From Eledone cirrhosa (Eukaryota): 64,000 nt of DNA. The number at the start of each line of letters is the position of its first letter. The first letter of the stretch is position 1. Positions 1 through 64,000 of the stretch are shown here, in pieces. The translations under genes were made by a program, and so were the position numbers. A model generated the notes under the pieces. The model did not search any database. It had not been told where the DNA came from and saw only the letters and a list, made by a program, of their open reading frames with translations. Where the stretch lies: contig OZ024741.1 in NCBI GenBank assembly GCA_964016885.1, forward strand, positions 176,142,001-176,206,000, given 5' to 3'.

Positions 1-190
1 GAATCGCTGCTTTCACCCTTAACGTGATCTTTCAGAAGATCCCGTTAAGGGTGAAAGCAGCGATTCTTTGCTTAAACTTTAATCTGTTATTTTAATAAAT
101 ATTTGCTCTACGGTTCTTATATATTTGATATATATTTATCCTTATCGATCCCTCTTTGGATTTTAGTCTTCAAATTTATTATTATTACTA
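1..190 (+). mobile_element. 3' end of non-coding hammerhead-bearing element (family G) with 5' fold-back, ending in (AT)n
   Basis: Bases 1-24 are the reverse complement of 43-66. Homologous segments lie at 7991-8105, 23292-23830, 50607-50730 and 55657-56500. Confidence 0.7.
30..76 (+). ncRNA. Type I hammerhead-like motif with variant core CAGAAGA (family G)
   Basis: UUU-CAGAAGA-UCCC GUUAA GGGU-GAAA-GCAG..UUGC-U-U-AAA; stems I, II and III can all form. Confidence 0.5.
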
Positions 191-196
191 TATATG

Positions 197-248
<52 letters not shown>

Positions 249-772
249 GGGTATAAATCGAAGTTATAGCCGCAGTATAGTAGATACCAATCGAATTGTT
301 TGAGGCAATCACAAAAGCACTCAGTGATGTGTGAAGTTAATACGTTTTCTTCCAGAGTAAACACAAAAAGTTAATAAAGTGTGATATCAAGAATAAAGCG
401 ACCAAAAGCATGTTGCCTTAACTACACAACAACAGCGATATATACAAACAGGTCGAACACTACCCTGGACCACTTCGAAAGGACATAAATTGATAACATT
501 CTCCGGTAGGTTTCTGGGAACCCGGAACTATACACGACGGGTTGCCTAATGTATACGCAAGTGATAGATGTATCTGTTGATGAAACAGGAACATCCCTTT
601 GTCGGTAGATTTTCGTTCCGGAATATCTGACTTGGTTCGGTCGCTAGAAGACATTGTGGCACTCTACTGTAGTAGTAAATTAGCTAGTGTCATCACGTGA
701 CTTTTCTCAAAAGAGGAAGGTCAAATCGACCGAACTTTTGACGGATGAATTCAAAGTGCACACACTCTCTCT

Positions 773-930
<158 letters not shown>

Positions 931-1129
931 TATATATGTATGATTAGTTAGAGTATGTGTTAGTTAATCACCGATACTTCAGTATGCAGGGTAGGGCACG
1001 CGACGTAGTACGCAGGGGGGTCTGTTTACCCCGGAGTATATTTATAAACATGAGTAAAAGTCATCTTTTGGTCTTTCTGTAGCTAATTGGCTTTGAACGG
1101 AATGTGCGACACCTTAAATATATTTGTTT

Positions 1130-1300
1130 TTTATTCCCCGTGTTTCTGTCACCTGTCTGTACTTCCCAGTTGTGGAAGTTGCGATCGAATTGCGACAGTT
1201 AGTCTTTGACACAATCCTTGAAACACTTCTTCCTTCATCCAACTCTCCGTAACGTATCTGCTTGGGGATACAACTATCGTCCAGCCGTATTATAGGTAGA
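1130..1300 (-). mobile_element. RTE-type LINE 3' fragment
   Basis: Translation RLDDSCIPKQIRYGELDEG resembles the RTE C-terminal motif RMxDxRIPKQLLYGEL. Confidence 0.6.
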
Positions 1301-2007
1301 ATATCGGACAAAATATCATTTGGCATATCCTTACGCCTCTTTCTATTTAACCTACCGGGGTCGAAAAGTTCTAATACCAATCGATGAGATAAACTATACG
1401 CTTTCCGGAAATATGAGTGGATTTTTAATAAAGTTAGATATCATAATATTCAAATATTATGAATGCATTTCACATATTCATTCATTCAATTGGAGAATCT
1501 ATTATGTATTTCTTCGTTATGCAAAACATAATGTTTTCTCATTTGTTTTCTGAACATGTCACAGTTATCTCACAACCGCTGGGAATACCAACAGCTCAAT
1601 TTAAAGCCTCATATATATGAGATAACACTATACTATGGACTATACAATGGATGAGATTCACACCATACTGATTAACACATTGAAAGTTACAAGCGCAATC
1701 GAAAGCAACAGAAAAGCAGAAGCGCTATGTTAAAAAAAGTATATCAAAATGTTGTACTTCTGTACATCCATACATTAACAGACATACATGATTAAAGAAT
1801 AGCAGCAATATCATATGAGAATATATGTGTGTATATTGACCAGAATCAAGGAGGGCAGTAGTTAGAAGAATCTCCAACAGCTGGGAAAATCCTCAGCCGA
1901 TTTCGAATCATAGCTCTATCAAGGAAACTGGATAGCCTCGAGTTTCTTTCATCTTTACAATATGCATATTGGAAAACCCAAATATCACCCACCTTATATA
2001 TGTGTAA

Positions 2008-2300
<293 letters not shown>

Positions 2301-3017
2301 GATGCTTTTTTTCCGTGGCGCCTACACGTACATTTTACAGTGTGGGCTGGGTGCTATTTGCCGTGGCACCTCCACGGCCACTTTGTAGTGGGAGGTGGTG
2401 GGGGCATATTGTCTATATGCTTCAGCTTCGGCATGTACCCGTGGGGGTCGGGTCTTCTGTATTACTGCATGACGTCACGGTCGGGTGTTATCGCCTTTGA
2501 GAGGTGCAATTGGGTAACGTCGGCTTATATATATATATATATATATATATAGAGTTAGGGAAGCAGAAAATTGCTTGTTGTAACCAGTTCTTGGTTAAGC
2601 TAGCCAGTTTCATGGACAGTTTCAACGTACGGTTAGGGGTAACTCCATAAATTTGTAAGAATCGCGTTCAATCTTGATGTATAAAGAATAAAAGAGAAAA
2701 CACAGGTAAGTATTAAAAAAAGGATTTTAACCAGGTATTTACGACCGTTTCATTGGTAAGTGCAACCTTATACCGCTATAGTGCAAATAGCAGCCACTCA
2801 ATAATAATTGATGTTCACCTCCAAATTTTCAAAGTAATGAATAAGTTACTTGTAAAAGGTTCTTAATATATAAAAAACATTTTTTGGAATTGTATTTACT
2901 AGTATAGAGAGAGCGAGGAAAGGGGAGAATAATTAGGAAGTAGAGTGACAAACGGAGTAGTATAGAGAGAGAGGGAGAATTAGGAAGTAGAGTGACAAAC
3001 GGAGTAGTATAGAGAGA

Positions 3018-5345
<2,328 letters not shown>

Positions 5346-5592
5346 GCAAAAGTTCTATTTAAAATTGTTGGGATACAACAAGTAAATATTTTTATAACTG
5401 ATATAAAGCACTCGACAAGTATTTGGAGTAGATATACGATATTAATAAATGGAAACTATATTTATAAAACCATATTTATTTCATTATACATATTTCAGGG
5501 ATACCAGATTAAATTATGGTATGCCTTCATCAGACAAAATACAATATATAACAGTTTTACAAATAAGCTTTGACGTACCCTATTAAAATGCA
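5346..5592 (-). mobile_element. Family B PLE pLTR 3' end with hammerhead at 5478-5540
   Basis: AUUUUGU-CUGAUGA-stem II (AUACCA/UGGUAU)-GAAA-UAUGUA-UA-AUGAAAU; homologous to 42381-42620 and 9965-10314. Confidence 0.75.
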
Positions 5593-6854
5593 ACCATAAT
5601 CAACATACTGATTGCGGATTTGGTACGGGTGATGAGAAACGTGTCCCGCATGTGCAACCCCAAAGAACTAGAGAGACACATACAACACTTCATCCAGCGT
5701 ATGCAGTTCTCTGGTTACAATCAGAGAGATAAAAACAGAGTATATAGAGGAGCCAGAACCAAATGGGAAAAAATGGTAAATAATGATGCACATTTTGGAA
5801 TAGAATAGAAATAACTAGGAATAAGCTTAGTAGAATAAACTCATGGTATGATAACAATAAATACCAGAGTGTAATGTTCATCAATACAACCCTAGATGTG
5901 AAATAGCTTACAATTTCAGAAGGGCCCTAGATAAACATAAACTCAATATTAAGATAGTAGAAAGACCAGGTACCTCCATAAAAACACTTATTAGCAATAC
6001 ATACCCTTTTCAAAGACCTCCCTGTATAGATAAGAAATGTATAATCTGTAAACCAAGCCCCCATATTAACTGTAAAACTAGAAATGCAGTATATAGCATA
6101 AGATGTACTGAAGGACAATGTAGAGATAAGAATATACTGTACATAGGTGAGACAGCTCGTAGTATAGGAGAACGGATAAATGAAGACTGGCGAGAGCTTC
6201 AAGATAGTAAAGAATCATCTGTACTCTACCAACATTCTAAAATAGAACATAAGGGTAAATTAAAGAACATAGAAATAAAAATAGAATCTACACACAAAAA
6301 AGACGCAATGTTTAGACAAATCACAGAGGCAATAAACATATATGAACTCCAACCAAAATTAAATAGAAAGCATGAATGGAATAGCAACATCACAACTTAC
6401 AATTAAGGACAAAATGAAAATACACACACATATAGAACAAACAACCAACCAGTAACATGTAAATAAACAAATAAATAAACAAATATGAACACACACAGAC
6501 ACCCGGATGTAACACATGCGCAAACTAAGCACACAACACACACAAAAACAAGATGGCGTAGGACAGAACAAAGGAGAGGCACAAAAACAAAGAAAAGAAT
6601 CCCCAGTCACTGAAGAGGTCACAGCATGTGTGACGAAAGAACTTTGACAATATATGAACAATCTTCTGGCTGTGGAACCAACCAACCGGAAATTTATAAA
6701 TTCCTAAATTTATAAATTTAATTTATAATAAATTGACGTGAAAGCAACTGGTGCGTGTGTTTCTTATTGGCAACATGACCCTCCCAAAGTATAACAATAT
6801 CGGTTTCAACACACGTTTTCAGATAAAGAATCTTGCTAAACAAATTTAGAAACG

Positions 6855-6856
<2 letters not shown>
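5593..6856 (+). mobile_element. PLE family A 3' fragment (thumb, GIY-YIG, pLTR; hammerhead at 6606-6648)
   Basis: Close match to the reverse complement of 3018-4250; ends GAAACGAA at (AT)n. Confidence 0.9.
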
Positions 6857-6942
<86 letters not shown>

Positions 6943-6945
<3 letters not shown>

Positions 6946-7975
6946 TAAACGCCATCAATCCAAGGACACGTTATCACCAAATCAGTATTTTGAAAATCTT
7001 GTCGGGTTTCAACTATAATTAAAAGCGTGTGCCGTAGCATACTGCGAATAGCGCTATTTAGACATTCCGGACTAATGAAATGTTTGTTAATACTTCGAAT
7101 AAACGCTATTGTACAGCCGATCCGTGTTATTCTTCAAGGAACACGCTAAAACCAGGGCCTCATCTTTCCGGAAACACATAGACAAATGCGGAATCAAAGA
7201 CGGAAGGCCCATTGTCACAATTCTAGCGACTGAAAGAAACGTCGGCACGTTCCGTATCAAGGAAGCACTTTGGATCAAACGCCTAGAGCCACAAATAAAC
7301 AATCGATCCGAGAGAAGCGAAATGAGATGGTTGGTTTAAGTTAACAAACGATGCAACACACCTACACACACACACAAGCGAGACAACAACACGCGCACAA
7401 ACACACACACACACACAGTAGCATTCCACCATACGAACATACTACACTGCCAATACAGAGGAACAAGGCAACAACACGCGCACACACACACACACACACT
7501 CAAGCGAGACAACAACACACGCACACACACACACAGTAATATTTAGCAAACAGGCAGAGAATGGACTGACAGCTAGCGCCACCCCACTCCCACAATTGAA
7601 AGAACTACTTCGACCGCTGACCTCTGCCCGACCGACCCCATTTCACGCGCACGCGCGCTCTGCTGAATACCTCAGATATTCAAAACAACGAACAGCGGAG
7701 GACGCGTTTCGCTCCTTTCCTACAGACAACCTTTCCCCCACCCCGGAAAAAAGCCCTAGTTGATGGATATGAATCCGAAATATATAGGGACAATTAAATC
7801 TCTCTCGTGTTGTTATTTTAATTTTATCCTTTATGCCCTTTCCTTCATTCCTCTACACGTCTTATACACGCCACGCATCACAACGTACATCCATTTACAT
7901 CTCTCTCTCCACCACCGGATCTTGTTACCCGGAGATTTACCCATTTGCATTGTCGGGGCTTCCAAACGACTTAAA
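6943..7975 (+). mobile_element. Different PLE family: GIY-YIG C-terminus plus CA-rich 3' region
   Basis: ORF 7109-7339 contains KEH..SSFRKH..IL..E..RIKEALWIKRLEPQIN, typical of PLE endonuclease ends; flanked by AT tracts. Confidence 0.65.
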
Positions 7976-8129
7976 AAAAAATATATATATAGTTATAATA
8001 AATGTGAAGACTAAAATCCGAAGAGGGCTCGAGAAGGATAATATATACATCAAACATATCAAAACCATAGAGCAAATATTTATTAAAATAACAGATGAAA
8101 GTTTATATATGTATATAAATAGATGTATA

Positions 8130-8650
8130 TAAATAGGGAGATAGAAAGCAGGCTTTATTTACAAACAGCTAGCGAATTCGAAAATTAGGTAGTAACATGT
8201 GTTCATACCATATTTGACTACATGGAATTAGTCTGTTAGTTGGGACTTAAAAAAACTCTCTGAATGGAAAAAAAGTATGAGCATTGACGGGACACGAACT
8301 CACATATTTGGTGTGGAAGCCCAATGAGTTACCGTAACACCAACACGCCACAAACGCATACTTCCATTCAGTTAGAAGCTATATAACCATAGCAGGTATA
8401 TATGTATATAAATATATATACATATATATATACCTGCTATAGTTATATAGTTTCTCATTGAATGGAAGGAAGCATGGGTGGCGTGGTTGTGTAATGGTAA
8501 CACGTTGGGACGGCAAACCAACGGTGTAGGTTCGTGTCCCATGTACATCGATACTCATCTTTTTTTCCAATCAGAGGACTTTTTAAATCCCAACTAACAG
8601 ACTAATTCTGTGTAGTCAAATACAGTGTAAGCGCATGTTACTACCTAATT
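8130..8650. mobile_element. Head-to-head pair of tRNA-like-containing repeat units (family T)
   Basis: 8184-8400 and 8430-8650 are imperfect reverse complements; homologous to 54621-55163. Confidence 0.7.
8480..8549 (+). ncRNA. tRNA-like (pseudo-tRNA) Pol III module
   Basis: A box TGGTTGTGTAATGG, B box GGTTCGTGTCC, T7 run at 8560-8566, and TTATATAG about 35 nt upstream. Confidence 0.6.
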
Positions 8651-8659
8651 ATATATATA

Positions 8660-8690
<31 letters not shown>

Positions 8691-8691
8691 T

Positions 8692-8743
<52 letters not shown>

Positions 8744-8745
8744 TA

Positions 8746-9534
8746 TCTGTATATATATAAAATTAAGTATGTGTGTGTGTGTCTGTGTATTACCTATAGG
8801 GGCCTACATCTTACGACCGATTTTCATGAAACTTTACAGGCTCATAGATTAGTGATCAGGTAGTGTTTTCCATATATCTGCGTATCGTTTTTTTTTTATT
8901 CCGTGGTCATTCTGCAGATAAAAATCAATGGGGGGGGGGGCTTTTTTTGGTATAGAAAAATAAGACTTTTGGCTCTAGCTCCCACACTTTGCCACCGATT
9001 TCGTTCAAATTTTAAAGCAAAATAGAATTTATCATTGCACATCCTGTAATGTTGCATTTGTTGTTCAGGGACGGCGTGGCAGCCGCTTAAATATTCAAAA
9101 ATACCACTTTTACACTCAAATTTCCACTTTTTCTGGTCTAGCCCCCATATTAATCAACCTACTTTGTTCAAGTTTTACACTGCGCTTGATCTGATTATTT
9201 CACTTTTTATTTTTGTACACTTGGATTTTTTGTACAGGAACGGCGTGGCAGCCGCTTAAATATTTGAAAATACCACCTTTTCGCTCATATTTCCGCCTTT
9301 TCGGCTCTAGCTCTCACATTTTTCAACCAATTTCGTTCAAATTCGAAACTCCCTCCCCCAGCATGCCCATTCGTCAGTCACACGTGTTTCTCAGTGATAG
9401 AGGTCATTACTACCCTCCACCACATGGCCTGTGTGGCCATAGATGAGTCATCGAGAAGCAGTCGTTAAGATCAACACCTTTTCATCAAAGCAGATATTAT
9501 TTTACCTACCCAGCAACGCTGGGTACTGCTGCTA

Positions 9535-9535
<1 letters not shown>
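8746..9535 (+). mobile_element. Non-autonomous Helitron
   Basis: 5' TC..TATATATAAAA; 3' hairpin ACCCAGC AAC GCTGGGT followed by CTAG; inserted between A and T; internal ~170-bp tandem units with ACGGCGTGGCAGCCGCTTAAATATT near 9070 and 9240. Confidence 0.8.
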
Positions 9536-9573
<38 letters not shown>

Positions 9574-9964
9574 AAAATGGGGAGAAAAATACTGCTGGTA
9601 GCACATGGATAACATGTAATAAAATAAGTCCCTCATCAGTGATTTGCCGACGATCATAGATATTTCATTGCATTAAAAATCATATACCTCACGTCGGTGC
9701 AATAATAACTAAATTAAGTTATTAGGACAATTAAAACGCGTAAAGCGAGTGAGACAGGAAAACCACAAAGAGTAGAGCTAACCGTAGAAGGAAGGAAACA
9801 AGCTTCATAGTTATTCTGTTAGCATAAGCTAGGTGAATATATGAGCGCTTAGAAAAAAGACCTTTCGCGAACGAATGCAATGTGAGAAAGAGCGAAATTG
9901 CTTTCGTCGCGAACGGGGTGAAGTGAGGAGAGGAGAAACAGTGAGTGAGTGAGTGGAAGTACAC

Positions 9965-10314
9965 ACAATGATATTAAATAAATGGAAACTATATTTATAA
10001 AACCATATTTATTCTAGTATATATATTTCAAGGGTACCAACAACTTTGGTACGCTTTCATCAGATAAAATACAAAGTGTGTTTTATAAATTTTGACATAG
10101 AAAAGGAAACATACCTTATCAGTTGAATTTCCCTTGGTTAGTCAAGGGAAATTCAACTGATGAGGTATGTTTCCTTGGCTATGTCAAAATTTATAAAACA
10201 CACTTTGTATTTTATCTGATGAAAGCGTACCAAAGTTGTTGGTACCCTTGAAATATATATACTAGAATAAATATGGTTTTATAAATATAGTTTCCATTTA
10301 TTTAATATCATTGT
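9965..10314. mobile_element. 350-bp palindrome of family B pLTR with two opposed hammerheads (10011-10070 minus, 10209-10268 plus)
   Basis: Arms are near-perfect reverse complements centred at about 10140. The plus-strand motif is AUUUUAU-CUGAUGA-AAGCGUACCAA..UUGGUACCCUU-GAAA-UAUAUA-UA. Confidence 0.85.
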
Positions 10315-10322
10315 ATATATAT

Positions 10323-10431
<109 letters not shown>

Positions 10432-10928
10432 TGTGTGTGTGTGTGTACAATAGATCAATATGTTGAAAATCATTATTCTAATCAATAATTGTTAGACAGG
10501 AAATATACTGTTAAATCAATAATGTTTTTGCTCATTAGAAATCAGGAAATAAATAAAATGATACCAACTCACCTTACTCTTGACGTGAACAACACAAAAA
10601 CTATCTGAAATAAACAGGAAATATTGAAATAATATTCCACCAAACATCCGGCATCTATACCACCCATAGCTATTTGAATACTCATGTGTGTCTGCCTTGA
10701 ATTATTCGAATCAATCAATAATGGTAATTTATTTGTTACACAAGAAATAATTTCTATCATACACATGTCACAAATCCGTTGTTTTTATTATACTAACATT
10801 ATAAAAATTTATGTATATAGCCGTAACCCCTGATGGAGTCGTACTGTCATACAGCATGTCCTGGACATTTTAAGCCTAGAGCGACTCATCCCATTCAATG
10901 TCTGGACATAGCCAATTTCTTCCTGAGA

Positions 10929-10990
<62 letters not shown>

Positions 10991-11504
10991 CTGTGTGTGT
11001 GCATGTGGGAGTAAGAAAGAGAGAGAGAGATAGAGGGAGAGGGGGTGATAAGTAAGTCCCCCCACAACCGGAACCTTTTTATCGGCGTCTAGAGGTTGAG
11101 AGTCACAATTGGCATCGGTGGGATTTGACCTCAAAAAACAGATCGCCGCCACATTATACTAATAATAATGCATTTTACAACGTGTATTCTAAATTGTGAA
11201 TGTTCATGACTTTTTGTTAAGGTATTGTGCTCACTGCCACACGGTATTGATTTCGTTTCCCAAACTCTCAATGTAAGTTTTAGTTTAATGCAAGATGTTT
11301 ATCTGATGGATGTATGTTAATATTTTATGTCAGTGTAACTGCATATACTCTACTTTAAACAGAAGAAGCAAGCAAAATAACAATTAACTAATGACTAATA
11401 CGAGGGTATCTTGGGCACGAGCAATGGGATGAAATCAGACTACGCCTGTGATTTGTATAAGGAGTTCAGATCAGAATTATAAAAACATTAGTAAATATTC
11501 TATA

Positions 11505-11640
11505 GGCGCCGAATTGGTAGAGTAGTCAGAATGTTATGCAAAATACTTTGTGGTATTTGTTCTGGCTCTTAGCACTCTGCCGTGGTCAACTTTGCCTTTC
11601 ATTCTTTTGTGGTCGATAAAAACTGCCAGTACTGGGATAG
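11505..11640 (+). mobile_element. Degenerate tRNA-derived SINE
   Basis: Contains the core GGTCAACTTTGCCTTTCATTCTTTTGTGGTCGATAAA. Confidence 0.65.
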
Positions 11641-14156
11641 ACACTTCCGTTATGTCTCTTTCTAACATCTTCTCCATCCCTCTCTCCTTCCCTAGAAGGA
11701 ATCGGCCGGATAGACAATGGGCTCAGTCAAATTTAAAAGGCCCGGAACATACCGTACATCCCTACGATGCCCCACCCGGCACTTTTACTGGAAGTAGTTA
11801 AAATCAATGGATACCCAACATCCAACGTTAGTCGTTCTGAGGCCAACACCTGCTTGCTGAAACTACCACACTTTAGTGAAAATGTAACGATGGTGATCCG
11901 CATATAATCATGAAGTTTCGGATTAGATCTCACTCTATGGTATACTTTATCATATTATCGGATCACCTGAATACTGGGAGTGAAATTTGGTAGATAAATA
12001 CTATGTGGAAACCCGTGTGATAGATTGTGCCTGTAATTGAAAGGTCCAGCTCTATCAGCTTTGTCGTACTGATTATTCTTAAGAATTATGCTAAGGTGCA
12101 TCTGTCAGTGGAATACTCAGCCCTTTTCACTATAATGCAATTTGTAGAACGTTACATTGGTAGAGGAATAGAATGCTCATCATTGTAATTGATGGAGGGA
12201 TCGACTAGATGTAGCTTACCTACAGTCTAAAAGGCATCTAAGCATCATGACCCCTGGAGTCAATGATATATATTTCCATGTAGCTACATTTGTGCCATAA
12301 ATGGGTAGGTCTGCGAGTCAAAATATAATTGATTCCATTACTGGAAAGGAACTATACATCCAAACTCTAAATAAGCGTCGCCTTGATGTAAGTGCTCAAG
12401 CGAAGAAATGCAATTGTTGGAAATGTTTCACAATTCATTAATTTGCACTGTTTCTGATTATATAGTGTTCCGATAAAAAACAGCATACAAATTGTGATCT
12501 ACTATTTAGTGGAGAAGAAATACGCGGCATCAATATAAAAGTTTGACAAATGACATTCATTCTGTCAGCTTCTAGTAACACAACTGCGTAAGAATAAAGA
12601 TGTAATTATCATAATAACACAATACTACACTCACTAACTCCGTCACAGTTGTGACACTGCATTAATTTGAACCTTTCAATTAGAGTTAATGTAGATATAC
12701 AAATATCTAAACTGATGTAACTTTAATTCTTAAAGTGATTAATTAGAAATCTCCAAGAAAGATCAACTATTTTAAACATCTTTTTAGAGACATTCTTAAT
12801 ACCAGAAGGCATTAATTGCAATACCTAGAAGGATAATACCAATTTGCAGGTGTTAAAACCCGAGATAATTAAGTGGATAAACTATGCTAATTTTCTCACT
12901 ATCTTACACATTATGATTTCATGCAGTCCTGATTCTTTCGTAGAATGGCGCAAATATTTTTCTTGTTTGAGCCAGAATTTTCTATAGTTGCCACGAGACA
13001 AACTTTTATTACTGGCTTCTTGCACTAATTATACAAAATGTTATGACAACTTCTTATTGCTAAATTGCCTGGAAATATGTGTTAGATATTGATTTGACGA
13101 GAATCCTTCTCGTTATTCTGGCAGCAATGAAACCATACTATTAAAATGAAAAAGCAATTTCCTCTGACAGTTTTCGTCGTGAGAAGTTTGTGGAGATTGT
13201 CTCATGTTAATTGTGATATAAAGAAGAACATTTATCATAATGTTTAAATTTCTTACAACCTGAGGCAAGAGTTTATTTTATATGCTGCTCATTCTTATTT
13301 CTTTTTTTTTTGATAAGGTTGTAATTATAGTTGATAATACTGCAATCTTCATTGTAATTCTTACCAATATTTTGACCAATATGAAAATATGACTTTTTTA
13401 TTTCTTTTTCGTATAATTTAGAAGTCATATTTACTTTAATTTTGGCAGTTAACGATTATAAAAGAAAGGAAATCATAAAAAGATATGTTTGAAAATATTA
13501 AAAACTTTTCCATCTATTTTCTACGCGCATGAGAAAAATACACCTCCAAGTTCTTGAAGCATATAACAGATGTCATTTCAAATGCCAACAAATGTTGTTG
13601 GTTAATTATTTCTTGATAGATATATAACACGGGAAATGTTGATCAGTAAATCTCGAGAGAAGAGTAACATTTTAACGTTGATGGCTTGGTTGGCCACGAT
13701 GTATTTTGATCAATGGAACGTCACACGAATTTGAGTAGAATATGAACCTGCGATCTTGTATTTATTTTACACAATGTTTCGACTTGTATTAGAATTGCTC
13801 ATCTACAACAGTGATATGGTAACGTAAGTAGATATCTCCGATAACCCTAACCTTAACCCTAATAATTGTATTTGCAGTCTATATTAATGGCAATGGCCGC
13901 CAAACAAAATGTTTCTACTATTGATGAAAACGTCACATCTAGATTATTTAAACCAACGTACCCTTGAAATAGATTTCATAGTACTGACTTCATTTCTGCC
14001 TCAATGATATTACACTTTGTGGCTAACACCAGACATCTGTGCTCATATTAGGATTACTATTCTTCCGGGTTTTATAAAATTAGGTACCAGTTAACCACTG
14101 GCGCTGTTTTAATCAACTCTGCCCTTTTCTCAAATTTACCGGCCAGTTGTCTGTGG

Positions 14157-14342
14157 ATTGGCAAAATCAGTAGAGCGTCGGACACCATGCTTTCTGGCAT
14201 AGGGTTACGGCACTTTACGTTCTGAGTACAAATCCCACAGAGTTTAACTTTGCCTTTCATCCTTACCGGGTCGATAAAATAAAGCACCAGTAATACACTG
14301 GGGTAATTGCTGGCCTTGTGCTAAAAAGTAAAAGTAATTATT
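14157..14342 (+). mobile_element. tRNA-derived SINE (octopus-type, core AACTTTGCCTTTCATCCTT-CG-GGTCGATAAA)
   Basis: Degenerate A/B-box head, conserved core and 3' tail GCTGGCCTTGTGC..AAAGTA; many copies in the window. Confidence 0.8.
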
Positions 14343-15173
14343 ATATGATATTCGACTAAATTAGAAATCAATATCATATTATATGATAAAGAATAAAATT
14401 AATGACGAAATAAAATAAAACAAAAGAATCATGAAAGTATTTAACAGTCGCCGTTAAGTGTTAGAGCCATCCAAGTCACATAATTATAATTCTGAAAAAG
14501 CATGGTTTATATATTGAAAAAAATGTTAAACTGTCACTCTACATTAGGGATTAGATCATACCAAGAGTGTACCTGGACCTGATATGTTATCGTATGTAGG
14601 ATTGTTAATGACCGGTAATCCTCATCATCATTGTCATCGTCGTCACACCATCCTAATAATAATTTTCAATAATGCCAGCATTAACAATAAAAAGGAAAAG
14701 AGCCGATCGTCAGACCAGACCAAGGAAATTATAGTTCAATTGGTCTTCTTATTTCTGATACTATCTATCAGTCTCAAATCCCGGGGAAAATAAAAGAGTT
14801 AAAAAGAAAACGCGACTGTATATATCTTAGGAGAAAGGAAAAGAGAAAACTATTTTCCGCCATTTGTAATGAAAGTAGAATCAAAATACTTTTCGATTAT
14901 ATTTAAAGAAATGATTTCACTGGAACAATCAACAACTGGATGTACGAGCTGCGTTATGTAATAAAACAAGTTTAAACTCTCGATAATTTCTTATATTTCA
15001 ATTTCTATTCAACTTTTATGTATTTAGTACCTAAAGACTCTAGATCTCTTCTTTCCTAATATCATAATGCATAAAACTACCATCTCGAAGATTCAGGCTC
15101 AAGGAATTATATATCTATATATATATCTATATATATATATATGTGTGTGTGTGTATGTATGTATGTATGTATG

Positions 15174-15204
<31 letters not shown>

Positions 15205-15289
15205 GTGTATGTGTGAGAGAAAGAGAGAGACAGAGAGATGTGTGCGTGTGCGCGCGCGCATGTATATGAATGCATGTATATTCAGTAAA

Positions 15290-15950
15290 CTTGTGAAGAA
15301 TTTGGAAAGGTGAAAATATATGGATAAGATTAAAACATGGCAGGACACATTACTTCAAAGCAATTGAAAGATTAATGATCTACATTTCCATAATGGAATT
15401 GTGGAATTTATTATGCTATATAGCAAGAAACGAAGATGTTGCTAAGCTCTGAGATTGGGCTGTATTGATCCCCATCTTCACATCGATTTAGAGAAATGCA
15501 TTACTCAGTCTTTTGTGTGATGCGTGGATAGATATTTTGTACAGGAGGAAATATAAGAAACTGTTTCGGGGAGAACAACCATAGCACTTTAATGAATAAC
15601 ACTGCAAGAGAAAAGTTATAGGTTTCTTTTGGCTGCAGCTAGAATAAATAAATCCGATTCTTATTAAATGCGTGTGTATTAAGATCTCAAAACAACGTTG
15701 TTCCATATCAATACCTGCGACGTTAAATTGTTTGGTTACCGATATTGACTTGGTAAAATCACAATATATTTTTCTATCTTGGGCATATTTTTCTATTCTT
15801 TCGGCAGACAAAACGGCGAATGCGTTATCCCACAGAATGGCGACACAAATAGTCTAAAAGTATTGATCTAGCAAAGGCTCATTGCTGCCAATGATCACAT
15901 CTAACTCGATAAATTTACCAGCTACACACATTTGATTAGATGAACTCTCT
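15290..15950 (-). pseudogene. Decayed intronless class A (rhodopsin-like) GPCR pseudogene, TM3-TM7 remnants
   Basis: With single-base repairs the minus strand gives W(TGA)SLAAMSLC(TAG)..AFAVLSAER[Y]RKICP. Cys to Arg spacing is 74 nt against 75 expected. A TM5-like P..FLLYKI and a TM7-like SIYFHLSKFF follow at plausible distances. Confidence 0.55.
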
Positions 15951-16154
15951 TAGTATTTAAGCAGTACTTCTTTTATTGTCACCAAAATGAGGAAATTCTA
16001 AGTGTGTGGTTATTGAATTCAGTCCACTAACTCTTGGGCTTTGGTCCAGTCCTATTGAGTGGCGTCTTGAGCAATTGTCTTGAATTTGGCCTCGTTTTAT
16101 CAATGGCTTCTGAGAGGAATCTTTTTGACAGAAACTGTATGTAAGTCCGTCGAG

Positions 16155-16200
<46 letters not shown>

Positions 16201-17264
16201 AAATAACAGATTATATAAATATATTTGTGTGGGTGGTCCATGTCTGGGTTTATTTCTAATTAACAGTCCGATAACAAGTTATCGACAAATAAGTACTAGA
16301 CTTGAACAAAAAGGAAATGTGTTGCGGTGTGTAGGACCAACTAAAATCACTTTAATGCAGCGCTCCATTATTGTTGCAGTCAGATGGCTGAAACCAGTAG
16401 AGGAATATGGAAGTAAAAAAGAATAAACACAAGGAATTTTGCCTGCCCTTCTCCCGTCCCTGCCAACAAAGAGACATTGTTCTGGTATGTAATTACTAAA
16501 TTATAATGCTGCAGGTCTTAGGGGATTTCATTTAATTATGTGTTAATTAGCAGTATCTAATCAGATGCTGAAAATATTCATAGCGAGATCTTGCATATTT
16601 ATTATACATAAACATAAACTAATATGCCTTCAGATACACAACTCTATTAATTATATAAAGCATAGGTTTATATCTCTTTTATTCGTGGTTTGATATTAGA
16701 GAAAGAAAACAAGGAGAAACTCTTAAGATTAACTACATTAAATAAGAAGTTCTTCTAGCGTCTGATAGCATCTGACAGCATCTAGCTCTGACAAGAATTA
16801 ATGGATACCGTACATTATTGTGGCATCAGCAAACCTGAAGACAATGATGACTCAACTCAAATTCGTAAACAAAATTATAGTTCAACTGTTATTTTTAAAC
16901 TACATATATAGTTCACTGATTACTATTGACATAATTCAATGAAATGTGTAGCCATACATATATAGATTCAACAGATGCTACTGAATCACACACATATATA
17001 GTTCAACGGATATTATTGCCTTAAGCTTATATTTCAACAGATGATGTTGACTGGTAAATGTAATTCAGTGGAACCACAACAGGCAGTACTTTATTTGTTT
17101 CTACTTCATTAGAACTGAAATTACGTTATCCAATATATAACCGTCGAAACGGCTTGAACTCTGCCGTCGAGGTCATACTTTTTCCTATTTCCCACTCTAC
17201 TACCCTAAGTATTGAGTACTCTGGTGCGTTATGGTCCATCTGGTTCCTTACCACAATTCTTTGT

Positions 17265-17306
<42 letters not shown>

Positions 17307-17408
17307 GTGTGTGTGTGTGTGTCTGTGTGTGTGTATGAAGTGTGTGCGAAGTGTGTGAGAGTGAGGGTACATGCGTGCACACACACACACACGCACATAT
17401 ATATATAC

Positions 17409-17439
<31 letters not shown>

Positions 17440-17849
17440 AAGGGAGAGAAAGAGAGAGATATCGATAGAATTATAGATAAATAGATAGAGATAGGGGAAG
17501 GTGAGCGGGGATAGAGATGGGATCATTTCGGTGTTTCAATGGAGATCAATACATAAATTGCACTGACAAAGTTTTTAAATTGTGATATTGAAAATATACG
17601 AGCTGTGGTTAATATGATGGTCTACTTACTAGACGTTGACGTATTCAAGCCTTACCCCTACAGCTGCTGTGTTGTGTAATTGAATGAGGTATACATTGAT
17701 GTTCCTCTTCCGAACAATTCTTCTCCGCAATTTCCTCTCTGGTATTAAAACAAAGATACATTAGTCAACGCTGGCACGCCGTTGCTCATTGGCCTACGAT
17801 ATCGGGGCTGAACTGAGGCTAATCATTATCCCTTTTCGAATATCTAATA

Positions 17850-18005
17850 GGCCAATTGGCAGAGTCGTTAGCACCTCGGATAGAATGCTTTATGATATTC
17901 GATCGGGCTCTCTGTTCTCCGAGTTCAAATCCCACCGAGGCCAACTTTGCCTTTCATAATTTCGAGGTCGATGAAAAAGTACCAGTCAAGTACTGGGATC
18001 GATAA
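17850..18005 (+). mobile_element. tRNA-derived SINE
   Basis: TGGCAGAGTCGTTAG..GAGTTCAAATCC..AACTTTGCCTTTCAT..GAGGTCGATGAAA. Confidence 0.8.
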
Positions 18006-18209
18006 TTCCACGCCCTGGAAGAAATCTGCTGTACTGGAGAGGGATGGGCTCCGCCAGGCTTAAAATTCCTAAGGAACGCCGTAGGTCAATACGGCGCCGC
18101 TACGACTCTATCAGCAGTTACGGGACCATGCATACGTATTTTATAATGTATCTAATATGTATGAGTTTTGGTTAGTTCTGGCCGTTAATGCTTCTTATCT
18201 GTTTAATTT

Positions 18210-18249
18210 GCCTGATGAGTCCTTATTAATGGGACGAAACATTGTAGGC
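18210..18249 (+). ncRNA. Minimal hammerhead motif with weak stem I
   Basis: GC-CUGAUGA-GUCCU..GGGAC-GAAA-CAUUG-UA-GGC, immediately before (CT)n(AT)n. Confidence 0.65.
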
Positions 18250-18254
18250 TTCTT

Positions 18255-18320
<66 letters not shown>

Positions 18321-18405
18321 TAAGTTATTCCGGGTTGAATCGGAGGTAACCACAGTAAGTAAGGTACTCAATGCATAGCAGAGTATAAAAGTTTTAATAT
18401 AGGTG

Positions 18406-18456
18406 AGATTCTACAGAACTAGAACTGTTTCATTATTTAGAAATCATCAGGAATCT
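18406..18456 (-). ncRNA. Type I hammerhead in an (AT)n-anchored element spanning 18319-18895
   Basis: AGAUUC-CUGAUGA-UUUCUAAAUAAU-GAAA-CAG..CUG-UA-GAAUCU; the element body has a ~190-bp internal duplication. Confidence 0.7.
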
Positions 18457-18898
18457 GGCTTTCCGAAATAAATGTTGTGGTATTTATATCTTTTCAGGTG
18501 GTAGGAGAGGGTGGGGAGTGGGATGGGTGGAGGTCATTGGTTGAAAGAAAAGGGAAATCATTAAAAGCTAATTCTTTAAGGCTATAATTTATATTTAGAG
18601 TGACAAAGGCAGAAAGAATTCTATAAACAAGTTCAGATTGGGGTGCCACTCCTTATTTTTAAGTTTCTCTTAAGGTAACAATGCCTATATTTCAGGTGTC
18701 TATAAGATGGTAGGAGACCAGTCATGGTTGATGGATTTAAAGAAAAGGGAAATTCTTTAAAAGTTAATTCTTTAAAGCTCTACTTAGAGTGACAAAGGCC
18801 ATGAGAATTCTATAAACCAGTTCAAAATATTGGGTGCCTCTCATATCATTATTGTCATGTTTCTCTTAAGCTATATTCCAGGTGTCAAGAGACACATT

Positions 18899-18954
<56 letters not shown>

Positions 18955-18972
18955 TACACACACATACACACA

Positions 18973-19181
18973 TCGAACATTGAAAAAGTCATAGGATTGA
19001 AGAGTGCTCTATGTAAATACCAGAGCAAAATTTAATGAATAATAAACAATACAATATAATTACCTCATTACCAGAGGTTTCCCGAATGAGACGAATACGA
19101 AAGAAACGTCCTCATTCGTTCGTATTCGTCTTATTCAGGAAACCTCTGGCAATGAGGTAATTATATTGTATTGTTTATTAT
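18973..19181. mobile_element. Family C pLTR 3' end as a fold-back (arms 19039-19104 and about 19119-19181)
   Basis: Reverse-complement arms; matches 51560-51720 and 54297-54458. Confidence 0.75.
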
Positions 19182-19187
19182 ATATTA

Positions 19188-19943
<756 letters not shown>

Positions 19944-20181
19944 TGAAAAAATGAAACGAAATTTCATTTCCCACACTTAGTACGGCTGTTACTTAAATAT
20001 AAGTATGTACACGTACATACATATATGTATACACAGTGGGAAATGTAATTTCGTTTCATTTTTTTCGTTTATCGTTTTCGGTGCACCCGGCCGATTAACC
20101 CACTCGATATACAAATTGGGCTACTCAGCCGTTAATATGCATAAAGTGGGTATATACGTTCACAATCTGGCAGGAAGGTAT

Positions 20182-20224
20182 ACGTTGCTGACGATAGCTA
20201 ATAAGCTTGAAACTAGTACTGCGT
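20182..20224 (+). ncRNA. Minimal hammerhead with palindromic stem III (family E)
   Basis: ACGUUG-CUGACGA-UAGCU AAUA AGCUU-GAAA-CUAG-UA-CUGCGU; the element 19943-20340 has an inverted repeat at about 19946-19974 / 20037-20066. Confidence 0.7.
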
Positions 20225-20534
20225 TCCTTTGTCAGTGTTGAACAAACGAGCAACATTGGTTGCTGGACACTACGGCATAATACGGGATGTTTGTTTACAA
20301 ACACACCGAGCATTATAATAAGTGTTCGGTGGATCCATACGTACATATATATATGTGTGCATGTACGTATATATATATACATACTACTGTACGTCTGTAT
20401 ACACATATGTATGTACGTGTACATACTTATATATATACTTACATATATACACACACACACACATATATATATACATATAAAAATGTGTATATATATATAT
20501 ATATGTGTATATATATATATATATGTATATATAT

Positions 20535-20622
<88 letters not shown>

Positions 20623-20720
20623 ATATATATGTATATATATATATGTGTGTGTGTATATATGTATATATATATATGTATATATATGTAAGGTCTTATATAT
20701 ATATATAAGTCTTACATATA

Positions 20721-21093
20721 TAAGGTCTTCGCAATGTTTTTAATTAAGCATACAGTGTATTGTAAAATACACTATATATACATTCATATATATATCGCTA
20801 TTCCAGGGCACCAATTCTAATTTTTAATTTCTGCTTGACCGGCAATTGTTCTGTTTAATCAGTTCCTGATTATTACTAGAATTCTATAAGAATCAAACAT
20901 TCAGGATTTTCAGCAAACAGCCGGAGTAGTTAGCTTTGATAAGCACCAAAAAATGCGAAACAGAGCTCTGTCAGCTTTATCTCCCCTGTTTGCTGAAAAT
21001 TAAAGTAAGTGAGACTGTCACTATTCTAAAACAATAGCGTAAGGTCTTCGAAATGCTTTTAATTAAACATACAGTGTATTTCAAAATACACAC

Positions 21094-21097
<4 letters not shown>
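20721..21097 (+). mobile_element. Retrozyme-like non-coding element, 319-nt unit with ~50-nt terminal direct repeat
   Basis: TAAGGTCTTCG..CATACAGTGTATT..AAAATACAC occurs at 20721 and 21040; internal hammerhead; (AT)n flanks. Confidence 0.7.
20906..21000 (+). ncRNA. Type I hammerhead with compensatory U3-A8 core (UUGAUAA) and long stem I
   Basis: AUUUUCAGCAAACAG..AGCU-UUGAUAA-GCA..UGC-GAAA-CAGAGCUCUG-UC-AGCU..CUGUUUGCUGAAAAU. Confidence 0.8.
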
Positions 21098-21144
<47 letters not shown>

Positions 21145-21379
21145 CAGCCAATTTTCCACGCAATACTTTTAGTTAACACCCCGAACACATAATATGGGAA
21201 TATAATCACTTATTTCCTAATATTTGTTGAGTGAGTTGGAATTTGGCCGGAGTATCGCTAAAAAGCTTTCTCCGATATTGTATTTATTTATTTACTCTTG
21301 GCGCAGCAGATTTGAAAAAAAATCCCGGTATAAGGTTATCATTTCTTTGTTTATTTTTAAAAAGCTTTCTCCGATATTG

Positions 21380-21441
<62 letters not shown>

Positions 21442-22037
21442 AAATAGAAGTCGTATATCATAAGTTCGTAGGAGAAATCGACCATATCAGATACAAAGAG
21501 GGCGACCGAATTTTTCATCATCTATATATATAAAACTGATGTCTGTCTCTCCCCATTTTTAAAAAGTCTATACAAATCCACATTTCTACTCCGATTGACT
21601 TGCATTTATATATTCCTTGTGGTCTAAGGATATTAACTGCCGCTTTTTTTTATTTTCTGTTGTTAAATGGTGTTAGGCGCCGGTTATCCATCTCCGTCGC
21701 GCTCTTACAATATCTGTCTGTATGCCTGGCTGTCTGCTCAACGTCATTGCTGACATATACCCTTTTCTAAATATATATTTATTTATTTATTATTTGTCGT
21801 ATTCCCAACTTTTTATTTTCATTTTTATTTTTATATATACAATATTTTTTTTATATATACAATATTTATTTTTTATATATATATATAATTATGTTCTTTC
21901 TCATATATATATATATATATATTGAGTTATATATGTATATGTGTGTGTGTATGTACGTATGCATACTTATGTGTATGTATATATGTGTGTGTAGGTATAT
22001 ATGTGAATGTGAGTATGTATGTATGTGTATATATGTG

Positions 22038-22099
<62 letters not shown>

Positions 22100-22847
22100 A
22101 GAGTTAAATAAGGTTCATATGAATTATCTAAGAATGAGTTTTACACACATATATATGTGTGTGTTTGTATTTGTATGTACGTGTTTGTGATATGTATGTA
22201 TATGTATGTGTATATTTGTATGGTTATGTATGTATGTGTATGTATATATGTATGTGTGTGTATATATGTATATGTGTGTGTGTGTATGTATTTGTGTATG
22301 CGTATGTATGTGTTTATGTATTTGTATATGTATATTTATATGTGAGAGTGTGTGTATGTATTTATTTTTACGTATGTATGTGTACGTGCATTTGTGTGTA
22401 TTGCTTACCACGTTCATTTATTTGTTGCCTGTATCGCTGTCAACATTATAATAGTCTTTATATTCATTTTTATGTTTTTTATTATTATATATTTTTTCTT
22501 ATATTCATTTGTGTGTGTGAGTATGTAGAGGTGTGTGTATATATTTCTATTTTTGTGCATGCGTATGTATGCGTGTATATATGTGTGTATGTATGTGTAT
22601 GTATGTACGTGTGTATATACGTATGATTGTGTGTATGTATGTATGTGTGTGTATGTATATGTGTATGTATATGTATGTGTATGTGTATATATATATATAT
22701 ATGTGGGTGTGTGGTAGTATATATGTATGTGTATGTATGGATATGTTGATATTTATGTGTGTATGTATGTATGTGTATATGTATGTGTATGTATATATAT
22801 ACACATATATATGTGTGTGTATATGTGTGTGTGTGTATGTATGTGTG

Positions 22848-22900
<53 letters not shown>

Positions 22901-23036
22901 ATGTATATAATTGTGTGTGTGTTTGCATGTGTGTTTTTATTTTATTTTTCCTTTCCTTCTTCCTTTTCCAGCCTCACTTTCATATAGATTGCATTTTTGT
23001 TTTTAAAATCCAACGTCAATAAATACACCAGGATTC

Positions 23037-23097
23037 TTTCATTCTGATGATTGAAAGCACCATTCTTTTGCTTTTAAGAAACCACTGGTAAATGAAA
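23037..23097 (+). ncRNA. Canonical type I hammerhead (family D) ending a ~1.3-kb TG/TA-rich element
   Basis: UUUCAUU-CUGAUGA-UUGAAAGCA..UGCUUUUAA-GAAA-CC ACU GG-UA-AAUGAAA; (AT)n begins 30 nt downstream. Confidence 0.88.
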
Positions 23098-23122
23098 TAA
23101 TTGCCTTATGTTGTTTATTACA

Positions 23123-23830
<708 letters not shown>

Positions 23831-24999
23831 CAGTATTTTCACTAAACTTAAGACATAGGTTACTTATGTACTCCGGATAGTCATGGGGACTTTCGTTTTT
23901 CCAGATATTAATTATAGGGACTCCCGGCAGATAACCCCCTTTAACCACTTCCTTGGAGTCGACTGAAGCACTGCAGTGCAATGCAACAAAACGTCATAAC
24001 TTCTGGAGTTCGCAACCGATTTTCACAAAACTTGACACATGGGCTACGTTTGTCCTACAGATGAATGTGAACTCTCAGAATTGGCACATATTGAGTAAGC
24101 TACCCATGTGGGCAGGAACCCCCTTTTGGAAAAAGCCGATGATTTTGTAAAAGTATAGTTTTCGAAGTAGCACTGAAGTATTGACATAAATGGTATATGC
24201 AACTGCTATTTAATACCCGAGCAACGCCGGGTACCTCTGCTAGTAGTTTATAACTTGGCAATTTGCAAGTACTTTTGAATGTATTTTTTGTCATGTAGCA
24301 TGAGGTAAAGTTCATCTTTATCCATTTTGTGATATCATTATAAACATTTGTAATTTTCTGTAACGATTCTAGATCAAGATGTATTAATAGCTGATTTCAG
24401 ATTGAATTGAATTCTATTCTGTAAACACCCCTTGTGTTTTTATATTGTTGAAACATTGTGTAATGAATAAATAATGTTGATAAGTGTGTTTTGATTCTCC
24501 ATCATAATTTTCAGTTTATATATATATAACTGATTTGATCGCGGAAAAATAAACAAGTGGAATACTCCCTCTCTTGGTCAAAACTCTACATGCTTTTCCA
24601 TATATAAATGGATCTATATCTGGGGGGTTGTGATCTCTGTACTACAGAGACTCTTCACATCATAACTAGTAGACATAACATTACTAATAAACGGTCTGAC
24701 ATTTTAAATTCATGTTTACACAAAATTAATAAGACATTTCTTAGAGTGTATAGTTAAAACTTAAATAATGTTAAATACACCACCAAATAATTAATTAAAC
24801 ATTAATTAATATATTATAACATCAGCATCAAAGTACAAATATCTAAAATTAGAATTAGTATCTAATCTCTTGATTCCTAGTGAGGCATACATGTCTCACT
24901 AGCAATCAACCGACCAATCTGGTAACTTGATACGCTAGCCAGTTCACAAGCAGCAATGGAAATTGGAATATCTATCTCCCACAGATATAAGAACTGCTA

Positions 25000-26250
25000 C
25001 TTGCTTACTGGCCAGTGAAGGGAATAACACGTATGGCCGCTAATATATCTCTGTATATTCACATCTCGTTTGGATTTTTGTCTGAAGGTAACAGTTGTTA
25101 TACAACTGCCTTACGTCTTTGAAATACGTATAACAAAATAAATAGGGATGTACAAATGAAACCGTCTTTCTTGTTTATTATTATAATAAAACTCCGGCTG
25201 AACAAAAACCGTGGAGTGCTTTTACATCTGTTAAGATAAAGTTGGCAGATTTTCAATCAACGAACCTTCTTCAATTGAATAAATTTATGCTCTTATCCTA
25301 GTCGAGCGCTTTCTTCTATAACAGATACCGAAAAGATGGAATCTTTTAATATCTCAACATCACTTAAGTATGTACTCATACCAGGAAAGAGAGAGTTTAC
25401 CAAATAACTAATTGAGAAAATTGATTTCTTCGTACGTAGAATGCGATATGTGCTTACCATTTTGATGAGAAATCAAGTAAAAAACGGAATAACCTAGCTA
25501 AGAATAATCTGGAATGAAAATTTAGAACAAAGGAAATACAAACAATGGAAAAACCCATCATATAACAAATATCTAGCGTAATTTGAAAACGAAATGCTCA
25601 AAATCAAGCATGGCGTCAGATTCAGGAAAGATACATACAGATGTCAGGAGCACCTGAAAAATGTAAAGGACATGATTAAGGAACTTCAGAAAGTTAAGAA
25701 AATTGTGGTCCACTCTGACAAAACCAATAACCTGTTTGGATTAGATAAGGAAGAATATAATAAACTAATGATCAGAGAACTAAGAAAAAACTATCGTAAA
25801 ACGACCTCTGAAAACCTTGAATCAATAAATAAGAAAGATAAGAAATAGAGACTAAGCTAGTGATTAAACACTGCACGGAGCCTTACATACCTAGAACAGT
25901 GAGGATTAATATGAAATACCATAAAAACAATTTTGAATCAGATCTACCAGTTAGACTTATAGCACCATCGAAAGCCGACATAATAATCATAACTAAGAGC
26001 ATACTAAAAAAGGATCATACCACCATTAAAGCTGAGGACACAACTTAAAACTATGGAATGGAACCAATGAAGTTATTGAAAATAGGACTAAATTCATACA
26101 AATGGACATAGCTAGCTACTACTCATCAATTTCAGCAACAGGACTCAAGAAGGCCCGGATCTTGCCAATGAGGAAGTTAACGATAATAGATTTCAACGGG
26201 GAATTAAGAACAAAAACCGTGGAGTTAAGAAAAGGTAGGAAGTTTTTCAA
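25000..26250 (+). mobile_element. Second coding PLE family, degenerate 5' half (pLTR hammerhead remnant at 25076-25138, N-terminus and RT start)
   Basis: MESFNISTSLK..LIEKIDFFVRRMR; HSDKTNNL..YNKL; K.HKNNF..PVRLIAPSK; MDIASYYSS. Multiple stops. Confidence 0.7.
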
Positions 26251-26256
26251 TACATA

Positions 26257-26350
<94 letters not shown>

Positions 26351-26354
<4 letters not shown>

Positions 26355-29300
26355 ATGTTTTGGGAGGGTCATGTTGCCAATAAGAAACACACGCACCTGT
26401 TGCTTTCACTCCAATATATTATAAATTAAATTTATAAATTTAAGAATTTATAAATTTCCGGTTGTTCATATATTGTCAAAGTTCTTTCGTAACACATTCT
26501 GTGACCTCTTCAGTAACTGGGAATTCTTTTCTTTGTTTTGTGCCTCTCCTTTGTTCTGTCCTACGCCATCTTGGTTTTGTGTGTATTGTGTGCCTAGTTT
26601 GCGCATGTGTTACATCCGGATGTCTGTGTGTGTTTTGATTTGTTTATTTATTTGTTTATTTACATGTTACTGGTTGGTTGTTTGTTCTAGTTGTGTGTGT
26701 GTTTTCATTTTGTCCTTAATTGTAAGTTGTGATGTTGCTATTCTATTCATGTTTTCTATTTAATTTTGGTTGGAGTTCATTTTGGTTGGAGTTCATTTGG
26801 TTGGAGTTTATTGCCTGTGTCATTTGTCTAAACATTGCGTCTTTTCTCAGTGTAGATTCTGTGTGTAGTTGTATATGTACACTATATTCTTATCTCTACA
26901 TTGTCCTTCAGTACATCTTATGCTATATACTACATTTCTAGTTTTGCAGTTAATATGGGGGCTTAGTTTACAGATTATGCATTTCTTATCTATACAGGGA
27001 GGTCTTTGAAAAGGGTATGTATTGCTAATAAGTGTTTTTATGGAGGTTCCTGGTCTGTTTCTACTATCTTAATATTAAGTTTATGTTTATCTAGGGCCCT
27101 TCTAAATTTGTAAGCTAATTCACCTCTAGGGGTTGCATTGATGAACATTACACTCTGGTATTTATTGCTATCATACCATGAGTTTATTCTATTAACCTTA
27201 TTCCTAGTTCTTTCTATTCTATTCCAAAATTTGCTCATATACAAGGGGCAGGTCCCATTTGTATCATTATTTACCATATTTTTTGACTCTGATGAATTAT
27301 CGATATTACAGCTACCACCTAAATATGCCACATATAATAAGGTAAATATGACAAAATATTTGTCAGAAATAGAAAAATCATTTACAAAATTACGTTGGAG
27401 CCTCAAAAACAAAAACGAAAACAAAAGTAACAACATAAGCACACACGCACATACAACACACATCTCAACAACAACAGACACACAGACACAAACAACGATA
27501 ACAACAACAAACACATCAACAATAATAACATACTCAGAGACAACAACAACATACACACAGACACAAACAACAATAACAACAACACCACACATCAAGAACA
27601 GGACACATCAACAACAACAACAGCACACACACATTCTATACATCTCACCACCACCACAGTCTTAACAAACACACAGACACAGAAAATAGGTAATGACAGT
27701 AGCACAGAAGTAAAAGAAGGTAATGGGATTGAAAGGAGAAGGGAGACTATCGATACTGACAGAGAAAATAACCAGGAAAAACACACAGACACACAAAATA
27801 GAGTAGATAATAACAATGAGCCAGAGGAAAGAGACAGGAGTAATAATGAGAGACATAGAAACAACCATGAGGCTGTTGGTGGAAATAGAAATAGAAACAA
27901 CACAACTAATAATAACAATAACAATAGTACGCATAAAGCAGCAGCCTGGAATTCTACTTTTTATAATCCTCCGATATGTACTTCGACCTACGATGAGTCC
28001 ATTCACGACTTTAGCTTTTAACAAACGCACGCAATTGCCGTCGGAAGCTGATGAACAAACAGAAACACAATTTGGTATATCTAGATCTAAACTTAGAAAT
28101 ATTATAGAACAGTATAGCAAGAAGCAAAATAGAATCGAGGCCCAGCACCTGGGAAAAAATCCGCAAATGGCTTGCGTAAGCTCATGCAGCGCTCGCGTAA
28201 TGGAGAGATTTCATGCTTTCCAACAGACATGTCTGGCAGAATGTCGATTGACAGTCTATCAAACTATATCCAGGCAATGCAAACCCACATCACTAACACA
28301 AGAGAAGTAACACCACAAGAGCATGAGGATAGGGACAAAACCCTCAATGCCCATATGAGGATGTGGACAAACATAATGCAGCCCAATAAAAGGATGGCCA
28401 ACAAATTACAGGCCTGGAACAATGACGTGCCAGCGTTGTATGGGCTTCGAAAAGACTATAAGATGAGCAGTGACCCTGACACAGGACCACCAACACGGTC
28501 TTCTGTGGAGCTAACATTGCTAGTAACTACAGACTTACCTACTTCCTCTCCCAGATCATACGACCCATCATTGAAATGTCCCCAGATATATGTGACAGCA
28601 CGGAGGATCTCCTCAGCAGAATCAGCGAAAATAACCGATCTAGGGACCTAACAGACTGTATAATAGGTAGTATGGATTTTGTGTCCCTATATCCATCCAT
28701 TGACGTCGATTTTGCTGTGGAGAAATGCGTAGAAATGACCAGTGAGAGCAACATGAATCCGTGGGATTGATACCGGTGAGCTGTGACTCCTACTTAAACG
28801 TACTTAATGTAATAATTATCTAGATACATATGACCTTAGCAACCTGTGCCCTACAAGACCAGCAAGAAGCAGACCACATACCATTACCTCAATGGCCAAG
28901 AAAACCCACACAGAAAGGTGGAACGGGTGGACCAGAGCTATACGGACCCCCCGAAAACCACGATGAACTAAAGAAAATGATTGCACATCCGGTGGGGGCC
29001 AGTATAAAACTAACCCTTAAGGAACATATGTTCAAATTTAATGGAAAAACATATGCCCAAGATGAGGGAGAAGCCATTGGTGTTAGCATTGCAGGTGACA
29101 TAGCTAACCTATTCATGGTATGGTGGGACAATAAACTTAAACTTAAACTTAAAGAACAATTAGAAGACAGCAACTTCTTAACCCTGATAATGTATTCCCG
29201 CTACGTTGATGATATAAGCATCGTAGTAAAAAACACCCCAACTAGAAAACAGTCAGGAATTAGAGAAAAACACAATGGAAAGCATCCAGCAAATAGCTAA

Positions 29301-30803
29301 CTCCATCCACCAGAGTATTAGAGTTACTATAGACTACCCAAGCAAACACCCCAACCTTCGATTACCTGTACTAGACACAGAACTCTGGTTGGAAACCATT
29401 AATAACAAATAACAAATCCTCCATTCCCATTATGCCAAACCATGTCTTCCAAATATCTGATCCACCGAAACTCGGCTGTTTCGGACCATACCAAAATCAA
29501 CATACTGATTGCGGATTTGGTACGGGTGATGAGAAATGTGTCCCGCATGTGCAACCCCAAATAACTAAAGAGACACATACAACATTTCATCCACCGTATG
29601 CAGTTCTCTGGTTACAATCAGAGAGATAAAATCAGAGTATATAGAGGAGCCAGAACCAAATGGGAAAAAATGATAAATAATGATACAAATGGGACCTGCC
29701 CCTTGTATAGGAGCAACGTTTGGAATGGAATAGAAAGAACTAGGAATAAGGTTAATAGTATAAACTCATGGTATGATAACAATAAATACCAGAGTGTAAT
29801 GTTCATCAATACAACCCCTAGAGGTGAATTAGCTTACAAATTTAGAATGGCCCTAGAGAAACATAAACTTAATATTAAGATAGTAGAAAGACCAGCTACC
29901 TCCATAACAACTCTTATTAGCAATACATACCCTTTTCAAAGACCTTCCTGTATAGATAAGAAATGCATAATCTGTAAACTAAGCCCCCATATTAACTGTA
30001 AAACTAGAAATGTAGTATAGAGCATAAGATGTACTGAAGGACAATGTAGAGATAAGAATATAGTGTACATAGGTGAGACAGCTCGTAGTATAGGAGAAGG
30101 GTTACATGAACACTGGCGAGAACTTCAAGATAAAAAAGAATCATCAATACTCCACCAACATGCTAAAATAGAACATAAGGGCAAATTAGATAGCATAGAA
30201 ATAAAAATAGAATCTACACACAGAAAAGACGCAATGTTTAGACAAATCACAGAGGCAATAAACATAAATGAACTCCAACCAAAATGAAATAGAAAACATG
30301 AATCGAATAGCAACATCACAACTTACAATTAAGGAGAAAATGAAAACACACACCCACATAGAACAAACAACCAATCAGTAACATGTAAATAAACTAATAA
30401 ATAAACAAATAAAAACACACACAGACACCCGAATGTAACACATGCGTAAACTAAGCACACAACACACACAGAAACAAGATGGCGTAGGGCAGAACAAAGC
30501 AGAGGCACAAAACAAAGAAAAAGAAGACAAAGAAAGGAATCCCCAGTCACTGAAGAGGTCACAGAGTGTGTGACGCAAGAACTTTGAAAATATATGAACA
30601 ACCGTCCGGTTATGGAACCAACCAACCAACCGGAAATTTATAAATTCTTAAATTTGTAAATTTAATTTATAATATATTGGAGTGAAAGCAACTGGTGCGT
30701 GCGTGTGTTTCTTATTGGCAACATGACCCTCCCAAAGTATAACAATATCGGTTTCAACACACGTTTTCAGATAAAGAATCTTGCTAAACAAATTCAGAAG
30801 CGA
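26351..30803 (+). mobile_element. Longest PLE family A copy: inverted 3' part (26351-27283, minus) plus N-term-RT-EN-pLTR (27285-30803, plus); pseudogenised
   Basis: GLRKD..GPPTR, SMDFVSLYPSID, QDEGEAIG, RYVDDI, YIGETARS. Hammerhead remnants at 26475-26517 (minus) and 30546-30588 (plus, GAAA mutated to GCAA). (AT)n on both sides. Confidence 0.92.
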
Positions 30804-30823
30804 TATATATATATATATATATA

Positions 30824-31170
30824 TTGGTGCTACACGAGAATCCTGAGGATGGATCTGAACATTAATCCGTATGCACTGAGGATGAAGAACTCAGAGCTGT
30901 ACGGGAGCCTACCAAAAGTGAGCTCGAAAGTGTCACAGATGAGACTGAGGTTGGCTGGACCGGCTAACTGATATCCAGAGTTGACACTGCACTCAGTGCT
31001 CCTCTGGGGGCCCCTGCATGGACACAATGAAAGAGGAAGACCAAGGTTAACATGTTGATGCCCTAAGGACAGACACTGGTCTCTCGGAGACGCAGGACAT
31101 GGCAGTGATAATGAGGGACAGAGACCGCTGGAGAGAAGTCGTCCATGGATCTCGGGAATTTTACCCGCCC
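30824..31170 (+). mobile_element. RTE-type LINE 3' fragment
   Basis: CYTRILRM..ELYGSLPKVS..RLRLAG..LLWGP..RGRP..MRDRDRWR. Confidence 0.75.
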
Positions 31171-31211
31171 TATATACATATATATATAGACATATATATA
31201 TATATATATAT

Positions 31212-34200
31212 TTCGTTTCTGAATTTGTTTAGCAAGGTTCTTTATCTGAAATCGTGTGTTGAAACCGATATTGTTATACTTGGGGGGGGGGGGGGGTCAT
31301 GTTGCCAATAAGAAACACACGCACCAGCTGCGTTCACTTCAATTTATTATAATAAATTTATAAATTTAGGAATTTATAAATCTATAAATTTCTGGTTGGC
31401 TGGTTGGTTCCACAACCAGATGGTTGTTTATATATTGTCAAAGTTCTTTCGTCACACATTCTGTGACCTCTTCAGTGATTGGGGATTCTTTTCTTTGTTT
31501 TTGTGCCTCTCCTTTGTTCTGTCCTACGCCATTTTGTTTCTGTGTGTGTGTTGTGTGCTCAGTCTGCGCATGCGCCACATCCGGGTGTCTGTGCGTGTTT
31601 ATATTTGTTTATTTATTTGTTTATTTACATGTTACAGGTTGGCTGTTTGTTCTATGTGTGTGTGTGTTTTCATTTTGTCCTTAATTGTAAGTTGTGATGT
31701 TGCTGTTCCACTCATATTTTCTATTTAATTTTGGTTGTAATTCTTTTATGTTTATTGCCTCTGTGATTTGTCTAAACATTGCGTCTTTTCTGTGTATAGA
31801 TTCTATTTTTATTTCTATGTTCTCTAATTTACCCTTATGTTCTATTTTAGCATGTTGGTAGAGTACAGATGATTCTTTACTATCTTGAAGCTCTCGCCAG
31901 TGTTCATTTATCCGTTCTCCTATACTACGAGCTGTATCACCTATGTACACTATATTTTTGTCTCTACATTGTCCTTCAGTACATCTTATGCTATACACTA
32001 CATTTCTAGTTTTACAGTTAATATGGGGGCTTATTTTACAAGTTATTCATTTCTTATCTATACAGGGGGGTCTTTGAAAAGGGTATGTCTTGCTAATAAG
32101 TGTTTTTACGAAGGTAACTGGTCTTTCTACTATCTTAATATTGAGTTTATGTTTATCTAGGGCCCTTCTAAATGTGTAAGCTAATTCACCTCTAGGGGTT
32201 GTATCGATGAACATTACACTCTGGTATTTATTGCTATCATACCATGAGTTTATTCTATTAGCATTATTCCTAGTTCTTTCTATTCTATTCCAAAATTTGC
32301 TCCTATACAACACTTCATCCACCGTATGCAGTTCTCTGGTTACAATCAGAGAGATAAAATCACAGTGTATAGAGGAGCCAGAACCAAATTGGAAAAAATG
32401 GTAAATAATGACACAAATGGGACCTCTCCCTTGTATAGGAGCAAATTATGGAATAGAATAGAAAGAACTAGGAATAAGGCTAATAGAATAAACTCATGGT
32501 ATCGAAAAACCATAACATCTCGACAACTACACTTCATAAAAGAATGTGCCTCGTCCCGAGTTTACACCAACACAATCAACACCGACGTAAGAAGATTACA
32601 ACTCACCAAAAAGCAAGCAGATAGGCTAAAACGAACACTAATTCTAAACATAAAAAAAGAAGATCTATAGAGAATTAAGTCATCAAGAAAAGCATAAGCG
32701 TAACCTAATACAAGACATAGCTAGGATCACCACACCAAGAGAGAAACTAATATTTATAAGCCTTATACGTCCTGAAGAACAGTACATTGCTCAAGAATGT
32801 GATAAGCACTTTAACATAAAACTAAATCAGGATACTGTAGAGAATACCAATATATATCCCAACAAAATTGACGGTATAAATATGGCCGACACCTCATTAA
32901 CAGATGAGTTCATCAACAACAACAACAACACAAATATATACGGCAACACGGCAATAGACCCTGGTGAATTATCTGTATTACTTCTACCACCGAAATTTGC
33001 GACATTCAAGAAGGTAAATATAATTAGTTGTCTGTCAGAAATAGAAAAATCATTTACAAAATTACGTTGGAGCCTCAAAAACAAAAACAAAAACAACAAC
33101 ATACGCACGCACATGTACAACACACATCCCAACAACAACAGATACACAGACACAAACAACAATAACAACAACACACACACTAACAATAATAACATACCCA
33201 GAAACAACAACAACAGACACGCAGACACAAATAACAATAACAACACACACAACAATAATAACACACACGGAAACAACAACAACAACACACATCAACAACA
33301 GCACACATCAACAACAACACACACACATTCAATGCCTTTCACCACCACCACAATCTTAACAAACACACAGACACAGAAAACAAGTAACGACAGTAGCACA
33401 GAAATCACAGAAATAAGGGAAAGTAATAGGATTAAAAGGAGAAGGGAGACAATGGACAAAGAAAATAACCAAGACGAACACACAGACACACAAAATAGAG
33501 TAGATAATAACAATGAGCCAGTGGAAAGAGACAGGAGTAATTATGAGAGACATAGAAACAACCATGAGGCTGTTGGTGGAAATAGAAATAGAAACAACAC
33601 AACTAACAATAACAATAGCACTAGTACACATAAAGCAGCAGCCTGGAACTCTACTTTTTATAATCCCTCCGATAAGTCGTTCGACCTGCGACGAGTCCAC
33701 CCCACGACTTTACCATTTAACAAACGCACGCAATTGCCGTCGCAGGTCGATGAACAAACAGAAGCACAATTTAGTATAGCTAGATCCGAACTTAGAAATA
33801 TTATAGAACAGTATAACAAGAAGCATAATAGAATGGAGGCCCAGCAACTGGGAGAAAATCTGCAAATGGCTTGCGTAAGCTCATGCAGCGCTCACGTAAT
33901 GGAGAGATAGCATGCTTTCCAACAGACAAGTCTGGCAGAATGTCGGTTGACAGCCTGCCAAACTACATCCAGGCAATGCAACCCCCACATCGCTAACACA
34001 AGAGAAGTAACACCACAGGAGCATGAGGATAGAGAAAAAGCCCTCAATGCCCATAAGGTGATGTGGACGAAGATAATGCAGCCCAACAAAAGGACTGCCA
34101 ACAACTTCCAGGCCTGGAACAATCACGTGCCGGCGTTGTATGGGCTTCGAAAAGACCATAAAGCGGGCAGTGACCCTGTCACGGGACCACCAACACGGCC

Positions 34201-35347
34201 AGTCTATGGGGCTAACATTGCTAGTAACTACAGTTCTCTGGTTACAATCAGAGAGATAATATCAGAGTGTATAGAGGAGCCAGAACCAAATGGGAAAAAA
34301 TGGTAAATAATGACACAAATGGGACCTGCCCCTTGTATAGGAGCAAATTTTGGAATAGAATAGAAAGAACTAGGAATAATGCTAATAGAATAAACTCATG
34401 GTATGCTAGCAATAAATGCCAGAGTGTAATGTTCATCGATACAACCCCTAGAGTTGAATTAGCTTACAAATTTAGAAGGGCCCTAGATAAACATAAACTC
34501 AATATTAAGATAGTAGAAAGACCAGGTACCTCCGTAAAAACACTTATTATCAAGACATACCCTTTTCAAAGACCCCCCTGTATAGATAAGAAATGTATAA
34601 CATGTAAAATAAGCCCCCATATTAACCGTAAAACTAGAAATGTAGTGTATAGCATAAGATGTACTGAAGGACAATGTAGAGACAAAAATATAGTGTACAT
34701 AGGTGAGATAGCTCGTAGTGTAGGGGAACGGATAAATGAACACTGGCGAGACCTTTAAGATAGTAGAGAATCATCTGTACTCTACCAACATGCTAAAATA
34801 GAACATAAGGGTAAATTAGAGAACATAGAAATAAAAATAGAATCTACACACAGAAAAGACGCAATGTTTAGACAAATGACAGAGGCAATAAACATAAAAG
34901 AATTACAACCAACATTAAATAGAAAATATGAGTGGAACAGAAACATCACACCTTACAATTAAGGACAAAATGAAAACACACACACACATAGAACAAACAA
35001 CCAACCTGTAACATGTAAATAAACAAATAAATAAACAAACAGACACCCGGATGTGGCGCATGCGCAGACTGAGCACACATCACACACACAGAAACAAAAT
35101 GGCGTAGGACAGAACAAAGGAGCGGCACAAAAACAAAGAAAAGAATCCTCAGTTACTGAAGAGGTCACAGAATATGTGACGAAAGAAATTTGACAATATA
35201 TAAACAACTATCTGGTTGTGGAACCAACTAACCAACCAGAAATTTATAGATTTATAAATTCCTAAATTTATAAATTTATTATAATAAATTGAAGTGAAAC
35301 GACTGGTGCCTGTGTTTCTTATTGGCAACATGACCCTCCCAAAGTAT

Positions 35348-35351
<4 letters not shown>
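31212..35351 (+). mobile_element. Rearranged PLE family A: inverted 3' part (31212-32310), thumb fragment, N-terminal ORF, RT-core deletion, EN-pLTR
   Basis: ORFs 32882-33910, 33947-34230 and 34267-34758; hammerheads at 31437-31479 (minus) and 35151-35194 (plus). Confidence 0.9.
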
Positions 35352-35386
<35 letters not shown>

Positions 35387-36823
35387 TATACATATATTAT
35401 TAATACGTGAATTTGATATATAGATATATATAAAGCTATTAATCGAGTAAGTATGTAATGTCACTTTTATGTATATTAAAGATATTAAGTAATTTGATAC
35501 GGAATTAAGAATATCTAATTAGTGGTCTCGCGCTTCTAAGTACGAACACAACGGAGGTTAATTTAGACTTTGGAATCCATGGGCCCTGAAATAAATACAG
35601 CTTATTATATAGGATAGTGTTTTCCTTAGTGGATTCCTCGTCAGGTTTTCACATAAATAAATACATATTCTAAAACTATATATTCTTTCTGATAAATAGG
35701 GTAGTGCATTGTATTTTATCTCAAGTTAAACTCACAGTTCACAAATATCTCCCCTTTAGGCGAGCATCTAACCCACTCTGGTGTTATAACAATAACATAA
35801 AACACAATAACATTGGCATGAATTCAATATAATTCATTACGTCTTTGATAAATTTCATGTAAGTTGAGAAGACAGTATTCTGCTAGCCACCAGGCAGGAA
35901 TTTCTTATGACATCAAAGTTTGACGATGACAACAACAACAACAACAAACAAAGAAATATAACAACAAAAATGCAGTAATACGAGAGAAATGCAGTAATTT
36001 CGAATATGCTTAGCCGTAATAAAGTGTATGATGTGCCAAAAACACGGAAATCAGAAACAAAACAAAAATCTAGTAAAGAGAATGTTGGTGTCATAGTCAT
36101 CTTTATAACCATTTTTAACACCTGAGCTCAAATCCCTCCATGGTCAACATTGACTTTATCCTTCGGGATCACTAAATTAAAGTACCAGTTACATAATGAG
36201 GCTAAAATAACCATCCAAAAGTCTAGTCTTGTGCTAATTTCTAGCCCTCAGTTTATCAGATAACTACTTCCAAGATAGAATGGAAAAGATATAATTTCCG
36301 TCAAAAAATAATTTCAAGAACAAAAAAGGAAATAATAGAAAATAAAAACAAAATAATGTGATTATGAAGAAATTACTTTTACACAAAAAAAAAAAAGAAA
36401 TTGTTGAGCACTCAACTTTTTGGGTGCTGGTCATTTATCAAAAGAAACATGGGAAGAAGAAAACAAACATTGACTAATGGTTTTACAGTGAACGAGGCCT
36501 GGCGGATAGCTCCTGTTTCTTGTACCCATCACGTTCAATATTTATGACCATATATCGTACATTGTAGAAACTGTGTTTAACACGATGTTGTTGTTAAGCC
36601 AGAGAGCAGATCAATGGCTTAACCCTTTAGTGTTCAAACCGGCCCAAACCGGCCAGAATTCTGTATCTCTTTCTGTTGAAACTGGCTGTAACTGGTCGCT
36701 CAAACTTATGTTAAGGTATTGTTCTCAAACTAAATACTTTCAAAATCTCATAGATTCGATATTATGTGAGATAATTATGTGAGGTAAAGCCTTTACCATG
36801 AAAATATAATAGTATATATAAAA

Positions 36824-37006
36824 TAATTGTTTCTACTTTTTGGCACAAGGCCAGCAATTACTCAGTGCATTAGTGGTACTTTATTTTATTGAACCCCGTA
36901 AGGATGAAAGGCAAAGTTAACCTCGGCGTGATTCGAACTCAGAATATCAAGGGCCATAACTCTATGCGTCAAAGCATAGCGTCCGACCCTCTACCGATAC
37001 TGCCAA
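36824..37006 (-). mobile_element. tRNA-derived SINE
   Basis: Reverse complement of the 14157 family, with B box GAGTTCGAATC. Confidence 0.85.
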
Positions 37007-37858
37007 AAAATAATGTGAACGCTAAAGGGTGAAAACATTCCATCTGTGATTATTCTCAAATAGTATATCATGGACAACATTACTTCCTTCTTTTCTTAAA
37101 AACAGTAGGCTGATTTGACTGTTTATTCTAGCATTTCAAAGAATAAGGTAGAATATCTCTCATTGGCTTAGAGTTAACAATTTTTAAAATTATTTTCCCC
37201 TGTGCTTTGCATCGTATCGAAACTTAAACAAATACGTTACAGAAATAATGTATTTTATGGTTAATATGTAACAAGTCAGGACACATTGTCAAGATTTATT
37301 GTGAAGTTTATATTTGTTTAGTCAATGACTATTTATTATATTACATAGATGATATATACGTTATATTACACATTGAATCTCGGAAATAAATGAAGTTTGC
37401 TTTTACATTTGACTTATATTACTTTCAATTTATTATTTGTAAATTTCCTATTTTATGGTATATTTAATGTGATTATAAGAATATAGTGATGCACTATTGG
37501 TATACGCACACAAATAGTTGTACACACTCATATGTTATAGGTAAGCGTTTATATTTCCAGAGGAAGAAATAATGACTCAATACCCAAGGTAGAATCTGTG
37601 TATTCTATTAGAAAAGGAAACGTCTTCAATAGTGTTTCACATTCTCTACACCAGGTCCGAACACAAAACAACCAAACTTCCTCTATCACTGCCTCCGTCT
37701 TTCCCGCTCACTCCATCTCTCACTATTGTGAGTAAATGGGGGCACACGGTGGACAGAATACAGAAGGCGTTTCCCCGGAAGATAATAAGGGAGACGCGTT
37801 GGAAGAAACATTCCAGCTCGTGAGGCCGAATTGTTACTCTGAATATTCAAACGACTGT

Positions 37859-37972
<114 letters not shown>

Positions 37973-38037
37973 ACACACACATACACACACACACGCACAC
38001 ACACACACCCACACACACACACACATACACATACACA

Positions 38038-38069
<32 letters not shown>

Positions 38070-38772
38070 TACACACACACACACACACACACGAACACAC
38101 AAACATACACACACACACAAACACACGAACACACACACACACTCTCTCTCACCCCCTCCCCACATATATATTTATATATAGAAAGAGATCTGTATGTGTA
38201 GGTGAATGTTTGTGTGTGTGTATGTTTGTTTGTTTGTTTGCTTTTTGGGATGTGTGTGTATGTATGTGTGTGTTCGTGTGTGTGTATTCAAAAACCTTCA
38301 AATTAAAATTATAGATGGTTTCGCCACTCGAAATATAAAAGAGAGAAAAAAACGAAAGAGAGTCAATACTAAAGTCGTTTATCTGACTTCAGTCATTCAC
38401 CACACATATATATCTACGATATACTGACCAGTCTAGATTAGTCTACATACAAATATTTTTTTTCCTATAAGGGTAAATGATATCTGATTGAATTATATTC
38501 TGTAAATAACTAATGCTATTTTGTCAACACTGAAAAGATAAATGCCAATGCTAACCCCTGGCAGAACGTAACCCACGATGTTGTAGTCGGATGAATCTAA
38601 ATATTGTAAGACGGTAGATAATATAAACTAAAATGGATTCTCTCTCAGTCCTATCATATCACAAGTAAAATCAATTCTATAATAAGTAGTTTCTCAATAA
38701 CAAAACTAATGATTTTATTTAACAAGATTGCCAGTCCTGGTTTGTAATCGATATAAATGTTTTCTCTCTCTC

Positions 38773-38859
<87 letters not shown>

Positions 38860-40869
38860 GTATATATGTGTATGTGGAGGTTCTTATCTAAATTGAGTTT
38901 GATGGCTTTTAAAATGTGGAAAGTTGCTGTTTTTAATTGACTAGCTTCGAAATAGTCTGTTACTTAATATTTTAAAATCTTACTTGTTGTTTAGCCACTC
39001 AGATCACACCAACAATTATGGGAGAGTGGAAGACATTATCAAATCGGAGCCCTACTGTCATTGCGTGCAACAAAATGTATTTCGTTAAAGGTACCGCCTT
39101 GGACTCACTCTTTATTTATCAACCCCAAACAGATGGCTGGAAGGTCATCTTGACATTGGCGGCGAGACTCAAAATCAGGTGTCTATCTGGATTGTAAAGA
39201 GTTCATATTTCATCATTAGGATATATAGCTTAATCACTTAACCATTACAAAGCCTAGTTAATTCAGCTGTAAATAGGCATCACTATGTTACTAATGATTT
39301 CATCAGCACACAGCGCATTTTATTCTTTATGTATTTTGTTTTCTTTCATCACAATATTCATGCCTTACGAACAGTATTTATAGCTTGGAGGAATTCTTGC
39401 TCGTGATTATCCTTCCCTAAATGTATAAGCCGATGTTGACCCACCAGTATAAGGAACCCTTATGAGAGGAAAGCTTTTATCATTGACGGATTTATTTATA
39501 TTCATGAACAACTTTAATACAAAGAAGTTGGAACTGGTGAAGAGCCCCAAAGATATATGTGACACCTGTGCTATGTACCATACGATATACTAATATAATC
39601 GTAGCAGTGACTAAACATGTAATCTATGCATCATATGTGCTGCAACGTTAACGAAACCATACCTATTATATCACACTTAAAGTGTATCTGAAAACACTTA
39701 ATATTTGATCATATAAACCGATAAACTCCAAGGCACTCATATCGTGTGAAAACGTCGACTCCATTTTCATCAATAATCCAATATTTAAACACATCTGCGA
39801 AGCCTACAGCAAGATTAAAGGAACGATTACTTTAACCTCTCACATCTGCGAAATTCTTAGAGAAGAGATAATTTCTCTGATGTTTAAATTGCATGATAGA
39901 TGCTAATCTTCCATTAAATTATATAATTTTAGTTTCGTGTGCTTGCCTAACATTTAACTAAGAAATACAAGTTTGAGATAATGATAACGCCATACATTAA
40001 TATCGAAATCACTTGAAAGATTCTATGTTTAATTTCGTAAATTAGAAAACTTTCTTACGATTTTTAAATGTTTCATATCAGTCGAGCGAATATTGTGAAT
40101 GGAAATATGATTTAAAATGAAATTTAGTTAATTTAAAATTATGTTTGATTTTTTATTATTTAGATCGAGAAAAGAAGTGAAGAGGTAGACACAGAATCAT
40201 AGATCAACTGTAGTATATAATAATTCTTCTTATTATTTAGTTTAATAAAGATATTTATTTAGTTATAATATTCTATATTGTGAGTTCACGTCTTAATGAG
40301 TTTTATTTTGATATTGCTTTTCCAGGGTTGATGTATTATGTACGAAACCCAGTGAGGGCAATACAGTCAATTGTATCATACGTATAAATTTGTGTGTGCT
40401 AATCAATGTAAGAACATATTGATTATATATATCTTACCGGGATCAGAGTTTTGTGTTTTGTTCATAATCATGAGAGGTTAAAGAAAATGGCTTAGGTTAA
40501 TATTGAGAATGTGAATTTTGGACTTTTGAAAATTATGGATTGTATTTAAAAGCTTTTAAGATTAAAGTTCTAGAAGATTGTTATTCTCAGAAAAAAAATA
40601 ATTGAGAAATTGTTTAAATAGAGACTGGTGGTTAATATACAATTAAAGTATCAAACAAATAGGAAGTGTTTGAAATAAATTGGTTTTGTGCTAGATGGTA
40701 TACAGCCAACATGTACGGGGGAAAATTTACGAGATATATCGCTTTATGGAGTAACCACTCATTCTTCAAGTTATCTATTTCTAACCTTTTAACATCGCAC
40801 ATTTGTAACGTTATATATTTTTAGTACAGTCGATTAACTCAAACCCAGCACTCGAGTCGTACTACGTTT

Positions 40870-41400
40870 TACCGAATTCGTAAGGTTCTGCAGGAGTATG
40901 GGATCGGTATTCAGCTTCCTGCTGTCCTCTATGCGAATGCCAGAGTATTTATGTTCGAATAAATGGTGCTAATTGAAACCATTCAATGTGGGAGTCGCAG
41001 TCTACCAAAGATGCGTACTATCACCTCTCCTGTCTATGACAAAGATTGACATGCGCAGTCAGGTTGGAAGTGGTATCATGATTGGCAGGTGTAAAATCAG
41101 TCGACTGGAAATTGCAGACGACATGACGTTATTTATCTCGAGAGAAGGTGATCTCCGATTTGCACTTGATAAGTTTGATTCCAAGTGGTGCATGGCTGGA
41201 ATGAAAATCAGTACTGCCAAAACCGAGACACTCAAGGAAGCATGTGAATGGAATTCCACTGAAGCAGGTGGAGAAGTTCAAGTATCTCGGGGGCGTATTC
41301 ACGAATGATGAAAGGCAGAAGGCTGAGTTAAGTGCAAGAATTGCAGCAGAAAGTGCAGCAATGTGGCAGTTTCAGCATACGGTAATCAGAAGAAGGGAGG
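40870..41400 (+). mobile_element. RTE LINE RT fragment
   Basis: GV.Q.CVLSPLL, LEIADD, GMKISTAKTE, LKQVEKFKYLG. Confidence 0.8.
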
Positions 41401-42181
41401 CTGCCTTTGTGTTACGTCCTTATTGAGCAACAAATTAACAAACATTATTCCGTAAATCTATATTGAAGTGCTTTCCAAACGTATCTGTCCTGTTCATTTT
41501 GATTTCTACCACAATGTAGAAGGATCTCATAACCAAATATGCCTTTCAATTCCTCAGAAAGTAGTGTGCCATTTGAGTGGGACCTGACGGAAATATTTAG
41601 TAGGATAGGTATCTACGTGCCCCTCTGTTACCTTATATTAAAAATGTAATAATTGTTAAAGACTGATTGCGCATATCGTAGGGGTTAAGTTCCTGGGCTC
41701 AAGATATTAAGGCGTATTGTTCAGTTTCCGGTAGTACATTCATGAGCAATGCTCTTTATTTCATGTTTCACCAGCATTCTTCGCGTGAAAAAATGAGTTA
41801 TTTTTGATATCCAAGGGGCGGACCATGTAACAGATGTACCTTGCTGTATCTTCATGCAAACAAGTGTAAGTGTCGTTTAGTCTCTTGCACGTTAATTTCA
41901 CGACCAGACGGCTCGAACAACTGGAGCAATCTTTGTCGAAACTAACGGATGGCCAACAGGGCGCTTATTATCAATAAAAACAAGCTCCTGGATTGTTGGC
42001 CTTTTATTGCAGGATATACTTAAGTTGACAATTATAAATTGTTATAACAGAAATATTAAATAAATCTTTTTCTCTCTCTAGCTTTCTTTTGTTGAGAGGC
42101 TATTATTATTTTCTGTTTATATACTGAAATGTCAATGCTACTAGTAAATTAGAAGGACTATATATATATATATATATATAT

Positions 42182-42319
<138 letters not shown>

Positions 42320-42323
42320 CGTG

Positions 42324-42380
<57 letters not shown>

Positions 42381-42383
<3 letters not shown>

Positions 42384-44110
42384 CAGAAGTTGTATTTATT
42401 TGTTGGAAGTCCGACAAACATAAATGTTTATAACTGATTTAGAGCACTCAACCAGTTACTGGAGTAAATATTCAATGATATTAAATAAATAGAAACTTTA
42501 TTTATTAAACCATATTTATTTTATTATATATATTTCAAGGGCAACCAAGACAATATTGGTACGCTTTCATCAGATAAAATACAAAGTTTGTTTTATAAAT
42601 AGAGACATACCCATAAAAATCATACCTTATCGGTTGGAAATTCACTGGATAGTGGAAATATATTAGGGATTATCCAAACTTATGTGTGAATATGCAAATG
42701 AATATGTAAATAATTGAAAAACAACCGTTTATTTAAATGACACTGGAGATAAGAGAGAGAAAAAAAATATTACGAGAGAGATAGAGAGAAGAAATTAACA
42801 AGAGGATGAATAGAACTCATGTAACGTTAATTTGGGGTAATATATTTTCAGTATATATCTACTAATGGTACGTGTATTTACGATTAATTAGTTGTTAAAA
42901 TTCTTTTCTAATATATTTACTGTTATAAGTAGATAGAAGATTAGATAGAAAAATAGATAGAAAAATAAATAGATGGAAAAATAGATAGAAAATAAATAGA
43001 AAAAATAAATAGAAAAATAGAAAAATAAATCAATAAATAGATAAATAGATAAATACATAAATAAATGGATAGATGGGTATATCGTGTTATAGATAATTGT
43101 TTTAATGAGTTATGAGGGATATTGGTTTATATTTAATGTAAGTAAATATTAAGTTAAATTAAATTCAGTCAACTGAGTTGATAAGAATATTTATATTTAT
43201 ATATTTTAAAATGGGAAGATACGGAAAAAACTCCACTTTTGTTTATTTATTCGTTAGTATGAGACTATTTTGTCGAAATAAGTATAAATGTTAAAGATAT
43301 AAATGTTGAAAGATATATTTAGTTAGTGGTTATAAATCTAATAAAAGATATTAAAAAATTTATTTAAAAATATTAAAAATTCGGGAAAATAAAAAAAAAA
43401 TGTATAAGAGATAAGTAATTTTTTTAAAAATAAGTAATTTTTAAAAATATATGAAAAAATTTAGGAAATAAAAAATAAAAAATAAAGTATTAAAAAATAT
43501 TAAAATTAAAATTAAAATTAAATTAAAAAAAATAAATTTAAAAATGAGGATCATATATGTATACATATATGCACCAGGTGGTGCTATTATGTTAGCCTGG
43601 GCCAATACTGGCCGAAACCTATCAAAGTTATCAAAGTTATATATTTTGAGAAACTTTAAAAAGTGAAATTATAGCAAATATTATAGATATGATTTAGAGA
43701 TAACAATATAGTAAAACCAAGTGGATAAGATTGTTATGGAAATAATTAGAAATATTATAAGTGCAATTATAATTCATATATAGTTCTAAACGTTGAATTT
43801 AGGCGATGTCTACAAGAACTAAATAAATTCGTCCTTACATTAATATTTATTTTTCTATCTATTTTTCTATCTATTGTTGTGTTCGGATCTGGAAAGTGGA
43901 TGGGCTCCGTCGGTTTTTAAAATGTGCCTAAGAAACGTTGTCTTTCACTATAGTGACCTACAACACCTCCCCATTTTACGGGTTAAAGACATTGGTGAGT
44001 AGTTTATGGATTTAGTCCTGTATTGATTCCGAATATCTCTGTTCACAAAATACATCTAAGGCTTTATTTGTATCTGTAATCTGTAAACCTTGTTCTAACG
44101 AATAAAAAGG
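42381..44110 (-). mobile_element. Family B PLE long 3' part: hammerhead at 42518-42580, A/T-rich low-complexity body, possible endonuclease C-terminal remnant near 43870-44110
   Basis: AUUUUAU-CUGAUGA-AAGCGUACCAA..UUGGUUGCCCUU-GAAA-UAUAUA-UA-AUAAAAU; starts at (AT)n; the distal boundary is uncertain. Confidence 0.65.
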
Positions 44111-44153
44111 CAAGAATGTATGATTGTTTGTTACGGACATATACTTACACGCT

Positions 44154-44227
<74 letters not shown>

Positions 44228-44377
44228 GAAGAAATACCAATAATAATCAGCAGGCTACTGATGACGGACATCTTGTTTCGCGGTTTATTTGTATTCATAT
44301 ATATATATATGTGTGATTTCACGAGCCTTTTGGAGCCCAGAATCGTACGCCTTTCGCTTTTCTCCCCAATAATGTTA

Positions 44378-44550
44378 ATAACAATTGTTTCTACATTTTG
44401 AACAAGACCAGCAATTTGAAGGGGGAGGGGAAAGTCGATTATAACGACCCCAGTGCATTACTGGTACTTTATTTTATCGAACCCGTAAGCATGAAAGGCA
44501 AAGCTAGCCTCGGCGGGATGTGAACTCAGAACGTAAATGGCCGTAACTCG
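44378..44550 (-). mobile_element. tRNA-derived SINE lacking its head
   Basis: ACTGGTACTTTATTTTATCGA..ATGAAAGGCAAAG. Confidence 0.75.
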
Positions 44551-45283
44551 ATGCTGCTTGCAGCGCAGGACCAGAGACTACTTACCAGAAACTATCAGAA
44601 GTACGTAATGAAAGAAAGCACTATAAGTAAGTGTAGAATACATGGAGATAGGGAAGAAACAATCAACAACATAGTCTCTGGATGCCAAGCACTAGCCAAA
44701 AAAGAATATATCCACAGGTATGATAGAGTTGGGACCTTTAAAAACTGGAATCTATGCCAGCATTATGAAATACCAACAGAAAAAATGTGGTTCAAACAAT
44801 CAGATGGTACAAACCATTCTCTGGGTTATGCCAATAAATACAGACAGAGAGATCAAGGCTAACCGACCAGATATTATAGAGAAAGACCACAAAGAAAAAT
44901 AAATGACTTACAACAGATATATCTATCCCCACGGACGAGAATATATCTTCCAAGGAAATAGACTCTCCACATATAAAGATCTAAAGGTAGAAATAATCGA
45001 ATGTGGAAAATGAAAACAGAAACAATGCCTATAATAATAGGTGCTCCAGGAATGATAAAAAACACACAGACATAATCCAAACCCCAGGACTCACAAATAT
45101 ATACGACATACAAAAGATCGCACTACTAAGCACTGCACACATATTACGAAAAGTACTATCAATACAATAGAAACAACATCAGCAAAGACTACGCTGCTCA
45201 TAACCAAGGCACACAGAGGTGTGTTCGGTAAAGCAGTAATGATACGTAATAAAAATGATAATGGAAATAATAACAATAATAAC
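44551..45283 (+). mobile_element. R4/Dong-like non-LTR 3' fragment (CCHC knuckle plus restriction-like endonuclease)
   Basis: AAQDQ.L.TR.Y..KCR..ETI..IVSGC..LA..EY..R.D.V; TILW..PINTDREIKANRPDII; PIIIGA.G; ends in a degenerate (TAA)n. Confidence 0.85.
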
Positions 45284-45650
45284 TGTTTCTATTTCGGGCA
45301 GAATATCAGAAATACCCCGATGCATTACTTCTGCTTTAATTTACCGCCCCCTTAAATATGAAAGGCAAAGTTAACCTCGGCGGGATTTTAACTCAGACCT
45401 TAATAGGCCCTAACTCTAAGCTGCAAAGCATGGCGTCCGACTCTCTACCGATACTGCCAATCACAATAATAATTGTTTCTACTTTTGGCACAAGCCCAGC
45501 AATTATCCCAGTGTATTACTGGTACTTTATTTTATCAACCCCGTAAGGATGAAAGGCAAAGTTAACTTCGGTGGGATTTGAACTCAGAATGGCAAGGGCC
45601 GTAACTCTATGCGTCAAAGCATGGCGTCCGACCCTCTACCACTACTGCCA
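45278..45650 (-). mobile_element. Two tandem tRNA-derived SINEs (about 45278-45460 and 45465-45650)
   Basis: Both match the 36824 copy. Confidence 0.8.
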
Positions 45651-47285
45651 ATCTGCCAATCACAATAATAATGGTTTCTAATATAGGCACACGATCAAAC
45701 ATTTTGGGGAGGGAAAAATCGATTATACCGGTCGTAGAACTTAATCCTGAAAAGGTGAAAAGCAAATTTGACAAAGGCCTGATTAAAACCGAAAGCATAA
45801 GAGCCAAAGTATGTACTGCATAGCATGTATCTGACGTTCTAAGGATGTTACGAATTTAAATACGATGAAATATTTCATTAATAAGGAATAAGAAAAAACA
45901 GCAAGGATGCTTCTGTCTCCCCAGAACCAATTCAGAAATGATCAATATAATAATTAAATTCATTTAGAATAGATGGAATTTATGAATTTCTTGAATATAA
46001 TTTTCATATTAGAAATACAAATACTGCACCATGCTTCAGGTGAATTACACGCAGTTTATGACTGTATAGTTGTAAAGTTATGTAGATTGAGGGTACTGAG
46101 TAACGTGATTAAGATCCTAAATTGAAGGAAAACTCCAGTCAACTTTAGAAATAGTTACCGATATATTAAATGTAGTAGAGCTATATGTTATACAATACAG
46201 ACAATTTAGATAATCAAGTTTAGAAACCAAGTTAGATGTTATCTCCACTGACAGTTGATATACTCTAGAGAGGAGTGTACATAAACCTTAATGCAATCAA
46301 TGAAATTATGAAAGTTAAGAAAATACTTTTAACAAAACTCGTGTAGGAAATTGCACATTCTATATACATCGTTATACAATAACAAGATTGCTAAATGACG
46401 AAGAACATGCAAACTTACATTGCAATTGTTCAATTATAAAAACGCCTATGTACAATACTTTACCCTTTAGTCCGAAGCTCAATCTGAAAGCTAATTATGA
46501 ATGAATGGATTTTCAGGGCTGTTCTGCTCACAAATGAGAATACTAAATATAGAATAATGTTTAAAGTAAGTTAAGGGAATCATTTATGTACCAATAAATG
46601 TCCTTCAAACAACTGTTTCCAACCCTTATCTCTTCGTTTTAATTCCAAAGCCCATCATAAATAGTTTGTTCGGGATGTTTGCCTGTCAACAACTTTGCTT
46701 TCATTGCAGTATCTATTGAGGAAATATAGCTGTATGGGGACTTGTGGTTTTGTCGTTTCAGTATACAGCTGAATAGGATATTAATGAAAACCTCCTAACA
46801 ATGCAAAGTGGAGGAAACTTAAATATATTCAGTATTTAATCTTATAAAACTTTAAACACGAACGGAAATATTTGAATCAGGAATAAACTAATAACACTAA
46901 AACCATTACATTTGCAGAAGCAAATAGCATTGTTAAGATGGATGGAGTGCAATATTTAAATCATGGTATACGTTGCTGACACTCAAAAAACTCTTGCTGA
47001 TTGTTAACCAGTGATTGTAGACCCCCTGATAGGTATTGCTTCTTTAAAATGGAAATTATCAACATGACTATTGAACGTTTCGACAGAAACTGTAATTTTC
47101 TACATTCAGGCAGCTGTCAAGATATCTTTCAGCAGACAAGGCTTCCACAGTCATGTGAATTCTAATGCGTATGCATATGAAAAGGAGCAAATGATGCTCA
47201 TTTTGTGAAACATGTTATATTTTACAGATACGATGAAGGACACTCCGTTGGCAGCAAACAATTTGTCAAAATCTCATATCAAATG

Positions 47286-47380
<95 letters not shown>

Positions 47381-47519
47381 AAGTTAAATAAAATTCAAAT
47401 GATTCAGACAGTTTGAATTAGTATTGTATAGACAAGTACATATGTTGTTTAGGTGTATAATATTATCAATACTCTGATATGCCCAGTTCCTTGTTGGGTT
47501 GTTATTTCACTGAGGAACT

Positions 47520-47600
<81 letters not shown>

Positions 47601-50536
47601 CATATATATATATATTCTGACATAGAGGCCCGTTTTTTGGACAGCTATCCTCTTAAATGAGGGTTCGACTAAATTATTTATATGTTCAGCTTTCTTTTTG
47701 CCTAGCGAATCTCAACCTTGTAGACATACCTTTCAAAAGACCGGGAAACATGGGAAAATTCATTTACATGAACGTGGTGTTGATAGTGAAAAGGTTGGCA
47801 CAATAACTATAGCAGATCTAATTGCATTGGTATCATGTAAGTACATTGAAAATATATTTACAGGCGTTGATACAATATCCACCAAGTTAAAGTGGTTCTG
47901 TAATAGCCTGACAAAAAATATTTACCCTGAGGCTTTTGTTAAAACATTGTGATTAAAATGAGAGAAAAAAGAAACAAAGATAAATAAGAACTGCCTATAA
48001 AAAACCTGCTGATTTACGATCCCTTACTTAATTGAATATTTTTTAATGCAATTATGTCTGATATTCGATGCAAATGACGTGTGATGTAGAATTGAGACAC
48101 ACCAAGAGAGGCTGTATTGCAGAACAATCCGAATCATGTCACCACCGAGAAATGGACATTAAAACGGTAATGTCTGCAATTGCGATATAGGAAATGAACC
48201 AGAACTGTTTATTCAGGTTTTATTGGTGTTTGTGATAGGCAGACACGCGAATAGTTCGTTTGATATCTTGCTTAAAATTTTCCTTTAGGAGATTCCAAAT
48301 CCGTTCTCGTTTTTGATTTGACTAAAACAAACATTCTTGAAAATGATCATTCAAAAGTAGTTGTGTGACAAACGGTATGTTGTTCTTAAAATACTTTACT
48401 GCACAACGTCTAGAAACACTTTGAATTATTTTATTTGTTTTTATTCAGTCTTGTGTAATTGATTTAATGGAGAATAAAGTAGTAGAGACGTTTCTAGCTA
48501 AATCTATCAATAAAACCAATATTGCACCAGCTACTTTAGTAAATTGTCTATAAAATACCAAACTGCCAATTTGTATAACATTTCCTCATTGAAGGACGTG
48601 TTAATACAATAACATATTATTGTTGAAATGGTAAAAAAACAAAAAACAAAAGCCAAACGAAAATATCACAAGAACGAGTTTACAAAGAATCCATAACTAG
48701 AGAATATTTATTGAACTGTAAATAGACAAACAAGTTTCAAATGTGCAGGACACTGTCTGGAGATTTGGACAGTCCGATCTTCAAACTCAAATATGTATAT
48801 CACTATACTTTTTTAATTAATTCACAAACAGTGTAACATGGTTCATAAATTAATTGTTATATGACCTGAAGTGTATTTGAAGTAAACATTTTAGGATCCT
48901 AATTTGAGTGTTCTACAATTCAATAAAAATCGTTGCTATTATATAAAAAATAAAACAAGCAACAAAACACTCCAATCTCATATATATTTCAGTGAATTAA
49001 GAAACATTACTGTATGTAAATGGAAAAAAGAAAAATATGTCTGATCTTATGTGGATTCCGGAGATGTAATTTAAATAATTTTATATAGATTCCAACATAT
49101 TTTATGTTGAAATCACCCAATGTTGCCATATTTTCTATATAAAGAATGATAGGAAATGGAACATATGTTATACTGTGAAGAGTAGAAGCAGTCACGTTGT
49201 ATACATATTACTTAGCAATCAAACGATGGTGTTTCAGCGAAGTTGCCTCTAATGCTAGAAATAGCAGTCAAATGTCAAAATTAAATAATATTGCACTTTA
49301 GATCTTATGCAAAAATGTTCATTGAGTTGTAAACATCTTAACTGTATTTATTTCTCAAATAGAGATGGCAAGTTAAATTTAACATGATATTAATTAACCG
49401 AACATCATAAATGGAAATTTGTGAAGTTTTGTTATTAAGTTACGAGCATGCACGAAAGTATATACGGTACAGCTCTAAACACTGATGCCATATAACATTT
49501 ATAGACTTATCGTGTGCTGGGGAAGAAATATCTAGAACACCTACCACATTCTAATAGATAAAACTGGCGCTAAAATATTTAATGGAGTGTGCCAAGAAAG
49601 TTTAATTATAATTACATACATTAGTGAAGAAATGTAATCATTATCGTAATGATTAACTGTGATCAATGGAGTCAGGGGAGACGAAGCAATTTAATTATTT
49701 ATAGATTAGGTTATTTATGATTGTAAGACCTATACTCATTTTAGCCAAATGAAAAAAAAAAAAGAATTAAGCGATAAGACATTAAAAAAGAAGATATATA
49801 CTGATTACTTCTAAGTTTCCCAAATGATTAAGCTTGGATAGTTCAGCCTATACATACGAAGTTAACGCACAACATTCACACACATACTCACACTACACAT
49901 ACACAAACACAAAATAACATGTGTTTCTGTGTCTGTTTAAATCGTCTACATGTGCTGACTACAATATATATTGTTCAGCATATGCAATTCTTAATTATTT
50001 ATCACGTTTTATCAGAAAGCCTATAATAGTGACTATTTACTACGCGGTAGAATTCAGCAATGGGATTTTCGTTAAAACAAATGTAAATAAGTTAAAATAA
50101 CAATAAAATAGAATGAAATACATTCAGTTAGTGTAATAGTAGAGAGGAGAGGGAATGGGCGAAAAGAGTTTCACATTCTAAATCTGTGTGCTGTGATGTG
50201 GAACAATTATTCTTTTAATATTGGTATATTATATAACAGTTCTCCTGCTGTTTAAGCCCAACTCGTCAGTCACACTATATAGAAATGAACATTTGCAACC
50301 GATGATTCATACGCAAAAACAGCGTGTTCTTGTCACACTACTAAGTAAGTGAAAGTCACCGATGAGGGATAAAAATCCAGAAACTGGTGACTGGAATTCT
50401 CACTGTCTAATGAGATTGCTGTGACATGAGCAGAATTGAAAATATTGATAGCCAATCTCTTATACAGTTATATAGTTATTGTACACAAACATGTCACATA
50501 CACCTTCATACACACCCCTATTATATATATATATAT

Positions 50537-50610
<74 letters not shown>

Positions 50611-50738
50611 ACAAAAAATCCGAAGAGGGTTCGATAAGGGTTATATATATAAATAAACCCGTAGAGCAACTATTTATTATAAGAAGAGATTAAAATTTAA
50701 GCAAAGAATCGCTGCTTTCTTCACCCTTAATATATATA

Positions 50739-50774
<36 letters not shown>

Positions 50775-50849
50775 TGTATATTATATAAATAAAGTACCAG
50801 TAATACACTGGCTAATTACTGGCCTCGTGCCAAGAGTAGAAGCAATTAT

Positions 50850-50926
50850 ATATTATATATATATTTTTTTTTACATCCTCATTTTTATGCGTGTGCATGC
50901 AAACAGGTCAATATGCGTGAGTGTAA

Positions 50927-51006
<80 letters not shown>

Positions 51007-51722
51007 GTGTGTGTGTGTATCGAATGTATGGATGTGTAAGTGTGCGTGTCTATATAAGCAAGTATATTTTTGTGTTTCTTTTGTGATATATACGTGTGTG
51101 TGTATACGTGTACCTTGTTTGTCTTCTTTTCTTTAATTTTTTCTTTCTTAAATATTATTGTTCCATTTTTATAAATATATCGAGATTGATACTTTCCTTT
51201 AATTATTACACTACCTTACCGCTTTTACTTCCGCATATAAGTGTACGTGTGTGTAGGTGTGTTTATGCGCGTGCCTTCATTTTCTTATGATGTATCTATT
51301 CTGTCTGTAGTTTACAGCGACACAGATACATTTGCCCTAAAATATATATTTACGCACACTTTTTCACTATACGTATATATTTGTGCATACACATATATGC
51401 ACATCTGTGAGCGTATATACATATACACACACCTAACTATATTTCTTGAAAGATTTTTATATATTTCATATTGTAATTCATTTGTTTATATATTTTTTTT
51501 GCTTTCCTTGATGAGACTTTCCAAGTATTTACCCATGTTTTATATTGCCTCGTCTGACGAACGAATGAAGACGTTTCTTTCGTATTCGCCACATTCGGGA
51601 AACCTCTGGTAATGAGGTAATTATATTGTATTGATTTTTATACATTAAATTTTGCTCTGGTACTTACATAGATCATTCTTCACTTCTATGACCTTTTCTG
51701 TTTTCAACGGAAATTTCAATAC
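50850..51722 (+). mobile_element. Family C element: TG/TA-rich body and hammerhead at 51544-51621
   Basis: AUUGCCUCGU-CUGACGA-ACGAAUG..CAUUCGG-GAAA-CC UCU GG-UA-AUGAGGUAAU; ends at (AT)n. Confidence 0.8.
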
Positions 51723-51736
51723 ATATATATATATAT

Positions 51737-52073
51737 TTCGTTTCTGAATTTGTTTAGCAAGATTCTTTATCTGAGAACGTGTGTTGAAACCGATATTGTT
51801 ATAGTTTGGGAGGGTCATGTTGCAAATAAGAAACACACGCACCAGTTGTTTCACTCCAATTAATTATAAATTTAAAAAATCTTTAAAAAAACCGGTTGGT
51901 TGTTTGGTTCAATATATGAACAACCGTCCGGTTGTGGAACCAACCAACCAACCGGAAATTTATTTAAAAAAAAAAATGTTTGAAAAGATATTTTTTAATT
52001 TATAATAAATTGGAGTGAAATCAGCTGGTGCGTGTGTTTCTAATTGGCAACATGACCCTCCCAAAGTATAACA
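51737..52073. mobile_element. Minimal family A tail-out pair (two pLTR 3' ends only)
   Basis: 51737-51909 is on the minus strand and 51909-52073 on the plus strand; there is no ORF or hammerhead; AT flanks. Confidence 0.85.
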
Positions 52074-52074
52074 A

Positions 52075-52120
<46 letters not shown>

Positions 52121-52148
52121 GAGAGAGAGAGAAATATAAAATATGGAA

Positions 52149-53802
52149 ATATAAAATATGAAAATGAAAAAATATGAGAATAAAAAAATTAAATCAAAGA
52201 GAAAGTAAGAGGGAGGGGTTTTCAATTATAAAGTAACACTAGAAAAAATAGAAAACATACAGAGGTTCGTACACACATATATATATAAATATATATATAA
52301 ATACGTAGAGACAAAAGCACATACATGCGTACATACAAACAAAAGCCCGCATACATACACACGAAGCACATATATATATACATACATGTACATCTAATCA
52401 CACGCACGCACGCGACCATATATATATATATTCATATATATATATATACACATATATATACATATATATATATACATATATATATATATACATATACACA
52501 CACATATATATACATATATATATATACATATACACACACATATATATATATAAGTACGTAAAAAATATAGATATAAAAACACACATACACACACGCATAC
52601 ACACATACACGCGCACATACGAATGCATTCGTTTACATATACAAACACGTATACACACATATGCACACTTACACGCATACATACAATATAAAAACCAGCC
52701 GTATGAATAAATGAGTACAAATTATACGCAAGTAAAAATACATAAAAGCGGCTGAGGGACAACAGAATACATCGGGAGTTGAAAACGCAAGTGACAAGTG
52801 ATATCAGGTAGTGAAAGAAAATGATGTGTGTCTGCAAACATTTAATCAAACGTAACCATGTTGGTACAATAGTACAATAGATTATTATTTTCTGTGTCTG
52901 TATTCTCGTCTTCATTAAAGGAGCATCTTTGTGTTACTTAAACATTATCTCTAATAAATATCAAGATATTTTACCCCCACTCCAATCATATATATCTTGA
53001 TATTTATTAGGGATAATGTTTAATTAACACAAAGATGCTCCTTTAATGAAGACGAGAATACAGACACAGAAAATAATAATCTATTGTACTATTGTATCAA
53101 CATGGTTAGGTTTGATTAAATGTTTGCAGACACACATCATTTTCTTTCACTACCTGATATCACTTGTCACTTCCGTTTTCAACTCCCGATATATTCTGTT
53201 GTCCCTCAGCCGCTTTTATATATGTTTACTTGCATATAATTTGTACTCATTTATTAATACGGCTGGTTTTTATATTGTATGTATGCGTGTAAGTGTGCAT
53301 ATGTGTGTATACGAGTTTGTATATGTATACGAATGCATTCGTATGTGCGCGTGTATGTGTGTATGCGTGTGTGTATGTGTGTTTTTATATCTATATTTGT
53401 TACATACTTATATATATATGTGTGTGTATATGTATATATATATATATGTATATATATATATGTATATATATATATGTATATATATATATGTATATATATG
53501 TGTATATATATATGAATATATATATATGGTCGCGTGCGTGCGTGTGATTAGATGTACATCTATGTATATATATATATGTGCTTCGTGTGTATGTATGCGC
53601 GCTTTTGTATGTATGTACGCATGTTTGTGCTTTTGTCTGTACGTATTTATATATATATTTATATATATATATGTGTGTGTACGAACCTCTGTATGTTTTC
53701 TATTTTTTCTAGTGTTACTTTATAATTGATAACCCCTCCCACTTACTTTCTCTTTGATTTAATTTTTTTATTCTCATATTTTTTCATTTTCATATTTTAT
53801 AT
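52149..53802. repeat. 1.65-kb palindrome (arms about 820 bp, 22-nt spacer at 52970-52991), continuing into a family C 3' end with degenerate hammerhead at 54280-54355
   Basis: Mirror-image ORFs MKTRIQTQKIIIYCTIV at 52915 (minus) and 53046 (plus); arms are reverse complements. Confidence 0.9.
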
Positions 53803-54620
53803 GTTTATATATGTATCGACCTTCAGCCTGACACTGCTTTGACTGATACACTCCCTTCCCTGTATATATCACATGCATGTATGTGGTTGTGCGTGTGTGT
53901 GTGTCTATCGCGTGCTTTCATACTTGTATGTGTATATGTTTCAATCCTTAGTCCCTGAGTCTGTATGTACGCTAACTCTATTATCTTACAATTTCTTTTT
54001 TCAACATATATTATATACGTATTTGTGGTCACACATACACTGATATGCTTGCCCTCATGTATGTACTTACGCACACATTTTTTCATTATACATGCATTTG
54101 TACATACACACATATGTACATTTGTAGGTGCATATACACATATTTATACACATACCCTTACTATATTTCCTTATTTTATTTTTATATATCTCTTGCATTA
54201 CTTTTATTTGTATATTTTTTTTGCCCGTTAAATTTTGCCTTTCTTGAGGAGATTTATCAAATATTTCACTATGTTTTAAATTGCTTTCTCTGACGAACGA
54301 ATGAGGACGTTTCTTGTATTCGTCTTATTCGGAAAACCTCTGGTAATGAGGTAATTATATTGTATTGTTTATTATACATTAAATTCAGCTCTGTAACTTA
54401 CATAGAGCACCCTTCACTCATATGACTTTTTCAATTTTCAACGGAAACTTCAATACTTATATATATATATATATATATATATCAAGTAAGCATATATATA
54501 TATATATATATATATATATCAAGTAAGCATATATATATATATATATATATATATATCAAGTAAGCATATATATATATATTTCAAGTAAGCATGTATATAT
54601 ATATATATATATATATATAT

Positions 54621-55157
54621 CAAGTAAGAATATTTTCGAAACAGCGAGTGGGTTTGAAATTATTATTAATGTAAGCTATCGCCGTATTTTGACTAAAGAA
54701 ATTAAAGAAATTATTTAGCCTGATAGTGGGGTTAAGAACCCTCGGAGAAATGGAAAAAAATGAGTATTGACGTACATGGGAGTCGAATCCACATCTTTGG
54801 GTATCCAGACCCACTGTGCTACCATTTACACCAACACATCACCCGTCTTTTCCCATTCAAATTAGAAGCTATAAACTTAGCGACTGTAATGTCAAGTAAG
54901 AATATTTTCGAAACAGCGAGCGGGTTTGAAATTATTATAAATGTAAGCTATCGCCGTGTTTTGACTAAAGAAATTAAAGAAATGATTTAGCCTGATAGTG
55001 AGGTTACGAACCCTCGGAGAAATGGAAAAAGATGAGTATTGATGTACATGGGAGTCAAACCCACATCTTTTTCCATTTCTCCGAGGGTTCTTAACCCCAC
55101 TATCAGTCTAAATAATTTCTTTAATTTCTTTAGTCAAAATACGGCGTTAGCTTACAT

Positions 55158-55163
<6 letters not shown>
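54621..55163 (-). mobile_element. Family T element: 272-nt unit, a partial second unit and an inverted terminus
   Basis: CAAGTAAGAATATTTTCGAAACAGCGAG at 54621 and 54893; 55069-55163 is inverted; (AT)n flanks. Confidence 0.85.
54769..54840 (-). ncRNA. 72-nt tRNA-like cloverleaf with aberrant anticodon loop
   Basis: GAUGUGU UG GUGU AAAUGGUA GCAC AG UGGGU CUGGAU ACCCA AAGAU GUGGA UUCGACU CCCAU GUACGUC, followed by a T7 run. Confidence 0.7.
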
Positions 55164-55197
<34 letters not shown>

Positions 55198-55392
55198 CAT
55201 ATAAAATTGAAATATAGTCGTCCCAACGCAAAAATGACAATATCGATCACAATAAATTTAAGAAAATCTGGTATAACAACACTGGAGACGGAAAACATGG
55301 TCAGCGGAGCCTGCTAAACAATAAAAACCATATCCATGTTCCTGCAGACCATTCTAAAGCAGATGCCGAGGGACGGGGTCATATGCCTTTTC

Positions 55393-55441
<49 letters not shown>

Positions 55442-55505
55442 CCGACTGATGGCAGGTGTATGCTTCTTTCTCCACAATTTCCATATGTATTCTATTACAC
55501 ACTCT

Positions 55506-55543
55506 GTCTTCTGATGAAAGACTAGTGTCCAAAACGTCAAGAC
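55506..55543 (+). ncRNA. Minimal hammerhead, probably inactivated (G12 to A)
   Basis: GUCUU-CUGAUGA-AAGAC UAGU GUCC-AAAA-CG-UC-AAGAC, between two (AT)n tracts. Confidence 0.65.
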
Positions 55544-55566
55544 TCTCTTCCTTCTATTTCAAGCGT

Positions 55567-55656
<90 letters not shown>

Positions 55657-55661
<5 letters not shown>

Positions 55662-56281
55662 TAAAATAACATATTAAAGTTTAAGCAAAGAATCGCTGCT
55701 TTCACCCTTAACGGGATCTTCTGAAACTAACAAAGTCAATCTGTAAACGCAGAACTGGATATTTCAAAAAACGTTGCAGCCGGAGGAAGACAGGAAGACG
55801 ATACTTTGGTTCGTGGTAACGTTCGCTGGCAAAGAACGGGAAAAAACGAATAATACGTCATTAATAGGAGCGGTGAAAAACAATTACGTGCAAAGACAAA
55901 ACCACGTTTATGGTATAAAAGAGGTCGTAAACTAATGTTCTCTTAGGTGGTGCATATAGACGTTCTCTGGCAATGAACGAAAAAACGAAGATAATAAGTC
56001 ATATGTGGAGCGTGGAGAACAAAAGCACGCAAAGACAAAACCACGTAAATGGTATAGCAGAAGTCGTAGACTAAAATTCTTACTAGGAGACCAAATGAAT
56101 CTCCGCTACAGAGTTAAGAAAAAAGTAAATAAATACGATACAGAAGTAATAGAAACAAATAAATACATACACGCAAACAGATACGTACATACACAAGCAT
56201 ACGCAAAACCTTACCATAGGTATACAAAACCACGCACATATAAATATGTGTGTGTGTGTATGCTTGTGTGTGTATGCTTAT

Positions 56282-56332
<51 letters not shown>

Positions 56333-56500
56333 GTGTATGAGTGTGTGTGTATATATATATGTATGAGAGTGTATGTACACACCTTTTCCCTATGTATGCG
56401 TGCGTTTGACAATATGTGGGTATATGTGTGTATACATATGTTTGAAGGTGTGTTTGTGCTTTTCTGTTCATGATATATACTTTACGTTTTTGTTTTCCTT
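55657..56500 (-). mobile_element. Family G element with CAGAAGA hammerhead-like motif at 55678-55728
   Basis: AGUUU-CAGAAGA-UCCC GUUAA GGGU-GAAA-GCAG..UUGC-UU-AAACU. Confidence 0.7.
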
Positions 56501-57464
56501 TCAAACAAAAGATTGATTGACAGAGTTGACACGCATTCTAGATTCTAGAGTGTTCTGCATGTTAAAGACAGATGTCTGTTTTAAAAGCACTCTTGTTAAA
56601 AATAGTTCATTCTGCCAACAGTTGAATAAGCATTTTCCAATGTACATATGTATAGAATAGAAAAACGTTCGAAGAGCTTAAACATAACGAGGAGTGAAAA
56701 CAAAAATATTGACAAATATGCTTTTTAATATTGTAAAATCTTCGCACTCTCATCTCTTTGAGATTTACGTATTCATATTTTGTCTATAAACGTGTTATAG
56801 CATACATTCATTATATGTGCTTGTCACATAAAATTCATACACACATACACACACACACATACACACCCACACACACACATACCCCCCCCCCCCACACACA
56901 AACACACACACACACACACATCTGCCAGCCAATATTCACACCCACACATACACTAGAACTGTAAAAGGAAGAACAATGTTTCAGGAGGTAAACGCAAGGT
57001 GCGTCGCTTCATAGAAGGGAGGTTGGGAAACTGATTAATTTTTACAAGTTCTATATATGATTTATCACAAAGAACTTTAAAACAACGGAGATAGAAGTGG
57101 GAGCACAGTATCAGAGATATAGTTCGTGCTTAAAATATATTATGTGGTGAAATTTCTACAGTTAGTCTTATTAAATAAAATGTTGAGGTGTCATTATCTA
57201 TTGCCTTTCATTCTTACGAGGTCGATAAATTAAAGCACCAGTAATGCACTGACGTAATTGCTGGCCTTGTGCCAAAAGTAGAAACAATTATCTAATGGGT
57301 GGAAGCTGTGTGAAGAAAAGCGAGTTTTACGTTCCTCATTGTTGCTATGAGAATTATTATTACTATCAACGACAGTCGATCCACTTTCGTCAAATCGGAC
57401 CAAGGAAACAATGTTTCCATTGGTCTTTCCAATTGCTAATACTATCTATCGGTTGCAACACAAG

Positions 57465-57570
57465 CTAGAAGGAGCCATGTGAAATAAAGTGTCTTGCTCA
57501 AGGACATAACGCATCACCCGGACCGGGATTCGAACTCACAACCTTTTGATTTCGAATCAGCCACGCGCCT
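57465..57570 (-). mobile_element. CORE-type SINE head
   Basis: The minus strand reads GAGTTCGAATCCCGG..GCGTTATGTCCTTGAGCAAGACACTTTA. Confidence 0.7.
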
Positions 57571-58227
57571 TGACAAATTATTCCTACATTTATGCAAGTT
57601 TATTTGTATAAAAAATTTGCAAGTTTATTTGTATAAAATGTATGCTATATTATACCCTCTCTCTCTAGCCTTATTTAAATTCTTACACTTATAGTTGTTT
57701 TTGTTACTATTAGTTATAGTTCTATTATTGTTCACATATCGCAACATCCTTTGTGATAGAGAGGCTAAATGTAATTTGTTTTTATTTGAGTGTCTCTTAA
57801 TAACTATGTCTAATCTAAATTTATTGAATAGGAAATCGGAATTTGTTTCAACGTTCCCCCACAGGAATGCCTATTCTGTTTACCATTATAAATGCGAGCT
57901 TACTTAATAACCAATTAATACAAATTAAAAAGTATATGTTAGGTACTATCTATTGTCACTCTCACCTAAACATATTCTTAACAAGCAATATACTTCTATT
58001 ATAATTGATAATCGAGTCCTAAGGCATTAGTATTAGAATTATGACTGTTTATGTAGATCTGCACAGTATTTTTTACATTTAAATACATAGATAACTTTTA
58101 GTAACCGTTATATAACCCAGTATATTGAAGGTCACCATCTAACTTATAGTATATAAAATTGCACTGGCCCAGATTGTAATTGAAGACTGAGTGTTGAAAA
58201 ATCAGACGTCTTTTCATATACCATACG

Positions 58228-58352
58228 TATAACTGTTTCTACTTATGGCATAAGGCCAGCAATTATGACAGTGCATTACTGGTGCTTTATTTTATCGACT
58301 CCGTAAGGATGAAAGACAAAGTTAACCTCGGCGGGATTTAAACTCAGACCGT
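58228..58352 (-). mobile_element. tRNA-derived SINE, 3' two-thirds
   Basis: Matches the 36824 family. Confidence 0.75.
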
Positions 58353-58439
58353 ATAGACATAATCGGTGTCTAGCCTAACACCGTGGATTCCAGTAGAAGT
58401 AGTGTGGGACAACTGCAAATAGTTAGTTCATTTCCGTCA

Positions 58440-59100
58440 CAGAATACAAGAAACCCCACTCTCTCTTCATATCTCATACCTTAAACTATATCAGACTAAT
58501 ACCAAGCCAAGATTTGTAGGCGTCCGTCTTTACTCAGATGGTATATTTGATCTCTTGCTTGGACCAAGGGGTCTTCCTGCTTTCCGGTACCACACCAAAC
58601 CCCTTTCTCCCGCAGCATTTAACAGCTGAAGCAGAAGCTGCTGAGCTGGACAATCTCCACTCTGTCTCAAGATCCTCAATTTTCTCAGGGAGTTCTCTAA
58701 ATTTGGATGTAATAGTATCTGCACACCTAGTCCTGAACTCCTTATAACCCAACGTTTCCCACTGTCTCATGTAGGTCGCCTGGGATCTGCCAGCTTTAAG
58801 GGCTTCATTGGCTTCAGGTAGTCCCAAGCTGCAGATAACTAGATGGTGATCAGTTGACTACCCAGCCCCTCTCTTACCACGAACATCCAGCACAGAATTG
58901 AAGGGTCAGTTTCAATAACAAAATCAATTATTGAACTCTGACCCTGTTTCCGCCTCTTTCATGTATATTTGTGGATGTCTTTGTGCTGGAAGAAAGTGTT
59001 CATAATAGAGAGTCCATTGCTAGAACATAAGTCTAATAAGGCCTTGTCATTCGTATTTAGATCAGGATGTCGCCGTTCCTTCCAACCACCCCTGTCCATG
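58440..59100 (-). mobile_element. RTE LINE AP-endonuclease end and linker fragment
   Basis: NGLSIMNTFFQHKDIHKYT, IIDFVI, VLDVRGKRG, STDHHLVIC. Confidence 0.8.
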
Positions 59101-59234
59101 TGGTCGATAATCAGCATGCAGCAGTTTTAACGAAAAATCAATTTAACCTAATATCAAATGTTTTGATAATCCGAAACGGAGAAAGCGGGCTTTGCTAACA
59201 TCAATTTTTGTACATGTTATAAAGATCATTTATT

Positions 59235-59403
59235 TATATACCAGCTGCACGTTTCAACCTCTTTTATTCCATCATTTTCCTTATATAACATGATCTATAT
59301 AGCACGTATTCTAACGTCCACACCTGTATATATAATAACGTATATATAACATGTATATAACGTATATATACATACATACATACATACATATATATATATA
59401 ATA

Positions 59404-59489
<86 letters not shown>

Positions 59490-59495
59490 GAACGT

Positions 59496-59530
<35 letters not shown>

Positions 59531-59645
59531 GAACGTTATTATATCTATATATATAGGTGTGAACGTTAGGAAATGTTCTATACAGATCCTGTTATATAAG
59601 GTAAATGATTGTAAAAAAGAGTTTGCGTGTGTGTGAGGTGTATAA
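59235..59645. repeat. Diverged ~105-bp inverted repeats bracketing an (AT)n tract
   Basis: CCTTATATAACATGATCT..CTAACGTCCACACCT versus AGGTGTGAACGTTAG..AGATCCTGTTATATAAGG. Confidence 0.7.
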
Positions 59646-61299
59646 CTAATCCATCAATTTCCTTCATCTGACATAAACAAATTTACACCAGACAAATGCT
59701 ATGATCGACACAACTCTTCAAGGAATTGCTCCAGCATGGTCACAGTTAAATTACTTAAACCAGTAAACGAATAAATGCGAACACATGAATAAAAGAATAC
59801 TTGAAATATTGATAATTATGTCTTCATTCTATACATTGTTATCAATGTTTGCTTTCTCAGCTTTCTTTATTTCTCTCTCATTCTTTCTTTCTTTCATTCG
59901 CTCTCTCGCTATCTCCTCCTCTCTTAGTTCCGGAACCATACTCCAGATTTCTCCCATTGAGAAGATTTGATTTTCATCCTGAAAGTCTGCTTAGAATCTA
60001 AGATCAAATATGTAATATGTAGATTAATTTCCTTAAGAACAGTACTGAAATTAATTTCATATTTATTCAATGCTGAGAAAATATTTCAAAGAAATGGAGC
60101 ACTTTAAGATATAACTATTTATCATTACAATAGTTGTTATTTCTAGTTATATTTAGTAAGTGTTGTGAGGAAGGCAGTATGTATGGGTGTTTCGATCATC
60201 TATACATTCGCCCCTCACCCACCATCTTACCCTTCCTCTTATACAAATTAACGGTCTTGTGTCCATGTGAGAAAATCAATATCTAGTATATTTAGAAATT
60301 ATTGATAGACAATAGATGATTTCAATGCTGTTTCATTGATATCGATTAGTTACAAAATCATTGTAAATCAGGTCCCGGACACAATCCCGTAGGCGAAAAA
60401 CATATTGTGGAGGATTCAATTGACCTCACTGTGTTGCTGGTATTTATCGATGTCACATTGGTGAACCAATTCGTCAATTCTGGTGACGGTTAAACTCAGA
60501 ATAAAGACAAACAAACATATACCGATAGTAATTTAATCGGTGGTTCTATTCATTTTCCACCGTTGAATAAGAGTTTACAAATACCGAATTTTTAAAGGGT
60601 TGCCCTGGCATTTATCTATTTGTAAAGGGAGTCACCTTCTAATGAATGGACAAAAACCTGTGAAAAGTGGTAACGTAGTTTTATGTTTTTTTCACTACAG
60701 GTAGTCTAACAAAGGTGTAGTTACACTTGTTAATTTCCACAGAGGAGTTTACTCCATATATATCTACATTACATTTATCGTAGATCCTCTAACATATACT
60801 ATACTTAAATATTTATTATTGAATTAATTACGTTTATGAATGAATGCACGTTATGCAAATGAGCCTAGCTATTTCAATTACGTCTTACTTTGCCTACGAG
60901 ACAAGCGAATAGGTTATAGTTTTTCAGAAAGGTGACAAAATGAAAGCAGATCTTTTATGAATGGCCAAAAATCTGGGTATCTTATAAAGAAAATCTCTTA
61001 TATCTTTCTATGGACAAAGGGTAAAACAAATGTGTATTTACAATTGACTATTTCAGGCTTGTCTGAGGGGCGTGGCCGTGGCACCACTCAGGCAGAGGAC
61101 AATAACAGTCCCATCCCTCTATCCTATTCTCGCCGCTTAATCCTTCTTTCTTTTTCTTTATTTAATATTTTTTATTCTTCCTTTTCTGTCCCCATTAGCA
61201 GAGTGTTGCCTTTATTAGGTACTGCTTAATTATTTTATATAACATCAATCACAATCCATAACATTGTGTGGGTACACACTCGAAGATAAACTATCTAAC

Positions 61300-61700
61300 G
61301 CATATCTCCTAACTAAGTTCAGAATGGTAGCAGTCAGACCTTTAGTATGTAATCGCAACTACCGTCGGTTGCTCATGTTATCAGAATGAGTGACCAAAGA
61401 ATAACGAAAGTCCTCATAGTCAGCTTGATAGTGCATATAGAAATGTTGGGTAGCTATAGCTCAGGTACAAATGTTTCATATGCCATATGAAAGATTTGGA
61501 AGGACTGGAGATCTGTGCGTCATAATGAGATCAGAAACTTCGAATCTGGTTGTATCCATTTTCTACAAGAAACAAGAGGGAGGACAAAAGCATTAGCAAA
61601 CGTATCTGCAATATTTTCTAGTAATTCTCACAATTGCACCATGTGTTGACTTGCTTGCAAATCGTTGGCAGGACTAACTTTCCATACCGGCCATTTATAT
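61300..61700 (+). mobile_element. Old RTE LINE 3' fragment
   Basis: AHVIRMSDQRITK, plus a terminal C..C..ACKSLAGL.FH-like motif. Confidence 0.55.
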
Positions 61701-61857
61701 CCAAATAATTGACCACACAAACATACACACATACACACATACACACACAGAAACGCAGAGAAACAAACACAGACACACACAGAGATATATCAATTAAAAG
61801 TTAATTAGTCTCTAATACTTAAACATATTGAGAGAAATCTCTCAGAGAAGCAATATT

Positions 61858-62068
61858 ATATATTAAAAGCAAATGAGAATAAACTCTAATTATGGGAATA
61901 CAAACAAGAGAGACAAGAAAGTATTCAATCTAACCTCCCTTATATATTGATCTCCGTGCTATTGTAGGGAGATTTGAATATATGCGAGGTTAGATAGAAT
62001 TTTGTTTTTGTCTATCCTGTTTGTACTCCCATAATCAGAGTTTATTCTCACTTAATTTTAATATATAT
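61858..62068. mobile_element. ~210-bp hairpin, MITE-like
   Basis: TGAGAATAAACTCTAATTATGGGA / TCCCATAATCAGAGTTTATTCTCA arms; TA-rich ends. Confidence 0.65.
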
Positions 62069-62929
62069 ATATGTCCCTGTGTGTGTGTATGTGTGTATTA
62101 TCTTATTTCGCTGTATGAATGAAACCATTGCAACAATGAGTGTTCCTTTCGCCTGAATTAAAGTTTTCACTGTGATCAGACCATGAATCTAAGTGCTAAC
62201 AACGTATTCCGGTTTGCGTTTTGATCGCCACCTTATTCCAAACTGGACACCATCCAGTCTACAACATATCGATTGCTATACCAGTCACATGTAACATTAT
62301 CCCACCACCTTCTGAGACCACCAATAATATCTATACATTTCATACTTTCAAAATAAATATTTTAACATAGACGAAATCCAATTTTAGAATTCAACAAAAG
62401 GACACTTTGTATCTCTAGTAATCAATATATTTGACTGGAATATAGGAGATAGGAGAATATATAGTTACGGCTAATGGATTGTGAGAGACGACTTGTAAGT
62501 TCATTTCTATATACGTCAGTGGAAAATGGAAATAGGTATATGTGTAAATGGTTTAATGCATTTGCGCACACTATTTTATTATTTTATTCTCACTCTATGG
62601 TAGAATATCTGGCATGGGTTAGATAATTCTACTATAGATGTTAGTCTTTATGTTCTTTATATCTGTCTTTCCTTTGTTTGTTCCTGGATTTTTTCGTTGA
62701 TTTACTTTATTGCATATATTTGTCGTATTTGTATAATATGTAAAACAGGTGCTTTACAGCTGAATACCTTTCTGCTAGCATCATTCAACTGTTAAGTAAC
62801 AAAGACACATACAACAATATACACATGCATGAATACACAGATGAATACTTATATATCTCACCATCTCTTTCTCCCCTCTCTCTCGTCTCTCCATATATAT
62901 ATATACATGTATATATGCATATATATATG

Positions 62930-63011
<82 letters not shown>

Positions 63012-63052
63012 CATATATATATACATATATATATATATACATATATATATAC

Positions 63053-63175
<123 letters not shown>

Positions 63176-63244
63176 TATATACATATATACATATATATAT
63201 GTATATATATATGTGTATATATATATATATAATATGTATATATG

Positions 63245-63800
<556 letters not shown>

Positions 63801-64000
63801 ATTTGAAAAACATTTGTGGGTCAGGAAATATCACTGTTGCCATATATAAGAGAGTACAGAGAATAAAATTGGGCAGATAATCTTATAACGTATTAGAGGT
63901 ATAAACAGATAGTGAATGATACAGAAATGATAAGGAGAAATGCGTATATGTTATTGAAATTCAGTGAAACAGACTGGCAAAGGAAGCCGGAATGTGGAGG

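Follow-up and report, generated by a model that had tools for sequence, protein, structure and literature searches.

A dispersed non-coding tandem repeat family with an internal tRNA-like gene and a Penelope-like insertion footprint

INTRODUCTION

Insertions of Penelope-like elements (PLEs) are marked by an optional tail, truncation, tandem copies, and inverted 5′ copies (PMC8557442; statements on cited papers, here and below, refer to the accessible portions of those papers), and all of these hallmarks are seen in the unit described here. The optional tail has been explained by two internal RT starts (PMC11167929). In vitro, Poseidon, a PLE of Anolis, nicks AT-rich DNA and extends on both strands; its two internal RT starts define the tail, and hammerhead cleavage is unnecessary for insertion, Poseidon being autonomous, protein-coding, and hammerhead-bearing, unlike the unit here (PMC11167929). 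Chlamys and Naiad PLEs have a pLTR and form head-to-tail multi-copy insertions, as does the unit, and Naiads, which occur in Octopus, also resemble it in targeting (TA)n, in having 30–40-bp tails, and in their inverted 5′ copies (PMC8557442). Non-autonomous Chlamys elements, e.g., MRC1, belong to a clade without canonical hammerheads, as in the unit here; they generally share 3′ sequence with their partner, and no such sharing was found for the unit in 71 PLE loci (PMC8557442). The accessible text on Chlamys and Naiad elements mentions no tRNA-like gene, unlike the unit here (PMC8557442).

Metazoan non-LTR retrozymes are, like the unit, non-coding tandem units of similar size that have been proposed to be mobilised by PLEs (PMC7229834; bioRxiv 10.64898/2026.07.22.740005). 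Each of their units carries a type I hammerhead, and circular RNA is formed; the unit here has no hammerhead, and its genomic signs are compatible with both a circle and a linear multimer (PMC7229834; bioRxiv 10.64898/2026.07.22.740005). The accessible parts of these two sources mention no tRNA-like promoter in retrozymes (bioRxiv 10.64898/2026.07.22.740005; PMC7229834). The Sm-alpha/Sj-alpha elements of Schistosoma consist of a short tandem unit that is apparently transcribed by Pol III, as we propose for the present unit, and the promoter of an upstream unit transcribes the units that follow (PMC6765202). The multimers of Sm-alpha are cut by a hammerhead, which the present unit lacks (PMC6765202).

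tRNA-derived SINEs have a tRNA-like internal promoter, as is proposed for the unit, a fifth of whose insertion arms start at the tRNA. Such SINEs start at the tRNA, have a LINE-derived tail, and usually show TSDs; the octopus OK, OR1, and OR2 elements and the Ceph-SINEs are tRNA-derived SINEs, and they are likened to the unit here by description only. The unit differs from SINEs in carrying upstream sequence and in its PLE-type footprint.

RESULTS

Structure of the insertion in the window

The insertion lies in the window, i.e., the whole 64,000-nt stretch of DNA that was analysed, and its features are collected in Table 1. The initial annotation had described a 272-nt unit in about 1.6 copies that is then inverted, anchored in (AT)n; this arrangement was seen, with 1.65 tandem copies and (TA)n on both sides. 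The inverted arm ends at the inner site, ~40 nt short of the tail site, and overlaps the truncated upstream unit by 7 nt where the two join. The (TA)n tract past the outer 3′ end is broken up by four copies of a 10-nt piece in which the terminal 8 nt of the element recur; these repeats may reflect repeated abortive priming or minisatellite-type duplication.

Table 1. Coordinates of the repeat insertions and their parts in the window
Feature	Position	Strand	Remark or basis
Subfamily B insertion, left arm	8146-8397	-	3′ end at tail site
Subfamily B insertion, right arm	8432-8650	+	3′ end at inner site in (TA)n
(TA)n target tract past outer 3′ end	54460-54620	.	Sequence
Complete unit, subfamily A	54621-54892	-	272 nt; 3′ end is the outer ("tail") site and adjoins (TA)n
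Predicted downstream hairpin	54691-54720	-	Stems kept between subfamilies, loop length variable
Predicted downstream hairpin	54729-54741	-	Predicted
Trailer, 3′ strand of predicted helix	54748-54765	-	Includes T-run 54754-54760
tRNA-like cloverleaf	54768-54840	-	Rfam RF00005, ARAGORN
B-box-like segment	54779-54790	-	Within cloverleaf
A-box-like segment	54822-54833	-	Within cloverleaf
Purine-rich leader, 5′ strand of predicted 18–20-bp helix	54841-54858	-	A>G excess here
TATA-like upstream block	54860-54875	-	12 nt invariant across 3/3 subfamily consensuses
Upstream tandem unit	54893-55070	-	Unit positions 1-178, 94% identity; 5′-truncated within cloverleaf at +41
Inverted head-to-head arm	55064-55165	+	Unit positions 41-142, 96% identity
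(TA)n tract past 3′ end of inverted arm	55159-55203	.	Sequence

The cloverleaf scored 33.9 bits with Rfam RF00005 (cut-off 29) and was read by ARAGORN as "tRNA-???", and those of sister copies reached up to 52 bits. It had been annotated as a full 72-nt fold; the fold is present at a length of 73 nt in the window copy, which is degenerate: an additional base in its anticodon stem is private to it, and its B-box is altered. The TATA-like box placed upstream of it by the same annotation was found. The annotated T7 terminator holds as a T-run after the cloverleaf, its length of seven being private to the window copy (the family has T5–6): position 54759 is G in 415,189 of 417,834 of the depth in sequencing run X1. 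Contigs from three sequencing runs agree with the family variants. The T-run doubles as one strand of the predicted leader–trailer helix described below. The sequence downstream of the cloverleaf, given earlier as about 130 nt, is ~147 nt long.

The tRNA-like gene as a plausible Pol III promoter

An A/B-box-bearing tRNA-related region is present, as in tRNA-derived SINEs (SINE2); the two segments are presumably an A-box and a B-box, labels that we take from general knowledge of tRNA genes. The anticodon loop varies within and between subfamilies, being read as GGA, CGA, or GGC, and position 33 is C or G in many copies rather than a stable U33. This unstable anticodon and the lack of a stable U33 are not those of a functional tRNA gene. 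The cloverleaf showed 48–65% identity to 20 other tRNA or tRNA-like genes, and no parent tRNA was identified among these 20. A role of the tRNA-like gene as a Pol III promoter is plausible.

Two other tRNA-related groups were noted. A second dispersed family, >1 kb long (L290 and L292-L300, ~1190-2950 in tRNA sense), may be a DNA transposon. It has an internal inverted repeat, ~300 nt of conserved sequence upstream, and an internal tRNA-like gene of 53–71 bits; the anticodon of this gene is variable, and its anticodon loop is that seen in subfamily B, overall identity being 55–65%. In the tRNA-Thr clusters of L289 and L291, the upstream flanks often contain the TATA-like 8-mer that precedes the cloverleaf of the unit, at a shorter distance from the gene.

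An abundant, dispersed repeat family

The window copy is a member of an abundant dispersed non-coding repeat family. Searching the 3.0-Gb genome (1,796 contigs) gave 2,375 first-look candidates with the unit as query and 1,930 with the relative from the 8-kb region. One exact 21-mer of the unit had at least 2,083 genome matches and its control had 0; among segments chosen by other means, it was kept in 84 of 109 of subfamily A, 8 of 15 of A2, and 11 of 69 of B, so the true family number exceeds 2,083 because many segments lack the 21-mer. Copies are spread genome-wide, and the unit is not only a local tRNA-gene tandem array. The diverged relatives at 8130-8650, taken earlier as evidence of a family, prove to be a two-armed insertion of subfamily B, in which 8436-8605 is 74% identical to the unit over 176 nt.

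Three subfamilies were distinguished: A (271 nt; median divergence from consensus, 3%), A2 (260 nt; 4–5%), and B (286 nt; 6–9%). The T-run is T5 in 104 of 134 copies of A and 69 of 90 of A2, and T6–7 in 38 of 52 of B. Cloverleaf and trailer together are 86–100% identical between subfamilies, compared with 59–75% for the downstream sequence; the trailer by itself shows 90–100% identity.

Most arms hold 1–2 units, with a range from dimers to arrays of at least 21. In an 11-unit array and the array of at least 21 units, subsets of units share substitutions of all types, which argues for DNA-level duplication after insertion and not for editing-marked rolling-circle copying. Editing-type periodicity was not found in these long arrays, 1 of the 17 shared changes in the 11-unit array being A>G. 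At one locus (L032, 1578-1931), six tandem copies of a 58-nt internal cloverleaf piece lie at the 5′ junction, which suggests repeated RT slippage on the tRNA fold.

A Penelope-like insertion footprint

The footprint was scored in the first 100 21-mer matches in position order, not ranked by similarity, a sample that is biased to motif-containing arms and younger copies. It comprised 92 arms from 76 loci in tRNA-sense orientation, with three arms dropped (two in a long array and one segmental twin). Of the 3′ ends, 45 lay at the tail site, 23 at the inner site, and 10 at a third site, with 14 scattered elsewhere; the two fixed sites thus took 68 of the 92 arms, with a spacing of ~38 nt in A and A2 and ~50 nt in B. 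(TA)n followed 80 of the 92 3′ ends, compared with a background of 7–12%. The 5′ neighbour was an inverted piece in 62 of the 92 arms, and all 43 adjacent inversions in the 76 loci were head-to-head, with 0 tail-to-tail. The 5′ truncation was variable, and partial tandem units were present. In only 5 of the 76 loci did both flanks carry, within 80 nt, a short direct repeat other than a microsatellite; no regular TSD was seen, with the proviso that TSDs composed of TA are not visible in a (TA)n target.

A C-terminal GIY-YIG PLE family whose pLTR carries a hammerhead is also present in the window, as several broken copies (3000-6900, 19400-19900, and 26240-35400). These hammerhead-bearing copies have two 3′ sites 58 nt apart in (TA)n; of the seven, three end at the inner site and two at the outer site, one more reaches the outer site, and one uses neither. 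The initial annotation had likened the (TA)n anchoring of the unit to that of PLE insertions and had proposed to check (TA)n targeting and the absence of TSDs; the same two-site ending of the window PLEs, the (TA)n bias, and the TSD result all bear this out.

Both arms of one insertion begin at the same fixed 3′ sites, and their sequences overlap. Rare variants were common to the arms of one insertion at 3.0/kb (44 in 14,440 sites) and to tandem units at 1.7/kb (16 in 9,273 sites), i.e., 12 and 7 times the 0.25/kb of random pairs, in counts that include a few loci entered via overlapping segments and to which gene conversion could contribute. This sharing points to one template lineage per insertion.

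A predicted leader–trailer helix with an A>G excess

The 18–20 nt that precede the cloverleaf are predicted to pair with the trailer, a stretch that begins 3 nt past the acceptor stem and takes in the T-run. The predicted helix pairs at 17 of 18 positions in A, 19 of 19 in A2, and 19 of 20 in B, where it is 2 nt longer on both strands, and most differences between subfamilies exchange A:U for G:U, a pair that exists only on the tRNA-sense strand. In three sister copies, the folding z was −3.5 to −3.8 in sense compared with about −1.9 in antisense (two controls); for the window copy, it was only −1.8. Covariation was weak: changes between subfamilies are one-sided, and 77 of 500 shuffles scored at least as high, in an alignment of individual copies whose distal helix part is out of register. 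Only RNA that contains the leader can form this helix, which would shield a long template from tRNA-processing nucleases.

In subfamily A, counted with one leader per locus in 52 loci and arrays left out, A>G changes were found at 13 of 260 sites of the leader A-run; the corresponding counts were 13 of 3,235 for A sites elsewhere and 3 of 910 for A-runs other than that of the leader. Some of these events are inherited, several being common to all units of one insertion. The excess suggests A-to-I editing of the helix followed by reverse transcription, or else G:U tolerance in the source elements.

The polarity of the family bears on whether it could be a satellite, MITE, or Helitron-like repeat, propagated at the DNA level, that has captured a tRNA gene. 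The duplication patterns in the 11-unit and at least 21-unit arrays are what such a repeat would leave; fixed 3′ ends with variable 5′ ends, the strand-specific A>G excess, mostly 1–2 units per arm, and the lack of terminal inverted repeats in single-arm copies are not. This explanation is disfavoured by the end polarity, and we give it very little credence.

Template 5′ ends and upstream sequence

In the position-ordered sample, 14 arms had 5′ ends at −5 to +3 of the first cloverleaf base, compared with 1.4 expected, within a broad peak from −9 to +7; 4 ends at −1 were ambiguous with the mature 5′ end, and 6 lay at +1 to +3. Among similarity-ranked copies, 20 5′ ends retained 2–6 nt of leader, mostly starting at G, and 5 lay at −1 to +1, in a hand count that may be partly inflated by junction microhomology. 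Of a Pol III primary transcript and an RNase P product, the former would be the better fit to the leader-retaining ends, although the broad peak does not decide the matter. As a separate observation, 5′ ends at −2 were very often preceded by AT, also at arm-to-arm junctions (L032, L033, L040, L047, L054, L056, and L125), possibly through untemplated addition by the RT.

Of the 65 arms that reach the tRNA start, 45 continue upstream and 41 cross into the previous unit, which implies a second class of long or circular templates carrying the upstream block. The concatemeric template with upstream sequence proposed by the initial annotation is supported by these arms, and its contrary case, in which most copies start at the tRNA 5′ end, does not apply, as only 20 of the 92 arms start within −9 to +7. 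By hand count, about nine multi-unit chains ran past a second tRNA start, with no stop at it, a mild point in favour of circles or very long RNAs.

These ends allow an ordinary tRNA-headed SINE moved by a LINE (e.g., RTE), with inversions arising by twin priming, to be weighed. The tRNA-like part, the simple-repeat flank, and the 5′ peak at the tRNA start would suit a SINE, and bivalve SINEs show tandem and palindromic arrangements in ~3% of copies in one species (PMC11481361). Against it stand the upstream sequence in those 45 of 65 arms, the adjacent inversions in 43 of 76 loci without a regular TSD, and the overlapping arms that begin at the same fixed 3′ sites. In LINE twin priming, the arms do not share fixed start sites with overlapping sequence. 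A SINE origin is largely refuted and very improbable.

A PLE-mobilised unit could also depend on RNase P, which would cut a multi-unit RNA at each tRNA 5′ end, with the helix holding the monomer ends for ligation into a circle that the RT copies round and round. The overlap of the 5′ peak with the mature 5′ end, the retained acceptor stem, the variants and leader A>G changes shared by units and arms, and the absence of stops at a second tRNA start would agree with this, and the helix would juxtapose −1 and +1 in the cut monomer. The 20 leader-retaining ends against 5 at −1 to +1 in the best-matching copies do not agree, a common source locus would also give shared variants, the alternating variants of the 11-unit array are not of the editing type, and position −1 is predicted to be paired. 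Such pairing should hinder RNase P. We regard this route as unlikely. The elaboration in which the unit is a ribozyme-free retrozyme, RNase P cutting the concatemer at its cloverleaves, the helix splinting ligation to a circle, ADAR editing the helix, and PLE RTs using both ends of a (TA)n break to copy the circle, seems to us somewhat less likely still. RNase P/Z processing in place of self-cleavage, as first suggested, is unsupported as the main route, given the ratio of 5′ ends. Cleavage is dispensable for PLE insertion in vitro, where uncleaved RNA is inserted by internal initiation, so nothing need replace the ribozyme (PMC11167929).

Transcription is the point on which another PLE-based explanation departs: Pol II read-through would be the only source of RNA, fold and helix would form a stability or protein-binding module, and the 5′ peak would be RT fall-off. 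It would accommodate a T5–7 run that is awkward for Pol III, a helix that needs RNA containing upstream sequence, and the passage of most arms through the tRNA start. Against it, the TATA-like block, the A/B-box-like segments, and the T-run are in tRNA-gene order and are the best-conserved parts, and an RT coming from the 3′ side should have opened the fold by the time it gets to the 5′ end. We consider this quite unlikely.

Absence of a hammerhead and search for a partner

The claim that the unit has no canonical hammerhead was upheld: no CUGAnGA of the core (CUGAnGA + GAAA) occurs on either strand of the three circularised consensuses, nor does a conserved U3-A8 variant, and a similar scan finds the hammerheads of the window PLEs. 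Scrambled hammerheads require the same core (PMC10085705). Rfam ribozyme families at E ≤ 10 were not found in eight loci, a weak test because the hammerheads of the window are also missed at curated cut-offs; the unit may contain an unknown ribozyme class. On the antisense strand, a three-way junction resembling a degenerate hammerhead was considered; it was rejected, as its core is not kept between subfamilies. Other hammerhead-like cores outside the main PLE family lie in the window at 10063-10216, 18212, 23044, 42573, and 54290.

GIY-YIG PLEs are plentiful in the genome, and some of them retain intact frames: the search gave 10,596 first-look candidates, some in open frames of 844–1,096 codons. 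No sequence similarity to the unit and no terminus in common with it was found in 50 GIY-YIG and 21 Naiad-like loci (of >10,000 candidates), long-ORF PLE loci likewise gave no common terminus, and the resemblance of the unit tail to the window PLE tail was not significant (p = 0.07, 0.21, and 0.34). The Naiad-like remnants are old and broken (30 matches, 41–65% identity apart from the query's own locus). PLE coding pieces adjoin the unit in 2 of 237 family loci, mid-frame, and there is no consistent fusion to a longer coding element in these 237 loci, so the unit does not appear as part of a longer known element. A supplement file of PMC8557442, its longer sequences abridged, contained no short motifs of the unit.

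DISCUSSION

On balance, we think it probable that this is a non-coding, hammerhead-less family with a PLE footprint that is copied in trans by a PLE RT/endonuclease, and that its internal tRNA-like gene serves as a Pol III promoter. Because no terminus is shared in the 71 PLE loci, PLE dependence is argued only from the footprint. Pol III would initiate 2–4 nt upstream of the cloverleaf and in part continue past the T5–6 run, and tandem loci would give multi-unit RNAs, linear or circular, that carry the upstream block of the next unit; new insertions would thereby regain a complete promoter, as PLE pLTRs do. In the long RNA, the leader would pair with the trailer, shielding the cloverleaf ends from RNase P/Z and exposing the A-run to A-to-I editing. 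With (TA)n nicked on both strands by the PLE protein, RT would begin at either internal site from both DNA ends, yielding two arms, and long arrays would grow further by DNA-level duplication. A T5–7 run 10 nt after the cloverleaf is expected to stop much Pol III transcription, so read-through must be assumed, and the absence of stops at the second tRNA start is not predicted by simple linear read-through.

If this reading is right, PLEs are themselves exploited by SINE-like parasites, for which PLE tandem copying and internal initiation offer a way around the rule that no Pol III retroposon can take its upstream promoter along. A non-coding substrate of 260–290 nt with fixed RT start sites would be a compact handle on recognition by the PLE protein and on the need for a ribozyme or circle. 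Thousands of tRNA look-alikes above the Rfam cut-off will inflate tRNA annotation in such genomes.

No description of a tRNA-bearing, hammerhead-less, PLE-dependent unit was found in the literature, Repbase, Dfam, SINEBase, and most subscription papers lying outside the scope of the search. The initial statement that no equivalent has been described was too strong: in the accessible portions of the sources, Sm-alpha is a Pol III tandem unit with a hammerhead (PMC6765202), and the non-autonomous Chlamys elements belong to a clade reported to lack canonical hammerheads (PMC8557442). Compared with Sm-alpha as described there, the unit has a full cloverleaf with an upstream block, a predicted helix, and a two-site, two-arm PLE footprint (PMC6765202). 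It does not belong to the retrozymes because it has no hammerhead, nor to the SINEs because it carries upstream sequence. By analogy, the unit integrates like a non-autonomous PLE or a retrozyme and is probably transcribed like Sm-alpha (PMC6765202).
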